This document shows positions 1 to 59,482 of a DNA stretch of 59,482 nucleotides, in pieces. The notes under the pieces were generated by a model that saw only the letters and a list, made by a program, of their open reading frames with translations, ran no database searches and was not told where the DNA came from. The stretch is from an uncultured Gammaproteobacteria bacterium (GTDB lineage: Bacteria; Patescibacteriota; Patescibacteriia; Magasanikbacterales; GWA2-37-8). The stretch is taken from positions 1-59,482 of the forward strand of contig CAYXJO010000009.1 of NCBI GenBank assembly GCA_964465205.1, written 5' to 3'. The position numbers were made by a program, and so were the translations under genes. The stretch's first letter is position 1, and each line of letters begins with the position of its first letter.

Positions 1-2
1 GG

Positions 3-407
3 CAGGGGATCGGTGTCCGCTTGCTTTACCACCCAGCCGGCATAACCCTTGACATACATAATGTTCTGCACGAAAAACTGCAGGACTATTTGGAAGAGCG
101 CGATAAATGCGGCATTACGACTCCGTATCTCTGGGTGTCGGATAAAGGCAAAAACAGCCGCCTTGAAAAAAGCGGCTATGACCACTTAATGAAGCGTATC
201 CGCGAAGCTAGCGGAGTGAAATTCCATCCGCACCAATTCCGGCACACATTCGCCGCCAACCTCGCCAACAAAGGCGTAGCCATGCCGACGCTTAAGCAAT
301 TGATGGGGCACAGATCTATGAGTATGACGCTTAAATATCTCCGCTATGTGCCGCAAAAGATGATGGCCGCCGGAATAGAAAAACTTGATTTGGACGATCT
401 GCTTTAA
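3..407 (+). CDS. Tyrosine recombinase, C-terminal catalytic part (frame open to the window edge, 5' partial)
   Basis: HPHQFRHTFA (HxxR), LMGH and TLKYL (catalytic Tyr) motifs; frame 3 has no stop upstream of position 21. Confidence 0.85.
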   Translation, partial: QGIGVRLLYHPAGITLDIHNVLHEKLQDYLEERDKCGITTPYLWVSDKGKNSRLEKSGYDHLMKRIREASGVKFHPHQFRHTFAANLANKGVAMPTLKQLMGHRSMSMTLKYLRYVPQKMMAAGIEKLDLDDLL

Positions 408-1297
408 AGATTGTTTAACGGATGCTTGATTATCTGCGAGCGCAAATGTTCGGCGGTGGCAGACAAATAAATGGTGGTGGTTTTTATGTCGCTATGCCCG
501 AGCATGCGCGAGAGCGAGTAAATATCGCACCCGCCTTCCAAAAGTAAAGTCGCAAAAGTATGCCGCAATTTGTGGAGAGTAAAATCAATGCCGCTTTCCT
601 TTCTCATCTTTTCTGCCAGCCGCTTAATCCCTATATCCCTAAATCCCATATTGCGGTTCATGGAAGTGAAAAACTCGGGGCAGGTTTTATTGAGGCGCTT
701 GCGCTCTCCCAGATATCTCTGCAGACTGTCCGCCAGCCGGTAAGGGATCGGGATGATTCTGTCCTTGCTGCCTTTGCCCTGTCTGACGAACAGCGTCATA
801 TTTTCCAAATCAACATCGGCCAGTTTCAAATTAAGCAGTTCGCGCTTGCGCAATCCGGCAAACAGGAAGGTGGCAAAGATCGCATGGTTGCGGTAGCGCA
901 GGAAATGGTAATCGTAAGGATAATTGTACACCACTTCCAAAAGCCGCAGCGCGTCCTGTTTGGTAAGCTTGGACGGCAGGCGCTTCTCCAAACGCGGCAC
1001 CTCGATGTCCTCAACGAAATTCTCCTGCATGTGTTTATTCTTAATGCACCATCTGAAGAAAACTCCCAGCGTCTTATGGTAAGCGATAAAAGTATTGGCG
1101 GTCCACTGCCTGGCGGTGCGCCCGTAAAAGAACAATTCCTTTACCATGTTGGCGGTAATCTGCATCGTATCGGTAATGCCGGCATGGCGGCTGAAGAAAG
1201 ATATCACTTGCCGGTAGCGACGCAAGGTCATGGGCTTGAGGCCCTTGATGTAGCGCGCGTGGTCGCAAAACTCGCGCAACAATATTTGAATATCCAT
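404..1297 (-). CDS. Tyrosine recombinase/integrase (XerC/XerD-like)
   Basis: Full catalytic set: GLRKREL, GKGSKDR, HKLRHTFA, LGHSD, TTIYL; N-terminal SAM-like domain. Confidence 0.93.
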   Translation of the reverse strand: MDIQILLREFCDHARYIKGLKPMTLRRYRQVISFFSRHAGITDTMQITANMVKELFFYGRTARQWTANTFIAYHKTLGVFFRWCIKNKHMQENFVEDIEVPRLEKRLPSKLTKQDALRLLEVVYNYPYDYHFLRYRNHAIFATFLFAGLRKRELLNLKLADVDLENMTLFVRQGKGSKDRIIPIPYRLADSLQRYLGERKRLNKTCPEFFTSMNRNMGFRDIGIKRLAEKMRKESGIDFTLHKLRHTFATLLLEGGCDIYSLSRMLGHSDIKTTTIYLSATAEHLRSQIIKHPLNNL

Positions 1298-1302
1298 ATA
1301 AC

Positions 1303-1332
1303 AAAAACACTACAATGTATTAGTTGCAGTGT
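1303..1332 (-). terminator. Hairpin with U-tract downstream of tRNA-Thr(UGU)
   Basis: Minus strand ACACUGCAA-CUAAUACA-UUGUAGUGU followed by UUUU. Confidence 0.55.
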
Positions 1333-1339
1333 TCACGAG

Positions 1340-1412
1340 AGCCGGGAACAGGATTCGAACCCGCGACCCGCGCTTTACAAAAGCGCTGCTCTACCAGCTG
1401 AGCTATCCCGGC
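1340..1412 (-). tRNA. tRNA-Thr(UGU), CCA not encoded
   Basis: GCCGGGATAGCTCAGCTGGTAGAGCAGCGCTTTTGTAAAGCGCGGGTCGCGGGTTCGAATCCTGTTCCCGGCT folds as a cloverleaf with anticodon TGT. Confidence 0.96.
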
Positions 1413-1469
1413 TTATGGCGGTAGCGCCTGCCGGACAGCCTGCCAGCGCGCATGGCGCTTACAATCAAG

Positions 1470-1738
1470 AGCCGTTGTCGGGACTTGAACCCGAGACCTA
1501 CTCCTTCGCTTCCACCTCTATTTCTTGTATTAGAGGGCTAGACTGTATCTTGAGCTTGTCCCGCAAGCGGGATTTAGCTCCCCTTGTCAGTCGTTCGGGC
1601 CCGCACACTGCGTGCCACGGTCTTACCCTTTGCAGGGCTTTAACCGTTATTCGGGAGACAGCATTATATTTCTACAATGCCGGGCGGAGATCAATGCGAT
1701 CCACCATGGAGTTGCTCTACCAACTGAGCTACAACGGC
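1470..1738 (-). tRNA. tRNA-Thr(GGU) interrupted by an intron; exons 1703-1738 and 1470-1506
   Basis: Joined exons give GCCGTTGTAGCTCAGTTGGTAGAGCAACTCCATGGT|AAGGAGTAGGTCTCGGGTTCAAGTCCCGACAACGGCT, a perfect 73-nt cloverleaf. Confidence 0.93.
1507..1702 (-). ncRNA. Group I self-splicing intron (196 nt, no ORF) at tRNA position 36/37
   Basis: 5' exon ends in U and intron ends in G. P7 GACUG/CAGUC within R (GAACGACUG) and S (AAGAUACAGUC) motifs; P3 CUCCC/GGGAG; P4 ACGGU/ACCGU; P2, P5, P6, P8 and P9 stems; IGS CUCCGCC. Confidence 0.9.
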
Positions 1739-1900
1739 GTAATTAAATTTGTTAAATTTCTTATGATTGTTTATAAATCTGCTTTAGCCCGCGACCTTAT
1801 TCACGGTAGCCGAGGATGTGTTTCGCTCTGGAACAAGTCCCTTCTTTCGTCTTTTTGGCTTTATTTAAGCCAAACAGGTACCTCGCCCATGCTATGTTCT

Positions 1901-1938
1901 TTACCATGGAGGTGCTCTACCAACTGAGCTACAACGGC
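1901..1938 (-). pseudogene. Orphan 5' half (positions 1-38) of tRNA-Thr(GGU)
   Basis: 37/38 identical to the spliced tRNA (A27>C); no T-arm or acceptor 3' strand follows. Confidence 0.85.
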
Positions 1939-1939
1939 A

Positions 1940-2839
1940 TTATATTTTATCTATACGATTACGGAAAACCTCTAATTTTTGGTTATCCGGATTCACCAAA
2001 CGCAATTCATTTAAATTATTTTGCGCCAGTGCTTTGTTGCCACATATTATAGCAGTTTCTATAAATAAGTCAAGATACTTGGGATTCTTGGGCTCAAGTT
2101 CCACTGCTTGTGATATGGCATCTAGCGCCACTTGGGGCTGGCCGATTTTAATCAACATTTCCGCCAAGTGAAAAAACCTCGGCGACAAAGCATCATTAAC
2201 CAAAATCGCTTGCTGATAATAATCAATCGCTTCTTCCACATCACCCTGACTTTCGGCTATTTCTGCCAACTTGACCATTACGCTATCGTCATCAGGCTCC
2301 AATTGTAACACAAATTGGAAAGTTTGCCTAGCCTCCTCAAGCGATCCTTTAGCCAAATAAACTTCGGCCAGACCGCGATAAGCCGGGGCTGATTTCTGGT
2401 CCAATTTTACCGCCTTGATATATAACTCTTCAGCGCGATCCAAGCTTTTCACCACCAAACTTTGTTCTGCTTCTACCAACAAACTATTAACTTTGGCCAC
2501 CACATCTTCAGTATTTATTTTTGCTGGCTCGGGTTGTTTTTTGGTGCTTTGTTCAAATTTCCACAAACGTTCAATCTTGCCCACATAAATTCTAAAGTTC
2601 AATTGAACAATACCAAAAATTTTACGCAGAGGAGACAAAATTTTGGCCCAACGCGCGCGTACTAATTTACTGTGTTCGTCAATACGTTTGGAAATCATTT
2701 CTTTCTTTTTGATGTTCTGTTGTTCTTCTGGTAATTGTTTTAAATTTAAATTTGCCAACTGCGGTAATTTGCGCACAACAATAAAAGCGATCACCGCCAA
2801 ACAAGATAAAATAATAATTCCAAAAACAATATTCAACAT
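1940..2839 (-). CDS. Membrane-anchored tetratricopeptide repeat protein
   Basis: N-terminal TM helix, several TPR-like helical pairs (AYRGLAEVY, FFHLAEML, ELEPKNP). Confidence 0.85.
   Translation of the reverse strand: MLNIVFGIIILSCLAVIAFIVVRKLPQLANLNLKQLPEEQQNIKKKEMISKRIDEHSKLVRARWAKILSPLRKIFGIVQLNFRIYVGKIERLWKFEQSTKKQPEPAKINTEDVVAKVNSLLVEAEQSLVVKSLDRAEELYIKAVKLDQKSAPAYRGLAEVYLAKGSLEEARQTFQFVLQLEPDDDSVMVKLAEIAESQGDVEEAIDYYQQAILVNDALSPRFFHLAEMLIKIGQPQVALDAISQAVELEPKNPKYLDLFIETAIICGNKALAQNNLNELRLVNPDNQKLEVFRNRIDKI
2046..2073 (-). promoter_or_regulatory. Sigma70-type promoter inside the TPR gene, likely driving the tRNA-Thr locus
   Basis: TTGACT-16 bp-TATAAT with an extended TG, about 100 nt upstream of the orphan tRNA half. 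Confidence 0.6.
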
Positions 2840-2846
2840 AAAATAA

Positions 2847-3614
2847 TTAAGATTTTTGCGCTTCCGCTACAATATCCAACCATTCATCCAACTTGGTTGA
2901 CGCCCCGCCTACCAAAACACCATGAATATTGGATTGTTGTAAATAACCCGTGACATTATTTGGCCGCACACTTCCACCATATAGCACGATTGGATTAGAT
3001 CCTGGAATTAAATTTTTACACAACCGAATCACCAGCTCATGCATACGATTGGCTTCGTCGGCTTCACACGCCACTCCGGTGCCAATTGCCCATACCGGTT
3101 CATAGGCCACAATCAATTCCTTATCCGACGGCCAATTCAAACTATCCAACGCGGCACGGAGTTGCACTTCTATCACTTCTTCTACCTTGCCATGTTGACG
3201 CTCTGACTCGGTCTCGCCAACACACAATACCGGAGTCAAACCAACTGCCAAAACTGCTTTCATTTTTTCATGCACATCGTGATCGGTCTCGTGAAACTGA
3301 TGACGACGTTCGCTGTGCCCTACCAAAGCATAATCACAACCGGCCGCACGATACATGGTGGCCGATATTTCGCCGGTATAGCCACCTTTGTCTACCCAAT
3401 AAACATTCTGCGGACCCACTCCAATACCCACATCGTGCAGTACCTGACCGACCGGATACAAGCTGAGGGCACTGGGGAAAATTGCCATAGAAATCTTTTT
3501 GTCAAAATTTTTGTGCTCTGCCACAATGGCATTGGCCAAAATATTGCTTTCATCAAAATCCAAATACATTTTCCAATTGGCGAATAGATAAAATTTACCG
3601 TTGTGGGTAGACAT
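2847..3614 (-). CDS. tpiA: Triosephosphate isomerase
   Basis: ANWKM, GHSERR, AYEPVWAIGTG, LYGGSV, LVGGAS. Confidence 0.97.
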   Translation of the reverse strand: MSTHNGKFYLFANWKMYLDFDESNILANAIVAEHKNFDKKISMAIFPSALSLYPVGQVLHDVGIGVGPQNVYWVDKGGYTGEISATMYRAAGCDYALVGHSERRHQFHETDHDVHEKMKAVLAVGLTPVLCVGETESERQHGKVEEVIEVQLRAALDSLNWPSDKELIVAYEPVWAIGTGVACEADEANRMHELVIRLCKNLIPGSNPIVLYGGSVRPNNVTGYLQQSNIHGVLVGGASTKLDEWLDIVAEAQKS

Positions 3615-3619
3615 ATTAT

Positions 3620-4909
3620 TTAAAACATTTTTATTATATCTGTTTTTTCCACCGGACCGATCATTGCCACTCGTACTTGGTTCCAGTCAAAAATTTGCTT
3701 GGCTAATCGTAAGACATCTTTGGCTTTTACTGCGTTAATTTTTTTGCGCACCACGTCAAAACTTTCGATCTTTTTGTCAAACCAAAATTGTTTGGCAAAC
3801 CAATCAGCTTGAAAACTTGAATCTTCCAAAGCCAAAGTCAAACGGCCACAAATATTAGTTTTGGCACCTTGTAATTCTTTGGCGGGAACGGGATTGGTAG
3901 TAATTTTTTTAAGTTCAGTTTTGATTACTTTTATCGCCTCCGCCAGACGTTTGGGGTCAAGCCCGGCTTGGATTTGCACCACGCCGACATCACGATAGCT
4001 GGATCCACCGGCGCGCACCATATACGCCAAACCGCGACGTTCGCGCACCTCCACAAACAAGCGCGATGTCATGCCGCCACCCAATATATGTAGCAAAAGC
4101 GATAACACATAAGAATCCGGATGATCGTGTGGTATAGCTGGAAAACCAAACAACACTTGTGCTTGATCAACTTTGCGCGTGTGTACGGCTACACGATTGG
4201 TTATATCAACTTTCTTTTTTGGCCAAACAAATTTTTCAAAATTATCTTTCTGAATTTTATTTACGCCATGATCATGGTTGACCGCGCTGGAACTAAAATA
4301 TTTTTTCAATAATTCAACTTGCGGCTTACCTACTTGACCGGCCGCGACCACCACCATGTTTTCTGGGCGATACGCACTGCGATAATACCGGTAAAGCTCA
4401 TCGCGTGTAACAGCGCGCACCGAATCGGCGGTGCCGCCAATATCCCAACCCAATGGTGTATCACCAAAAGTAATGCGATCAAATAATTGTTCTACCGCCA
4501 TGATCGGGTTGTCTTCATACATGCGCAACTCCTCCACGATCACACCCTTTTCTCTTTTCACCTCTTCGGGATCAAACTGGGAGTCAAACAACATGTCGGA
4601 CAACAAATCACAAGCCACGGCAAATTTTTCGCTATCAATCTTTACATAATAACCAGTATAATCTTTGTAGGTAAACGCATTGTACGCGGCGCCATAAACT
4701 TCCACCGTACGTGCGATTTCCTGTGCGTTGGGGCGACGTTTAGTGCCTTTGAACATCAAATGCTCCACAAAATGCGAGGCACCAGAAATTTTAGCATGCT
4801 CATAACGCGAACCAATCGGAAACAAAGCCATCACCGTAGTGGCCACAGTACCGGCTACCGGCACTGTAATCAAAGTCGCGCCATTTTTCAATTTGGTGAT
4901 GTGTTGCAT
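3620..4909 (-). CDS. M16 family zinc peptidase
   Basis: Inverted HFVEH zinc motif, NAFT, SRLFVEVRERRGLAY. Confidence 0.95.
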   Translation of the reverse strand: MQHITKLKNGATLITVPVAGTVATTVMALFPIGSRYEHAKISGASHFVEHLMFKGTKRRPNAQEIARTVEVYGAAYNAFTYKDYTGYYVKIDSEKFAVACDLLSDMLFDSQFDPEEVKREKGVIVEELRMYEDNPIMAVEQLFDRITFGDTPLGWDIGGTADSVRAVTRDELYRYYRSAYRPENMVVVAAGQVGKPQVELLKKYFSSSAVNHDHGVNKIQKDNFEKFVWPKKKVDITNRVAVHTRKVDQAQVLFGFPAIPHDHPDSYVLSLLLHILGGGMTSRLFVEVRERRGLAYMVRAGGSSYRDVGVVQIQAGLDPKRLAEAIKVIKTELKKITTNPVPAKELQGAKTNICGRLTLALEDSSFQADWFAKQFWFDKKIESFDVVRKKINAVKAKDVLRLAKQIFDWNQVRVAMIGPVEKTDIIKMF

Positions 4910-4911
4910 AA

Positions 4912-6285
4912 TTATTTCAATCTTTCCAACAAATAATTTTTAAGATCGACGATAGCTACGCGTTCTTGTGCCATAGTATCACGATCACGCACGGTAACCT
5001 TCTTGTCTTCCAAAGAATCAAAATCAATAGTTACACAATACGGCGTGCCGATTTCGTCTTGACGACGATAACGCTTGCCAATAGAACCGGTCTCGTCATA
5101 TTGAGTCATCATGTCGTCCCATAAATTAGCCCGCACTTCATGTGCTAAATTTTGTAACGGTTCTTTTTTGGATAGAGGTAGAATAGCCGCTTTTATCGGC
5201 GCGATTTTTTTGTTCAAACGCAACACCACCTCTTGTTCGTGTTTGGCGTCCTGCTCACCACTGCGCGCCTCCACCACATCGTAAGCATCGGCCAATACCG
5301 CCAAAAACGCACGATCCAAACCAAACGACGTCTCGATGATATAAGGTATGTACGACTCTCCGCTTTCCAAATCTTTGTGAGTAAAATCGGTATTGGAAAA
5401 TTGGCCGTGGCGTGACAAATCCCAATCACCACGATTGTGCACACCGGCTATCTCTGTCCATCCCTTCCAAGCCGCGTTAAATTCGATATCCCAAGCATCT
5501 TTGGCATAATGAGCGCGTTCGTCGGGTGCGTGTTGGCGCCAGCGCAAATTTTCCGCTTTGATACCCAATCCCAAATACCATTTCCAACTTTGTTCTTTCC
5601 AGTTTTCATACCAATCAACGGCCAATTTCGGATTAACAAAAAACTGCATTTCCATCTGTTCAAATTCGCGCATGCGAAAAATAAAATGTTTAGTGGTAAT
5701 TTCATTACGAAAAGCCTTGCCGACTTGCGCGATACCAAACGGCAGCTTGGCGCGCATAGCATCTTTCACCGCCAAATAATCCAAGTAAATCCCCTGGCAA
5801 GTTTCACCACGCAGATACGCTTCTGATTTTTCACCTTCTACCGCGCCCAATTCCGTCTTCATGAGTAAATTGAAATTGCGTGGTTCCGAAAGCTCGCCGC
5901 TACAATCCGGACAAGACAAATCGCTCACTGTTATTGGTTTCTCTTTGATATAACCCGGCTCGGCTTGTTTAGCCTCTAACAAATGATCGGCACGAAAGCG
6001 ATGGTGGCATTTTTTGCATTCCACCAGCGGATCATGAAAACTTTGTAAATGTCCGCTCGCCTCCCAAACAATTCGCGGAGTGATAATCGCGCTGTCTAGC
6101 CCAACCACATCGGTGCGCTGTTGCACCATAAATTTAATCCAATAATTTTTGATGTTATTTTTCAATAACACTCCAAGAGGACCATAACCATAGCTAGCCG
6201 ACAGGCCGCCATAGATTTCGGCAGTGGGAAAAACAAAACCGCGTTGTTTACAAAATGAAACGAGTTTTTCTAATTCTACAGCCAT
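4912..6285 (-). CDS. glyQS: Glycine--tRNA ligase, dimeric (alpha2) type
   Basis: CKQRGFVFP, LRGETCQG, FRMREFEQME, IGKRYRRQDEIGTP. Confidence 0.96.
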   Translation of the reverse strand: MAVELEKLVSFCKQRGFVFPTAEIYGGLSASYGYGPLGVLLKNNIKNYWIKFMVQQRTDVVGLDSAIITPRIVWEASGHLQSFHDPLVECKKCHHRFRADHLLEAKQAEPGYIKEKPITVSDLSCPDCSGELSEPRNFNLLMKTELGAVEGEKSEAYLRGETCQGIYLDYLAVKDAMRAKLPFGIAQVGKAFRNEITTKHFIFRMREFEQMEMQFFVNPKLAVDWYENWKEQSWKWYLGLGIKAENLRWRQHAPDERAHYAKDAWDIEFNAAWKGWTEIAGVHNRGDWDLSRHGQFSNTDFTHKDLESGESYIPYIIETSFGLDRAFLAVLADAYDVVEARSGEQDAKHEQEVVLRLNKKIAPIKAAILPLSKKEPLQNLAHEVRANLWDDMMTQYDETGSIGKRYRRQDEIGTPYCVTIDFDSLEDKKVTVRDRDTMAQERVAIVDLKNYLLERLK

Positions 6286-6289
6286 ATTA

Positions 6290-6838
6290 TTACACAGTAT
6301 TAATTTCTTGCTCCTTTTTTTCGCCTATTTCTTTTATTTTTTCATTGTAATCTTTTACCAATTTATCCAAATCGTCGAGCAGTTTGAATTTCTCATCTTC
6401 ACCAATATTGCCATCCTTTTCTTCACTCATCACCATATCACGCACTTCTTCGCGCACTTTACGTATACTAATACGCGCGTTTTCTAACTTTTGATGTAAT
6501 ACTTTAGTTAGTTCGGTACGGCGTTCGGTAGTAAGCTCGGGCAAAGCCAAACGAATAATTCTTCCGTCATTTTGTGGATTAATACCCAAACCACTATCGC
6601 GTATCCCCTTCTCTACATTGGCCAAAATACTTTTGTCCCACGGCTCCAACACCAAAGTTTTGGCATCTTGCACCACAATCGAAGCGACAGCTTTTAACGA
6701 CTGATGCGACCCATAAGCCTCTACCATAATACCCTCTACCATAGCAGCACTAGCGCGACCAGTGCGTAATCCAGCAATATCGGTCTTCAAAAATTCCAAC
6801 ACTTTGTCAAAATCCCCTTTAAATTCTGTTATCAACAT
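6290..6838 (-). CDS. frr: Ribosome recycling factor
   Basis: LRTGRAS, LVLEPWD, LTTERR, RKVRE. Confidence 0.96.
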   Translation of the reverse strand: MLITEFKGDFDKVLEFLKTDIAGLRTGRASAAMVEGIMVEAYGSHQSLKAVASIVVQDAKTLVLEPWDKSILANVEKGIRDSGLGINPQNDGRIIRLALPELTTERRTELTKVLHQKLENARISIRKVREEVRDMVMSEEKDGNIGEDEKFKLLDDLDKLVKDYNEKIKEIGEKKEQEINTV

Positions 6839-6852
6839 AAAAATTTAATTAA

Positions 6853-7944
6853 TTATTTATCTAATACGGTAAAACCCATAAATATAGTACTGTTGTTTTT
6901 TGGGTGGACCCACATAATGATCGGGATAGTGTTGGTGGGTAATTTTTTAGTTACCCAGTTCACACCGCCATCACTGGTTTTATAAAAAGTAGACCGAACA
7001 TGCACGTTCTTCTCGCCCAGAATAGTACCGGTATAATACATTTCACGTTGATTGCTAGGATTGATACCAAAACCATAAATATTCACACTGCCCGGCGGAG
7101 TGAGTAATTTCATTTCGTGCCAAGTGACACCGGCGTCGTCCGAACGCAAAATGCCGTATTTGGAAATCCAGAAAACACTATCGGCTTGCGCCGGATTCAG
7201 AACCAAACGATAATAATTTTTAGCATCGCTAAAATTATTCAAACCACCGCCAAGATCAATCCAACTAGTACCACCATCGTCCGATCGCCACAAACCATCA
7301 CGATAGGCTGCAGCATACAAACGTTTGGGGTGCATCGGATCAGCCACTAGGGTTTTTATCTCAAAACCAAAACGTTGAATCGCACGCCAACTACGCCCCC
7401 CATCACCAGACATTAGAATTTCTCCATTGGCCTCGGCCGCATATATCGCCGAAGCATTCCCATAGTCTACTGCGAGCGCCACCAATCTCTGCGAAGGACG
7501 TTCTTCGGTATAAACTAATTGCCAACTGCGTGTACAATCGGTAGTCTTGTAAATATGCTGGCCATCACTAACATAAATTGTACATTTATCTTTGGTATCC
7601 ACAGCCAGAGCATAGACAAACATACCCCCCAACTCACCCACCGCCTGCCAGGTTTCACCATTGTTATAAGTGTAATACAGACCTTGGCCACGAGTAGCTA
7701 AATAATAGGCATTGATATCACTCGGATCTTTGTGGACATCATAAACTTTGAGCCCTGCCAAACTGACCACTCCTTTGGCTGTGGGATAATTATTTATCTG
7801 CTGCCAGGTTTCACCCTTATCACTAGAACGGAACATGCCCAGCGGCCCTTGAGCCGACCCACCACCAAAATTTATACAACCAGCACCAGTCAGAATCAGC
7901 GCGGCGCACAATGTTGCTATGAGATAAATTTTGCGCATATTCAC
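6853..7944 (-). CDS. Lipoprotein with BNR/Asp-box beta-propeller repeats
   Basis: Lipobox TGAGC; repeated SxDxGxxW (SSDKGETW, SGDGGRSW, SDDGGTSW, SDDAGVTW). Confidence 0.85.
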   Translation of the reverse strand: MNMRKIYLIATLCAALILTGAGCINFGGGSAQGPLGMFRSSDKGETWQQINNYPTAKGVVSLAGLKVYDVHKDPSDINAYYLATRGQGLYYTYNNGETWQAVGELGGMFVYALAVDTKDKCTIYVSDGQHIYKTTDCTRSWQLVYTEERPSQRLVALAVDYGNASAIYAAEANGEILMSGDGGRSWRAIQRFGFEIKTLVADPMHPKRLYAAAYRDGLWRSDDGGTSWIDLGGGLNNFSDAKNYYRLVLNPAQADSVFWISKYGILRSDDAGVTWHEMKLLTPPGSVNIYGFGINPSNQREMYYTGTILGEKNVHVRSTFYKTSDGGVNWVTKKLPTNTIPIIMWVHPKNNSTIFMGFTVLDK

Positions 7945-7953
7945 AAATTAAAT

Positions 7954-8913
7954 TTAAAATTTGATAATAGTTTCTTCAATCAACAAACGCGGATTTACAT
8001 TCTCGCCCATCAGTTGCTGAGTTTTTTTTAAATTATCGATAATCTCCACAATTTGATTTAACGAAAAACTATTGCCAGTGGATTCTCCCAGTTGCTTTTT
8101 CAACATCCAATCACGCCATTGCATCTGCCAAATATCCAGCACTGCTTTCCATCGGTCGCGTTTTTGCATTGCGTCATCGTCTTTTTTACCAAACAATTCT
8201 TCCAGTGCTTCCAGTTTGGCATAAAAAGGTGCGGTGACTATTTTTTTCAGACGTTCTATTTCTGCGTAATATTCACTGCGCTTGGTTGGATCCTGCCACA
8301 TCTCTACCGCTCGACCGGGGCGACCCCAAGCAATTGAGGCGATATCTGCTGCGTCTTCACGAGAAACGCCCGCAACCATCAAGCCTTGAGCAATTTTCTG
8401 CTCATCAACCAAAGCGACATAAATACTTTGACAACGCGAACGAATAGTAGGCAACAAAAACGCATCATCAATTGTCAATAAAAATATTACACTATTCTTG
8501 GGCGGTTCTTCCAAAATTTTCAACAAGGCATTGGACGCTTCGTTATTTAATAACTCCGCTTCGTCAATAATGACTATTTGCCCTTTACCCAACCAAGAAC
8601 TATTCTGTAAACGTTCGCGTACTGCCCGAGCTTGTTTTACAGAAATTTCTTTTTTTAGTTTACCAGTTTTTTCATCTGTCTCCCGTTCCAGATACAAATA
8701 ATCCGGATTAGTGGCTAACTTATCTTCCGCTACCTGCAAAATTTGCGTCGCCACATATTGCGCCAATTTACGTTTACCTACTTGATGGGCACCAACCAAA
8801 CAATAGGTGTGCCCGAGAGTGCTATTTTTAATAGCAGTATCAAAAAACTGGACAATTTTGTCGTGGCCAATAAGCATATGCTTTATTCTAGCAGATAAAG
8901 CCGTTTTTGACAA
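7954..8913 (-). CDS. holB: DNA polymerase III delta-prime subunit
   Basis: ASNALLKILEEPP, LLPTIRSRC, GRPGRA; degenerate Walker A. Confidence 0.9.
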   Translation of the reverse strand: MSKTALSARIKHMLIGHDKIVQFFDTAIKNSTLGHTYCLVGAHQVGKRKLAQYVATQILQVAEDKLATNPDYLYLERETDEKTGKLKKEISVKQARAVRERLQNSSWLGKGQIVIIDEAELLNNEASNALLKILEEPPKNSVIFLLTIDDAFLLPTIRSRCQSIYVALVDEQKIAQGLMVAGVSREDAADIASIAWGRPGRAVEMWQDPTKRSEYYAEIERLKKIVTAPFYAKLEALEELFGKKDDDAMQKRDRWKAVLDIWQMQWRDWMLKKQLGESTGNSFSLNQIVEIIDNLKKTQQLMGENVNPRLLIEETIIKF

Positions 8914-8923
8914 CCAACCAACA

Positions 8924-10165
8924 CTAGTGGTTTGTCACTTCTGAAGATAGGGCTTTTTGTCTATTAAATAAGCCAAAAATCAACACTGTAACCAGACACA
9001 CAATAGGTGCAAACCAAAAACCCCAAGCAAAAGCAAAATATGTCACAATAATACCGGCAACAAAAGGCCCGGAAGAGTGGCCAATATCCATAATAGCACT
9101 AAGAGCTCCCATGGAGGCACCCAAATTCTCCTTGGGGGCGATATCGCCAACATACGAATTGGTGGCCACAGTGGAAAAAGACATCCCCACACCAAACAAA
9201 ACACTAAGCGCTACGATAATGTAATAATTTACTGTTAATGGCAGCAATCCAACCGAGAGCACTAAAATACAAATACCCAAAACCACTTGCGCACGTTTGT
9301 CGATTCGATCGGCCAATTTCCCAAAAAACGGTTTGGTAAAAGCAATGGCCAAAATTTGCAAAGAAAAAATTAAACCAATCTTACTAGCGCTGTACCCATT
9401 ATCGTGCAGGTATATTGGCAAATATGTTTCTAAAATACCAAAAGTAAAATAAATCGCCATCTCCACTAGGGCCGTGGAAAGCAAGCGCGCGTGTTTTAAT
9501 AACCTACTAAACGCTTCAACAAACAATCTGAATGTAATTTTTGGTTTGTCATTTATTTTTGTTGTGTCAGATTGATTTTTTTCAAATTTTATAAACAACG
9601 AAAAAATCAGGACCGGCAGGGCCACTAACCCCGCAATCATATAAACCAAACGATAACTCCACAACCCACTTAAACCCGCAAACAATGTTAGGATCATACC
9701 ACCAAACAAAGGCGCCAAAGTACGGCCAAACAATGTAGCGGATGAATAAAAACCTAATCTTTCGCCTTTATTTTCGGGATAAGCATGAAAAATCATCGTG
9801 GCGGATAGCGGGCCCAAGATGGCAGTTGCCAATCCGTGAAAAAATCGAATCGGAATCAAAAACCACGGATTAGAAACCAACACATAAAGTAGCGGCGCTA
9901 AAACAAAAACAACCGCCGCGGCCACTAATAATTTTTTCTGTCCAATGTGATCGATTAATATACCAACCGGAAAACTAAAAACAATACCGGCCAAAGGAGA
10001 GATGGCCGCAATTAATCCCAAAATTTCATTATTGCCACCCAAATCATGTACAAATAATGGTAATACCGGATTCTTGGACATCGTGGTAGAAAAAATTCCA
10101 AAAAATCCAATCAATGAGAGCAGGTAAATCATGCGATTTGAAAATTTTGATATAATTTGTTCCAT
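8924..10165 (-). CDS. Major facilitator superfamily transporter
   Basis: About 12 TM segments, GKLADRIDKR motif A; start moved to ATG 10165 to avoid overlap with the upstream gene. Confidence 0.92.
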   Translation of the reverse strand: MEQIISKFSNRMIYLLSLIGFFGIFSTTMSKNPVLPLFVHDLGGNNEILGLIAAISPLAGIVFSFPVGILIDHIGQKKLLVAAAVVFVLAPLLYVLVSNPWFLIPIRFFHGLATAILGPLSATMIFHAYPENKGERLGFYSSATLFGRTLAPLFGGMILTLFAGLSGLWSYRLVYMIAGLVALPVLIFSLFIKFEKNQSDTTKINDKPKITFRLFVEAFSRLLKHARLLSTALVEMAIYFTFGILETYLPIYLHDNGYSASKIGLIFSLQILAIAFTKPFFGKLADRIDKRAQVVLGICILVLSVGLLPLTVNYYIIVALSVLFGVGMSFSTVATNSYVGDIAPKENLGASMGALSAIMDIGHSSGPFVAGIIVTYFAFAWGFWFAPIVCLVTVLIFGLFNRQKALSSEVTNH

Positions 10166-10169
10166 ATAT

Positions 10170-10664
10170 TTAACGACGTCCCGGAAAAAATCCGGATCGC
10201 ATTTCTGGCTCATGTCTTTTGTCCAAAAAATCATCGCCTAAAGTGTCTTTTTCGATATACTCATCGAGGTCTTCTTGCCCAGCATATTCTCCATCTGGCA
10301 ACAAATGATCATTGCGGGCGATCGCTTCGGCTACTCCCGGCGGCAAATGACTCTTGGCCATCTCGGCTTTTAATTCTTCTATTTCGGCATCTTCTGCCGC
10401 CTTAGCTTCTCTCACCTCTTTGCGCCAACCAAATAACCATTTTATCGCCACAGCGCGATAATCTTCCCAACCTGTTCCCACACGTCGCTGTTCTTTCATT
10501 GCCTGTTCAACTGCTGTTATCACTTGCCAGCGTTCGCCATGACGAGGATCCAAATTTGGAAAAATATTTTTTGCCAAATCAACAATCTCTTTAATAATGC
10601 GTCTGTCAGGCACGCTCGCCGAACCATTATGATTTTGAACCATATAATTTATATATAACATCAA
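10170..10664 (-). CDS. Hypothetical protein (start possibly 10643)
   Basis: Fills the gap in the minus-strand operon; charged, protein-like composition. Confidence 0.6.
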   Translation of the reverse strand: MMLYINYMVQNHNGSASVPDRRIIKEIVDLAKNIFPNLDPRHGERWQVITAVEQAMKEQRRVGTGWEDYRAVAIKWLFGWRKEVREAKAAEDAEIEELKAEMAKSHLPPGVAEAIARNDHLLPDGEYAGQEDLDEYIEKDTLGDDFLDKRHEPEMRSGFFPGRR

Positions 10665-11757
10665 CTACTTGGCGAGCAGTAAGCTCCCAAGAAAAATTTT
10701 TTATTCTTTGAATACCAAGCAAAACCAGACGCTGACGTAATTCTGGATCATACAAAACACGCCTAATCGCATCAGTTATTGCACCGATGTCATTCGGATC
10801 AATATAAATCGCAGCCTGGGCACCCACTTCGGGCAGGGCGGTGTTATCTGATGCCACCACTGGCACTCCGCAAGCCATGGCTTCGAGTATTGGGATACCG
10901 AACCCTTCATATAACGAAGGAAATACAAAGACTTCCGCACTTCCCAACAATTTCGGCATCTCTGCATTCTCCACATACCCCGGCGTAATAATACTGACAC
11001 GATTCGCACTGGCCTCAATAGACTCTTTTACTTTCTCATAACCCACACCCGGCTTGCCGATAAGAACTAATTGCAAACTAGGAAAATCTCTTTTCAACAA
11101 ATCAAACGATTCCACAATACGTGCGGTATTTTTCTTTTCTTCCAAACGACTGATTGAAATAATGTACGGTCGAGAGATTTGATACTTTTCAAGAACCTCG
11201 GGTGCGCTAGTTTGTGCGTTAGATAAATTATACAACTTATCATCATACGCCAGCGGCACGATCGCGCATTTTTGGCCAACACCATCGCCATAATATTTTT
11301 TTAACTCTCGCAAATTAAAATCCGCGGTAAGAATAATTTTTTTGGCTTTTTTGATAATCAGATTGTTCATCCAGCGCAAATACCAACGACTCGCCCACCA
11401 ATAAGATTTGGGATCGGCCATAAAAGCACTGTCGTGTAACGTGGCTACTGTATTACGCGGGCACAACCATGGTATCAGTTGGCCTGGGGCAAAAAAAACA
11501 TCGGGCGGATTTCGCCATAATTCATAAGCCAACCGAGTCTGGCTCCATAATTTACGCAGTGGCCAACGCAATACTTTTTCTTCCCAATTGGCAGGTAAAT
11601 CTTTTAGATCGTCACGTAACGGTTCATTAGTATACAAAACTACCCGCGTATCAGCGGGAATAATTTTTTTGAGCTCATTAATTACATGGTAACAGTACCA
11701 TTCCACGCCAGTGCGATGAATTTTGTTGGCGTGCGAGGCTTCGATGCCGATAATCAT
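10627..11757 (-). CDS. Glycosyltransferase family 4
   Basis: FVFPSLYEGFGIPILEAMACGVPVV. Confidence 0.95.
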   Translation of the reverse strand: MIIGIEASHANKIHRTGVEWYCYHVINELKKIIPADTRVVLYTNEPLRDDLKDLPANWEEKVLRWPLRKLWSQTRLAYELWRNPPDVFFAPGQLIPWLCPRNTVATLHDSAFMADPKSYWWASRWYLRWMNNLIIKKAKKIILTADFNLRELKKYYGDGVGQKCAIVPLAYDDKLYNLSNAQTSAPEVLEKYQISRPYIISISRLEEKKNTARIVESFDLLKRDFPSLQLVLIGKPGVGYEKVKESIEASANRVSIITPGYVENAEMPKLLGSAEVFVFPSLYEGFGIPILEAMACGVPVVASDNTALPEVGAQAAIYIDPNDIGAITDAIRRVLYDPELRQRLVLLGIQRIKNFSWELTARQVVDVIYKLYGSKS

Positions 11758-11758
11758 A

Positions 11759-12328
11759 TTAACTAGCCATTTTTAGTATCACTTCAAGAACGCTGGGTAA
11801 TTCGGTAATACCATCATCACTACTAAAATGTTTTTTGCCAGGCTCTAAAATTATCTTCGCATTCAATCGTGCAGCAAACATATCATGATTACGCTCCCCC
11901 ACCCAATCATCATTATCGGAAAAAATCGCGACACAATCATCAAAATGGCTGATCACTTTTTCACAATCAATCGGCGTATCAATCCATGGTTTGGCAATTG
12001 CCGATTCTTCAGTCGAAAGATTATCGAGAACAAACCACCCGGCCACGAACACTACCCCACCCACTTTATGCTGTGTTGGCAAACTTTCTAAATAACGCAT
12101 AATGGTTTGACAACCGATACTGTGCCCGACAAAAAAAGTATTTTTATCCGAATCGATAATTGTTTTCTGTAAAAAAGACACCCAATCATCAATAGTGGGT
12201 AACTCGGTGTGAGGCATTGCCGGTATTACTACCTCAAAACCTCTAGTGATCAATTCTTTTTTCAACCACGGAAACCACTCCTTGTCCGGCGTACCGCCCC
12301 AGCCATGAATAATATATACTTTTTTCAT
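11759..12328 (-). CDS. RBBP9/YdeN-family alpha/beta hydrolase
   Basis: IHGWGG, GHSIG nucleophile elbow, SDNDD, KHF. Confidence 0.9.
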   Translation of the reverse strand: MKKVYIIHGWGGTPDKEWFPWLKKELITRGFEVVIPAMPHTELPTIDDWVSFLQKTIIDSDKNTFFVGHSIGCQTIMRYLESLPTQHKVGGVVFVAGWFVLDNLSTEESAIAKPWIDTPIDCEKVISHFDDCVAIFSDNDDWVGERNHDMFAARLNAKIILEPGKKHFSSDDGITELPSVLEVILKMAS

Positions 12329-12331
12329 AGT

Positions 12332-13339
12332 TTATTTAGTCGCCATGATACTACGCTTATAACTATCCAAATTCTCGAGTGCTACACCTACACCTTTGGC
12401 AACACAGAGTCCGGATTCCTCAGCCACATATGTCGGCACACCGGTGGTCTGAGCAATGAGCTCGTCCAAATTACGCAGTTGCGCGCTACCGCCGGTGAGA
12501 ATTATCCCTTTATCCATCACATCCGCAGACAATTCTGGTGGCGTCTTGTGTAAAACGTTTTTAATCTCATCCATAAGTAAATCCAATTCGTGTTGTAACG
12601 CTTCTGTCACATCATCGGAATTTACCGAAATAATACGAGGTAATCCCGTGACCATATCTCGCCCTTTAATTTCAACCGATAGAGGCTTATCCATAAACAA
12701 CGCCGACCCGACTTTGATTTTTATTTCTTCTGCACTATGCTCACCCAAAGCAACATTGTATTTATGATGAACATATTCTACAATCGCACGATCAAATTGA
12801 CCGCCACCAATACGTACTGAACCCCAAGCGACAATACCTCCCAAAGAAATCACTGCAATTTCGGCTTTGCCCCCACCGACATCAATCACCAAGTGCCCAG
12901 AAGCCGCCCCGATTGGTATATCCGCACCAATAGCCGCCACAATCGGTTGTTTGATAATATAAGCAGCACGTGCGCCAGCCGCAATAGTAGCATCAATCAC
13001 TGCACGACGCTCAGTAGAAGTAATCCCGGCCGGTACAGCAATCATTACTTCTGGCCTAAAAAGTCGCATACCACCAATCGCTTTGTTCACAAAATAACGA
13101 ATCATGGCCTCGGTGATCTGATAGTTAGCAATCACACCTTCTTTGACCGGCCTTTCGGCCACAATACTATCGGGCGTACGACCGATCATATCTTTGGCTT
13201 CGAGTCCCACCGCCAAAACCTTACCATCACTTTTGGAAATTGCTACTACACTGGGCTCATTCAATAGAATGCCTTTTTTGGGCACATATACCCGAACATT
13301 ATTTGATCCCAAATCAATACCAATTTTCTTGATAAACAT
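12332..13339 (-). CDS. mreB: Rod-shape protein MreB, divergent paralogue
   Basis: IGIDLG, NEPSVVA, ERRAV, VIDVGGG, LTGGSAQL. Confidence 0.9.
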   Translation of the reverse strand: MFIKKIGIDLGSNNVRVYVPKKGILLNEPSVVAISKSDGKVLAVGLEAKDMIGRTPDSIVAERPVKEGVIANYQITEAMIRYFVNKAIGGMRLFRPEVMIAVPAGITSTERRAVIDATIAAGARAAYIIKQPIVAAIGADIPIGAASGHLVIDVGGGKAEIAVISLGGIVAWGSVRIGGGQFDRAIVEYVHHKYNVALGEHSAEEIKIKVGSALFMDKPLSVEIKGRDMVTGLPRIISVNSDDVTEALQHELDLLMDEIKNVLHKTPPELSADVMDKGIILTGGSAQLRNLDELIAQTTGVPTYVAEESGLCVAKGVGVALENLDSYKRSIMATK

Positions 13340-13342
13340 ATT

Positions 13343-14773
13343 TTATTTTAGTTTAACTTCAAATTCATTATCCGTAATTAAGTCTAGGTTTTTAATATAA
13401 ACATTATCCCCATGTTTATCAGCACCTTCACCCGGCCAAGCTCCAGTCACCATTTTACCAAAATCAATATTCAAATTTAATTTGGTAGCCACTGTACCAA
13501 GTTGCTTCTGTACTAATAAAGAATAACTGCCATTTTTGATTTGGTCAACTATGTTATTGGGTAAATAATATTCAAAAGTCAATTCGCCTTTTTTACCGGG
13601 CTCAATAGCGGTAAACGCCCCAAACCACTGGCGACCATTCTCTTCGCCTTGATCAATCGTGCCAGGTTCGGTACTACGATCAGTTTTGCGCGCACCAATT
13701 ACTTTGATAAGCTTCGCACCAGCGGGCACATACACACGCGCATAAGTACGATAACGTGTAGTGCGCCAATCGAAACCACCCTCGTGTTCATAAGACATCT
13801 TGGCGGTAGCAATAAATTGACCGGAAGTCGCGGGGTGAATACTATAATGCAAATCGCGTTTTAAAATCCAATCTGTTTTGAGCGCGCCCAGATTGGCATC
13901 AACCCACAATAAATAATCTCCGGTGCTAGCACGCATTTCCCCAGACCATTTTGTATCCGCAAAGGCATTCTGTAAATGTTCATCAGTGGAATATAACATA
14001 ACCTGTTTTTGGTCAACCATTTTTTGCCATAAATCATAATATTTCGACCAATGCAACAGAAAATCAAATTTAATTTTGTCTAAAATAACTTTTGCCAAAT
14101 CTCCAAGAATTCCTTTGCGATCACGACGGGGTAACCCTTTATCATTATAACCATATTCCACATGATATTGAATTTGCTCTAAAAAATTTTTATCATTCAA
14201 TTCCATACCATTTAGTTTGACCGGGCCAGTAATGCGAAGTAACTCCGCGATAATTGTCGGCGTAAACCCAATAACACCAGAAATTCTATCCGCCTCTACA
14301 CCACTCTCTTTTTTGTACAAATCCAAAGAATTGATGGCTGATAATTTGAAATCCGGCGACCAATTACTGTCGCGAAAATACCATTTTTTGACATAAAGGT
14401 AATCTCTAAGCGGAGTAGGCGGATCTGGCAACTTGGCGTCACTAACACTATAATCCAAAAATTCCGACCCATCTGTCTTGATGATTTCCGGCACGCCTTT
14501 ATCCACTTTTATCACTCCATAGCTACCAATAAATCCACCACCCGGTCGCAGTTCGGTATTATTCAAAAATAATAAGAGATAATATTTAGGCGCGGAAAAA
14601 CCTAACACTTCTTGAATCAAATTTATCTGATTGCCCCCCGTTTCTTTGATAAAACTTTTACCTACAGTAGTAAGTACGGTTTTTTGCAAATCTCCCGATT
14701 GATAAGCGCCATACAGCAGACCGGCCCCAATAGCCAATAGCACCAAAATTAAAAAGATAATAAACTTTTTCAT
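13343..14773 (-). CDS. DUF4012-like membrane-anchored protein
   Basis: N-terminal TM, NNTELRPGGGFIG, FRDSNWSPDF. Confidence 0.85.
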   Translation of the reverse strand: MKKFIIFLILVLLAIGAGLLYGAYQSGDLQKTVLTTVGKSFIKETGGNQINLIQEVLGFSAPKYYLLLFLNNTELRPGGGFIGSYGVIKVDKGVPEIIKTDGSEFLDYSVSDAKLPDPPTPLRDYLYVKKWYFRDSNWSPDFKLSAINSLDLYKKESGVEADRISGVIGFTPTIIAELLRITGPVKLNGMELNDKNFLEQIQYHVEYGYNDKGLPRRDRKGILGDLAKVILDKIKFDFLLHWSKYYDLWQKMVDQKQVMLYSTDEHLQNAFADTKWSGEMRASTGDYLLWVDANLGALKTDWILKRDLHYSIHPATSGQFIATAKMSYEHEGGFDWRTTRYRTYARVYVPAGAKLIKVIGARKTDRSTEPGTIDQGEENGRQWFGAFTAIEPGKKGELTFEYYLPNNIVDQIKNGSYSLLVQKQLGTVATKLNLNIDFGKMVTGAWPGEGADKHGDNVYIKNLDLITDNEFEVKLK

Positions 14774-14798
14774 AAATTTTATCTAAAATTTTAGCATG

Positions 14799-16298
14799 CT
14801 AATTTCTTTTTTTGGCAGAAACATTAAAACCTAAATACTTACCAAACATTAAGTGTGTTACAGCATCAATACATGGCAATGCGGAAAAAAACACCAGGGA
14901 AATCGGGAGTAAAATCCATTGTGCCAACATATATAAATATTTGTGAGGCGAGTGACCATTCGGGCGGCGTGGTAAAATCAACATACTCATAATAGCCGAA
15001 ATGAATAACCCCAACATAGACAGGGTCATTAAATTCTCCAATACATATGGCGTATTAAAGTACAAAGCACTCTGACGCACTTCGCCCGGCGCAATCCAAA
15101 GCGGTAATCTGCCTAATAAAGTAATCAAAATAGCCACCACTGCCCAACTCCACTTCCCCTCCCATTCATGAAATAATTTGAGCCAGCGATCTTGCCAAGG
15201 AATCTCTTTGTGACTACGATACTCCCACAATAAAAACGGAATATGTTCTGCCCCCCACGCCCAGCGACGTTGCTGTAAATATAAATTTTTTAAACTTTTC
15301 AATAGGTTGCTGTCGCGGACAGTATCCATTGACACCGGAATATAGAGCGGGGTAACTTCGTAATCCCCGCCGTAACGCAACCAACATTGATAAAAAATAC
15401 GCGAATCTTCACTGACAATATTTTTGGCATGAAAACCGCAATCAACCAAAGCCTGAAAACTCATACTATGAGAAGAGAAAGTCACTAAGTTATCTAAACG
15501 AGCTAGCGAAAAAAGCATCCAAAAACTAGTACCAAATGCCATAATTCTCAATATGGAGGGAGACTCCCATAGATTATTATTGTACAAAGTCAACGGCTGA
15601 AAAGAGCTGTGCGTGGGCCGAGGATGACGACAATACATGTAGCTTAAATGAGCAAAGTACTGGGGATGAACCACGGTATCAACATCAAATACCGATACAA
15701 TAATATCGGCGTAATTCCAACCGCGTTCATCCGCATATTTTTGGAATGCCAATTCCGCACTGTGAATATTAGAACCTTTACCGGGAATTTCGTCCGGCAA
15801 TCCCACGGCGTGAGTGTTGAATATCAAATCCGCGAACTTACCGGCAAACTCTGCTTTTACTTGAACCTGAATCTGCTCCCAATGTTCTCGTTTGCGTTCT
15901 TCTCCGGTAATCACAATATACATACGTTCGGCGGGATACGTAGAGCTCAAAATGCCTTTGAGTGTTGTGGCCACAACCTCGTAAGCTTCATTGTAAATTG
16001 GTAAAAAAACCACATGCTTGCGCTGAGCAAAACCGGCTGGAAAATCCGCCTTGGCTTTGGCCAACCAATCGGTCTGTACCGCACGGCGAAAACGAGTCCA
16101 AGACAAAATTAGATAAAAAGAAAAATATACTACTCGTAAAACCCAATAAACATCAAAAATCAAAATCGCATAAATCATCCACACTGGTTTAAAAATGGAT
16201 AACAAAACACAACCAATCAGAGTCGCCCATATACTGACTCCTGGTAAAATTTCATATAAACGATAACGCTGATAATCCGATAACATATATAAAGGCAT
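14799..16298 (-). CDS. Glycosyltransferase family 2, membrane-bound processive-like
   Basis: GKGSN, DVD, VSEDSR, QQRRW motif, flanking TM helices. Confidence 0.9.
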   Translation of the reverse strand: MPLYMLSDYQRYRLYEILPGVSIWATLIGCVLLSIFKPVWMIYAILIFDVYWVLRVVYFSFYLILSWTRFRRAVQTDWLAKAKADFPAGFAQRKHVVFLPIYNEAYEVVATTLKGILSSTYPAERMYIVITGEERKREHWEQIQVQVKAEFAGKFADLIFNTHAVGLPDEIPGKGSNIHSAELAFQKYADERGWNYADIIVSVFDVDTVVHPQYFAHLSYMYCRHPRPTHSSFQPLTLYNNNLWESPSILRIMAFGTSFWMLFSLARLDNLVTFSSHSMSFQALVDCGFHAKNIVSEDSRIFYQCWLRYGGDYEVTPLYIPVSMDTVRDSNLLKSLKNLYLQQRRWAWGAEHIPFLLWEYRSHKEIPWQDRWLKLFHEWEGKWSWAVVAILITLLGRLPLWIAPGEVRQSALYFNTPYVLENLMTLSMLGLFISAIMSMLILPRRPNGHSPHKYLYMLAQWILLPISLVFFSALPCIDAVTHLMFGKYLGFNVSAKKRN

Positions 16299-16300
16299 AA

Positions 16301-16666
16301 CTATACCCCACCAATCCGAGCTTCCCCGCTATATTGCGCGCTAATATACACGCCCACTGGCTGAGCGACCACTTTGGAAACCCAATCTTCAGATTGGTCG
16401 GCAGCAACCACCGGTATTTGCAAGGCAAATGCCAAAGTGTTTACAAATGTTACCGCCAAACGCGTTGCGGTAAATTTACCTTTTCCAACCACCACCGCCA
16501 ACCCTCTAATATCACCCAAGCCCACACCTACACGCGACAATATGATCGACAATAATTCCGGCAAACTTTTGTGTTCAAACGGCAAGTCATATTGAACAAC
16601 TTTGTTGTTCAATGACATATAGAAGTGAATTTCTGTATCGTCGGAATTGTCCAAAAGCAAATACAT
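16301..16666 (-). CDS. tsaB: Truncated TsaB-like protein
   Basis: HKSLPELL, LAVVVGKGKFTATR, NTLAFAL resemble the TsaB N-terminal domain; only 121 aa. Confidence 0.7.
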   Translation of the reverse strand: MYLLLDNSDDTEIHFYMSLNNKVVQYDLPFEHKSLPELLSIILSRVGVGLGDIRGLAVVVGKGKFTATRLAVTFVNTLAFALQIPVVAADQSEDWVSKVVAQPVGVYISAQYSGEARIGGV

Positions 16667-16669
16667 AGA

Positions 16670-17263
16670 TTAACCTAGTTGATAATTATCCACTATCATT
16701 ACATGCTTAGATTCCAACACATTATACAAAAACTTATCACCAATTTCCCGTCTCTCATCAAACTCTTTCTTGTCCATAATAGTATAACGCACACTTAGAC
16801 TACTATTATCCTCATACTCTTTAATTAGTCGATCGACTGTGCTTGATTTAATTTTGCCTACCAATAAAATATCCGTACCCACATCAGCTACACTGGTAAA
16901 AATACCCGTCAACAAAAGCAAATCGAGCTCGCCGCCTTTTTCCTTGATACGGTTGATAAATTCTTGCTCCTCCAGCACTTGAGTTTTCACGAGTAATGCT
17001 TTCAGTTCAGGACACATTAGACATGCCTGATTAAGTTTATAGTATTTGGAACGTTCGGTGCCGGTATTCTCTACCGAGGACTTTGTTTCGACACGAGCGA
17101 GAATACCTATTAATTCCAGATTGGCTATTTCACGTCTAACGGCGTTCAGCTGTGTTTCGGCCAAACGAGCCAACTCGCGCACATATAATGCGCGCTCCGG
17201 GTAACGAAATAATATTTGCAAAAGTTTTACTCTTGTCTTTGAACCAAAAAGGTGTTCAAGCAT
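16670..17263 (-). CDS. Winged-HTH plus degenerate nucleotidyltransferase-like domain protein
   Basis: LFGSKTRVKLL...YVRELARL...NAVRREIANL HTH; LTGIF...TDILLVG; start moved to ATG 17263. Confidence 0.75.
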   Translation of the reverse strand: MLEHLFGSKTRVKLLQILFRYPERALYVRELARLAETQLNAVRREIANLELIGILARVETKSSVENTGTERSKYYKLNQACLMCPELKALLVKTQVLEEQEFINRIKEKGGELDLLLLTGIFTSVADVGTDILLVGKIKSSTVDRLIKEYEDNSSLSVRYTIMDKKEFDERREIGDKFLYNVLESKHVMIVDNYQLG

Positions 17264-17316
17264 AAATTTAAAAATTTTTTGGAAGCAAGGGTGCTCTGTG
17301 GAACACAATAATAGCG

Positions 17317-17366
17317 TTGCCCTTTTATAATAGATATAGTATAATATGAGCAAAGCAAAAAGTCAA
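17317..17366. promoter_or_regulatory. Overlapping divergent sigma70 promoters
   Basis: Plus strand TTGCCC-17-TATAAT (17317-17345); minus strand TTGACT-17-TATACT (17366-17338). Confidence 0.6.
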
Positions 17367-17370
17367 AAAT

Positions 17371-19665
17371 ATGTCCGACAACATCTTGCGCCTTAATGAA
17401 TTTTTTGTCGAAGGCAAAGATCAGCAAAAATCGCATGTTTTGCTACATATTACCGAACCGGCCACACCCGAAGAAAAAGCCAAGGGTTATTTTTTTGCTG
17501 TCTGCGAGATAAACAACGCCACCACCGAAACCATAGTAAAACTACAAGAAATTATTGACGAAATCGAAAACAGTTATTATGAAATTGATGATAATGCCAA
17601 CCAGACCGCATTGGAACCCGTATTGCAAAAAGTCAATCAATATAGCTTTTCATTAATCAAACCAGGTGTCAAATTAAGTTGTGTTCTAGGGATAATACGA
17701 CAAAATGACATTGTCTTTTCATTTTACGGCTCGCCACAGATGGTGTTGTTCTACAAAAACAAGGCCGGAATATACCAAAAAATGGATCTGATCCAACTAA
17801 ACGCTCCCGAAGCCGACGAACCTACAACTTTGCAATTATTCCCGCAAGTAATCCAGGGTAAAATTAGTCCCAATGATTATTTATTTGTAGGCAGCGGCAA
17901 TATTACCAATTATTTCAATCTGGATAGATTAGAAAAAATTATCACTACGCGCCCAGCACGTCAAAGCGCAGAACATTTGGAACATGTGCTTTCTGAGCTC
18001 AAAAACGGCTGGTCGTTTGGCGGCTTAATCATCAACTTACAACCCGCTCCGGAACGCAATATTCACGACAAACACGTTTCTCCGGCCAAAAAGGGTGGTT
18101 CGGCCAAATCTCTCCATGCCTTTTTTGATACCGAAAAAAATACTGCCAACATATTATCCCCTTCACTATTATCGCATTTTAATGAAAAACAAAAACACGG
18201 CAGACCCACAGACCCACCTGTTGAAACCGAAGAAACAAATATACGTTATCCTCAAACAGTAATCAGTTCTACTCATCTACGTCAACACAAAACCGAATTT
18301 CGTCACAAAGACCAAAATGTGGACTATCGTGAAATTACATTACAGATTCTAAACTTTCTCAAAACCGCAACCATCGGATTATTACGTGCGCTCACTTGGA
18401 TCGTATTGGCTATCTGGGCGACAATAGTGGGCATTGCTAGATTTTTGGGGATACTATTTTTTCTGGCCACTAATTACCAAAATCGACGCGCCCTAATAAT
18501 GGATAATCTACGCCGACAATGGCGATCATACATTATATACATAAAACAACTGCCGTTAATTACCAAAATATTACTAATAGTGGCAACTCTGACAATCGCG
18601 ATATTTATCGTTAGTATCAGTTATATTAACTTCAGTCGCCAAAGAGCAGTTGCACTCCGCCTATTCAACGAAGGTATCGTAACCATCAAAAACAAAAAAG
18701 ATGCCGCCGAAAGCGCTTTGATTTATAATAATGAACCAGCCGCTATTACCGAACTCCAAGGAGCTCGAGATATTTATAATAAAATTTGTGATAAAACCAA
18801 AGATGACAATAAGGATTGCGCAGGTATCAAGGAACAATTGGATAATTTAGCCGTGCGCCTACGCAAAGAATTAGTTGCCCAACCCAAAATGCTACTTGAT
18901 ATTAATTCCTTTAATATCAACTCTAAAAATAGCCAAATCGTTAAAGTTGGTAATAAAATCTTAGCCTACAGCACCTCTTCTGAGATATTAGTGCAATATG
19001 ATACTGTATCCAAAGAAAGCCGCACAGTTAGTACCACTATCAATGTGGACGGATTTACCAATGCTGCGGTGCCCAAAGAAAACGATTTCGGATTATTGCT
19101 TTATCAAAATAAAAATTTAGCTCGTTTTGATGCCAAAGACGGAACAATTAAGACAATAGAAGTTGGATATGCCAACGACAAAGCAAACATCACCGCTCTA
19201 TTAGTATACAATCGTCGTCTTTATACACTTGACCCTGAACATAATCAAATTTATAAACATGACGTAATAAAAACCGGTTATGGTCGCGGCAATGAATGGG
19301 TAAAAGATACGGGTATAGATTTATCTAACAGTATTGATATCACAATTGACGGCGACGTATTCGTACTGAAAAATAACGGTGAAATTCTAAAATTTAACGC
19401 CGGGGAAAAACAAATATTTAGTGTACAGGGTGTAGAACCGGCGCTCGATAGTGCAACTAAAATTTGGACTTACACCGATTTGCAATATTTATACGTACTG
19501 GACGCTACCAATCAGCGTTTGGTGATTTTGTATAAAGACGGCCGTATCAAACAACAAATCACCGCTAAAGAATGGATTAACCCTACCGGCATGGTAGTAG
19601 ACGAACCCAATAATATCGCTTACATTCTCGATAATAACAAACTATACCAGGTAGCTTTGAAATAA
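17371..19665 (+). CDS. Large membrane protein: PP2C-like N-terminus, TM segments, C-terminal beta-propeller
   Basis: 764 aa; central hydrophobic helices; NHL-like repeats (DITIDGDVFVL, YVLDATNQRLV, PTGMVVD). Confidence 0.7.
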   Translation: MSDNILRLNEFFVEGKDQQKSHVLLHITEPATPEEKAKGYFFAVCEINNATTETIVKLQEIIDEIENSYYEIDDNANQTALEPVLQKVNQYSFSLIKPGVKLSCVLGIIRQNDIVFSFYGSPQMVLFYKNKAGIYQKMDLIQLNAPEADEPTTLQLFPQVIQGKISPNDYLFVGSGNITNYFNLDRLEKIITTRPARQSAEHLEHVLSELKNGWSFGGLIINLQPAPERNIHDKHVSPAKKGGSAKSLHAFFDTEKNTANILSPSLLSHFNEKQKHGRPTDPPVETEETNIRYPQTVISSTHLRQHKTEFRHKDQNVDYREITLQILNFLKTATIGLLRALTWIVLAIWATIVGIARFLGILFFLATNYQNRRALIMDNLRRQWRSYIIYIKQLPLITKILLIVATLTIAIFIVSISYINFSRQRAVALRLFNEGIVTIKNKKDAAESALIYNNEPAAITELQGARDIYNKICDKTKDDNKDCAGIKEQLDNLAVRLRKELVAQPKMLLDINSFNINSKNSQIVKVGNKILAYSTSSEILVQYDTVSKESRTVSTTINVDGFTNAAVPKENDFGLLLYQNKNLARFDAKDGTIKTIEVGYANDKANITALLVYNRRLYTLDPEHNQIYKHDVIKTGYGRGNEWVKDTGIDLSNSIDITIDGDVFVLKNNGEILKFNAGEKQIFSVQGVEPALDSATKIWTYTDLQYLYVLDATNQRLVILYKDGRIKQQITAKEWINPTGMVVDEPNNIAYILDNNKLYQVALK

Positions 19666-19674
19666 ATTTTTACT

Positions 19675-19786
19675 AAACACAAAAAGACGGATAAATATGT
19701 TTTTGTGCCTTATGAGCCCACATTAATCTGGGATTAATATTCGGGCGAACTGGGCACTAAAATATATTTATCCGTCTTTTTTGTTT
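19675..19786 (+). repeat. Long imperfect inverted repeat, probable bidirectional terminator
   Basis: Perfect 18-bp arms 19681-19698/19764-19781 with further inner stems. Confidence 0.75.
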
Positions 19787-19795
19787 ATGTAGTGA

Positions 19796-20200
19796 TTATT
19801 TCACAGCCACTTTACCACCAGCCTCTTCGATCTGTTTCTTCATGGTTTCGGCTTCTTCTTTCTTGACGCCTTCTTTGATCATTTTCGGAGCGCCATCTAC
19901 AAGAGCTTTGGCATCAGCGAGACCCAAACCGGTAATTTCTTTTACCACTTTGATCACGTTGATCTTGTTGGCACCGGCATCGGTGAGCTCAACATTGAAT
20001 TCAGTCTTCTCTTCAGCAGCGGCGGCACCACCGGCGGCCGGAGCAGCCATCATCATGGCTGGGGCAGCAGCGGATACACCGAATTTATCTTCGAGGATTT
20101 TCACGAGTTCGGAAAGATCCAAGACAGACATTTTTTCAATTTGTTCTACGAGGGCCTTGAATTTCTCCGGCACCTCAACGATTTTTTGTTCGTCGGACAT
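19796..20200 (-). CDS. rplL: 50S ribosomal protein L7/L12
   Basis: [31 protein letters not shown]. Confidence 0.98.
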
Positions 20201-20216
20201 ATTTTTATAATTTTAA

Positions 20217-20747
20217 TTAAGCTTTGGCTTTCGCCTCTTTAATATTATTGATTACACCCACTAAATTACGTAGGTTGCCAGCGAGCACATTGACGAATCC
20301 GGAAACCGGAGCGTTGAGTGTGCCAACCAAACGACCCAAAAGTTCTTGTTTGCCCGGAAGAGCGGACAGGGATTTTACTGCGGCAGCGGAAATAAATTTA
20401 TTTTCCAACACACCACCGTAAACTACCACTTGTTCGTGGTCTTTGGCAAAAGAACAAATAATCTTGGCAGGAGCAACTTCGTCTGTTAAACCCACGGCAG
20501 TGGCGACGCCACCAGTCCAGGATTTCGGGTCTACATTTTCGAGACCAGCTTCGTCACAAGCACGCTTGACCAAGGTTTTCTTGGCAGCGGTAATGACCAC
20601 ACCCTCGGCGCGGCATTTCTTGCGTAACTCTTCGGTCGCGGCTACGGTGAGCCCCTGAAAATTGGCAAAAACCACACCTTTACCGGCTTTAAGGCCATCG
20701 GTGAGAGTGCTAACAGTGGAAATTTTTTGTTGCTTTGTTTTTGGCAT
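20217..20747 (-). CDS. rplJ: 50S ribosomal protein L10
   Basis: FQGLTVA, KKTLV, LPGKQELL...LNAP. Confidence 0.97.
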   Translation of the reverse strand: MPKTKQQKISTVSTLTDGLKAGKGVVFANFQGLTVAATEELRKKCRAEGVVITAAKKTLVKRACDEAGLENVDPKSWTGGVATAVGLTDEVAPAKIICSFAKDHEQVVVYGGVLENKFISAAAVKSLSALPGKQELLGRLVGTLNAPVSGFVNVLAGNLRNLVGVINNIKEAKAKA

Positions 20748-20754
20748 AAACTAA

Positions 20755-20860
20755 CTAAAAAATCTGTGTTTCCACAGACCTAAAAGCACAAATCGACTTT
20801 ACGTAAAAACGTTTTGTACCTCGGCAGGAGATTAAGCCTAAGGGCACCTGCTGTCTATGG
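20755..20860 (-). promoter_or_regulatory. L10 ribosomal leader (autoregulatory RNA)
   Basis: AGACAGCAGGUG...CUUAAUCUCCUGCCGAGG core directly upstream of rplJ, then a hairpin near the start codon. Confidence 0.85.
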
Positions 20861-21162
20861 TTAGTGACAGTATATATTATTTAGGGAAATATGTCAAGGG
20901 CTGGCCAAAATTGGGGTTATCCACAGATGTTTTGGCTAGAATTGGCCGTTTTTCAACTAAAAGGCTTGATAGGGACAATGGCTATCGCCTACAACCAAGT
21001 AGAACAGGATATCTGGGGAACGCAGCCAACAAAGCCTATGAGATGGCCATTATGCTCGAAGACGCGGCGAAAAAACTCCGGAAGTTCGCCGGCGAGACTC
21101 TCGCGGGCCAATGTTGGGTGGACGACAATGCCTACCCGCCGGAAACATTTCCGGACTTATGA
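20857..21162 (+). CDS. Possible small hypothetical protein; true start probably internal
   Basis: Protein-like 3' half followed by a terminator; 5' part overlaps the rplJ promoter; competing frame 20891-21172. Confidence 0.3.
   Translation: MVSDSIYYLGKYVKGWPKLGLSTDVLARIGRFSTKRLDRDNGYRLQPSRTGYLGNAANKAYEMAIMLEDAAKKLRKFAGETLAGQCWVDDNAYPPETFPDL
20869..20897 (-). promoter_or_regulatory. rplJ promoter
   Basis: TTGACA-17-TATACT. Confidence 0.75.
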
Positions 21163-21182
21163 CCCGCGATAACAGTTCTTTC

Positions 21183-21219
21183 ACGGGAGTGTGCGTAAGC
21201 GCGACTCCCGTATTTTTTT
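21183..21219 (+). terminator. Rho-independent terminator
   Basis: ACGGGAGT...ACTCCCGT stem followed by a T run. Confidence 0.7.
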
Positions 21220-21228
21220 ATTCAAAAT

Positions 21229-21912
21229 CTATTTTATCACCGTCCCACTAACCTTTTTCCCATTCAGCATATTTTTCACCTGCATCATATCCGTTCCTTT
21301 TACGAACTGCACCGTCATTTTTTGTTTTTGCGCGAGTTTAGCCGCAATCGGATCAAACGGCACGTTGGCGCCTGGCACCCACTTATCCCCTACCAATTTA
21401 CGCAGCTCCACCCACGATATCTCTTCTAGTCTTTTCGCGTCTTTAAATTTATTCGGATCTTTGTCACACACATAATCAATATTTGACATATTCACCATAT
21501 TCTTCACACCATACATTTTAGCGAGCAGTGCAGCGTCGAAATCCGTACTGCACCCCGGTTTCCAACCGGCGGCGACAAGTATCGGTTCGGTCCATTTTAT
21601 TTTTTTGGAAAAATCTTTGAGCACCACTGGATTGGCATAATCACGAAAAATTGTACGAACCAAATGTGCATTGAGACGAGTGGCATGAATACCGATCCAA
21701 TCAACATCTTCGGGATGCAATTTACCAGTCGCTTTCGCCGCCGCTTGATACGATCGCGCTGTTTGTCCACCGCCAGTGATAATAATAAACCTATCTCCTT
21801 TTTTCACCCGCGCCAGAACTAGTGCTTTAAATTTTTTTAAAAAATCGGCATCAAGGCCGGTTTTGGGGGCGATCAATGACCCGCCCAGAGAGATGACTTT
21901 GTATTCCGCCAT
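21229..21912 (-). CDS. pyrH: UMP kinase, archaeal type
   Basis: ISLGGS, ITGGGQTAR, GWKPGCSTD, PFDPIA. Confidence 0.93.
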   Translation of the reverse strand: MAEYKVISLGGSLIAPKTGLDADFLKKFKALVLARVKKGDRFIIITGGGQTARSYQAAAKATGKLHPEDVDWIGIHATRLNAHLVRTIFRDYANPVVLKDFSKKIKWTEPILVAAGWKPGCSTDFDAALLAKMYGVKNMVNMSNIDYVCDKDPNKFKDAKRLEEISWVELRKLVGDKWVPGANVPFDPIAAKLAQKQKMTVQFVKGTDMMQVKNMLNGKKVSGTVIK

Positions 21913-21929
21913 ATTTTAATAATAAATTA

Positions 21930-22094
21930 TTATTTTTGATTAAATTGATTATACCAATTAGCGTTGGTCTTTTTGTCCTCACGCCGCGCTTTTACGTCCG
22001 CCACAAAAATCGCCTTGTTCGCTTTGAACAAACTAGGCGTGCGATAAGCCGTTTTGCCTTTTTGAGCGCGATTGCTAGAATAATTTTTCATCAT
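21930..22094 (-). CDS. Small basic hypothetical protein, 54 aa (not in the ORF track)
   Basis: MMKNYSSNRAQKGKTAYRTPSLF...NWYNQFNQK; ATGA overlap with the upstream stop; fills the gap before pyrH. Confidence 0.55.
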   Translation of the reverse strand: MMKNYSSNRAQKGKTAYRTPSLFKANKAIFVADVKARREDKKTNANWYNQFNQK

Positions 22095-22888
22095 TTTTGT
22101 TTTAATTCTTCCAAAATACCGTTGCCGATATCTTCAAAAATATCCCGCACTAATTCTTCATCAATATTTTCTCCAGTACGCATTTTGTTCAAACGCGCAA
22201 ATCCATCGTCCACATGATCGGCGCGCATCAGTTCCAGCCATTTTTTATCCTGGTGCTTTTCTTTTTCAGCAGTAGTCCAATCGCGAGTGGCGTTGATTGC
22301 GTTCAACATATTACGCATTTGATCGCCTACAAACCCAAACTCAAACATTTCTTCGAAGCTACCAAATTCTGGTAATTTACCTTGACGCTTAAATCTTTTA
22401 AAATCTGATTCTATTTTACCCAAAATTTCTGGGCAATACTTAGCAAACAGCTTCCACCCACGAGTACTGGCATCTAATTCCGATAGTTTGTAAGTTTTGG
22501 CGTCGCTGGTGCTATCCGGATCAAAAGTATCCACATGAGACAAACGTGTATTGAATTTCTCTTGCAACAAATGACCGACCTCGTGCAAAACCACCGATAA
22601 ACTAAGAAAATAATCACCACGGCAATATATCACAAATAAATCACCCTTTCTCAAATTATCTGCATTGGGAAACCCTAATTCACGCAAACGTTTGGCTTTC
22701 TTCTCATCGCCATCAAAAACCCGACCACTACCCATACCAAATTCCGGTGGACGATTTAACTGTTTCCATACCTTTGGTAATTCGGGTGGATTTTTTAGCG
22801 CTACACAATGTTCTCGCGCCACTCGAAACTCAATTGATTTTTCTTTTTCACTAAGACCCCCTCCATACCCATCATAATTATGAGGCAT
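22091..22888 (-). CDS. Hypothetical protein with HExxH motif (putative Zn metalloprotease)
   Basis: VVLHEVGHLLQ and a downstream ELDA. Confidence 0.6.
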   Translation of the reverse strand: MPHNYDGYGGGLSEKEKSIEFRVAREHCVALKNPPELPKVWKQLNRPPEFGMGSGRVFDGDEKKAKRLRELGFPNADNLRKGDLFVIYCRGDYFLSLSVVLHEVGHLLQEKFNTRLSHVDTFDPDSTSDAKTYKLSELDASTRGWKLFAKYCPEILGKIESDFKRFKRQGKLPEFGSFEEMFEFGFVGDQMRNMLNAINATRDWTTAEKEKHQDKKWLELMRADHVDDGFARLNKMRTGENIDEELVRDIFEDIGNGILEELKQK

Positions 22889-22896
22889 AACATTGA

Positions 22897-23235
22897 TTAT
22901 TTTTTTAACAAATCATTCACCAACCATCCCACAAGCCACATCACGAGCGCCCCCCAAAACGCTGGCCAAAATCCGATAACATAAAACCCTTTGACAATTG
23001 TGGACGCCAACCAAAACACCAAACCATTAACTACAAAAGTGAATAACCCCAAAGTCAAAATATTTATCGGCAACGTAAGTAATAACAAAATCGGACGAAT
23101 CAAGGCATTGAGCAACCCCAAGATGAGAGCGGCTACGAGCGCAGCCCAAAAGCTATGCACCGATATACCGGGCATATAATAAGCCACAAGCATTAGGGTG
23201 GCAGCGGAAATAACCCAACGAAGTAGTGTGCGCAT
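22897..23235 (-). CDS. YvlD/DUF360 (holin-like) membrane protein
   Basis: LNALIRPILLLLTLPINILTLGLFTFVVNG. Confidence 0.92.
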   Translation of the reverse strand: MRTLLRWVISAATLMLVAYYMPGISVHSFWAALVAALILGLLNALIRPILLLLTLPINILTLGLFTFVVNGLVFWLASTIVKGFYVIGFWPAFWGALVMWLVGWLVNDLLKK

Positions 23236-23236
23236 A

Positions 23237-23878
23237 TTATCCGATTAATAAATTAAATAATAATTGAATAATCGGTGAAATCAAATCAAACAACACAAAA
23301 ACAAATAATAACAAAATAATAATTCCGTAACGTGCAAAAAATGTCTCTACTTTATACGCTGTACGATGAGGTAATAGCGCGAGCAGTACTTTGGAACCGT
23401 CGAGTGGCGGAATTGGTACCAAGTTGAAAATCATGAGCACCAAATTAGCATAAACAATCATGGCCAGAAAATAAGCCAACGTGGCACCTGTCGGCAAAGC
23501 ACGCACTACGACAGCAAACGCACAAGCCAGCATAAAATTCGACATCGGCCCGGCTAGCCCCACCAACGCCGGACCCCATTTCTGATTTTTGAGATTATAC
23601 GGGTTATACGGCACCGGTTTGGCATATGCAAACATAAAATTACCCCCAGATAAAGCGAGCAAAACTACCGGCATCACAATAGTGCCCCACATATCAATAT
23701 GGGCCATGGGATTGAGTGTTAACCTGCCGGCATAGCGAGCGGTTTTATCGCCCAAAGCATCAGCCATAGCGCCGTGGGCATACTCGTGGATAATTGCCGA
23801 AGGCACGATAATAACAAAGTAAAAAAGAAATTGCATTGCCGCCATATTGACAAAAATCGTTATAAATGATATAATCAT
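23237..23878 (-). CDS. Site-2 protease (M50); alternative start 23845
   Basis: HEYAH, AGPMSN, NLVPIPPLDG. Confidence 0.95.
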   Translation of the reverse strand: MIISFITIFVNMAAMQFLFYFVIIVPSAIIHEYAHGAMADALGDKTARYAGRLTLNPMAHIDMWGTIVMPVVLLALSGGNFMFAYAKPVPYNPYNLKNQKWGPALVGLAGPMSNFMLACAFAVVVRALPTGATLAYFLAMIVYANLVLMIFNLVPIPPLDGSKVLLALLPHRTAYKVETFFARYGIIILLLFVFVLFDLISPIIQLLFNLLIG

Positions 23879-23908
23879 TATACTTTAAAAACAATAACTT
23901 ATCAATCT

Positions 23909-24085
23909 ATGTCTCGTTCTTGCGAACTATGTGGCAAAAAGGCTGTGCGCGCCAACCATGTATCCCATGCCAAAAATCGCGTGCCGCGCCGTCAAAAACC
24001 CAATTTGCAACTTTTGACCGTGTTGGGCGATCGTCTGCGCGCCTGCTCCACTTGCCGCCGTACTGTTGCCAAAAAAACCGCTTAA
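23909..24085 (+). CDS. rpmB: 50S ribosomal protein L28 (not in the ORF track)
   Basis: MSRSCELCGKK...NHVSHAKNRVPRRQKPNLQ...CSTCRRT; 58 aa. Confidence 0.95.
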   Translation: MSRSCELCGKKAVRANHVSHAKNRVPRRQKPNLQLLTVLGDRLRACSTCRRTVAKKTA

Positions 24086-24096
24086 TCAAGCCAACC

Positions 24097-24122
24097 AACC
24101 ACCCCAAACGGGGTGGTTTTTT
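24097..24122 (+). terminator. rpmB terminator
   Basis: AACCACCCC-AAAC-GGGGTGGTT followed by TTTT. Confidence 0.85.
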
Positions 24123-24238
24123 GTCCACTGTACAGATAAAATTTTATTTGATAAAATATATCAGTGTCCGACTTCAATACACACCAATTTAGTGTATTTT
24201 AAAGACATGCAACATAAATTCTATATTAAATTTCGATT

Positions 24239-24622
24239 ATGAAAAATACTGAACGTAATGTTTTACTTTTAATTATTATCGGCATCGTCATTTTATTTGG
24301 CGGATTGATCTTGGCAAAAAATTATTCCCGTTCGCACCGTACCGATAATCGAGAAATATTTTTCTACGGCGATGGCTGCCCGCACTGTCTGAACGTAGAA
24401 CAATTTGTGACCGATAATAAAGTAGAGGAAAAATTTAAATTCGAAAAACTAGAGGTATACAACCATCAAAATAATGTTGTATTAATGCAAAAATATACCA
24501 CAAAATGTGGCTTGTCGGGCGATCGCGCTATGGGAGTCCCACTCTTTTGGGACGGACCTACCGCCCAATGTTACAGTGGAGATGCAGAAATAATCAACTT
24601 CTTAAAAACAAAAATTCAATAA
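24239..24622 (+). CDS. Membrane-anchored thioredoxin/glutaredoxin-like protein
   Basis: N-terminal TM, FYGDGCPHC, GVP cis-Pro motif. Confidence 0.85.
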   Translation: MKNTERNVLLLIIIGIVILFGGLILAKNYSRSHRTDNREIFFYGDGCPHCLNVEQFVTDNKVEEKFKFEKLEVYNHQNNVVLMQKYTTKCGLSGDRAMGVPLFWDGPTAQCYSGDAEIINFLKTKIQ

Positions 24623-24636
24623 ATTCATAATTATTT

Positions 24637-25134
24637 ATGAAAAAATATTTTTTGTTATTAATCACCCTCCTTATACCCACAGCCAAGGCACAAGCCTTTT
24701 GTCCGGTATGTACCGTGGCGGCAGTGGGCGGTTTGGGCTTAACGCGTTGGATTGGCATAGATGATACTGTCAGCGGCATATGGCTGGGAGGTATTACAGT
24801 GGCGGTGTCGATTTGGACATTCGAATGGTTGGAAAAGAAAAAATGGATATTCCCCTACCATCGCGCCATTGTTACGTTGGGTTACTACGCATTACTGGTC
24901 GCGCCGCTATATTTTTATGATATCATCGGCCACCCGCTCAACAAATTTATCGGGGTAGACAAAATATTACTAGGCGTAATATTTGGTTCCGCATTCTTTT
25001 ATGGAGCCGGATATCTGTATCAATGGATGAAAAAGAACAATAATAACAAACCGCATTTTCCATACGAAAAGGTAGTATTACCTATTTTCACATTAATTAT
25101 TTTGAGTGTTATATTTTATTTTTTGACCAAATAA
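24637..25134 (+). CDS. Multi-TM membrane protein with N-terminal CPVC
   Basis: Signal-like AKAQA then FCPVC; 4-5 TM segments. Confidence 0.75.
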   Translation: MKKYFLLLITLLIPTAKAQAFCPVCTVAAVGGLGLTRWIGIDDTVSGIWLGGITVAVSIWTFEWLEKKKWIFPYHRAIVTLGYYALLVAPLYFYDIIGHPLNKFIGVDKILLGVIFGSAFFYGAGYLYQWMKKNNNNKPHFPYEKVVLPIFTLIILSVIFYFLTK

Positions 25135-25140
25135 AATAAT

Positions 25141-25674
25141 ATGTCAGAAAATCCTATCAAAAACGTCCAAGAGCTTATCGACAAAGTCGATAATATGAAA
25201 AAAGCAGATAAGATGGACTTGTCTTCCGACCAAGATCTTTCGATTGCTATCATGAACTTGATTAGCATCGAAGAACATTTTTTCTTCACCGCCGAAAAGA
25301 CTGGCAAACCTGAATATTTTGACCTATTACAGGAGGTGCGTCAAATGCGTGGTGAATTATTGCGCAAAATTATCAAAGAATACGAAGGCGAAGTCTGGTG
25401 CATATCCAAACACTTGCTCGCCGCTTCAATGCGTCTCATGGAAGTAGGCACCAAACAACACAAAATGGGCAACAAGACCGAAGCCCAAGAACTTTTCGAT
25501 AAATCTTACAACCTCTATTCCCTATTTTGGGCTCTCAACATGAAAATTGTTGGTACGGGTGATGTAAAAAAGATTGACGAAAATGCCCTCAATAAACACG
25601 ATACCGAAAAAAAAGGCTTTATGGGTAAAATGGGTGAACTGGTTAAAAAAGCGATTGATTGTTGTATTGAATAA
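25141..25674 (+). CDS. Hypothetical helical protein ending in DCCIE
   Basis: 177-aa ORF in operon with the two CxxC proteins. Confidence 0.75.
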   Translation: MSENPIKNVQELIDKVDNMKKADKMDLSSDQDLSIAIMNLISIEEHFFFTAEKTGKPEYFDLLQEVRQMRGELLRKIIKEYEGEVWCISKHLLAASMRLMEVGTKQHKMGNKTEAQELFDKSYNLYSLFWALNMKIVGTGDVKKIDENALNKHDTEKKGFMGKMGELVKKAIDCCIE

Positions 25675-25680
25675 CCAATC

Positions 25681-25691
25681 TGTGCTATAAT
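25681..25691 (+). promoter_or_regulatory. Extended -10 promoter for the ncRNA
   Basis: TGCTATAAT, 6 nt before the hairpin start. Confidence 0.6.
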
Positions 25692-25697
25692 ATAAAT

Positions 25698-25836
25698 AGG
25701 TTTTACTCTGAGCGGATAAAACTGTTCTACAACATATAAACTTGGACGGCCTATATCTGTGCGCCCCGTGGGGTCCACGTGCGGCCGACCACCCTAAATA
25801 TAGGGACAAGTTTGAACCGCTCAGATGGTGAAACCT
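25698..25836 (+). ncRNA. ssrS: 6S-like (SsrS) RNA, compact
   Basis: Rod fold AGGUUU/AAACCU, UCUGAGCGG/CCGCUCAGA, AAACUUG/CAAGUUU, CCUAUAU/AUAUAGG; A-rich bubble; CUGAGCnGAUA and UUGAACC segments recall 6S RNAs; own promoter and terminator. Confidence 0.65.
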
Positions 25837-25837
25837 A

Positions 25838-25870
25838 ACAAAAAATCCCGATTAATTCGGGATTTTTTGT
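25838..25870. terminator. Bidirectional terminator between the ncRNA and ndk
   Basis: ACAAAAAATCCCG-ATTAATT-CGGGATTTTTTGT, perfect 13-bp stem. Confidence 0.9.
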
Positions 25871-25883
25871 TATTTGAAAATAA

Positions 25884-26486
25884 TTATTCCAAAATACCAT
25901 CTAAATTCACATCATACAAGATTTGTTCGGCCACCAAACGATACTTAATAATATCTTTCTTATCAAACCATAAAGCAATTTCACGCTGTGCCTCTTCTGG
26001 TTTATCAGAGCAATGAATCAAATTACGCACGGCACGACCGTCTACAGTAGACAAGTCATAAGAATCCAGTGTCAAATCACCACGGATAGTACCAACGTCA
26101 GATGTAAGGGGCTCAGTGCCGCCAACTATTTTCTTCACAATTCCAACCGCTTGATTTCCTTCCCAAATCATCGCCACCACCGGACCTGAAGTCATGAATT
26201 TTACCAACGCACGTACGATGTCTTTGCCGTATTCGATAGCCGGCTTTTCGACGGGCATGCCTGCCGCTTCGCGGCCGCGAATAGTATTCTGGCCTTTGGC
26301 CTCATACCAGGCATCGTCCTTATTGTAATGTTTCCAACACACATCCTCAGTTTGCACCACCAATTTGAGCGCCGCTAATTTCAATCCAGCACGCTCAAAG
26401 CGCTTGATAATCTCGCCGATTAAACCACGCTGTACACCATCCGGTTTGATGGCTACAAAACATTGTTCGTATTTTGGGTGATCCAT
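25884..26486 (-). CDS. ndk: Nucleoside diphosphate kinase
   Basis: IKPDGVQRGLIG, GTIRGD, RNLIHCSD. Confidence 0.96.
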   Translation of the reverse strand: MDHPKYEQCFVAIKPDGVQRGLIGEIIKRFERAGLKLAALKLVVQTEDVCWKHYNKDDAWYEAKGQNTIRGREAAGMPVEKPAIEYGKDIVRALVKFMTSGPVVAMIWEGNQAVGIVKKIVGGTEPLTSDVGTIRGDLTLDSYDLSTVDGRAVRNLIHCSDKPEEAQREIALWFDKKDIIKYRLVAEQILYDVNLDGILE

Positions 26487-26515
26487 ATATTTGAATTATG
26501 AATTTAATTGTTGCG

Positions 26516-26544
26516 ATTATACCAAAAAGAGTATAAAAAGTCAA
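26516..26544 (-). promoter_or_regulatory. ndk promoter
   Basis: TTGACT-17-TATAAT. Confidence 0.7.
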
Positions 26545-26551
26545 TATATTT

Positions 26552-26905
26552 TTACCATAATACTAGACGAAATTTCAAAGTTCGGCGTACTTTATCCAAA
26601 AACACTATCAGGCCAGCCAACACAACACATTCCTCACTGACATCACGACGATAACAATAAACTCGTACCGCTCGTTGAAATTTCATTCTTTTAAATCCAG
26701 TAATAGCATCATCATACGACAATGCGCGTTCCGTACGAGTTTTGACTTCAATAAAATAAATATCACTGCCCTTGCGAGCAATGATATCAATTTCTCCTGT
26801 AGTCGTATGAAAATTTTTATCTACAATTTCAAATCCTTGTCTAACCAAAAATTCACATGCCCGACTTTCTCCCCAATCACCCAAACTTTTTTCCCTCCTG
26901 ACCAT
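26552..26905 (-). CDS. YraN/UPF0102 family nuclease-like protein
   Basis: GDWGE, GEIDIIA, FIEVKTR. Confidence 0.93.
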   Translation of the reverse strand: MVRREKSLGDWGESRACEFLVRQGFEIVDKNFHTTTGEIDIIARKGSDIYFIEVKTRTERALSYDDAITGFKRMKFQRAVRVYCYRRDVSEECVVLAGLIVFLDKVRRTLKFRLVLW

Positions 26906-26907
26906 AA

Positions 26908-27312
26908 TTATTTTGATTGGGGCAAATACTTTTCCCGCTCTTCACGTTTACGTTTTTCTTCGTGTATCGCCGGAATACGTTTGATGGTATAAATCAGGTT
27001 ATTGATTCCCCACCAGGCACCCCCGGCCAACCATAGCAACAACCAAAATCTCCAAGCTAAAAAAGTAATATGCTCTTGACGGAAAAACATCCAGACCAGA
27101 CCAAGCAAACCCATGGTAATGCCCAAATTAGCCCAACGGCGCCACACTTCGCGGCTTAAACCATCATTTACGTAAGTACGCCAGATCCTAGCCACTAAAC
27201 CCAATAAAATTAAAATCAAAAAAGCTAAAATCCAAAACCACTTCACCCAACCAAAAGCGATAAACGGTTGTGAAAACCAATAATCCCAAGTTAACAAATT
27301 TCTAAAATTCAT
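26908..27312 (-). CDS. Hypothetical membrane protein
   Basis: Three TM helices, basic C-terminus (REKYLP). Confidence 0.75.
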   Translation of the reverse strand: MNFRNLLTWDYWFSQPFIAFGWVKWFWILAFLILILLGLVARIWRTYVNDGLSREVWRRWANLGITMGLLGLVWMFFRQEHITFLAWRFWLLLWLAGGAWWGINNLIYTIKRIPAIHEEKRKREEREKYLPQSK

Positions 27313-27328
27313 AATTTTTTTCGCCCCT

Positions 27329-27877
27329 CTACTTCTTAAAAATTAAACACTGATGATAATCACTTAGCGAACATTTGGATTCTAGCTTCAAGCCCATTTG
27401 TTGCGCCATTAATTCTAATTCATTAAAATTTATTTGCGATTCCGTAGCCGGTCCCAAGTTGGCCAGCTTCTTTTGCCAATCAATTATTACCAATTTTCCT
27501 CCATTCGTCAAGATGCGCACAGCTTCGGTCAACGCGGCGTTCTGGCTGGCAACCTGTGACATTACATTAATCATTAGACACACATCAATCGAACCGGATG
27601 GTATGGGCACTTGACCTACATCTTCAATATTGGCCCAAACAGTTTGTATGTTATCAAAACCATAACTTCGCACATTGCTGGCAATATTCTGCAGCACTTC
27701 TTCCAAAATATCAACCGCATACACAACGCCAGTATCCCCCACCAAGCGCGCGGCAGGAAAAACAAAGTGTCCTACCCTTCCACAACCCAAATCAGCCACT
27801 CGCATGCCTTTATCCAGGCCGACTTGCGACAAGACTTTATTGGGGTCGATAAGAGCAGTGCCGGAATGAGTAATCAT
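27329..27877 (-). CDS. Class I SAM-dependent methyltransferase
   Basis: VADLGCGRVG, VYAVDI, GKLVIIDW. Confidence 0.9.
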   Translation of the reverse strand: MITHSGTALIDPNKVLSQVGLDKGMRVADLGCGRVGHFVFPAARLVGDTGVVYAVDILEEVLQNIASNVRSYGFDNIQTVWANIEDVGQVPIPSGSIDVCLMINVMSQVASQNAALTEAVRILTNGGKLVIIDWQKKLANLGPATESQINFNELELMAQQMGLKLESKCSLSDYHQCLIFKK

Positions 27878-27886
27878 ACAAATTAA

Positions 27887-28138
27887 TTATTTCCCGGGAA
27901 TTAACAATTTACCAACTGTCGCCATCAGGAATCCCTCTTGCATGTTGGTGATAAATAAAAATCCGAAAAAAATTAACAATATCCCGATCACTTTATACAT
28001 TATGCGTGTGCCACCACTATAGCCAAACTTCTCTTCCGCCCAAGCATTGGTACCAAAATTTTGAATAAACCATTCGGTTTTGAGCACCAACGCTACCCCT
28101 ACAGCAGCCAATGCTATACCGATAAATATATGCCCCAT
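27887..28138 (-). CDS. Small membrane protein
   Basis: Two TM helices, WAEEKFGYSGGTR; start set after the tRNA-Leu gene. Confidence 0.75.
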   Translation of the reverse strand: MGHIFIGIALAAVGVALVLKTEWFIQNFGTNAWAEEKFGYSGGTRIMYKVIGILLIFFGFLFITNMQEGFLMATVGKLLIPGK

Positions 28139-28168
28139 ATTTTTTGTTCTCCTTACTTTTTCTCCTTT

Positions 28169-28255
28169 TGGTGCGCGGGAGAGGATTCGAACCTCCAAGC
28201 CCTTGCGAGCGCTACCACCTCAAGGTAGTGCGTCTACCAATTTCGCCACCCGCGC
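28169..28255 (-). tRNA. tRNA-Leu(GAG) with encoded CCA
   Basis: GCGCGGGTGGCGAAATTGGTAGACGCACTACCTTGAGGTGGTAGCGCTCGCAAGGGCTTGGAGGTTCGAATCCTCTCCCGCGCACCA, long variable arm. Confidence 0.97.
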
Positions 28256-28260
28256 TTAAT

Positions 28261-29025
28261 TTAAAATTTGCGATCCCGACCTACAATCATATTGATTTTG
28301 CCGTGCGCCAGTTTTATTTTTACTTTAATTTCCTTGGATTTTTTACCATCCGCCTCCACTATGAATGGATCCTTGGCATTTATCTCCATTTCTTCAAACG
28401 GAAAAATACTTGGCTCCTCATATTTATACCCCCAAAAGCGTTCTCTTGTCAATGGTCGCAAGAAGGCTTCCAGTTTATTATCCTGCGGATGTACCATCTG
28501 TTGCTCTTTACTCTTTTTATGTTTTTTCCAAAAAAATGGCTGTAAATTGCATACCACCACTTCCATCAAATCGTTCGCATATACTTTGAAACGCTCGTCG
28601 TATACTACTTCTAATTTGGCCGGATAAACGTGCAACTGAGACACAAAGTATCGATTGTTCATCCAACCAACATCTAGTAACTCTCGACGACGGCGTGACA
28701 GTACTTCACACGCACCTTCGCCCACTGGAATACCCAAAACACTAGCAATAGTATTCTGAGGACCCACCGGCAAAAATCCAAACGTACAATCACAAGTGGC
28801 ACTGCGTGACAAAACATGTCCAAAAGTTTCATCATTACCTACGATCACTACGGTTTTGGCACCACGCTTTATTTCGTCTTCAATAATCGGACGGGCATCG
28901 GTGTAATTGGTAAGACGCAAAATCTTACCCGCAATACCATAATCGGTCAAGCGAATCTCAATTGCTTTTACAACCTGCTCAAACTTTTTCTGACGCAGAA
29001 AATTGTCGTAGATATAGACATACAT
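28261..29025 (-). CDS. Diacylglycerol/lipid kinase-like protein (degenerate)
   Basis: VVIVGNDETF, FLPVGPQNTIASVLGI, DVGWMN..YF. Confidence 0.75.
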   Translation of the reverse strand: MYVYIYDNFLRQKKFEQVVKAIEIRLTDYGIAGKILRLTNYTDARPIIEDEIKRGAKTVVIVGNDETFGHVLSRSATCDCTFGFLPVGPQNTIASVLGIPVGEGACEVLSRRRRELLDVGWMNNRYFVSQLHVYPAKLEVVYDERFKVYANDLMEVVVCNLQPFFWKKHKKSKEQQMVHPQDNKLEAFLRPLTRERFWGYKYEEPSIFPFEEMEINAKDPFIVEADGKKSKEIKVKIKLAHGKINMIVGRDRKF

Positions 29026-29051
29026 AATTCTTCTTCTATTCTCCTCCTGTA

Positions 29052-29531
29052 TTAAGCATCCATTATCACTGTCTGCTCTTCGACTTTTTTACTTACACTC
29101 TTTTTATATGCTTTGGATTCCGCTTCAAGACCGGGCATAATAATCTTGCCTAAAATAAGTGCACCCGCCTCTACCGCCAACACCTTCACCTCAATATCCC
29201 CCAATACGCGCGCAGATGACATAAGTTCCAAAGTATCTTTGATTTTCATATTGCCACGTACTTCGCCGGCAATCTGCGCGCTGCCCGCACGGACGTTGGC
29301 CAAAATTTTTGCACCACTCTCCACCACCAAATGTCGGCTGGTATGAACACTGCCCGACACAGAACCTTTGACAATGATATTACCCTCGGACGAAAAATCT
29401 CCTTCAACATTCACGGAAGGACCAACTACGGTCTCCACAGTATCCTCTGAGCTGGGCGCATATTGAGTATTTTCGTTCGCGACTTCTTCATTCTCATAAA
29501 CACTTTTTGGAGATGTCTTTTGGAAAATCAT
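29052..29531 (-). CDS. Bactofilin (polymer-forming cytoskeletal protein)
   Basis: TVVGPSVNVEGD, IIVKGSVSG, GEVRGN, VEAGA. Confidence 0.93.
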   Translation of the reverse strand: MIFQKTSPKSVYENEEVANENTQYAPSSEDTVETVVGPSVNVEGDFSSEGNIIVKGSVSGSVHTSRHLVVESGAKILANVRAGSAQIAGEVRGNMKIKDTLELMSSARVLGDIEVKVLAVEAGALILGKIIMPGLEAESKAYKKSVSKKVEEQTVIMDA

Positions 29532-29633
29532 AGTGATATAAAATTAAATTTAATTTATAAAATAATTAAAATGATTTAAATTTAGTACAAAACAAAATTA
29601 ATAATACGTGTTATATCCATTAACATAATTATA

Positions 29634-31343
29634 CTACATTTCCGCCACGGTATCAATTGTAAGCAATCGTAAAGCATTTTCCAACACTTGTTTGGTGGCC
29701 AAAGCTAAATCCAATCGCGCTGATGTTAAATCGGCATTCTCGGCATTCAATACGCTGTGCTTGTTATAAAAATCATTAAATGATTTGGCAACATCGAAGA
29801 CATATTTTACTATTACCGATGGATTATAATTAGCAAAGGCTTTGGCAATTATATCTTCGAATTGACTAAGCAACATAATCAGATTTTTTTCTTCCTGCTC
29901 TACCAGCAAATCATGGTTGGTAAGGGTAATATTTTTTATCTTGGATTTGCGAACCAAACTATTGATGCGCGCCACCACATAAAGCACATAGGGGCCAGTG
30001 AACCCATCAAAACTACTCGCGGCACTCGCGTCAAAAGTCATATTTTTTTCGGCTTCATGTTTGAGAAATTCAAATTTGATAGCGGCCAAAGACAATACTA
30101 AGGCGGTATTGACAGTTTTCTTTTGCGACCAATCTTCGTGACGTTGTTTAGTTTCGTGATAAATCTTGTTGTACACCTCGGCACGCACATCTTCGTACAA
30201 AACCACATTACCGGCACGTGAAGACATTTTACCAGACGCTAAACTCACCAGCCCATAACCAATATGTTTCATGCGGTACTGGTAGCCGGCTAATTCCAAT
30301 ATTTTGAATAGTTGATTGAAATAAAAATTTTGTTCTGATCCAGTCAGGTGCACACTCTCAAAAATGCCGGGATATTTTTTATTTTTTGCGAGCGCTAAAC
30401 CCAAATCACTAGTCAAGTATAAACCAGCGCCATTACTTTTGCGCAATAGGCCAATATCCAAACCATATTTTTTCAAGTCGACGATGATCGCGCCACCTTC
30501 CCCTACCTGAGCAATTTTATTGGACAATAATTCATCCACAATATCTTGCCCGATCAGTTTCACATCTTGTTCGTAAAATACATGGCGATGAAAACAGCCA
30601 AGCTCTCGGAATACTTGGTCAAATTTTTTGATACTCCATTGGCGCGTTTTTTGATACAACGGCCAAACCTCTTTATCGCGCGCTTCGAGTTTGGTTTGCA
30701 AATCATATACTGCTGACTTTTCTTCTGGATGACTTTCTAAATACTGTGATGCTTGCGCATAAATTTGTCCCAACCATTTTTGCTCTTCACCTCTGGGCGG
30801 AGTTTCGTCAGTATGAAACTTTTGAATACCCCACAAACATTTGGAAACATGCGCGCCCAAATCATTTAAATAATTAATCGGTATTACTCTAAAATCGTTT
30901 GCTTCAAACAATTTAACCAATGAATTACCGATACAAATATTACGCAGATGGCCGACATGAAGCTCTTTGTGTGTATTATTACTCGGATACTCAATAATCA
31001 CCTTTTTGTCTTTGCCGATATGGCCATAACCATATTTTTGTTTTGATCGCTTGATAGAACCGAGTGTTGTTTTGGCGATTGTGCCGGGATCCAGAAAAAA
31101 GTTAACATACGGACCGGTGATTTCAACCCTGTCTATGCCACAAGTATTCAAATCCATTTGGGCCAGTTTGATCTGTAAATCCTGCGCTGCTTGCACCGGG
31201 CTAATTTTTTGCTCTTTGGCCAAATCAAAACAAGCAAAAGCCAAATCGCCTAACTCCGCTTTTGGTGGCGTCGACAATGTCACCTCACCAGTCACACCGG
31301 CTGACTTTAACAGTCCTATTACTTGTTGATTGACCAATAACAT
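29634..31343 (-). CDS. argS: Arginine--tRNA ligase
   Basis: GPYVNF, PSNNTHKELHVGHLRN, MSSRAG, GPYVLY. Confidence 0.96.
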   Translation of the reverse strand: MLLVNQQVIGLLKSAGVTGEVTLSTPPKAELGDLAFACFDLAKEQKISPVQAAQDLQIKLAQMDLNTCGIDRVEITGPYVNFFLDPGTIAKTTLGSIKRSKQKYGYGHIGKDKKVIIEYPSNNTHKELHVGHLRNICIGNSLVKLFEANDFRVIPINYLNDLGAHVSKCLWGIQKFHTDETPPRGEEQKWLGQIYAQASQYLESHPEEKSAVYDLQTKLEARDKEVWPLYQKTRQWSIKKFDQVFRELGCFHRHVFYEQDVKLIGQDIVDELLSNKIAQVGEGGAIIVDLKKYGLDIGLLRKSNGAGLYLTSDLGLALAKNKKYPGIFESVHLTGSEQNFYFNQLFKILELAGYQYRMKHIGYGLVSLASGKMSSRAGNVVLYEDVRAEVYNKIYHETKQRHEDWSQKKTVNTALVLSLAAIKFEFLKHEAEKNMTFDASAASSFDGFTGPYVLYVVARINSLVRKSKIKNITLTNHDLLVEQEEKNLIMLLSQFEDIIAKAFANYNPSVIVKYVFDVAKSFNDFYNKHSVLNAENADLTSARLDLALATKQVLENALRLLTIDTVAEM

Positions 31344-31344
31344 A

Positions 31345-32535
31345 TTATAAAACTTTTACAAACCAACGGCTACCCTTCTGTACAATATCGCCGGATTTTA
31401 TCAAAGCGGCATAATCGCCTTGACCGACTTTACTGTCGTTGATTTTGACTCCACCCTGATCGATTACTTGACGAGCCTCGGATTTGCTCTTACAAATTTT
31501 ACTCTCAACCAATACCGTGGCCAGATCATATGACGTGGGCTTAATCTCTGGCATTTCATCCGGTGTTTCTTTTTTACTAAAGGTGGAAATAAAATATTCC
31601 TGCGCTTTTACGGCTTCGGCATCGCCGTGGTACATGCGTACAAATTCACCGGCAAGCTTCATTTTAATATCACGTGGATTGGTTCCGCCGGCTAAAGATT
31701 TTTCATATTCCGCGATTTCAACCAAAGGAACACGGGTGGCGAGTGTATAATATTTAATAATTAAACCATCAGCAATTGACATTACTTTGCCAAACATATC
31801 ATTGGGTTCGGACATGAGATTGATCGTATTGCCCCAACTAGAACTCATCTTGCGTCCATCAGTGCCTTCAAGCAGTGGCCCCATCATAATATCTTGAGGC
31901 TCTTGATTATAGTGTGCTTGCAAAGTTCGCCCAGCCAAAAGATTGAATCGCTGGTCGCGCCCACCTAACTCTACATCGGATTTTATTGCCACACTATCAT
32001 AGCCCTGCATGAGTGGATACAACATTTCGCGCAAAGATACGCGCGTGCCTGCATCCAGACGCTTCTTGATATTTTCGCGGGCAATAAATTCGGCAACCGA
32101 AAACTCATTGGCCTGTTCCGAGATGTCGTGAAAGTTCAACTTACCTAACCATTCGCTATTTTTGTATTTTTCACACTCACGAATATCAATAATTTTAGCC
32201 GCTTGTTCAAAATATCCTTCCAAATTGGCTTCGACTTGTGCCTTGGTGAGCATCGGACGTTCGCTGTCTTTGTCGGAAGTGTCGCCCACTACACCGGTAA
32301 AATCCCCAATGATAAATACAACTTGATGACCAAGTTCCTGAAAATCACGTAGCTTGAGAAGCGGTACAGAACGGCCGATATGAATATTGGGGCTGGTGGG
32401 GTCAATACCAAGCTTGACACGGAGTTGTTTGCCGGATTTTAGTTTTGCTTCAAGATGCGCACGATCGATTATTTCTTCTACGCCACGGGTGAGAAGCTCC
32501 TCGATTTTTTGTGGATCGGTATTTATTTTTGTCAT
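31345..32535 (-). CDS. tyrS: Tyrosine--tRNA ligase
   Basis: GIDPTSPNIHIG, YPLMQGYD, GGRDQ, KMSSS, C-terminal S4. Confidence 0.97.
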   Translation of the reverse strand: MTKINTDPQKIEELLTRGVEEIIDRAHLEAKLKSGKQLRVKLGIDPTSPNIHIGRSVPLLKLRDFQELGHQVVFIIGDFTGVVGDTSDKDSERPMLTKAQVEANLEGYFEQAAKIIDIRECEKYKNSEWLGKLNFHDISEQANEFSVAEFIARENIKKRLDAGTRVSLREMLYPLMQGYDSVAIKSDVELGGRDQRFNLLAGRTLQAHYNQEPQDIMMGPLLEGTDGRKMSSSWGNTINLMSEPNDMFGKVMSIADGLIIKYYTLATRVPLVEIAEYEKSLAGGTNPRDIKMKLAGEFVRMYHGDAEAVKAQEYFISTFSKKETPDEMPEIKPTSYDLATVLVESKICKSKSEARQVIDQGGVKINDSKVGQGDYAALIKSGDIVQKGSRWFVKVL

Positions 32536-32552
32536 ATATTTTAAATTACTAA

Positions 32553-33353
32553 TTACAAACCAATTTCCTTACTACAATTTGCTCCTGTGGTATTACAATC
32601 AAAAATCTTTTGGCCCAACACATCCACAGTCCCGATCGTGCAATCATTAATATTCCAAGTTGAACCATGGATGGTGACTAATGGAAATTTTTTGGAACGC
32701 GCCAGTTCGTGTTGTGGAGTATACATAATATCGCCCGGTAATATATTAGCATGGCATTGACTAAATAAACTAATGGTGTTTTCACATTTTATACTATCCG
32801 ACACGGCACTATTAATCAACCCACGAAAATTCCCCAATCCAATCTCTCCCCATTTAAAATTAAGATAAAAAACTACACTGTTATCATCATTGTCCAATTT
32901 ACTCGAAACTGCTTCGACTAATAATTGTGCGGCGGTGTTTTGTTTGAATCTTTCTAGTTCGGATTTTTTTATTCTCACCACATCATTGGTTCGATGTCTC
33001 AAGTACATGTCTCCAACTTTTATATAATATGAAAAAGTATAAGTGTGACTATCGTTATAGCCGTCATTTTCCCAAATCCAACCCAGAAAGATGTGCTTAT
33101 CAAAATAATCTTTGCTAATTTTATTAACCGACATTATTGATTGCTTCCAAATTTCATATATTATTTTTTGGTCATCGCCCAATCTAAAAGCTTGAATATT
33201 TTTTTCTGCGTCTTCTTTATTTTTTTTACAATAATTACTTATCTCGCTGGAATTATCAATGGTAATAAACCTATCAATACTGGTACCTGTTTTAAGCGAA
33301 CACCCCGACGCACACAACACAATAAACAGCAACCCCAAGATAATTTTTTTCAT
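32553..33353 (-). CDS. Hypothetical lipoprotein
   Basis: MKKIILGLLFIVLCASGC lipobox. Confidence 0.75.
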   Translation of the reverse strand: MKKIILGLLFIVLCASGCSLKTGTSIDRFITIDNSSEISNYCKKNKEDAEKNIQAFRLGDDQKIIYEIWKQSIMSVNKISKDYFDKHIFLGWIWENDGYNDSHTYTFSYYIKVGDMYLRHRTNDVVRIKKSELERFKQNTAAQLLVEAVSSKLDNDDNSVVFYLNFKWGEIGLGNFRGLINSAVSDSIKCENTISLFSQCHANILPGDIMYTPQHELARSKKFPLVTIHGSTWNINDCTIGTVDVLGQKIFDCNTTGANCSKEIGL

Positions 33354-33354
33354 A

Positions 33355-36048
33355 TTAAATTGTGTTTAATTGCGAAGATAATTTTTTAATTTTTTCCTCC
33401 GCCTCAGCTAGTTTGGCACGCTCTTTTTCTACCACGGCTGGCGGGGCGTTTTGAACGAACTCCACATTAGCCAATTTGGCCTTTACCCCCGCTACATACC
33501 CCTCCAAAGCCTTAATTTCGGCCTCCAAACGGGCTTTTTCCTTGGCAACGTCAATCACACCGGCTAGGTCCAAAAACACCTCACAGGAGCCCACAACCAC
33601 ACCGACAGAATTGGCTGGTTTTTCCACTTTTGGGGCGATCATCAAAGATTCCAAACGAGCCATACCTTCGATGATTTTCCGATTGTCTTCAAGTAATTTT
33701 ACTTGGCTGCCGGCACTGATAGATACGTTTATCTTTTTTGCTGGTTCGATTTTGTTGTCGGCACGGAGTGAACGGATGGCGGTGATAATATTTTCAACCA
33801 GATCGTTCTGCAACAGGACATCGGGATGGTAAGTATCTATTTTTATATATTTATCGTCCACAAAATCCGGGTTAAATTGTTTGTTGACTTGCGGCCATTT
33901 CTCAATCATCAAAATTTTATCCGCACCATACATCTCTTGCCAAATCTGCTCGGTAACAAAAGGCATAAACGGGTGCCAGAGTTTCAAAATGGTATTCAAA
34001 ATATAATTAAGCGCTTCGGATTTACCACCTTCGATCTTGGCTTTCTCTAAGTACCAATCAGCCAGATAGTTCCAGGTAAAATCACGTAATTCATCCCCCG
34101 CAACAGATAGTTGATAGGATTCGATAAAACTGCGAACGTTCGCTGATACTTCCGAAAGCTTTTCAAGAATCGCCTCATCAGCCAAAGTTTTTCCTTTCGG
34201 TAATTCGATTTCAATTTTCGGTTTCTCAATCGTCATGAGCATGAATCGGCTCATGTTCCAAAGTTTATTGGTAAAATTACGAAAGCCAGCAATCTTTTCT
34301 TCGGATAATTTTACATCATTGCCCGGGGTGTTGCCCAGAATCAACGACAGACGTGTGGCATCAGCGCCATATTTACCAATCGTATCCAACGGGTCAATTA
34401 CGTTGCCGAGGGATTTGCTCATCTTTCTCCCCTGCTCGTCACGCACAAGCCCATGCAAATAAACTTTTTCAAAAGGAATTTCGCCAAGATTGTATGTAGT
34501 CATTAGTACCATGCGCGCCACCCAAAAAAACAAAATATCATAACCAGTCTCCATAAGTGAATTCGGATGAAATGTTTGCAAGTCTTTGGTTTTTTCTGGC
34601 CAACCGAGAGTAGAAAAGGTCCAGAGCCCGGAAGAAAACCAAGTGTCTAGCGTATCGGGGTCTTGCGTCCAGCCGTCGCCGGCGGGAGCTTCTACTCCCA
34701 CAAAAATTTCTTCACCGCGATACCACACCGGTATTCTGTGCCCAAACCAAATCTGGCGGCTAATGCACCAATCGCGCAAATTATCTATCCAATGAAAATA
34801 AGTTTTATCAAAACGTTCTGGAATAATTTCAATTTGCTTGTTTTCCACTACCTGACGCATTAATTTTTTCAAACTAACAGTCGCGCCAGATTTAATACCT
34901 TCAATTTTGGAATCTTTTAAAACAAATTCTTTATTGACATCGATAAACCACTGGCGCGAAGGCAAAGGTTCTACCGCCGTACCACAACGATAACAAACTG
35001 ATAAATTATTTTGATAATTATCTTCAATGTGATCAATTAAGCCCATTTTTTTCATATCATCTACTATCGCAGTGCGCGCCTCTACGGTTGTCATACCTGC
35101 ATACTTGCCACAATTAGCCATCATGCGACCATCTTCGTCAATAATTTGTTTACCGGCTATACCATGACGCTTGGCAATATCATAATCCGCAAAACTATGA
35201 TAAGGAGTAACTTTTACCGCACCGGAACCAAAAGATATGTCGACCGCATCATCAGCTACCACAGTAATTTCAAACTCACCCAAAACACCTGGAATCATAT
35301 ATTTTTTGCCAACCATACTCCGATAACGTTCGTCTGCTGGGTTCACCGCCACAGCAGTATCGCCTAGTTTGGTCTCTGGACGCGTAGTCGCCAAAACAAA
35401 CGGACCGTATTTAATCCAATATAATTTAGCATTTCCATCTGGCTTGTACTCCACTTCATCGTCGGCCAACGTGGAGTGGCAGCGCGGGCACCAATTTACC
35501 ATTCTGTACCCACGATACACCAATCCATCGTCATACATTTTCTTGAAAACAGTTCGCACGGCAAAATTACGTGTTTCGTCAAGCGTGTATGCTTCTCTAC
35601 TCCAATCTAAACTCGAACCCATTTTTTTGCACTGATTCACAATTGTATCATGTGATGCTTGGGCGAATTTTTTTACTTCTTCTAAAAATTTTTCTCGGCC
35701 CAATTCTTTTTTTGGATCTTTCGTGCCTTTTTCAATTAGCAACTTTTCTACTTTGGTCTGAGTCGCGATGGCAGCATGGTCGGTACCTGGTAGCCAAAGC
35801 GTCTTATCGCCCTTCATACGATGATAGCGCACGACGAGATCCTGGATAGCGAGCATCATGGCGTGTCCCACATGCAACGTGCCAGTAACATTAGGTGGCG
35901 GCAAAACAATCGAAAACTGTTTGGCATCAGGGGTGCAAACCTTTTCTTTTTCACAAGTATCCGGATTAAAAAAATCACTCTCCTCCCATTTTTTATAGAT
36001 TTCATCCTCGTACTTCTGAGGTTCGTAATTTTTGGGCAATTCTGACAT
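33355..36048 (-). CDS. valS: Valine--tRNA ligase
   Basis: PPPNVTGTLHVGH, DWCISRQIWFGH, KMSKS, C-terminal coiled coil. Confidence 0.98.
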   Translation of the reverse strand: MSELPKNYEPQKYEDEIYKKWEESDFFNPDTCEKEKVCTPDAKQFSIVLPPPNVTGTLHVGHAMMLAIQDLVVRYHRMKGDKTLWLPGTDHAAIATQTKVEKLLIEKGTKDPKKELGREKFLEEVKKFAQASHDTIVNQCKKMGSSLDWSREAYTLDETRNFAVRTVFKKMYDDGLVYRGYRMVNWCPRCHSTLADDEVEYKPDGNAKLYWIKYGPFVLATTRPETKLGDTAVAVNPADERYRSMVGKKYMIPGVLGEFEITVVADDAVDISFGSGAVKVTPYHSFADYDIAKRHGIAGKQIIDEDGRMMANCGKYAGMTTVEARTAIVDDMKKMGLIDHIEDNYQNNLSVCYRCGTAVEPLPSRQWFIDVNKEFVLKDSKIEGIKSGATVSLKKLMRQVVENKQIEIIPERFDKTYFHWIDNLRDWCISRQIWFGHRIPVWYRGEEIFVGVEAPAGDGWTQDPDTLDTWFSSGLWTFSTLGWPEKTKDLQTFHPNSLMETGYDILFFWVARMVLMTTYNLGEIPFEKVYLHGLVRDEQGRKMSKSLGNVIDPLDTIGKYGADATRLSLILGNTPGNDVKLSEEKIAGFRNFTNKLWNMSRFMLMTIEKPKIEIELPKGKTLADEAILEKLSEVSANVRSFIESYQLSVAGDELRDFTWNYLADWYLEKAKIEGGKSEALNYILNTILKLWHPFMPFVTEQIWQEMYGADKILMIEKWPQVNKQFNPDFVDDKYIKIDTYHPDVLLQNDLVENIITAIRSLRADNKIEPAKKINVSISAGSQVKLLEDNRKIIEGMARLESLMIAPKVEKPANSVGVVVGSCEVFLDLAGVIDVAKEKARLEAEIKALEGYVAGVKAKLANVEFVQNAPPAVVEKERAKLAEAEEKIKKLSSQLNTI

Positions 36049-36118
36049 AAAAATATATAATAATAGAATACCGACTAACGGAAAATCGGCTCAATAAACA
36101 CTAAAATATTACAAAGCA

Positions 36119-36147
36119 ATTATACTAAAAACTGCCAAATTTTGCAA
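36119..36147 (-). promoter_or_regulatory. valS promoter
   Basis: TTGCAA-17-TATAAT. Confidence 0.7.
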
Positions 36148-36211
36148 TATTTTTAGTGTTTTCATAAAAAATACATTAAATTACTTATCCACAGGCCAAT
36201 TTTGCCCATAG

Positions 36212-36240
36212 TTGACAATAAAACCAATAGTTGATAGTAT
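36212..36240 (+). promoter_or_regulatory. Promoter for the DHH-like gene
   Basis: TTGACA-17-TAGTAT. Confidence 0.65.
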
Positions 36241-36378
36241 AGTCTGTTGACTAATTTTATTCATATTTGGCATGTGAAAGAAGCTGTCGCGCTATCTATT
36301 GTAAACATTTAATTTCTTTTAAGTGTTTAGAATAGAGAGAGTCGAGAGAGGCAACCTATTGGAGAGAGAATTTGTGTT

Positions 36379-37527
36379 ATGTTAAATAATATCGAACAAA
36401 TTCAACAGTTGCTTTCGGATAAAAAAATTATCTTGATCGCACTGCCAACCAATGCCGATGGTGACTCGCTAGCTAGCGCGCTCGCACTCAAACTCGCTTT
36501 GGAAAAACAACACAAACAAGTAGATATTGTCTGTGAAGGTTTTGTTGTCCCAAAAAATTTAAAATTTCTACCCCAAATCGAAACAATCAAAGATGCATTG
36601 TCAAATTTACAAAAATTCATTATTAAGGTAGATGTGTCCAAAAATAAAATTGAAACTTTAAGTTATGACATCAAAGATAATTGGCTATCAATTTATCTCA
36701 CTCCCAAACAAGGCGTAATTACCAAAAATGAATTGCGTACCGCGACGACTTCATTCAAATACGATTTAATCTTTGCTTTGGGGGCGGCCGAACTCAATAG
36801 CTTGGGCGACGTATTTTACAACAACACTGATTTGTTTTATCGGATACCGATAATTAATATCGACCATCGTGCAAGCAATGAACATTTCGGTCATATAAAC
36901 TGCGTAGAAATAACCACGACTGCAATTGGCGAAATAATTTATCATATCATTCAGGCCATAAACCCGTCCGCTTTAGATGAAAAAATAGCTACCGCCCTAT
37001 TGACCGGCATGATTGTAAAAACCAACAGCTTTAAAGCGCCCAATGTTACTCCTACCACTCTTAATCTAGCCAGCCAACTAATTAACGTCGGGGGTGACAG
37101 AGAACAAATTATTCAACACCTATACCGCACCAAGACACTGGCTACTCTTAAGCTTTGGGGGTCGGCTCTTACACACCTTCAACACGACAGTCACATAGGC
37201 CTCGTGTGGACCACTCTAACTCGCGAAGATTTTACTCGTACTGGCGCCAACAAAAACGATTTGGATGGCATAATAGAAGAATTGCTGACGAATTCGCCCG
37301 AAGCAAAAATGATATTGGTGTTATATGAAAATGGCGCGGATAAAACTGATGGAGATGTATACGCAGTGCTCAACGCGGACAAACATCATGATGCCAAGGC
37401 GCTCTTGGCGGAATTTAATCCAGAAGGCACTAAAAAACAAGCCACTATAATGACAAAAAACAAAACCATAAAAGAGTGGGAAGAAATAATTGTCAATTCT
37501 ATTAAAACAAAAATCACCTCAAACTAA
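36379..37527 (+). CDS. DHH/NrnA-like phosphoesterase, degenerate motifs
   Basis: ADGDSLAS, INIDHR, TALLTGMIVKTNSF. Confidence 0.8.
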   Translation: MLNNIEQIQQLLSDKKIILIALPTNADGDSLASALALKLALEKQHKQVDIVCEGFVVPKNLKFLPQIETIKDALSNLQKFIIKVDVSKNKIETLSYDIKDNWLSIYLTPKQGVITKNELRTATTSFKYDLIFALGAAELNSLGDVFYNNTDLFYRIPIINIDHRASNEHFGHINCVEITTTAIGEIIYHIIQAINPSALDEKIATALLTGMIVKTNSFKAPNVTPTTLNLASQLINVGGDREQIIQHLYRTKTLATLKLWGSALTHLQHDSHIGLVWTTLTREDFTRTGANKNDLDGIIEELLTNSPEAKMILVLYENGADKTDGDVYAVLNADKHHDAKALLAEFNPEGTKKQATIMTKNKTIKEWEEIIVNSIKTKITSN

Positions 37528-37548
37528 TAGGGTGATTTTTGTTTTAAG

Positions 37549-39132
37549 CTATATTAACGGTCTACCGGTCATTTCCTCTGGCTGGGGCAGATTCATTAAT
37601 TTCAGTACTGTTGGCGCCACATCAGCCAACATACCTACCGGCGGCAAAAGACTCAGATCATTTTCAGGCGGGTCGCCGGCTGGCCCAGCTTGACCTTGCA
37701 AATCTCGGCTAATTACGACAAGTGGCACCGGATTGGTAGAATGTTCTTTGTCCATTGCACCTGTCTGCAAATTGACCACTTCTTCCGCATTACCATGATC
37801 GGCGGTGATAACTATTGCACCACCTACCGCCAAAGTGTGATCGACGATTTCGCGCAAACATTTATCTACTGATTCACAAGCTTGAATAGTAGCATCCAAA
37901 TTACCAGTATGCCCAACTATGTCCGGACTAGCATAATTAATAGCCACCAAGTCATAGACGCCACTATCGATTGCTTTGACCGCTTCTTTGGTTAGTTTAG
38001 TGGCCGACATTTCTGGCGCCTCGGCGTAACTAGCCACTTTCGGAGACGGAATAATCATGCGATCTTCGCCTGGAAATGGATTTTCAATAGTGCCGTTTAA
38101 AAAGAAAGTGATGTGCGCATACTTTTCTGTCTCAGCAATATGAAATTGTTTCAAACCAGCCTTACTAACTGTTTCTGCCAAAGAATTATGCACTACCACC
38201 GGAGGAAAAGCTACCACTACTGGCAAATCTTTTTCGTATTCCATCATGGTGACAAAAAACAAATCCTTAATATACGGACGTTCAAACTTGTCAAAACCAG
38301 GTAGAACAAAAGCTTTGGTGAGTTCACGCGCGCGATCCGGGCGATAATTGAAAAAAATTACCGCGTCGCCATTACGCACTGTGGTCACCGGTTGACCTTT
38401 CCGGTTGGTAATTACCGTTGGTACAAACTCCTCATCGTAATTTTTTGCCGCATAGGCTTCATCAATGGCCTGCATCGGATCTTCGTATTTACGCTCTGCG
38501 ACACCTTCCGCAATCATGCGATAGGCTTTCTCGACACGATCCCAACGATTGTCACGATCCATGCCATAAAATCTGCCGGTCAAACTGGCAATTTTGCCTA
38601 CTTTTAATTCATCCATTTTTTTCTGTAAATTACCTACGAACTCTTTGCCGGAATTAAAAATACAATCACGCCCATCTAAAATAGCATGCACGTACACATC
38701 TTTGTCTAATTTTTGCTCTTTGCACAATTCTAATAATGCATACAAATGCTCGTCACTTGAATGCACTTTGCCGGCAGAAACTAAACCTAACAAATGCAAC
38801 TGCGATTTATTCTTTTTTACATGCGCAATAGCATCCAAAAAAGCTTTGTTTGAAAAAAACGACCTATCGGTAATATGCTGGTTCACTCGTGGGCAAGCTT
38901 GATAATAAATACGTCCCGCGCCAATATTCAAATGGCCCACTTCTGAATTACCCATTTGCCCAAACAACAACCCCACTTCGGAACCGGAAGCATAAAGCGT
39001 CATAGCCGGATATTCTTTCAAATATTTGGTAAAATTAGGGAGACTCGCTCTTGTAACAGCATTACCATCACTTCCCGGAGCCACACCCCAACCATCAAAA
39101 ATTGTAAGTACTACTGGTTTATAATTTGACAT
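37549..39132 (-). CDS. gpmI: 2,3-bisphosphoglycerate-independent phosphoglycerate mutase, copy 1
   Basis: DGWG, GNSEVGH, DGRD, RPDRARE, DIVGHTG, TADHGN. Confidence 0.95.
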   Translation of the reverse strand: MSNYKPVVLTIFDGWGVAPGSDGNAVTRASLPNFTKYLKEYPAMTLYASGSEVGLLFGQMGNSEVGHLNIGAGRIYYQACPRVNQHITDRSFFSNKAFLDAIAHVKKNKSQLHLLGLVSAGKVHSSDEHLYALLELCKEQKLDKDVYVHAILDGRDCIFNSGKEFVGNLQKKMDELKVGKIASLTGRFYGMDRDNRWDRVEKAYRMIAEGVAERKYEDPMQAIDEAYAAKNYDEEFVPTVITNRKGQPVTTVRNGDAVIFFNYRPDRARELTKAFVLPGFDKFERPYIKDLFFVTMMEYEKDLPVVVAFPPVVVHNSLAETVSKAGLKQFHIAETEKYAHITFFLNGTIENPFPGEDRMIIPSPKVASYAEAPEMSATKLTKEAVKAIDSGVYDLVAINYASPDIVGHTGNLDATIQACESVDKCLREIVDHTLAVGGAIVITADHGNAEEVVNLQTGAMDKEHSTNPVPLVVISRDLQGQAGPAGDPPENDLSLLPPVGMLADVAPTVLKLMNLPQPEEMTGRPLI

Positions 39133-39139
39133 AATAATA

Positions 39140-40711
39140 TTAAAACAAACTTCTGCCGGTCATTTCTTTTGGTTTTGGTATATTCATGATTTTCAATATT
39201 GTAGGAGCAACATCACCCAGTTTGCCGGCGGGCAAATGTTTACGGTTCGACAAACCACATGATTTTAATGCGGATTTACTACCCACAAAAATACATGGCA
39301 CTGGGTTAAGTGAATGTTCGGTATCAACTTCGCCGGTTTGTAAATTAATCATCTCTTCAATATTGCCGTGATCGGCGGTAATCACTCCCAAGCCTTCATT
39401 GCTAATAATGGCATCCACCAATCTATTAACTTCGCGATCAACTGTCTGGACAGCAATCTCCCCCGCTTTGAGTACACCGGTATGTCCTACCATATCCGGG
39501 TTGGCAAAATTGACACAAATAAACTCATACTGACCAGATTCAATTGCTCCAACTACTATGTCTGCAACCTCTTTGGCACTCATTTGTGGATCATCGGCAT
39601 AGCTGGTGACCAATTTAGAATCCACTTTTGTCCAACGTTCGTCACAAAAATGCTGCGCATAACCGCCATTAAAAAAGTAAGTAACATGAGCAAACTTCTC
39701 TGATTCGGCAATATATAACTGCGGCCGCGGGCATAATACTTGCACTAAACTATTTTCAACATCACGACTGGGATATGCAGTCAGTACACTGGGCAAATCT
39801 GGGCCAAAATCAGCCAGCGCCACAAAACGAATATTTTTTGGGTAGCCATCGCGATTAAATGCTCCAGAATTAATTTTCTCAAAATCTGGTTGAACAAAAG
39901 CTTTGGTGAGTTCACGCGCGCGATCACTACGCAAATTAAAGAAAAATACCGCGTCATTATCTTTGATAGTCGCAACGGGTTTATTGTTATCCACAATTAC
40001 CGTCGGCGAAATAAACTCGTCTGATTCGCCTTTGTTGTAGGCCCTAGTAAGCGCTTCGCTCACACTAGGAGATGTGGCACCTTTACCAAATACAATGGCG
40101 TTGTAAGCTTGAGCAACTCGTTCCCAAGTTTTATTTCTATCCATAGCATAAAACCGACCAGTAATCGTGGCGATTATTTCAGTACCATGAAAATGTTCTT
40201 CTAATTTTTTTAAATGTTTGGCGGCATCATGCTGGCCACTATCGCGACCATCGGTAAATAAGTGCAAATAAACTTTTTCTATTTGTTGTTCCCAAAACAA
40301 ATCCAACAATGCGTATAGATGTTCCGGGCAAGAGTGAGCACTATTGTGATTGGACAATAATCCCATTAAATGCACAGCAGTTTTGTATTTTTTGACATGA
40401 TGAATAGCTTGCGCGAAAGCCGTATTTTTGAAAAAAGTACCGTCTTTAATAGAATCGGATATATACACCGCGTCTTGTTTAACAATGCGTCCCGCGCCCA
40501 AATTCAGATGGCCGGCTTCACTGTTACCTTTTTCGTTTTTGAACAACCCAACCGCTTCGCCACTGGCAGACAGTTTGGTATTGGGAAATTTTTTAATCCA
40601 ATCAAAATAATTAGGCGCATTGACGGGTGTAACCGGATTGCCTTTACTCTTGGGGTTGGCAATACCCCAACCATCCATGATAATTAAAACGGTAGTAGGT
40701 TTTTTGGACAT
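39140..40711 (-). CDS. gpmI: 2,3-bisphosphoglycerate-independent phosphoglycerate mutase, copy 2
   Basis: DGWG, GNSEAGH, DGRD, RSDRARE, NPDMVGHTG, TADHGN; start at ATG 40711. Confidence 0.95.
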   Translation of the reverse strand: MSKKPTTVLIIMDGWGIANPKSKGNPVTPVNAPNYFDWIKKFPNTKLSASGEAVGLFKNEKGNSEAGHLNLGAGRIVKQDAVYISDSIKDGTFFKNTAFAQAIHHVKKYKTAVHLMGLLSNHNSAHSCPEHLYALLDLFWEQQIEKVYLHLFTDGRDSGQHDAAKHLKKLEEHFHGTEIIATITGRFYAMDRNKTWERVAQAYNAIVFGKGATSPSVSEALTRAYNKGESDEFISPTVIVDNNKPVATIKDNDAVFFFNLRSDRARELTKAFVQPDFEKINSGAFNRDGYPKNIRFVALADFGPDLPSVLTAYPSRDVENSLVQVLCPRPQLYIAESEKFAHVTYFFNGGYAQHFCDERWTKVDSKLVTSYADDPQMSAKEVADIVVGAIESGQYEFICVNFANPDMVGHTGVLKAGEIAVQTVDREVNRLVDAIISNEGLGVITADHGNIEEMINLQTGEVDTEHSLNPVPCIFVGSKSALKSCGLSNRKHLPAGKLGDVAPTILKIMNIPKPKEMTGRSLF

Positions 40712-40718
40712 ATTTATA

Positions 40719-41966
40719 TTACAAACCAAGCTCAATTTCTATTTCCATCAACCGATTGTACTTTTCTACTCGCTCCGACCGCGACAGTGAACCGGATTTA
40801 ATATATTCTGCATTCACTGCTACAGCCAAATCCGCGATAAACGTATCGGATGTTTCGCCGGAACGATGTGATACTGCGACTTGGTACTTAAATTTTTTGG
40901 CTGTAAGGATTGTCTCAACGGTCTCAGACAGAGTACCAATTTGATTTACCTTAATCAAAATAGCATTAGCAACTTTCTCGGCAATACCTTTTTCCAAACG
41001 CTCGACGTCGGTTACAAATAAATCATCACCAATTAGTGCTACTTTTTTACCCAACTCTTTGGTCAATGTTTGCCAATTCGCCCAATCATCTTCTGCCAAA
41101 CCATCTTCAATTGTGGCAATGGGGTATTTTTTTGTCCACTGTTCAAGGGTGGCGATCATTTTGTCTGCGCGCCAACCCTGTTTTTTGCCAACAAAATAAT
41201 AGTTACCTTTATGATAAAACTCGGAAGCTGCTAAGTCCAAACCTAAATATATATGTTTGCCGGGCTCCCAACCGGTATATTTAATCGCTTCCAGTATAAC
41301 CTGAATAGCACGTTCATTATTTAGTAGCTCCGGCGCGAAACCACCTTCGTCACCAACCGACGTCGAGAAACCTTTTTGCGAAAGAATATTCGCTAGAGCA
41401 TGGAACACTTGCGAACCCATGCGCACGCGCTCACGGAATTCTTTGTGGCGCGGAATAATCATAAATTCTTGAATCGACAGGCCATTGTCGGCATGCCTAC
41501 CGCCATTGACAATATTCATCATGGGCACCGGCATTCGATAACCTTTCTCTGGTATTTTATAAACGTGACGCAAATAAGCATATAGCGGCAAATTCAAAAA
41601 CAGAGCACCGGCACGAGCGCAGGCTAGCGATACGGCCAAAATAGCATTAGCACCAAGATTGGATTTATTTTTCGTACCATCAAGCGCAATCATCTTTTTG
41701 TCAATATCTTGGATTTTTGTAATATCCATACCCACCAGGGCTTTGGCTATAATGGTATTAACGTTTTTCACTGCCTTGAGAACACCTTTCCCGCCGTAAC
41801 GTTTACCACCATCACGTAGCTCCAAGGCCTCATGAGTGCCAGTAGAAGCGCCGGACGGAACCTTGGCCAGGCTAGAAATACCATTTTCTAAAACTACTTT
41901 TGCTTCCACGGTAGGATTACCGCGCGAGTCTAGTATTTCTCGAGCAAAAATTGATTTAATCTTCAT
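40719..41966 (-). CDS. eno: Enolase
   Basis: [32 protein letters not shown]. Confidence 0.98.
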
Positions 41967-42078
41967 AATATTCGATGTAAATAGACAAAAAATTAGTTCT
42001 AACTAACAAAATTTAAAACACTTTTAAACATTCAGTATTTTACCATTTTTCTACCATCTTGACAAATCATCGCAATTT

Positions 42079-42107
42079 AAAAGGCACCTCATAATAAGGT
42101 GCCTTTT
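42079..42107. terminator. Terminator hairpin downstream of the SIMPL gene
   Basis: AAAAGGCACCT-7 nt-AGGTGCCTTTT. Confidence 0.8.
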
Positions 42108-42127
42108 TCGCTATAAATTACGATATT

Positions 42128-43018
42128 TTACCACCAGGTTTGCGGCGCAATTTCATAAACCACATTCACATTAATCACCACATCTTGACTACCACTCGAA
42201 ATATCAGCAGGAGCCGAAGATATGCCGCCCATACCTACCGCGTCCACAGCCATAGCTTTCATCGGATAATAACTATTAGAACCCTCATATTCATTATACG
42301 AAACAACACTGCCCAAATTTACCCCCAAGTCATTCGCTAATTCTTGTGCTTTGAGCTTGGCGTTGGCCAAAGCTTTGGTACGAGCCAATGCTTTTAACGA
42401 TTCAGAATCATCAATGGTATAACTTAACCCCGCTACTTCGGTCAAGCCATATTTGCCAACCAAACCTAAAATACCAGATGTTTTCGTCAAATCACGGATC
42501 TTGATGGTCAGCTTGTTTTCAATTTTATACCCATTTAATACTTGGCCTTTATCTTGGGTGTAATTATAATCCGGATACACACGATAATCGGTTTGTACAT
42601 CTCGATCTTCCACGCCCATCGCCTTCAAATCCGCATATACTTTGTCCATCACCGCCTTATTATCTGATTGCGCTTTGGCTACATCTTTGTCGGTATTAGA
42701 ATAACCCAAAGTAGTTACCGCCACATCATTGTTGCCAGTAATTTTGCCAAATCCAGAAACCATAATTGTGCGCTCTGATTTATCCGCCTGACCAATAAAA
42801 TAATATTTCTTGATATTGTTGCGCATTAAAGTGCCAACGTAAAAAATCATATATACCAATAACACTCCAAGTAATGTAAGTAGGATCTTTTTACCCAACT
42901 TACAACCCCAACTACAACCACAGCCGCAACGACCGTTGCCGCATTCGCAGCCATCGTGCGCTATGGTTTTGTGACTATTAGACACCGGCATAAATAAACC
43001 TCCACCGAACGCCGCCAT
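42128..43018 (-). CDS. SIMPL (DUF541) domain protein
   Basis: VSGFGKITGNND, ARTKALANAKLKAQELA, VVINVNVVYEI. Confidence 0.9.
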   Translation of the reverse strand: MAAFGGGLFMPVSNSHKTIAHDGCECGNGRCGCGCSWGCKLGKKILLTLLGVLLVYMIFYVGTLMRNNIKKYYFIGQADKSERTIMVSGFGKITGNNDVAVTTLGYSNTDKDVAKAQSDNKAVMDKVYADLKAMGVEDRDVQTDYRVYPDYNYTQDKGQVLNGYKIENKLTIKIRDLTKTSGILGLVGKYGLTEVAGLSYTIDDSESLKALARTKALANAKLKAQELANDLGVNLGSVVSYNEYEGSNSYYPMKAMAVDAVGMGGISSAPADISSGSQDVVINVNVVYEIAPQTWW

Positions 43019-43050
43019 CGTGTGATGGCAAGTTCGAAATTAATTAATAA

Positions 43051-44202
43051 TTATTTAATAATATTTTTGATACCTGGCAGTTTTTTGCCTGATAAAAACT
43101 CCAGCATCGCTCCCCCACCAGTCGAAACTAAATCAATATCATCCATTAATTTCAATTTCTGCAAAACTTCGACTGTTTCGCCACCTCCACACACCCCAAA
43201 CGCCCTGCCTTTGGAGCGCGCGGCGATAATACGCGCGATAGCGTATGTACCATGATAATATGGGGACTGTTCGAATCGGCCCAAAGCCCCATTCCAGACT
43301 ATTGTATTGGCTTTTTTGATATATTCAGAAAACAAACGCACGGTTCGTGGACCAATATCATAAATACCGCATTTTTTAGCTAAAGATAGCTCATCGGTGG
43401 ACATAACTTTGGCTTTACGACCATTAGCCGGACCGACAACAAAATCAATCGGTAAAACAATTTTTTTGTTCGCCCCGTATGATAAAGCTTCTTTTTTATA
43501 GTCTTTATCAATCAGCGAATCCCCAATTTTATAACCCTTGCCCCAAAGATACGTATTCACAATACCTCCTCCAACCAAGACATGATCAGCTTTGGCCAAT
43601 AAATTTTTTAAAACCGGAATTTTGGTTTCCATCTTGGCACCACCCAGAACAACAACTAAAGGTTTATGCGGTTTGCTGATAATTTTTATCAATCCGGAAA
43701 TTTCTTGAGTTAACAACAACCCGGCATATGCAGGCAAGTATTTTGTCAAACCAGATACTGAAGCGCTATCTCGGTGCGCCACAGCAAAGCCGTCTAGCAC
43801 AAACAGGTCGGCCAAGCCAGAGAGCGCTTTGGCAAATTTGATGTCGTTGGCCTCCTCGCCTTTATCAAAACGAATATTTTCCAACAAAGTAACTCGACAA
43901 AATTTATTGGTATCAAATTTAGACCAGTGAGTAAAGCAAACTTCAATGCCTAGTAATTTTTGCAGTGTCTTAACCAGTGGTCGTAGAGATAATTTACGAT
44001 CGGTACCAACTGGACGACCCAGGTGGCTAACCAAAATCACCCGAGCTCCTTTACGCAATAAATACTTAATAGTGGGGATACTTTGCACAATTTTGAAATC
44101 ATCCAAAACCTTACCTTTTTTAATTGGTACATTAAAGTCTACCCGCACCAATACACGTACATTTTTCAAATTCTTTAAATTAGAAACTGACTTGATTTGC
44201 AT
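43051..44202 (-). CDS. pgk: Phosphoglycerate kinase
   Basis: VRVDFNVP, SHLGRP, LLENIRF, VSTGGGA. Confidence 0.97.
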   Translation of the reverse strand: MQIKSVSNLKNLKNVRVLVRVDFNVPIKKGKVLDDFKIVQSIPTIKYLLRKGARVILVSHLGRPVGTDRKLSLRPLVKTLQKLLGIEVCFTHWSKFDTNKFCRVTLLENIRFDKGEEANDIKFAKALSGLADLFVLDGFAVAHRDSASVSGLTKYLPAYAGLLLTQEISGLIKIISKPHKPLVVVLGGAKMETKIPVLKNLLAKADHVLVGGGIVNTYLWGKGYKIGDSLIDKDYKKEALSYGANKKIVLPIDFVVGPANGRKAKVMSTDELSLAKKCGIYDIGPRTVRLFSEYIKKANTIVWNGALGRFEQSPYYHGTYAIARIIAARSKGRAFGVCGGGETVEVLQKLKLMDDIDLVSTGGGAMLEFLSGKKLPGIKNIIK

Positions 44203-44270
44203 AACCAAAAAAATGCGTAAAACCTACCTGTTTAGGTATTCTTTATTATACCACATTTTTCACGACGATG

Positions 44271-45284
44271 CTAACTTGCCAATTTTTCATAACCCTCCTC
44301 ATGTGGCCAAAGATAATGAGAGAAAATCCAATTTGAGATATCACGCGCTTCTGTAAACCGCGACTCGTTAGACTCTGATCCTAAAATTATAGTGCGAATC
44401 GCGCGATTATTTTTATCAATCAATCGCACTGCAAAATTATAATCAGAATCTGAAATATATCCGGTTTTACCGGCAATTTGTGCCGCCTTGTATTCACTAG
44501 GAACCCAATGATTAAGAAGCCAATTAGTACTCCAAACCCGACGCATACTTTTGCCAATTGGTTTGGCGTAATATTCCGCAATTTGTAAAGATTTCAAAAT
44601 ATTCTCTTTTTCCAAAGCTAGTTTTAAAAGTTTGGCAATGTCCTCTGCTTTGGCCATATTACGATTATCAAGACCGGTTGGATCAGCGAATTTCATCGAA
44701 CGCAAGCCCAACCGCTGAGACTTTTCATTCATTTTGGCAACAAATTCTTCTTTGGATAATCCACTAGCGCGCACCAATGCATTGACCGCGCTATTGGACG
44801 AACCTACCAGCGCTATATTCCATAAATCACTCAATTGATATTTTTCTCCAGCATTAATATGATGACTACTACTATCAATATCATCGACAATTATTTCGGT
44901 GGTACTGCTCCAATGCATTGGTAAATCAGATAACACCAAGGCCGACATTAGTTTAGAAACACTGGCTAATGCACGCACTTGGTCACTATTTTTTTCAAAT
45001 AAAATCGTGTCGGTTTTGTCATCTAAAATCAATACTACTGCCGCCGTAATTGTAGAAGCATAAGTACTGTTATTGATCGGCAAAGGTATGGTGGGTTTGG
45101 CTTTGGGCAAATTGGCAGCTTCTATGTCACCACCCACCGACAATGCTCTAGCCTGTGATTGAGGAAAAGCCAAAAATTGGGGATTTTTCTTTATTTCAAA
45201 AGATACTGAGCCTACAAAAAGCAAGACCACACCAATTAGCATGATACCGAACGAAGATAAAAAATTGAATAATTTCTCTGACAT
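44271..45284 (-). CDS. D-Ala-D-Ala carboxypeptidase (S11)
   Basis: SVSK (SxxK), SSN (SxN), KTG. Confidence 0.93.
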   Translation of the reverse strand: MSEKLFNFLSSFGIMLIGVVLLFVGSVSFEIKKNPQFLAFPQSQARALSVGGDIEAANLPKAKPTIPLPINNSTYASTITAAVVLILDDKTDTILFEKNSDQVRALASVSKLMSALVLSDLPMHWSSTTEIIVDDIDSSSHHINAGEKYQLSDLWNIALVGSSNSAVNALVRASGLSKEEFVAKMNEKSQRLGLRSMKFADPTGLDNRNMAKAEDIAKLLKLALEKENILKSLQIAEYYAKPIGKSMRRVWSTNWLLNHWVPSEYKAAQIAGKTGYISDSDYNFAVRLIDKNNRAIRTIILGSESNESRFTEARDISNWIFSHYLWPHEEGYEKLAS

Positions 45285-45289
45285 TTTGA

Positions 45290-45835
45290 TTAGGGATTAT
45301 CTTGCGGCTTCAAAACATTCATAACATTTTCGTGATGGTGTAATTTATCATAATCAGGTAATTCACGCAAACTATTTATTCCCAAATGACGCAGATAATC
45401 CATAGTAACTTCGTAAGTGGGCAGTAAGTTGGTCGGGTCTTCCACTTCTTTGACAAGACCGCGCATAAGTAAATTGCGTAATATCAAGGAACAATTCACG
45501 CCGCGGATAGTCTCGAGTTCTGGTTTGGTAATCGGGCCGCAATACGAAACCACCGTCAACGTCTCCAGCTGCGGACGAGTCAGTTCGCCAGACACCTCGG
45601 CCTTGAGAAAATTTTCAGCCGCTTCGCGATTGTCGGGGTTACTCACCATTTGCCAATCATCACTATTTTGCACCAAAATTATTCCCGACTGAGCGGTGTT
45701 ATACTTGGCGCGCAACTGTTCCAGCGCGAGTTTCGCCGGTTCTTCTTCGACGTTTAATACTTTCATTATTTTCTTGGTAGATAATGGCTTACTGGCGACG
45801 AATAAGATAGTCTCAAGTTTCGATAGTATTGTCAT
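45290..45835 (-). CDS. scpB: SMC-ScpAB subunit ScpB
   Basis: LETILFVA, LETLTVVSY..PIT, IRGVN; start moved to ATG 45835. Confidence 0.93.
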   Translation of the reverse strand: MTILSKLETILFVASKPLSTKKIMKVLNVEEEPAKLALEQLRAKYNTAQSGIILVQNSDDWQMVSNPDNREAAENFLKAEVSGELTRPQLETLTVVSYCGPITKPELETIRGVNCSLILRNLLMRGLVKEVEDPTNLLPTYEVTMDYLRHLGINSLRELPDYDKLHHHENVMNVLKPQDNP

Positions 45836-45839
45836 ATAA

Positions 45840-46529
45840 TTATACTTTAACGATTTCGATATCATCAAAAGATTTAGATTGTTTAATAAAAGCTTTTTCA
45901 CTCTTGATAATTTCAAGCAGCGCCAAAAAACTGACAATTATATCCGTGCGATTGTGGGCCGACTGTAACATTTCTTTAAAACTGAATTGTTTTTTATCTT
46001 TGAAAATATTATAAATCGCGTCAATCTTTTGTTTTACCGAAATAGTATGATCAATCGTAGTAGAAGGCAGCGGGTTGATGGGGCGCAAACGCGCAACTAA
46101 AGCATTCATTGATTTTTGCAAATCTACTACAGCAGCATTACCGGGCAACACGAATCCTTCCACCTTTACCGGCGGCTCGGTACGTCCATATGAAATACGA
46201 TTTTGTTCCCACAAAATAATAATTTTTTTGCTTGCTTCAACGTACTGCTGATACATTTTTAACTGATCAGCAAGTGACGGCCCATCATCTTCTTGGGGAT
46301 ACAAATATGGCAAAAGATTTTTGGATTTTAGATATACAAGTTTGGTCGCAATTACCAAAAAATCCGCTAACTCTTCCGAGCGATTGGCTTCTAGAGTATC
46401 GAGGTGACGTAAAAATTGCTCGGTCACCTGCGACAGAGCCACTTCAGATATATTCATTTTTTCCAATTCTACCAACTGCAAAAGCAAATCCAGTGGCCCT
46501 TGAAATTTTTCGAGTTTTATTTCTGGCAT
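45840..46529 (-). CDS. scpA: Segregation/condensation protein A
   Basis: FQGPLDLLLQL, FLVIATKL, FLALLEI. Confidence 0.94.
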   Translation of the reverse strand: MPEIKLEKFQGPLDLLLQLVELEKMNISEVALSQVTEQFLRHLDTLEANRSEELADFLVIATKLVYLKSKNLLPYLYPQEDDGPSLADQLKMYQQYVEASKKIIILWEQNRISYGRTEPPVKVEGFVLPGNAAVVDLQKSMNALVARLRPINPLPSTTIDHTISVKQKIDAIYNIFKDKKQFSFKEMLQSAHNRTDIIVSFLALLEIIKSEKAFIKQSKSFDDIEIVKV

Positions 46530-46534
46530 AAAAA

Positions 46535-46825
46535 TTAGAACGGCAATTTGGCTTGACGACTTTCAATCCACTCTACCCATTTTTTGATTCCAATACGAGT
46601 AATCTTCACTTCACGAATAAACCATTTTTTGGGAGTGCGCATACCATAACCCACGAGCAGTCCTTTATCTATCAAACGTTCCAAACACTTAGTAATAGTA
46701 TTAATAGCATCTTTGCGGACTACTTTTTTGTTACGATAAAAAACGTGAAAAATGCGCCGATGCACAATTTTCCCCTTTTGCCCGAAACATTCTTTTAAAA
46801 TGTAACGTTGTAGGGGTGAAAACAT
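46535..46825 (-). CDS. Small basic hypothetical protein, winged-helix-like
   Basis: ITKCLERLIDKGLLVGYG pattern; fits the operon. Confidence 0.7.
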   Translation of the reverse strand: MFSPLQRYILKECFGQKGKIVHRRIFHVFYRNKKVVRKDAINTITKCLERLIDKGLLVGYGMRTPKKWFIREVKITRIGIKKWVEWIESRQAKLPF

Positions 46826-46827
46826 AA

Positions 46828-48219
46828 TTAAACTTTTTTGATATGCGCGTCCTTGAGTGCTTGCTCCGGTAGTTCGGAAGGAGCACCCATCATGAGGTCG
46901 CGTGCATCACCGGTTTTGGGGAACGGAATAATTTCGCGAATATTTGGTTCATTCGCGAGCAACATTACGAAACGGTCAAACCCAATCGCCAATCCACCGT
47001 GCGGCGGCACACCAAAGCTAAACGCATCCAACATATGGCCAAATTGATCTTTAATCTGTTCTTCGGTGAAGCCCATAATTTCCAGTACGGTACGCAGGGC
47101 TTTGGGGTCGTGATTGCGAATACTACCACCACCAGCCTCACAGCCATTGAGTGCCAGATCATATTGAGCTGCGACAATCTCGCCAATTTTTTCTTTATTC
47201 ATGAGCGCATCTTGCCACTGCGGCATCGCGGATGAAAACGGATTGTGGGTAAAAGTCCATCCTCCTTCTTCAGTTTTTTCGAAAAACGGAAAATCCACCA
47301 CCCAACAAAACGCGAGTAAATTGGGATCATTTTTGTCTTCACGTAAATCTGGTTTGTCAGTGCCGTATTTGGCCATCGCTTCACTGTAACTTAGACGCGG
47401 GAATGGAATTTGTTGAATATGCTTTTCCGGAGTAACTGTTTGGACGGTTTTGATCATCATATCTTCGATCAAATTCAAAACATCATCTCGCTCCACAAAA
47501 GACATTTCCAAATCTAATTGGGTAAATTCAGGCTGACGATCGCCACGCTGATCTTCATCACGAAAACAACGCGCTACCTGAAAATATTTCTCTGCTCCCG
47601 AAACCATCAATAATTGTTTGAATTGTTGGGGCGCTTGCGGCAATACATAAAATTGCCCCGGATAAACCCGTGAAGGAATAATAAATTCACGCGCACCTTC
47701 CGGTGTGCCTTTGGTGAGGATCGGCGTTTCTACTTCCCAAAAACCTTGCTTGTCCAGATAATCACGGAAAAATTTGGTAACCTGATAACGCAAACGAAGA
47801 TTTTTATTCATGCGTTCACTACGCAAATCCAAATAACGATATTTGAGGCGTAATTCTTCGGTGATACCACTCGTATCTTTATTTATTTCAAACGGTGGCG
47901 TCTCGGCTTCAGATAATACTTTCAATTCTTTCGCGAGTACTTCCACCATACCGGTCGGCATGTCTGGATTTTGCTGTTTGGCACCGCGCGCGTTCACGAT
48001 ACCGCGGATCTCAATTACCCACTCTGGACGAACGCGAGCTAATTCTTCGTTGGATTGTGCATCTAACTCTGACGGCACACCTACCACCTGCACAATTCCT
48101 TCGCGATCACGCAAATCCAAAAATACAATTTTGCCCATATTGCGACGGGCGTTTATCCAACCTTTTAGTACTACTTCTTCCCCCACCTTATTTGCTGTTT
48201 CAATAGATAGTGTACGCAT
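46828..48219 (-). CDS. aspS: Aspartate--tRNA ligase, bacterial type without the GAD domain
   Basis: LRLKYRYLDLR, LPQAPQQFKQ, FRDEDQRGDRQPEFTQLD, PPHGG. Confidence 0.95.
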   Translation of the reverse strand: MRTLSIETANKVGEEVVLKGWINARRNMGKIVFLDLRDREGIVQVVGVPSELDAQSNEELARVRPEWVIEIRGIVNARGAKQQNPDMPTGMVEVLAKELKVLSEAETPPFEINKDTSGITEELRLKYRYLDLRSERMNKNLRLRYQVTKFFRDYLDKQGFWEVETPILTKGTPEGAREFIIPSRVYPGQFYVLPQAPQQFKQLLMVSGAEKYFQVARCFRDEDQRGDRQPEFTQLDLEMSFVERDDVLNLIEDMMIKTVQTVTPEKHIQQIPFPRLSYSEAMAKYGTDKPDLREDKNDPNLLAFCWVVDFPFFEKTEEGGWTFTHNPFSSAMPQWQDALMNKEKIGEIVAAQYDLALNGCEAGGGSIRNHDPKALRTVLEIMGFTEEQIKDQFGHMLDAFSFGVPPHGGLAIGFDRFVMLLANEPNIREIIPFPKTGDARDLMMGAPSELPEQALKDAHIKKV

Positions 48220-48227
48220 AAAATTAT

Positions 48228-49526
48228 TTATTGAATCATTGAAATACCACCAGGAGTGACTCTTATCTTGCCTTTCAACGTATTATTGCCAGCTTTAATC
48301 TCACCCTCCAACACAGCATCGAGAGTGTAAGAAACACCCTCTAAGTTATACACATAAAAACCATTGCTGGGATCTGAGGGTACGTTGGTCATATAAGGAG
48401 CTAGACATCCTCTGCTGGAAAAACCAGAACGACTACTTAAACAAACGGCGTTTGGATTTTTTCCTAAAATCAAATTCGTCCCCGATGGATAATGATTGTT
48501 ATCTGTGTAATATAATTCTAACGCCGTCTGCACTTGTTTTAAATCGGCCAGACGCTTGGAATCTCTCGCTTTAATCCTAAAACTTTGTAAATAATTTACA
48601 AATACATCCTCGCCGGCCATCAATTGTTTGGCGAGTTGTTCATCAAAACGATCAACACCCAAATCATTTACTGCCACCAAAATAGAGGATGTATTGGTTT
48701 CCATCTCGGCTGTAACAAAATAATTAAACGTGCTCGTACTATCGAATTTTATACGATAGTATTTATAATCACCGCCAAAAGGATCGGTCGGTATCGCCTT
48801 CAAATATTTGGCGGCGGAACAAGTGGCCCCACCAGAAAAGCCATTAATGTCTAAACACTGGCTATCATTACCACCCAACAATTTGCCGTATCCGGTCGGA
48901 TATTCATACCCATCTGCATGATACGATTTTAACGCTTTACTAATCTGGTTGATATCTGTCACACGAAGAGCGTTTCTAGCCTCACGTTTAATTTGTTCGG
49001 TGGTTGAAGAATTAATAATCTTCATGAAATACTCTCTTGGATTGGTGGTTTGTCCTAAGCCATTCGACGGGACGGGACTCACACTATTTTTCGTCTGGGG
49101 AATTTGAACATAATTTTTGATTGCATTCGGTGTAAGAATCACCATTTTATCTTTTGCTTTGGAATACTTTTCAAATTTGATCCTAATCTCGTATCCAGTT
49201 TTAGTCTTGCTATAAATATAATTTTTTTTCTGAGGATCTAAAGAAAATTTAAAGTAATACGGTGATACACACTTTCCTTTTGTCCAACCCTTCCGTCCTA
49301 AACATACTTGATTTTTATCTCCCAACTTGATGTTTTTACCATCTGGGTACTTGCCGTTATCAACATAAAATAATTCAAAAGCAGTCTGCATTTGTTTCAG
49401 GGTTGCTAATCTTTGACCATCACGGCTAGCCACAGTACTTTTGACGGCGGCAGACACACTGGTAGGCACTGAGACCAACCCAAATATCAAAATTGCTAGA
49501 AACGCCAAAAAAAATATTTTGCGCAT
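48228..49526 (-). CDS. Secreted protein with three GspG/type IV pilin-like head domains
   Basis: Sec-type signal MRKIFF...SVSA; three RD.xRxxDLxQxxxAxELYxxDNxxYP-like repeats; start moved to ATG 49526. Confidence 0.8.
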   Translation of the reverse strand: MRKIFFLAFLAILIFGLVSVPTSVSAAVKSTVASRDGQRLATLKQMQTAFELFYVDNGKYPDGKNIKLGDKNQVCLGRKGWTKGKCVSPYYFKFSLDPQKKNYIYSKTKTGYEIRIKFEKYSKAKDKMVILTPNAIKNYVQIPQTKNSVSPVPSNGLGQTTNPREYFMKIINSSTTEQIKREARNALRVTDINQISKALKSYHADGYEYPTGYGKLLGGNDSQCLDINGFSGGATCSAAKYLKAIPTDPFGGDYKYYRIKFDSTSTFNYFVTAEMETNTSSILVAVNDLGVDRFDEQLAKQLMAGEDVFVNYLQSFRIKARDSKRLADLKQVQTALELYYTDNNHYPSGTNLILGKNPNAVCLSSRSGFSSRGCLAPYMTNVPSDPSNGFYVYNLEGVSYTLDAVLEGEIKAGNNTLKGKIRVTPGGISMIQ

Positions 49527-49530
49527 AAAA

Positions 49531-50532
49531 TTATTTAGCAAACAACTCCGCCATCTCCACCAGGCGATGGGCGTAGCCATATTCATTGTCATACCAGGCG
49601 ACGACTTTTACCAAATTACCACCCACCACATTGGTAAGAGCCAAATCCACTATTGAAGAATGGGCGTCGCCAACATAATCCGAAGAAACCAACGGTTCGG
49701 TAGCACAAGACAAGATTCCTTCAAAACGTTTGGTTTTACTGGCCGCGATTAACGCTTCGTTTATTTCCTCTTTGGTCACATTTTTCTTGAGCACAACAGT
49801 AATATCTGAAAGTGAACAAGTTGGCACCGGCACACGGAAAGCCACACCGTCAAAAATGCCTTGCAGGTTGGTCTTGACTTCACCCACCGCTTTGGCAGCA
49901 CCCGTGCTGGTTGGCACAATATTTTCCGCGGCAGCCCGAGCGCGACGCAAATCTTTGTGCGGACCATCTTGAATATTTTGATCGGCAGTATAGCCATGCA
50001 CAGTACTCATCATTGCTTTTTCAATTCCAAAAGTTTCGTCAAGCACCGCCATTACCGGCGCGATACAGTTGGTGGTACAAGAAGCATTGTTGATTACAGT
50101 GGACTGCTCGGCGCCTACTTTGGCACAATTTACACCACGTACGTATGTCGGAACCTCGGTACCCTTAGCCGGAGCGGAAATAATCACTTTTTTGGCGCCG
50201 GCTTTGACATGCATTTCAGCACCGGCCTTATCTGTAAAACGTCCGGTGCATTCAAGTACTACATCTACCTTCAATTGTCCCCATGGCAACTGGGTTGGAT
50301 CTTTTTGTGCATAAACCGGTACCTTAACTCCATCGACAATTAAATTAGCATCGTCAAACCCAACCTCGTGTTCGTACTTGCCATAAGCAGTGTCGTATTT
50401 TAGTAGATGCGCGAGAGTTTTGGTGTCAGTTAAATCATTGATGCCGACAATCTTTATTTTTTTATTCCCAAAAGCGGCCTTGAATGCTTGACGGCCAATA
50501 CGGCCAAAACCATTGATTGCTAAATTGGTCAT
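49531..50532 (-). CDS. gap: Glyceraldehyde-3-phosphate dehydrogenase
   Basis: INGFGRIGR, NASCTTNC, AWYDNE. Confidence 0.98.
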   Translation of the reverse strand: MTNLAINGFGRIGRQAFKAAFGNKKIKIVGINDLTDTKTLAHLLKYDTAYGKYEHEVGFDDANLIVDGVKVPVYAQKDPTQLPWGQLKVDVVLECTGRFTDKAGAEMHVKAGAKKVIISAPAKGTEVPTYVRGVNCAKVGAEQSTVINNASCTTNCIAPVMAVLDETFGIEKAMMSTVHGYTADQNIQDGPHKDLRRARAAAENIVPTSTGAAKAVGEVKTNLQGIFDGVAFRVPVPTCSLSDITVVLKKNVTKEEINEALIAASKTKRFEGILSCATEPLVSSDYVGDAHSSIVDLALTNVVGGNLVKVVAWYDNEYGYAHRLVEMAELFAK

Positions 50533-50620
50533 AGTTTAAATTTAAGCTAAATAAATGCTGGTTAAAGCATTGGTATTTTACCATAGCAGTACTGCTTTTC
50601 GCAAGAGTGAAAGACAACCA

Positions 50621-50646
50621 AAAAACCCGTCATTAGACGGGTTTTT
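50621..50646. terminator. Terminator hairpin
   Basis: AAAAACCCGTC-ATTA-GACGGGTTTTT. Confidence 0.85.
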
Positions 50647-50653
50647 GTAGAGT

Positions 50654-53600
50654 TCAATCTTGATACGGAGTACTTAAACTAATTGAACAATTATTGTATC
50701 TATCATTGTGCAAATATTGATCGGTAGCCGTACCGTTAGTTTGGCACAATTTATTTTCTCCGTTATTAAAATTTTTATAAGGCGGTACACCATTACCACC
50801 ATACGATTGTCTCATTTTTGCATTAGCCGCAATATAGGCCTCACGATAATTCTTGTATCCATCAAAATATACCATCTGATCTGGAACAATAGTGAAAGTT
50901 GCGCCGGGATTATTACCAGAACCCGTACTTTTAATAGTATAATCTGTCACTATAAATTCATTATTAACAAGCTTAACCGTATACATTATCGCGTAAGCAT
51001 TGGCGATGTTTCTGGAATTGTTCGAGTTATGATGATCGGGATAATCATTTACACCCACGCCATAAGTCACACTACCGGTTGCTACCGGCGCCGATATGGT
51101 AGTAAATTCTACTGAAGCACCTAATTTATTAGAATAACCCACATACCGAACTCGTACTTGATATTTGCCGTCTTTTGTAACCACCACAGACGATCTGCCC
51201 ATATTAATCTTGATACTTTTTGACGTCATTTTACCGCCGGTTTTTATCAAGATGTATTTATTAGTAACAGTTTTAAAATTATAAATAACACCACTCACAG
51301 TATGTGTAAAAATATTATTTTTGCACATCAAAAAAGTACCATCACCACCACGACGTGAGCCGCATTTAACTTCTGCACGATCATCATAAGTAGTATTGGA
51401 GTTAACTCGAAACAGCGCTCTATTCCCCGCGCCAACACCTAAATAAGTAACTTCGATATACTTGCCAGGCTTGTCAGAAACATCAAATCTTTCCATTTCA
51501 TTTAATACCAAATCTGTTTCGGTCTCGCTGGTATTATACAATTGCACATGGGCAGTTTCGCCGTCGTGTTCGGTAACTTTTATTCTAGTGCCACTCCAAA
51601 AATGATCTACGCTATATCCGGCGCAAACAATGAAAGTAACATTACCGCCACGCACATCAGAACAGGTAGGTAAATTACTGTCATCTAAACCAAAACCCTG
51701 GAACCAAACACTAATATCAAAGTCGTTATTTTGCTCCACTGGTGCGATATTGGCATCATCTGCTTGCAAGGTCAATTTATGTTGCCCGCTACTAAGCGGT
51801 AGTTGAACCAACGCAAAATGAGAACGGTTTTCTCCCGGTTTCAAAGCGCTGGCCGACTGACGTGAAACGCTATTACCATCGAACAATAAACTATTAGAAT
51901 AACCAGCCGATGTTTGAGTGCCATAATTTTTATCTCGATAATCAACCGCAACGGTGGCATAGCCATTCCCCCAACTACGTACATCGTTTTGGGTCAAAGT
52001 GATGGAAGTACGCCAAGGCACTTCAATACTCTTCTCCCCTATTTTCATAGAACCATAGGGGGCGATAATCGCACCCTCGTTTTGCTCCTTTTTTCCATAA
52101 CACTTACATTGGGTGGCAGATAATTTGCAAAAAGCGCTACCAACCTCTACTCCATCAGATGCCCCGCAAGTACCGGATTCATAACCATAAAAATCACGGC
52201 AGGCCGTATTACAATCGGCATACGCGCATTTATTGTTGGTGCATTTGTGATGAGAATTATATTTAGTGCAATCGGAATCAGCAGAACAAGCTAGCGGCTT
52301 ACAGACACACTGAGTATTATTGGAACAATATTTTGATCCTTGCATATCACCTTCACTACCACCACAAACACCATCGGTCCCAAGACGTGTCCGACAAATA
52401 GCGCTACACTCAGAATTGTCCACCGGAGTGGCACAAGCTCCGTTTACACAACCATTGGGACATTGATACCATTGAGTATGCACTACACCATTACTACAGT
52501 GTTTTTCGGCAACAAATGGTCCGTTATATTCATCCTGACTACCGACCTGATAACCGCATGAATCCGTATAGGTAGAATTGACCCCGGTAACTTCATCTTT
52601 GCCTTTTGTGTCTCCGCGCACTGCATAGTTTAGACCACCGTCGGAATCGGTACAATATTGCGAAGTATCATACCTAAAATAAACATAATCCGACCAAGCG
52701 CCATAAATATTGCCGGGGAACATAGCGCGTACCCTGGTACGAAATTCATTGTCGCCGGCGAGCGCAGCTGTAGTATAATTGGTACTAACTGAATTAAATT
52801 TCAATACCGAACTCCAAACCGGATAACTACAAATATCACAAGCTACTTCAATATCATAAGTCTGAGCTTTATCAATACTACTCCACGACAGATTCGCCCG
52901 GCGCGGATAATTGGTTAATACTTGATTATTCGTCGGCGCAGAAATGTACGGCTTGGCAGTAGTATTATAAATATTGGTTAAGTCAAATTTAAAATACATC
53001 GGCACTACATCATCTACCTCCACCGGCATATTTGGCACTTCCGAAATTCCGTCATTGTTGCGTATAAAACCATAAACAGTCACATACTTACCGCGAAAAT
53101 TACCAGCATTTAAATTATAAGTTTTGCTATTATTAAAATAAAGATTACTCACCAGATTACTCACAGTGTATTCATTAAATCTCCACACTCCAGCTTCATC
53201 GCCACTGTTCACCACAAAAGCATAAGAATAATTGCCCCAAGATACATTTTTCCACGGTACAATTTCGGCACTTATCGTATTAATACTATTTGGGATAGTG
53301 TAGGTCGGATAAGTATCAAGACTAGCATGTTGCTTGTTGGTCAAATAAGACGGACTGCTTTGATACAGACGCACGCCAGTCTCGTAATTGTTCGCGACGA
53401 TCACAAATATGGGCGCCTGTACCTTCCCGGCTTTCTCTGCGTCGGTACACGCACGCCAACTAGTTTTATAACTAGTGTCATTAATACAAGTTAGCGTATA
53501 AAAACTTGCACCACTGTCAGTAATGCGACACTGATTGGACCCGGCCAATTCATAACTCGCACCCGTGTCAGAAATTAAATCCAAATGATTAGTGTCGGTT

Positions 53601-53722
53601 TGGCATCCGCGCACACCTTCAGTAATAAACTCACCCACACTACCTCCCGCATACGCATTTTGAGCAATCAGGGCGCACAATAATATAACAACTATCAGTG
53701 CACTTCTAAATATGTATCGCAT
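50654..53722 (-). CDS. Large secreted Cys-rich mosaic surface protein
   Basis: Signal peptide; FN3-like segment; CTDSDGG module; paired Cys-rich repeats; CARDB-like segment (EQNNDF). Confidence 0.8.
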   Translation of the reverse strand: MRYIFRSALIVVILLCALIAQNAYAGGSVGEFITEGVRGCQTDTNHLDLISDTGASYELAGSNQCRITDSGASFYTLTCINDTSYKTSWRACTDAEKAGKVQAPIFVIVANNYETGVRLYQSSPSYLTNKQHASLDTYPTYTIPNSINTISAEIVPWKNVSWGNYSYAFVVNSGDEAGVWRFNEYTVSNLVSNLYFNNSKTYNLNAGNFRGKYVTVYGFIRNNDGISEVPNMPVEVDDVVPMYFKFDLTNIYNTTAKPYISAPTNNQVLTNYPRRANLSWSSIDKAQTYDIEVACDICSYPVWSSVLKFNSVSTNYTTAALAGDNEFRTRVRAMFPGNIYGAWSDYVYFRYDTSQYCTDSDGGLNYAVRGDTKGKDEVTGVNSTYTDSCGYQVGSQDEYNGPFVAEKHCSNGVVHTQWYQCPNGCVNGACATPVDNSECSAICRTRLGTDGVCGGSEGDMQGSKYCSNNTQCVCKPLACSADSDCTKYNSHHKCTNNKCAYADCNTACRDFYGYESGTCGASDGVEVGSAFCKLSATQCKCYGKKEQNEGAIIAPYGSMKIGEKSIEVPWRTSITLTQNDVRSWGNGYATVAVDYRDKNYGTQTSAGYSNSLLFDGNSVSRQSASALKPGENRSHFALVQLPLSSGQHKLTLQADDANIAPVEQNNDFDISVWFQGFGLDDSNLPTCSDVRGGNVTFIVCAGYSVDHFWSGTRIKVTEHDGETAHVQLYNTSETETDLVLNEMERFDVSDKPGKYIEVTYLGVGAGNRALFRVNSNTTYDDRAEVKCGSRRGGDGTFLMCKNNIFTHTVSGVIYNFKTVTNKYILIKTGGKMTSKSIKINMGRSSVVVTKDGKYQVRVRYVGYSNKLGASVEFTTISAPVATGSVTYGVGVNDYPDHHNSNNSRNIANAYAIMYTVKLVNNEFIVTDYTIKSTGSGNNPGATFTIVPDQMVYFDGYKNYREAYIAANAKMRQSYGGNGVPPYKNFNNGENKLCQTNGTATDQYLHNDRYNNCSISLSTPYQD

Positions 53723-53743
53723 ACTTATAATATTAAAAAACTT

Positions 53744-54946
53744 TTAATTAACTTGAGTAAAAAAACACTTCAAATATTCTCCTTCGGTAAACGCCGCTAG
53801 TTCGGGATGATCGATACCATGAGTAAATGTTTCCAAAATTTGCACAGTACGTGCCGCTCGCCCGGCCGCCTCTGAAAACATATAACGAAAATCTACTAAC
53901 GATAGGTGCTGAGAACATGACGCGCTTACTAAAATGCCATTTTTGGGCGCAATACGCATCGCCATTTCATTAATCCTGCGATAACCTTGCACACCTTCAT
54001 GAATCTTCCTTCTATCTTTAATAAACGCCGGCGGATCCAAAACTATTACACTCCAGGGGTCATATTCATCCCCACTAGTTAATTTTTGCGATTCCTTAGC
54101 CAAATAATCTTTTACATCGGCACATATAAACGCACATTTTTTCAAACTAAAATCATTCAATACGATGTTCTCACGAGCGATATCCAAAGCCGCCTGAGAA
54201 GTATCCACACTCTCTACAAACTTGGCCCCACCACCTAAAGCATAAACACTGAAACCACCGGTATATGAAAAACAGTTCAATACTCGTTCCCCTTTTGTGT
54301 ATTTCTCAAGTGCCGCGCGCTTGTCGCGTTGGTCTAGAAAAAATCCAGTCTTCTGCCCGCCAGCCAAATCTACCAAAAATTTATACCCATTTTCCAAAAT
54401 AGTCACCCTTTCCGGTATTTTTCCCCAAAGCAATCCGGCCTTTTTTTCCTCTCCTTCTTTCAGGCGATTGCCAACATCACTACGCTCATAAATTCCTTTG
54501 GGTTTTACTATTTTCCTAAGCGCCGCGACGATTGGATCTTTCCATGATTCGATACCACGATTATGAAATTGCACAACTAGGTAATCAGCATATTTATCCA
54601 CAATCAAACCGGGCAACAAATCATTTTCACTATTAATCAAACGATATGAATCTGTTTTGCTGGATACAATAAGTTTTTTACGAAAATCATAGGCCCGATC
54701 AATACGACGTACAAAAAAATCATCATCAATTTCTTCGGCCTCATCCCACCCCCACACTCGCACGGCAATTTGAGAATAAGAATTAAAGTAGCCAGACGCT
54801 AAAAAATGCCCGGCTTCGTCTTTTAATTTTATAAAAGTACCACTCGCAATACCATCCGGAATATATTTTATGGCTCCCGAAAAAATCCACGGATGACGAT
54901 TGCGTACTGGGCCAATACGATTATTGTGTATAATTAATTCAATCAT
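53744..54946 (-). CDS. rlmI: RlmI-family SAM-dependent rRNA methyltransferase
   Basis: RHPWIFSG, GQKTGFFLDQR, VLNCFSYTGGF, VLDPPAF. Confidence 0.88.
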   Translation of the reverse strand: MIELIIHNNRIGPVRNRHPWIFSGAIKYIPDGIASGTFIKLKDEAGHFLASGYFNSYSQIAVRVWGWDEAEEIDDDFFVRRIDRAYDFRKKLIVSSKTDSYRLINSENDLLPGLIVDKYADYLVVQFHNRGIESWKDPIVAALRKIVKPKGIYERSDVGNRLKEGEEKKAGLLWGKIPERVTILENGYKFLVDLAGGQKTGFFLDQRDKRAALEKYTKGERVLNCFSYTGGFSVYALGGGAKFVESVDTSQAALDIARENIVLNDFSLKKCAFICADVKDYLAKESQKLTSGDEYDPWSVIVLDPPAFIKDRRKIHEGVQGYRRINEMAMRIAPKNGILVSASCSQHLSLVDFRYMFSEAAGRAARTVQILETFTHGIDHPELAAFTEGEYLKCFFTQVN

Positions 54947-54990
54947 AATTTTTATTATAATATGCTAATATTTTAACCTAAAATTACCGA

Positions 54991-55024
54991 AAAAACAAGT
55001 AGCGACCTTTTCGGGTCGCTACTT
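54991..55024 (-). terminator. Terminator after the FN3 protein gene
   Basis: AAGUAGCGACC-CGAAAA-GGUCGCUACUU followed by GUUUUU. Confidence 0.85.
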
Positions 55025-55039
55025 TTAAAATCAGAATGA

Positions 55040-58000
55040 TTATCTGGCTTCTACGGTAAATCCAACGCTATTTTCGGCCAATAACGCCTTGCTGGTGGCG
55101 TCATAGGCACGCAGACGAATTTGGTAATTACCTGCTGTTAATTTGTTATCCAAAGCTTGAGTAAAGGTCGTACTATCCTTCTGTCCTGCCTTAAGAGACC
55201 ATTTGCCGTTCTTGGTTACCAATACTTTGCCAGCATCATTTACCAACTCACGCACCATGCGGATAGATTGAGTTTTTCCGGTGCTATTTTTATAGGTGTA
55301 CTTGAGCTTGAGAGATGTTGGTAGAGCCACATTAGATTTCACCGCATTCAACATTTTGGTGTCAAACGTGAATTCGTTAGCCACAGGAAGATCCGCCCCC
55401 AAAATAAAGTATTTTTTAACCACAGCAATATCAAAACTGTTTTGATCAACTACTTTGCTCTTGTTATCCAGCACTTTTACTTTCACGGTATAAGTACCTG
55501 ATTTCAAATTACCCGGCAAGGCTTCACTTACTTTATTGGTATAAGTAGCGCCTTTCTTGAGCGACTTGCTAATAGTAGACGATTTTACTACTTTGCCTTT
55601 AGAATCTACCAACTGACGTACAAATTTTACATTCACAGTCTTGCTGGTGGTATTTTTGTACGCATAGGTAAATTTGAGCGATGCGCCCGGATTGAACGTG
55701 GTGGTATTTATCTTGCTTATAACGACAGCTGATGTAACGGATTGAACTATCGGAGTAGTATTCACAGTAGTTACAGTAGTCGGCGTAGTGGAAACACTGG
55801 TAACAGCCAAAGCTTGAACGGTTACGTCAATACGATTGGTTGTTAAGGTATTGTAGGCAATTTTTATATCATTTTTCTTATCTCCATTCAAATCTAATTC
55901 TTTACTGGTACCCGGTTTTAGTTTGAATACCTGAGGATTGGAGCTAACCACAAATTCTACCTCTCCTGTACTCATATTCAAATCTTGTACTTTCAAATTA
56001 TGAACACCGCCAGCTACCGTGAAACCAGCATTAGAACCAATATACAACACCACATTAAAACCGCTGACACTCAAAACTCCCAAATATTGACTACCATTCA
56101 TGCTAATATTGTAAGTGGTATTACCGCTACCAGACGAACCGGAGGAAGAACCGCCGGCTGAACCACCACTTAAAGTGATAGTGCTCATAGCACTAGACAA
56201 CTTGCCTTCACCACTACTGTTTACCGCAGCCACTTTGTAATAATATTGCGTACGAGCGGTTAAACCGGTATTGCTATAACTATTAACTGAAGCCGTACCA
56301 ATGGAAGTGTAACTTGAGTCATTAGTACTACGATAGATGTGGTAAGTAGCACTACCCATGGCAGTCCAAGATAAATTAATCTGACTAGCAGAAGCGGCGG
56401 TGGCAGTCAAACCAGATACAGTTCCTGGTATGGTGTAGACAGCGGTATTTGCCGAAGAAGTAGCGGAATTTGTACTACTACTATTACGAGCAATTATCGC
56501 AAACTGGTAGGCGGTATTGTCGGTGAGTCCGGTGGCAACAAGTTCTGTGCCCCAAGTAGAGGTGGCTTGAAATATCGGTGTGGTAGTGGCCAAACCATCG
56601 GCATCTAAATAATTGCCATCAGTCACATTGTAAATAGCGTAGGTAATATTGCTTGGATTGGTACCACCACTAAACGACACCGAAAGAGCAGATACGGTAG
56701 TGGTAGCATCTCCAACTGTCGGCGCAGAAGGCACATTGGCCAAAGTTCGTACTACGCTGCTATAAGCAGAATAAGATGAGACGGTCGATTCGTCATTTAA
56801 ATGTAGGGCCCGAACTCTAAATCTATATTGAGTGTCTGGATCAAGTCCGGTAATAGAACGAGTAGTCGCCGAAGAAGTCACTGTGGCTTCGGTATTTTCA
56901 TTATAAATTTCATATACTGTACTCGCACCATTGCTATTGGCACTCCAAGTCAAATCAACTTGTCCATCACCAGAAGCAGTGGCGGTCGGAGTACCTGGTA
57001 CCGCAGGCAGAGTCGCGGTGGCAGTACTGTTGGAAGAGTAAGCGGAGTAAGTACCGGCAGCGCCCAAATTCTCTGCGCGCACTTTAAATTGATAAGAAGT
57101 GTTCGGGGCCAAACCACTAACCGACGTAGTTACATTGGTGGTCGTCGCGATCAGTGTCCCATTGGAATAAGCCACATAATATACGGTCGCTCCGGGGTTG
57201 CTATTACTTGTCCAAGTAAGCAGCACCGACTCGGTAGTGATATCAGAAACAGTGGGAGTAGATGGCGCGGCTGCGGCAGTATATTCAGTTACTTGTTGCG
57301 CGGAATTGTAGGTATTATCGTGGTTCTGCGACTGAATATTGATAGTATACTGTGTGTTCGGTGTCAAACCAGAAATAGTCGCTGTAACCGTAGAACCGGC
57401 AGAGGTAACAGTAGAAGTCGAAACACCGGTTACATACGCGCGATAATTAGTGCCCGCCGGATTCGAATTGGCGGACCATTGCAAGCTAATAGTAGCCGAA
57501 GTAGATGCGGTTACTACTTGACTGGTTACTATTGCGGAGTTGGTATATGCCGGCAATGGTGCGGTAACATAAGATGAACTACCACCTGTATTTACGGCTT
57601 TTACTCTAAACAAATAAGCGGTATTCGGCGTCAAACCAGTCGCGCTAGTAGAAGTGGCATTAATAGAAGTAGTGGCGACTACAGAATAAGTTTCACCGTC
57701 GGTAGACTGCTCTACCACAAAAGCAGTTTCGTCGCTAGAATTATCTGCCCAAATCACAGTAATGCTGGTGGCCGCGATATCTGCCACATCTATATCCGAC
57801 GGTGCGGTGGGTGGATTGGGTAAAGTAGTAACTTCGGCAGCAGTGGAAGAAACAGAGGTGCCGCCGGCATTACCGGCAATTATGTAGAAAGAGTAAGTAG
57901 TGTTGGCAGTTAAGTCAGTTGCCGCATAAGTCACATCGGTGGTGGTGGCAACGGCCGCACCATCTTTATACACTCTATAATATGTAGCACCCGAAACAGC

Positions 58001-59350
58001 CGACCAATTTACGCTCAAAGTGGTTTGGGCAATACTAGAAAATGTTGGCGTAGACGGCGCTGATGGAGGAAGTGGCAAGGTGGTAGTGGCGGCAGCAGTA
58101 GAAGAAGTGGACCAACCCCCAGTGTTTCCGGCTAAAACATAATAGGTATAAAGCGTGTCAGTAGTTAAACCGGTGCGATTGGAAGTAGTCGCGGCAGTGG
58201 TGGTGACCAAAGTACCATTTTCATACAATTTGTAATACAACGCGTATGTCACATCTGCCCAACTCACCACCAAAGAGGATGAGGTTACCCCGGAAAAAGT
58301 CGGAGCAGATGGGGCATCCGGGGCACCCGGCAAAGTGGTAGTGGAAGTACTATCTGATGCCGCGGAAACACCGCCGGAATTGCCAGCCACGATAGCATAT
58401 GTGTACGAAGTGCTAGCAGTCAGACTAGAACGGTTGGTAGAGGTAGCCGAAGTGGTTACCACAGCGACACTATTTTGATAGACTACATAATATGTGGCAC
58501 CAGACACAGCATCCCACCCTACAGTTAAACTATTTTGACCAACATTGGATAAGGTTGGAGCGGATGGGGCAGATGGGGGAAGTGGTAAAGTGGTGGTGCT
58601 AAATACTGAAGAAGTCGGACCGTTTCCACCGGCGTTGGTAGCCACCACATAATAAGAATATAATGTATCAGGCGTAATATTTCTGGGATACAAAGTAGTG
58701 AGCGCCGTAGTTGTGGCTAATTCGTCATTTTGATAAACCATATAACTAGTGGCGCCGGCAACTTCGGATAAATGCATGGTGAAAGAAGATGTCGAGACAT
58801 CAGAAAAAGTGATGGTGGTAGAAGCCGTAGGAGCGGTGGGTGGGTTGAGCGATAAAGTACCAGCTGTAAAAGTCACACTGCTTCCAATTGTATCACCGGC
58901 CGCGTCAGACACATCACTGGTATCATAAGGCGCAAAAGTTAAATTAGTACTAGTAACAGTGGTAGTGCTAATCGCAAAATTAATTGTGGCAATAGTTGAA
59001 CTGGATAAAGCCACCGGAGTGCTAACATTGTACCACAGATAACTCACCGTACCGAGTGTAGAAGTATTTACCAAAATTGTACCATTTGACCCGGTTAAAG
59101 CACTATCTGTATAACCAGTGCCAGATATAGTTAAGAGATTGGAGTCATAATACAAATCAAAGTTAATACCAGAAATTCCAGATCCAAATCCTCTGGCCAT
59201 AATTGGCACATTGAGCGTACTAGGATAAGACCCAGTCATCGAACCAGCCACCACAGAATAGGCAGTGGCCTGGGCGGCGGTAGCATTGGCCAACGCGCAA
59301 ATAACCACTGCCGCTACCAATAAAACCTTTATTTTTGATTTCATTCCCAT
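55040..59350 (-). CDS. Giant secreted surface protein: cohesin-like domain, 10 fibronectin type III repeats, C-terminal Ig-like domains
   Basis: Signal peptide; GINFDLYYD cohesin-like segment; repeated W...Y...GLTPNTxY.F FN3 pattern; two Lys-rich terminal repeats. Confidence 0.88.
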   Translation of the reverse strand: MGMKSKIKVLLVAAVVICALANATAAQATAYSVVAGSMTGSYPSTLNVPIMARGFGSGISGINFDLYYDSNLLTISGTGYTDSALTGSNGTILVNTSTLGTVSYLWYNVSTPVALSSSTIATINFAISTTTVTSTNLTFAPYDTSDVSDAAGDTIGSSVTFTAGTLSLNPPTAPTASTTITFSDVSTSSFTMHLSEVAGATSYMVYQNDELATTTALTTLYPRNITPDTLYSYYVVATNAGGNGPTSSVFSTTTLPLPPSAPSAPTLSNVGQNSLTVGWDAVSGATYYVVYQNSVAVVTTSATSTNRSSLTASTSYTYAIVAGNSGGVSAASDSTSTTTLPGAPDAPSAPTFSGVTSSSLVVSWADVTYALYYKLYENGTLVTTTAATTSNRTGLTTDTLYTYYVLAGNTGGWSTSSTAAATTTLPLPPSAPSTPTFSSIAQTTLSVNWSAVSGATYYRVYKDGAAVATTTDVTYAATDLTANTTYSFYIIAGNAGGTSVSSTAAEVTTLPNPPTAPSDIDVADIAATSITVIWADNSSDETAFVVEQSTDGETYSVVATTSINATSTSATGLTPNTAYLFRVKAVNTGGSSSYVTAPLPAYTNSAIVTSQVVTASTSATISLQWSANSNPAGTNYRAYVTGVSTSTVTSAGSTVTATISGLTPNTQYTINIQSQNHDNTYNSAQQVTEYTAAAAPSTPTVSDITTESVLLTWTSNSNPGATVYYVAYSNGTLIATTTNVTTSVSGLAPNTSYQFKVRAENLGAAGTYSAYSSNSTATATLPAVPGTPTATASGDGQVDLTWSANSNGASTVYEIYNENTEATVTSSATTRSITGLDPDTQYRFRVRALHLNDESTVSSYSAYSSVVRTLANVPSAPTVGDATTTVSALSVSFSGGTNPSNITYAIYNVTDGNYLDADGLATTTPIFQATSTWGTELVATGLTDNTAYQFAIIARNSSSTNSATSSANTAVYTIPGTVSGLTATAASASQINLSWTAMGSATYHIYRSTNDSSYTSIGTASVNSYSNTGLTARTQYYYKVAAVNSSGEGKLSSAMSTITLSGGSAGGSSSGSSGSGNTTYNISMNGSQYLGVLSVSGFNVVLYIGSNAGFTVAGGVHNLKVQDLNMSTGEVEFVVSSNPQVFKLKPGTSKELDLNGDKKNDIKIAYNTLTTNRIDVTVQALAVTSVSTTPTTVTTVNTTPIVQSVTSAVVISKINTTTFNPGASLKFTYAYKNTTSKTVNVKFVRQLVDSKGKVVKSSTISKSLKKGATYTNKVSEALPGNLKSGTYTVKVKVLDNKSKVVDQNSFDIAVVKKYFILGADLPVANEFTFDTKMLNAVKSNVALPTSLKLKYTYKNSTGKTQSIRMVRELVNDAGKVLVTKNGKWSLKAGQKDSTTFTQALDNKLTAGNYQIRLRAYDATSKALLAENSVGFTVEAR

Positions 59351-59482
59351 ACAAATTAAATTAAATATTTTTTAATAATTAAATTTTTTAAGTTAAATTG
59401 GTATTTTACCCATTAGTCCAACTCCCATTCACATCACCCATTTTTACCCCCCAGAAGTCAACGGTAATAGGGGCGGATAGGT

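Follow-up and report, generated by a model that had tools for sequence, protein, structure and literature searches.

A predicted self-splicing group I intron of 196 nt in a tRNA-Thr(GGU) gene belongs to a family widespread in Patescibacteria

The small group I introns interrupting tRNA genes of Azoarcus (205 nt) and Anabaena self-splice. The intron at position 36/37 of the tRNA-Ile(CAU) gene of Azoarcus sp. BH72 (Aol6.Ile2.5Ug) is a biochemically and structurally characterised ribozyme with a minimal P1-P9 fold, in which P1 is formed by 3 bp between exon and guide with a U·G pair and P2 carries a GAAA cap, and it has neither an ORF nor large peripheral domains. The preprint by Williams (bioRxiv 2020, 10.1101/2020.01.27.920355) extends the four classical classes of bacterial tRNA introns to 21, including Thr.5Ug, represented by the seed Rba53.Thr.5Ug ('ggU|A...UGcc'), as well as Thr.3Ug and Thr.2Ug; two of its seeds, Gba28 at about 193 nt and Wba81 at about 195 nt, are already shorter than the 205-nt Azoarcus intron. 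Some tRNAs of CPR bacteria carry group I introns and are hard to detect for that reason (Lui et al. 2021, PMC8172020), and the paper on tRNAscan-SE 2.0 describes the program as not designed for tRNAs interrupted by group I introns. In the literature on intron size, we found no usable claim of a "smallest group I intron". Here we analysed a stretch of 59,482 nt (hereafter the window), in which a first-pass annotation had proposed an ultra-compact group I intron splitting a tRNA-Thr(GGU) gene.

We joined the two exons of this gene, which reads on the minus strand from 1738 to 1470 as GCCGUUGUAGCUCAGUUGGUAGAGCAACUCCAUGGU / 196 nt / AAGGAGUAGGUCUCGGGUUCAAGUCCCGACAACGGCU, and ran ARAGORN on the spliced product, yielding a perfect 73-nt cloverleaf called as tRNA-Thr(ggt). 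The 5' exon (1703..1738, minus strand) contains the acceptor 5' strand, the D arm, the anticodon stem 5' strand, A32 U33 and the anticodon G34 G35 U36. The 3' exon (1470..1506, minus strand) continues with A37 A38, the anticodon stem 3' strand, the variable loop, the T arm, the acceptor 3' strand and a discriminator U, and the CCA is not encoded. The spliced tRNA has the anticodon loop AUGGUAA and the acceptor pairs G1-C72 and C2-G71, which we take to be threonine identity elements. The insert (1507..1702, minus strand; GGAUCG...GGAAGCG) occupies position 36/37, starting with a G at 1702 directly after U36 and ending with the terminal omega-G at 1507, and its boundaries are further supported by the covariation described below. 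The coordinates, length and ends given by the first-pass annotation were thus right according to exon joining and ARAGORN, and, as it had also stated, no plausible ORF lies inside the intron. Neither ARAGORN at its default settings nor the tRNA model of Rfam picked up the split gene, both reporting only a tRNA-Thr(UGU) and a tRNA-Leu, the interrupted gene reaching 16.8 bits at most against the tRNA model, in line with the earlier expectation that tRNA scanners would miss it.

The intron belongs to class Thr.5Ug of the 2020 preprint, being located in tRNA-Thr after the fifth anticodon-loop nucleotide, with U at position -1 and G at omega. It resembles the seed Rba53.Thr.5Ug in its host (Thr GGU), its site (36/37), the U at -1, the terminal G and the P1 formed by exon GGU and guide GCC. 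The two introns differ in their size and core: the Rba53 seed row is 261 nt long, with an Azoarcus-like core (AAAUUCGGGGAAA ... GUAGAGACCA ... GGAUGGUCC) and long P8 and P9, whereas the window intron has 196 nt and the core GAAUAACGGUUAAA ... GAACGACUG ... AAGAUACAGUCU. Closer core motifs are found in two other seeds of that preprint, the CPR-type Mba143.Tyr.4Ug and Pgr210.Thr.2Ug, which resemble the window intron in AUAACGGU (J3/4-P4), ACCGUGG (P4'-P6) and AAGAUAYAGUC (J8/7-P7'), the last of these reading AAGAUACAGUC in the window. These seeds and the introns hosted by Tyr, Asn, Asp and Leu tRNAs have the same helix order, lengths of 184-272 nt and mostly Patescibacteria hosts, and differ in being located in other host tRNAs, after nucleotide 35, 34 or 33.

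To retrieve relatives, we used a search pattern joining three core motifs (ATAACGGT..ACCGTGG..AAGATAYAGTC). The pattern matched once in the window, against 0.00 matches expected from shuffled sequences, and at 120 loci or more in GTDB species-representative contigs, almost all of them Patescibacteria/CPR MAGs. Host tRNAs were assigned by ARAGORN together with the rule of a U at -1 and a terminal G. In this way, we identified tRNA-Thr(GGU) genes split after nucleotide 36 by a homologous intron in at least 57 other species, again almost all Patescibacteria/CPR, under record titles naming Saccharibacteria, Paceibacterota, Wolfe-, Vogel-, Kaiser-, Yanofsky-, Doudna-, Moran- and Magasanikbacteria, Peribacteria and others. 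Among the matches listed, smaller sets interrupt tRNA-Tyr(GUA), tRNA-Asn(GUU) and tRNA-Asp(GUC) after nucleotide 35 and tRNA-Leu(UAA) after nucleotide 34, and the Thr(GGU) introns range from 176 to 230 nt with a median of 194.5 nt, 31 of the 58 (window included) being shorter than 196 nt. The window intron is an ordinary member of this widespread Patescibacteria family and of a known kind. Both novelty claims of the first-pass annotation fall: the host tRNA and site are covered by Thr.5Ug and its seed Rba53, listed in 2020, and shorter introns occur both in the family and among the published seeds. "Ultra-compact" is accurate relative to the Azoarcus intron and does not hold within the family, whose members go down to 176 nt.

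By their signatures, introns with the common core motifs fall into host-specific lineages (for example L042, L032, L026 and L046 versus L005, L018 and L096). Those in Thr(GGU) after nucleotide 36 have the core GAAC/GACUG/ACAA ... AAGAUACAGUCU (CAGUCU), and those in Tyr, Asn and Asp after nucleotide 35 and in Leu(UAA) after nucleotide 34 have UAGA/GACUA/GAUA ... AAGAUAUAGUCC (UAGUCC). In P7, the Thr lineage differs from its sister lineage by two compensatory changes at the ends and by a bulged C in place of A. Most likely, the intron is old, inherited for the most part vertically and not currently mobile, since it encodes no homing endonuclease, is found at the same syntenic locus in related genomes and is spread over many CPR classes. 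Among the matches listed, the introns closest to that of the window come from non-syntenic CPR, with 78% identity in Portnoybacteria L065 and 74% in L117 (L049 was also compared); those of L028 and L086, the Magasanikbacteria loci with synteny, are only 67% and 64% identical to it, close to the family median of 67%. Differences in evolutionary rate or an occasional exchange of introns could account for such a pattern.

We aligned the 58 Thr(GGU) introns, window included (alignment A1), and mapped onto them the canonical group I structure as read from the window sequence. Over the 58 sequences, the ten helices (P1, P2, P3, P4, P5, P6, P7, P8, P9.0 and P9) were paired at 92.5%, against 29-44% in controls where the 3' partners were slid by 1-3 columns. 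Compensatory double changes were present in 35 of 53 pairs and the covariation score was 0.465 (0.06-0.11 for the slid controls), with none of 500 shuffles attaining these values, counts that are inflated by the relatedness of the sequences and by taking the structure from one aligned sequence. Even allowing for that inflation, the fold exceeds the slid controls by a very wide margin. The invariance of P4, most of P7 and J8/7 carries no independent weight, because the retrieval pattern demanded these segments. The helices follow the order P3-P4-P5-P5'-P4'-P6-P6'-P7-P3'-P8-P8'-P7'-P9, in which P3 and P7 cross to form a pseudoknot. RNAalifold recovered P1, P2, P4, P5, P7, P8 and P9 unaided. Folding of the single sequence gave a minimum free energy of -70.6 kcal/mol (z = -3.7 relative to shuffled sequences) and recovered P2, P4, P5, P7 and P8.

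Covariation in the 58 homologues backs the central proposal of the first-pass annotation, a group I intron at 36/37 of tRNA-Thr(GGU) with P1 (U·G), P2 to P9 and a P7 of GACUG/CAGUC; the elements given below are on the minus strand. P1 (1683..1705) pairs the exon nucleotides G34 G35 U36 (1705..1703) with the guide GCC (1685..1683), placing U36·G at the splice site. This U·G and both G-C pairs are found in 58 of 58 sequences. The helix runs on into the intron with two covarying pairs, 1702-1701 with 1687-1686 (GU 23, AU 22 and GC 10 for one; GC 43 and AU 13 for the other). P2 (1660..1681) is a 9-bp hairpin with compensatory changes at nine of nine pairs and a GAAA tetraloop (1672..1669), a GNAA loop at family level whose G, A and A positions are each conserved in at least 90% of the sequences. 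The 5' strand of P3 (CCC, 1653..1655) pairs with its 3' strand (GGG, 1581..1583; 1583..1581 in pairing order), which crosses P7 in the pseudoknot; P3 is 98.9% paired, with CG to UA changes at all three pairs, and is only 3 bp long across the family. A 5-bp register of P3 (CUCCC/GGGAG) is possible in the window copy, and we rejected it for the family because its 3' positions covary as outer pairs of P8.

The P4 segment (1617..1647) pairs 1647..1642 with 1622..1617 around the A-rich J4/5 and J5/4 and P5; P4 is invariant, which is partly fixed by the pattern. P5 (1638..1625) has a GCAA loop and compensatory changes at four of five pairs. P6 (1598..1616) is a hairpin with a GGC...GCC base and a variable extension, and has compensatory changes at three pairs. 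The P7 5' strand (1588..1594) reads A, a bulged C, then GACUG, its outer A-U being replaced by G-C in two sequences and the rest being invariant. Its G 1592 and C 1541 of the 3' strand presumably form the guanosine-binding pair. This P7 is built of an A-U pair, the bulged C and then G-C and A-U; the published seeds bulge an A, and we infer that the P7 of the window intron is homologous to their G-A-GACUA / UAGUCC. P8 (1552..1580) is a hairpin with the outer helix GAGCU...AGCUC, compensatory at five of five pairs, followed by an internal loop and CCCG-CUUG-CGGG. J8/7 (AAGAUA) and the P7 3' strand (CAGUCU) together span 1540..1551 and match the J8/7-P7' of the seeds Mba143 and Pgr210 (AAGAUAUAGUCC). 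The 5' strand of P9.0 (GC, 1537..1538) pairs with 1509..1508 just before omega-G, so that this 2-bp helix ends 1 nt ahead of the terminal G; it is 99.1% paired (GC 42 and AU 13; CG 33 and UA 21). P9 (1515..1536) is a hairpin (CCUCUA...UAGAGG) with a 10-nt loop and compensatory changes at six of six pairs. All 58 aligned introns end in the G that stands at 1507 in the window. Among these features, the U36·G and exon G-C pairs of P1, the GNAA loop of P2, the placement of P9.0 ahead of the terminal G and the bulged P7 are typical of group I introns. The window copy retains all family-invariant columns and has every helix intact; its own oddities are a two-C bulge in the 3' strand of P1 and GUCUCCC instead of GAAUCCC ahead of P3.

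The one helix of the first-pass annotation that failed is P10, described as CUCC pairing with GGAG of the 3' exon. P10 is weak or dispensable in some group I introns, and its absence does not for that reason exclude group I membership by itself. The pairing can form in the window copy, but its four pairs are kept in only 45, 56, 11 and 24 of the 58 sequences, there is no compensation where the 3' strand of the anticodon stem changes, and none of the three registers that we tried is kept across the family.

Compared with the Azoarcus intron, the window intron has the same site, the 3-bp exon-guide P1 with U·G, the GAAA-capped P2 and the minimal P1-P9 architecture, likewise free of ORFs and of large peripheral domains. 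It is 9 nt shorter, its P3 has 3 bp, its J6/7 and P7 sequences differ, its P5 is without the receptor-like CCUAAG/UAUGG and its L9 is not a GAAA tetraloop.

To assess how visible the intron is to profile methods, we ran the Intron_gpI model of Rfam 15 (RF00028), which gave no match over the whole window at gathering thresholds nor within the 601 bases 1300-1900 at E<=10, so that the RF00028 match put forward as a check in the first-pass annotation was not obtained. At E<=10 the model also found none of 17 related loci (none of 18 members of the Thr lineage with the window), and we therefore read its silence as insensitivity of the model to this lineage and not as absence of the intron. Searches with nhmmer using a 14-seed profile, a 3-seed sub-profile and single published seeds returned no significant match at the intron. 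We then built a covariance model (CM) exclusively on published seeds, taking the P3-to-P7' cores of 13 group I introns from bacterial tRNA genes. With filters off, its top match in the first 6 kb was 1540-1657 on the minus strand, covering the full model, with 16.8 bits and an E-value of about 7e-4; with default filters it did not match the window intron. The same model scored the CPR introns hosted by Tyr, Asn and Asp tRNAs at 70-80 bits, and gave 10-18 bits to the Thr(GGU) relatives or missed them. Membership in group I rests mainly on the covarying fold and on the motifs common to bona fide members, with slight support added by the match of the seed CM.

We consider it very likely that the insert is an ORF-less group I intron located between U36 and A37 of tRNA-Thr(GGU) and that it self-splices, and we infer its catalytic activity from its membership in the family. 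The precursor would fold into a group I core composed of the P4-P6 and P3-P8 domains, with the P3/P7 pseudoknot and with P9.0 placing the terminal G, and the conserved GNAA loop of P2 may serve in tertiary docking. In the first step, an external guanosine bound in P7 would attack the phosphate after U36, marked by the U36·G pair of P1. In the second step, omega-G (1507) would take the same pocket and the 3'-OH of U36 would attack the 3' splice site, joining GGU to AAG (predicted spliced junction CCAUGGUAAGGAG) and yielding a normal tRNA-Thr(GGU).

Three other readings were weighed against standard self-splicing, all of which are less likely. The core could be a true group I fold reduced too far to splice unaided, so that a host protein or unusual ions would be needed in vivo. 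A P3 of 3 bp, the unconserved P10, a plain P5 hairpin with a variable loop and without the CCUAAG/UAUGG receptor of Azoarcus-type seeds, and an L9 that is not GNRA all point in this direction. On the other side, full conservation of the junctions, covariation in P9.0 and the conserved GNAA of L2 suggest that the core is self-sufficient, we identified no gene as a candidate for a cofactor, and the small Azoarcus and Anabaena introns manage without further aid as self-splicing RNAs; we regard dependence on a cofactor as unlikely. It is more improbable still, in our view, that the window copy is a decayed relic that no longer splices and leaves a tRNA pseudogene, with the adjacent tRNA-Thr(UGU) reading the ACN codons. 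That neighbouring gene is intact and lies only 57 nt downstream, and the two-C bulge in P1 and the GUCUCCC ahead of P3 could be taken as signs of decay; against this, both exons are perfect, the helices and the family-invariant columns are retained, and the retention of the interrupted gene by at least 57 other species speaks for function.

The last reading concerns the boundary. When introns were allowed (-i option), ARAGORN recovered the 196-nt insert with an offset of 2 nt and labelled the gene tRNA-Arg(gcg), i(35,196), which would place the insert between nucleotides 34 and 35 of a tRNA-Arg(GCG). With this boundary, position -1 would be G instead of U, the invariant U·G pair of P1 would be destroyed together with the P9.0 helix that ends 1 nt before G 1507, and the acceptor pairs would still be those presumed to specify threonine. 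The same 2-nt offset recurs in many relatives, all of which are uniquely resolved as Thr(GGU)/36 by the rule on the -1 U and the terminal G, and we give the Arg assignment practically no credence. Standard self-splicing from tRNA-Thr(GGU) remains our preferred reading.

The discovery value of this intron is small, as the site has been catalogued since 2020 in the Williams preprint and the family occupies it in at least 57 other species. Its practical value is in annotation: default tRNA finders and Rfam miss the gene, so that genomes of this group seem to be without tRNA-Thr(GGU), and inferences on completeness or codon reading can err as a result. Public group I models cover the Thr lineage poorly, and its natural introns go down to 176 nt, which could interest builders of RNA family models and those seeking minimal ribozymes; if active, its members of 176-190 nt (for instance the 176-nt intron of L073) would be self-splicing group I ribozymes smaller than that of Azoarcus. 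More tentatively, and with the balance of our opinion tilted against it, the tRNA-Thr(GGU) introns of Patescibacteria might form a distinct and largely unannotated group I sub-type that is nearly invisible to public models, set apart by the outer A-U and bulged C of P7, the GACUG/CAGUC stem, a P3 of 3 bp and the lack of a conserved P10.

We then inspected the genomic neighborhood of the split gene. The uninterrupted tRNA-Thr(UGU) downstream of it (1339..1412, minus strand) was called by ARAGORN and Rfam, and the two genes are probably co-transcribed. The 57-nt spacer between them (1413..1469, minus strand) is rich in G+C, and an inverted repeat within it (AGCGCC...GGCGCU) may act as a hairpin for processing; the SAM-IV and YrlA matches to the spacer are weak and look like chance. 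Upstream on the same strand are genes for a TPR protein, triosephosphate isomerase (TIM), an M16 peptidase, a class II aminoacyl-tRNA synthetase and RRF. Just downstream of tRNA-Thr(UGU) is an ORF for a tyrosine recombinase (404..1297, minus strand; Pfam Phage_integrase), for which the best NCBIfam matches are XerA, XerC and XerD, all under cut-offs, and which is 78% identical to a gene at the tRNA cluster of L028 and 54-61% identical to those of L038 and L067. From these likenesses, the recombinase looks like a conserved housekeeping enzyme of the Xer type and not like the integrase of a prophage attached at a tRNA gene. A 455-aa ORF on the opposite strand (560..1927, plus strand) runs antisense through the intron, the two tRNA-Thr genes and the gene for the recombinase; having no Pfam family at E<=0.1, it was treated as almost certainly spurious, although gene callers could pick it and mask the tRNAs. 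Elsewhere in the window, we noted an ordinary ribosomal protein L10 leader (RF00557, 72.5 bits; 20748..20878, minus strand) and a tRNA-Leu(GAG) (28169..28255, minus strand).

For the TPR, TIM and recombinase proteins, identity with the neighbours of the intron locus in L028 and L086, both labelled Magasanikbacteria, is 58-78%, and at these loci the intron interrupts tRNA-Thr(GGU) at the identical site with syntenic flanks. By this synteny, the host is a Patescibacteria (CPR) bacterium, probably related to Magasanikbacteria, and the intron occupies a conserved locus. Introns of the CPR type were also present on several MAG contigs with the title "uncultured Gammaproteobacteria" or "Pedobacter sp." (L005, L027, L036, L038, L051, L056, L064, L076 and L107), which suggests mislabelled or contaminated bins; in L027, the flanking genes are CPR-like as well.

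Follow-up and report, generated by a model that had tools for sequence, protein, structure and literature searches.

An orphan 5′ half of a tRNA-Thr(GGU) gene as the probable left junction of a mobile island that brings its own intron-containing replacement tRNA

The closest known system to the locus described here is tRNA-dependent lysogeny of the actinobacteriophages Fionnbharth, Cluster L and Gaia, in which the common core is short, no functional tRNA is left at attL, and the loss is complemented by an isotype-matched tRNA of the phage (Guerrero-Bustamante & Hatfull 2024, PMC10865867). In classical islands and prophages at tRNA and tmRNA genes, by the Islander rule (PMC4383910), the element brings the 3′ part of the tRNA, so that an intact gene is re-formed and it is a 3′ fragment that is displaced. 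Disruption of tRNA genes by integrating mobile elements has also been modelled for archaea, with Caldiarchaeum subterraneum as the case (PMC3293823, as presented in PMC4390854). The locus studied here combines a broken tRNA gene with a tRNA gene that carries an intron. Group I introns in the anticodon loop of bacterial tRNA genes are known from cyanobacterial tRNA-Leu(UAA) and tRNA-fMet, Azoarcus tRNA-Ile and Agrobacterium tRNA-Arg. For these introns we also drew on a review (PMC3984707), and our literature search found no mention of a group I intron in tRNA-Thr(GGU) in CPR bacteria.

The window, that is, the whole stretch of DNA that was analysed, comprises 59,482 nt of contig CAYXJO010000009.1, and all coordinates are those of the whole window, while L-numbers are labels of compared loci (Table 1). 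On its minus strand, 1938–1903 read GCCGTTGTAGCTCAGTTGGTAGAGCACCTCCATGGT, and 35 of these 36 positions are the same as in exon 1 of the intron-containing tRNA-Thr(GGU) gene at 1703–1738(−), the sole change being C27 in the orphan against A27 in exon 1. After GGT the orphan continues with AA, as an intron-less tRNA-Thr(GGU) does, and the split gene enters its intron (GGT|GGATCGC). The original prediction for this DNA had described such a repeat, with one change at tRNA position 27 and reading GGT-AA, and is confirmed in this respect; a third copy of the 36-nt repeat is found nowhere in the 59-kb window. An assembly artefact that duplicated a tRNA fragment, which had been raised as a possible source of the repeat, has nothing in its favour beyond the presence of the repeat itself. 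Against it, the two copies differ at one position and have 162 unique bases between them, and the same architecture is seen across independent assemblies from different samples and pipelines, and we regard this explanation as extremely improbable.

Table 1. Features of the left junction in the window, and loci of the same type
Feature	Position	Strand	Details and evidence
int2, C-terminal part of a second tyrosine recombinase, cut by the window edge	3..407	+	Pfam PF00589; convergent with int1
int1, intact Xer-like tyrosine recombinase of 297 aa, inferred integrase	404..1297	−	Pfam PF00589 3.6e-29; PDB XerC-like 4a8e 1e-30
Intrinsic-terminator-like hairpin and T run, after tRNA-Thr(UGU)	1305..1334	−	only terminator-like site found
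tRNA-Thr(UGU), within the insertion, flanked by the intron gene and int1	1340..1412	−	ARAGORN and Rfam
Element-borne replacement tRNA-Thr(GGU), intron-containing	1470..1738	−	exon 1 1703–1738; group I intron 1507–1702 (196 nt); exon 2 1470–1506
Element arm and 162-nt spacer	1739..1900	−	C′ arm AGAAC at 1900–1896; box 2 AATAAGGTCGCGGGC at 1787–1801
ATGGTAA, anticodon loop of tRNA-Thr(GGU), 7-bp common core	1901..1907	−	only sequence common to attL-type, attP-type and attR sites
Orphan 5′ half of the host's intron-less tRNA-Thr(GGU), tRNA positions 1–31; putative host (B) arm of attL	1908..1938	−	collinear with TPR 3′ end and tRNA in L001, L003, L007; sequence identity
Host TPR-repeat protein gene, last syntenic host gene before the break	1940..2839	−	Pfam TPR families; in 40+ related loci a homolog stands ahead of tRNA-Thr
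Host promoter of the tRNA cluster, TTGACT-16-TGcTATAAT, within the 3′ end of the TPR gene	2046..2073	−	pattern scan, 11/12 matches and upstream TG
attL-type loci besides the window	L183, L081/L138, L269, L393, L394, L395, L398		orphan, core, arm, complete tRNA-Thr(GGU) and int1

Relatives were collected by a search with the neighbouring triose-phosphate isomerase (TPI), which gave 42 syntenic loci at up to 70% protein identity, mostly from Candidatus Magasanikbacteria and other Patescibacteria (CPR); exact-protein look-ups for the TPR, TPI and int1 proteins of the window matched no record. The relatives with the most similar TPI (L001, L003, L005 and L007) have the gene order TPR, tRNA-Thr(GGU), tRNA-Thr(UGU) and tRNA-Tyr, with tRNA-Trp ∼1 kb further on in three of the four. 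Comparison of the locus across relatives, which the original prediction had suggested, showed that they hold an intact intron-less tRNA-Thr(GGU) where the window has a half. Window positions 2096–1898 align in one piece to the 3′ end of the TPR gene and the first ∼40 nt of the native tRNA in L001, L003 and L007, the 36 nt of the orphan (1903–1938), C27 included, agree fully with the native genes in L001, L009 and L010, and similarity to the relatives ends at ∼1897, in the anticodon loop right after ATGGTAA. Thus the native position, the allele match and the stop of similarity together indicate that the orphan is what remains here of the host's own gene after a cut in its anticodon loop. In the 42 element-free syntenic relatives no counterpart of the 162-nt spacer, int1 or int2 was found, and GC content is 50–54% in the inserted block vs 42% in the host. 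Judged from its sequence, all window DNA to the left of the orphan is inserted and foreign.

The same comparison bears on the idea that the 5′ part of the gene was duplicated in tandem on the spot and then decayed, independently of integrases, which would readily give two copies in direct orientation 200 bp apart. However, the two copies share no flanking sequence on either side, and the spacer resembles neither the intron nor the upstream region and is thus not a decayed form of them. Moreover, the same break nucleotide and a conserved arm occur in seven other loci from different hosts and are always linked to int1. A simple duplication with decay, which the original prediction had named as a reading that would undo its own, is therefore very unlikely to have produced the orphan.

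The promoter TTGACT-16-TATAAT that had been predicted at 2073–2046 is present, with a TG in addition, and in 40 of 47 related loci its −35/−10 pair is kept in the DNA sequence. Because the sole terminator-like site, at 1334–1305, comes after tRNA-Thr(UGU), it is plausible that the orphan, the intron gene and tRNA-Thr(UGU) stand on one transcript, in line with what had been proposed, and the replacement tRNA would probably be driven by this host tRNA promoter, reading through the orphan half into the tRNA genes of the element.

Past ATGGTAA the window continues with AGAACATAGC, which has no 3′ anticodon stem, and no tRNA was called at the junction; beyond the core the arm retains at most a degenerate A/T-R-AAC-AGGTC, with neither a T arm nor an acceptor strand. 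The C′ arm and box 2 of the spacer were found again in L081, L095, L112, L269, L270, L393, L394, L395 and L398. The hairpins that had been pointed out in the 162 nt do not exceed chance expectation (z = −1.09, with equally good folds in 34 of 200 shuffles), and the spacing of ‘exactly 200 bp’ carries no meaning, since it is 153–197 bp in homologous loci. Repeated AGGTC motifs are candidate arm-type sites, a reading that we hold back because int1 is without an arm-binding domain.

The spliced exons of the downstream gene fold as a canonical cloverleaf tRNA-Thr(GGU), and neither ARAGORN nor Rfam called the split gene. On 1250–2150, the Rfam group I model RF00028 gave no match even at E ≤ 10, and a permissive Rfam search returned only sub-threshold tRNA matches for the two 5′ halves. 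Because annotation pipelines overlook both the split gene and the scar, tRNA-Thr(GGU) would seem absent from such genomes. The intron is homologous in L004 and L016, and by retrieving metagenome loci through the exon–intron junction pattern we found the same intron in at least 120 loci, in many tRNA-Thr(GGU) backgrounds and with lengths of 176–240 nt. Exon GGU pairs with intron GCC, with a U·G pair at the 5′ splice site, in 54 of the 55 diverse homologs that were aligned. At least two canonical pair types occur at 30 of 49 consensus pairs, covariation is strong in several helices, the helix GACUG/CAGUC is invariant, and the intron ends with …AGCG (final G) in the window, L004 and L016. The core motifs CCCGAATAnCGGTTAA, CGAACGACTGACAAGGG and GATACAGTCT are common to ∼20 introns on phage contigs that interrupt protein genes. 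We therefore assign the 196-nt insert, from these sequence features and despite the missing RF00028 match, to the group I introns, and its group I features predict self-splicing.

The neighbouring tRNA-Thr(UGU) is 73–78% identical to the UGU genes of the TPI-closest relatives (TPI 61–70%: L001, L003–L005, L007 and L008), and 88–92% identical to those of L006, L021, L017, L022 and L024 (TPI 50–64%). That both full tRNA genes are foreign cannot be concluded by identity alone: the pattern points that way and is not decisive, because L006, of comparable TPI identity, also matches well. At its place between the intron gene and int1, tRNA-Thr(UGU) was seen only in the window and is absent there in L183.

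Directly 3′ of the element tRNA, int1 homologs with 55–76% identity are present in all comparable loci; for the intron gene these are L183, L091, L112, L095 and L081/L138. The int1 protein has 2107 homologs at E ≤ 1e-40, many of them 65–76% identical, in CPR and non-CPR genomes, and close relatives were found in neither IMG/VR (best 31%) nor INPHARED (best 32%), nor any in PLSDB. Homologs of int2 occur in L183, L095 and L112, and also at the right end of the L395 island beside attR. In the window and L183 the int2 and int1 genes converge, and in L395 and the attP-type loci int2 lies at the far end, pointing outward. We infer that int1 is the catalyst of integration.

The layout of a 5′ half, ATGGTAA, an A/T-R-AAC arm, a spacer, a complete tRNA-Thr(GGU) and an int1 homolog recurs in seven other loci. 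L269, L393, L394, L395 and L398, as well as L270 and L271, are contexts sampled through int1 homologs. An extra upstream copy of exon 1 is present in four of 120 intron loci, namely L183, L081 and L138 (one species), and L076, where it simply belongs to an additional gene that is complete and intron-less. Collinearity of L183 with the window extends through the TPR gene, orphan, spacer and intron gene, and a 76%-identical int1 follows; the host TPR protein of the window is 58% identical to that of L183 and 32% identical to that of L081. ATGGTAA stands within 250 nt upstream of the gene in five of five int1-linked loci vs one of 106 others, where it belongs to a complete tRNA, and the int1-linked intron loci with upstream sequence have ATGGTAA and an A/T-R-AAC-like arm 123–169 nt upstream of the gene. 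In L183 and L081 a tRNA 5′ half stands before this heptamer (attL type). In L095, L112, L270 and L271 the heptamer lies in the inverted repeat CTGTTyN-ATGGTAA-nRAACAG with no tRNA half; these attP-type sites stand before the same module of spacer, tRNA and int1, and in L270 and L271 an int2-like gene points at the site.

Differences among the orphans are confined to positions that are variable in working tRNAs, and in many relatives of comparable or greater similarity the gene is intact and an island is lacking. The simplest reading would be repeated site-specific insertion into one target, over a single ancient duplication. L393 has two tandem orphans ahead of an intron-bearing gene, consistent with a second insertion into the replacement tRNA of a first island. 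The cargo of homologous islands includes restriction-modification, methylase, RadC, ArdC and TraG genes.

In six loci (L269, L270, L271, L394, L395 and L398) the replacement tRNA is intron-less. We considered the intron as a required part of the module against self-targeting and rejected this, because with intron-less tRNAs in these loci the intron is not part of the mechanism. The same loci bear on a second proposal of the original prediction, in which the orphan serves as a functional alternative 5′ exon or as a decoy for the intron guide. Co-transcription of the orphan with the intron gene is probable, and any GGU could pair with the GCC guide of the intron, as this proposal needs; however, orphan halves also precede intron-less tRNAs in L269, L394, L395 and L398 and are hence independent of the intron. 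In addition, the orphan is without the hairpin of the P1 extension, which in 55 of 55 introns compared comes after the true splice site, the product would have a C27/U43 mismatch, and the spacer fold is not significant. A role as exon or decoy thus fails on these grounds, and we give it very little credence.

Both ends of an island are visible in L395. Its left junction consists of the host 5′ half, ATGGTAA (9768) and TAAACAGGTC, and its right junction of …CAGGTTC, ATGGTAA (17972) and the tRNA 3′ half, after which host genes follow. Between them lie 8.2 kb in the order own tRNA-Thr(GGU), int1, cargo and int2-like gene, with a common core of 7 bp. When the two orphan halves were joined in silico, they gave a perfect cloverleaf tRNA-Thr(GGU), and the predicted circle (int2-like gene, attP, spacer, tRNA, int1) has the arrangement seen in L112, L270 and L271. 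Sites of attR type, with a non-tRNA arm, ATGGTAA and a 3′ half, were found in none of the loci examined before L395, and the 10 kb downstream of int1 in L267 (the extended L183), L269, L393 and L394 contained no such site, so that L395 alone shows both ends. The window ends inside int2 and so covers the left junction only; by analogy with L395, we expect the displaced 3′ half of the native gene past the left edge, where the island should end.

The locus thus presents a synteny break at the core and an architecture that recurs, up to the two-ended island of L395, and we consider it highly probable that a mobile island has integrated here site-specifically and that the orphan half is its left junction, attL. 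In the mechanism that we propose, an island with a Xer-like tyrosine recombinase (int1) would recombine with the intron-less tRNA-Thr(GGU) gene of the host, with strand exchange inside the 7-bp anticodon-loop sequence ATGGTAA. The host 5′ half would stay beside the TPR gene (1908–1938) and the host 3′ half would move to the far end of the island, while the island's own complete tRNA-Thr(GGU), ∼160 bp inside the left end, would take over. The host gene would be split and not rebuilt, because the island site shares with it only the short core and the degenerate stretch A/T-R-AAC-AGGTC. The island tRNA is presumably needed and expressed.

The first proposal of the original prediction comes near to this mechanism. 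Its relic of an ancestral intron-less gene, its break in the anticodon loop, its involvement of an integrase and its gene replacement instead of homing all stand, and its cassette does not. Taken literally, the 162 nt with a new 5′ exon and intron would have been joined to the native 3′ exon to give a chimeric gene, and the break at the anticodon loop and the nearby integrase would suit this as well. However, C27 of the orphan cannot pair with U43 of exon 2, whereas A27 and U43 of the intron gene are matched; a 3′ half follows the element tRNA in no locus, and the native 3′ half of L395 is located at attR, at a distance of 8 kb. Moreover, the module of spacer, complete tRNA and int1 also stands behind attP-type sites without a host tRNA half. 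What came in is instead a whole element with a complete gene, both exons and intron, and since the A27–U43 pair and the T arm belong to this incoming gene, the caveat about C27 and U43 that had been attached to the proposal is removed. The literal cassette is accordingly very improbable.

A further alternative is a miniature non-autonomous element of ∼200 bp, composed of the arm and a 5′ half, that entered the host gene, in which case the working gene would consist of a 5′ half from the element and a 3′ half from the host, with int1 as part of another island. It would account for tandem orphans as in L393, but attP-type sites without any 5′ half precede the same module of spacer, tRNA and int1, and in L395 the host 3′ half lies past int1 and cargo and not straight after the element tRNA. 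From general knowledge, a circle of 200 bp is also an implausible recombination substrate. We consider such an element very unlikely. With integration of a complete island as the preferred reading, the comparisons support that the only complete tRNA-Thr(GGU) of this locus would owe its intron to gene replacement and not to homing into a resident gene.

This reading gives the orphan half an ordinary mechanical explanation, the attL junction of an integrated island, and it implies that a genome can gain an intron-containing tRNA gene by replacement instead of by intron homing. The intron lies exactly inside the 7-bp core (ATGGT|AA), and an intron-bearing tRNA-Thr(GGU) would hence be unusable as attachment site. 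All nine orphan halves seen derive from intron-less genes, and in L393 the intron-less replacement gene of an island appears itself to have been split by a second insertion, the chain ending at an intron-bearing copy. Tentatively, by splitting the crossover core the intron might confer immunity to insertion on host genes and on the island's replacement tRNA, a possibility that we rate as rather less probable than its opposite. If true, the immunity would act against integrases of the int1 family and also against the many phages that use the same anticodon loop: tRNA-Thr(GGU) is a common target, and among ∼120 fetched tRNA-Thr 3′-half matches in IMG/VR, 37 are classical phage att sites. It would then be a bacterial, ribozyme-based version of the Randau–Söll idea on archaeal tRNA introns (PMC4390854), and the locus makes the long-standing proposal that tRNA introns shield genes from integrating elements testable in a concrete case.

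Compared with the known bacterial tRNA group I introns, the present one is likewise small, without an ORF and situated in the anticodon loop, its 5′ splice site follows the U of the P1 U·G pair, and the exons must form the anticodon stem. It differs in that the gene is tRNA-Thr(GGU), the intron lies between positions 36 and 37, RF00028 misses it, and its core motifs are common to introns in phage protein genes. The Caldiarchaeum subterraneum model, as presented in PMC4390854, concerns an archaeon with protein-spliced introns and split tRNAs, whereas here the host is bacterial, the intron is of group I and the fragments are not reused. With classical tRNA islands the locus shares crossover by a tyrosine integrase in the anticodon loop, where the anticodon stem provides a natural inverted repeat; unlike in those islands, the gene is not regenerated here and the visible orphan is the 5′ half.

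The likeness to tRNA-dependent lysogeny is closer, and the event is probably of this recently described type. In both there is a tyrosine integrase, attB overlies a host tRNA gene at its anticodon loop, and no tRNA is rebuilt at attL. A complete tRNA of the same type is carried by the element, in the window 162 nt inside the junction and likewise in seven other loci, and in the L395 island the other half of the host tRNA lies at attR. In contrast, the target here is tRNA-Thr(GGU), the integrase is short (297 aa), Xer-like and member of a very large family, and the cargo of homologous islands consists of restriction-modification, methylase and ICE-like genes and not of phage genes, with two recombinase genes visible in the window. 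The replacement tRNA always lies 100–170 bp from the core, between core and int, and in the window and five other loci it contains a group I intron. In the present islands, dependence on the element's tRNA is putative. Thus the principle ‘split the tRNA, bring your own’, described in 2024 for mycobacteriophages, is met here in a large family of Xer-like islands, often with restriction-modification cargo, whose hosts, CPR and other uncultured bacteria, are a new group for this type of event.

By scanning metagenomes with the exon-intron junction pattern, we found the group I intron of tRNA-Thr(GGU) (gene at 1470-1738 of the window, minus strand), located between positions 36 and 37, to be widespread, with at least 120 loci (L067-L186) and many tRNA backgrounds. 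Neither ARAGORN nor Rfam made a call on the intron-bearing tRNA-Thr(GGU), and the literature searched holds no mention of a group I intron of this tRNA in Patescibacteria (CPR). The core motifs of the intron (CGAACGACTGACAAGGG and others) are also present in about 20 introns of IMG/VR phage contigs (L044-L065), where they lie inside protein-coding genes, and two of these contigs (L057 and L064) carry two such introns each, ∼470 bp apart. The core motifs common to both settings suggest that the introns of phage protein genes and of CPR tRNA genes belong to a single family.

The surroundings of the element-borne tRNA contain three further stretches of interest, which are listed in the table below. 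The second conserved box lies 25–45 nt upstream of the element tRNA in nearly all loci and repeats AACAGGTC from the arm, the conserved element sequence directly after the 7-bp core ATGGTAA; it may serve for recombinase binding or as a promoter element, or be a relic derived from a tRNA. On the other side of the intron-containing gene, the linker is 53 nt long with a GC content of 62%, and its CTTGATTGTAAGCGCC segment is similar to the anticodon loop and 3′ stem of the adjoining tRNA-Thr(UGU) (TTTTGTAAAGCGC). The similarity may be due to chance, or a further attachment site may have left this segment behind. In 40 of 47 loci, the 44-nt stretch in the host TPR gene is conserved at the DNA level far more strongly than the remainder of the gene. 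It looks like a promoter embedded there for the downstream tRNA cluster.

Stretches around the element tRNA, with positions in the window
Feature	Position	Strand	Location
Second conserved box, AAnnGGTCryGGGC	1787-1801	(-)	also in homologous loci
CTTGATTGTAAGCGCC	1454-1469	(-)	immediately 3′ of the intron gene
Conserved 44-nt stretch, CCCAAGTATCTTGACTT...TGCTATAATATGTGG	2046-2089	(-)	TPR gene, within its 3′ end

The Xer-like tyrosine recombinase int1 (404-1297, minus strand; homologs P0001-P0120) belongs to a very large and unusually conserved family, with 2107 proteins at E<=1e-40, many homologs at 65–76% identity, and hosts that include CPR as well as genomes of up to 5.2 Mb. The cargo adjoining int1 homologs comprises type I, type III and MmeI-like restriction-modification systems, a DNA methylase, RadC and ArdC/TraG. 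In the genome of L183, the locus collinear with the window, a diversity-generating retroelement (reverse transcriptase and bAvd; 16595-18004 of the extended locus L267) is located ∼6 kb downstream of int1. At L392, the tRNA in front of the int1 homolog (68%) is tRNA-Thr(CGU) (9898-9971) rather than GGU, with the AAACAGGTCATGGG box just upstream of this tRNA as in the GGU loci, and the int1 family may have switched among threonine isoacceptors.

Both in the window (3-407, plus strand) and in L183, the second recombinase, int2, lies immediately next to int1 in convergent orientation; in L183 it is broken into two reading frames. In the homologous island L395 (16848-17789) and in the attP-type loci L112, L270 and L271, the int2 homolog lies at the opposite island end and points toward the attachment site, and the arrangement in the window may be that of a rearranged or decayed island.

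At L393 (9361-9551), two orphan 5′ halves stand in tandem, both having an ATGGTAA and an arm of their own, and are followed by an intron-bearing tRNA-Thr(GGU) and int1, which is what would be left by serial insertion into the replacement tRNA of an earlier island. Extra copies and fragments of this tRNA gene are also present at other loci. The relative L076 (2512-2892) has an intron-less tRNA-Thr(GGU) directly after the TPR gene and an intron-containing copy after the UGU and Tyr tRNAs, and therefore the lineage can carry a GGU gene at each of two places. In the pattern matches at L140 and L135, no tRNA 5′ end stands ahead of ...GGTAGAGC....CCATGGT and the intron, and these matches may be relics of intron-containing genes; L140 also has a complete intron-less tRNA-Thr(GGU) 94 nt upstream. 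In L022, an orphan 3′ fragment of tRNA-Thr(GGU) that spans the variable loop through the 3′ end (9771-9807) lies 35 nt past the complete gene. Because this is the classical type of displaced fragment, conventional islands also target tRNA-Thr(GGU).
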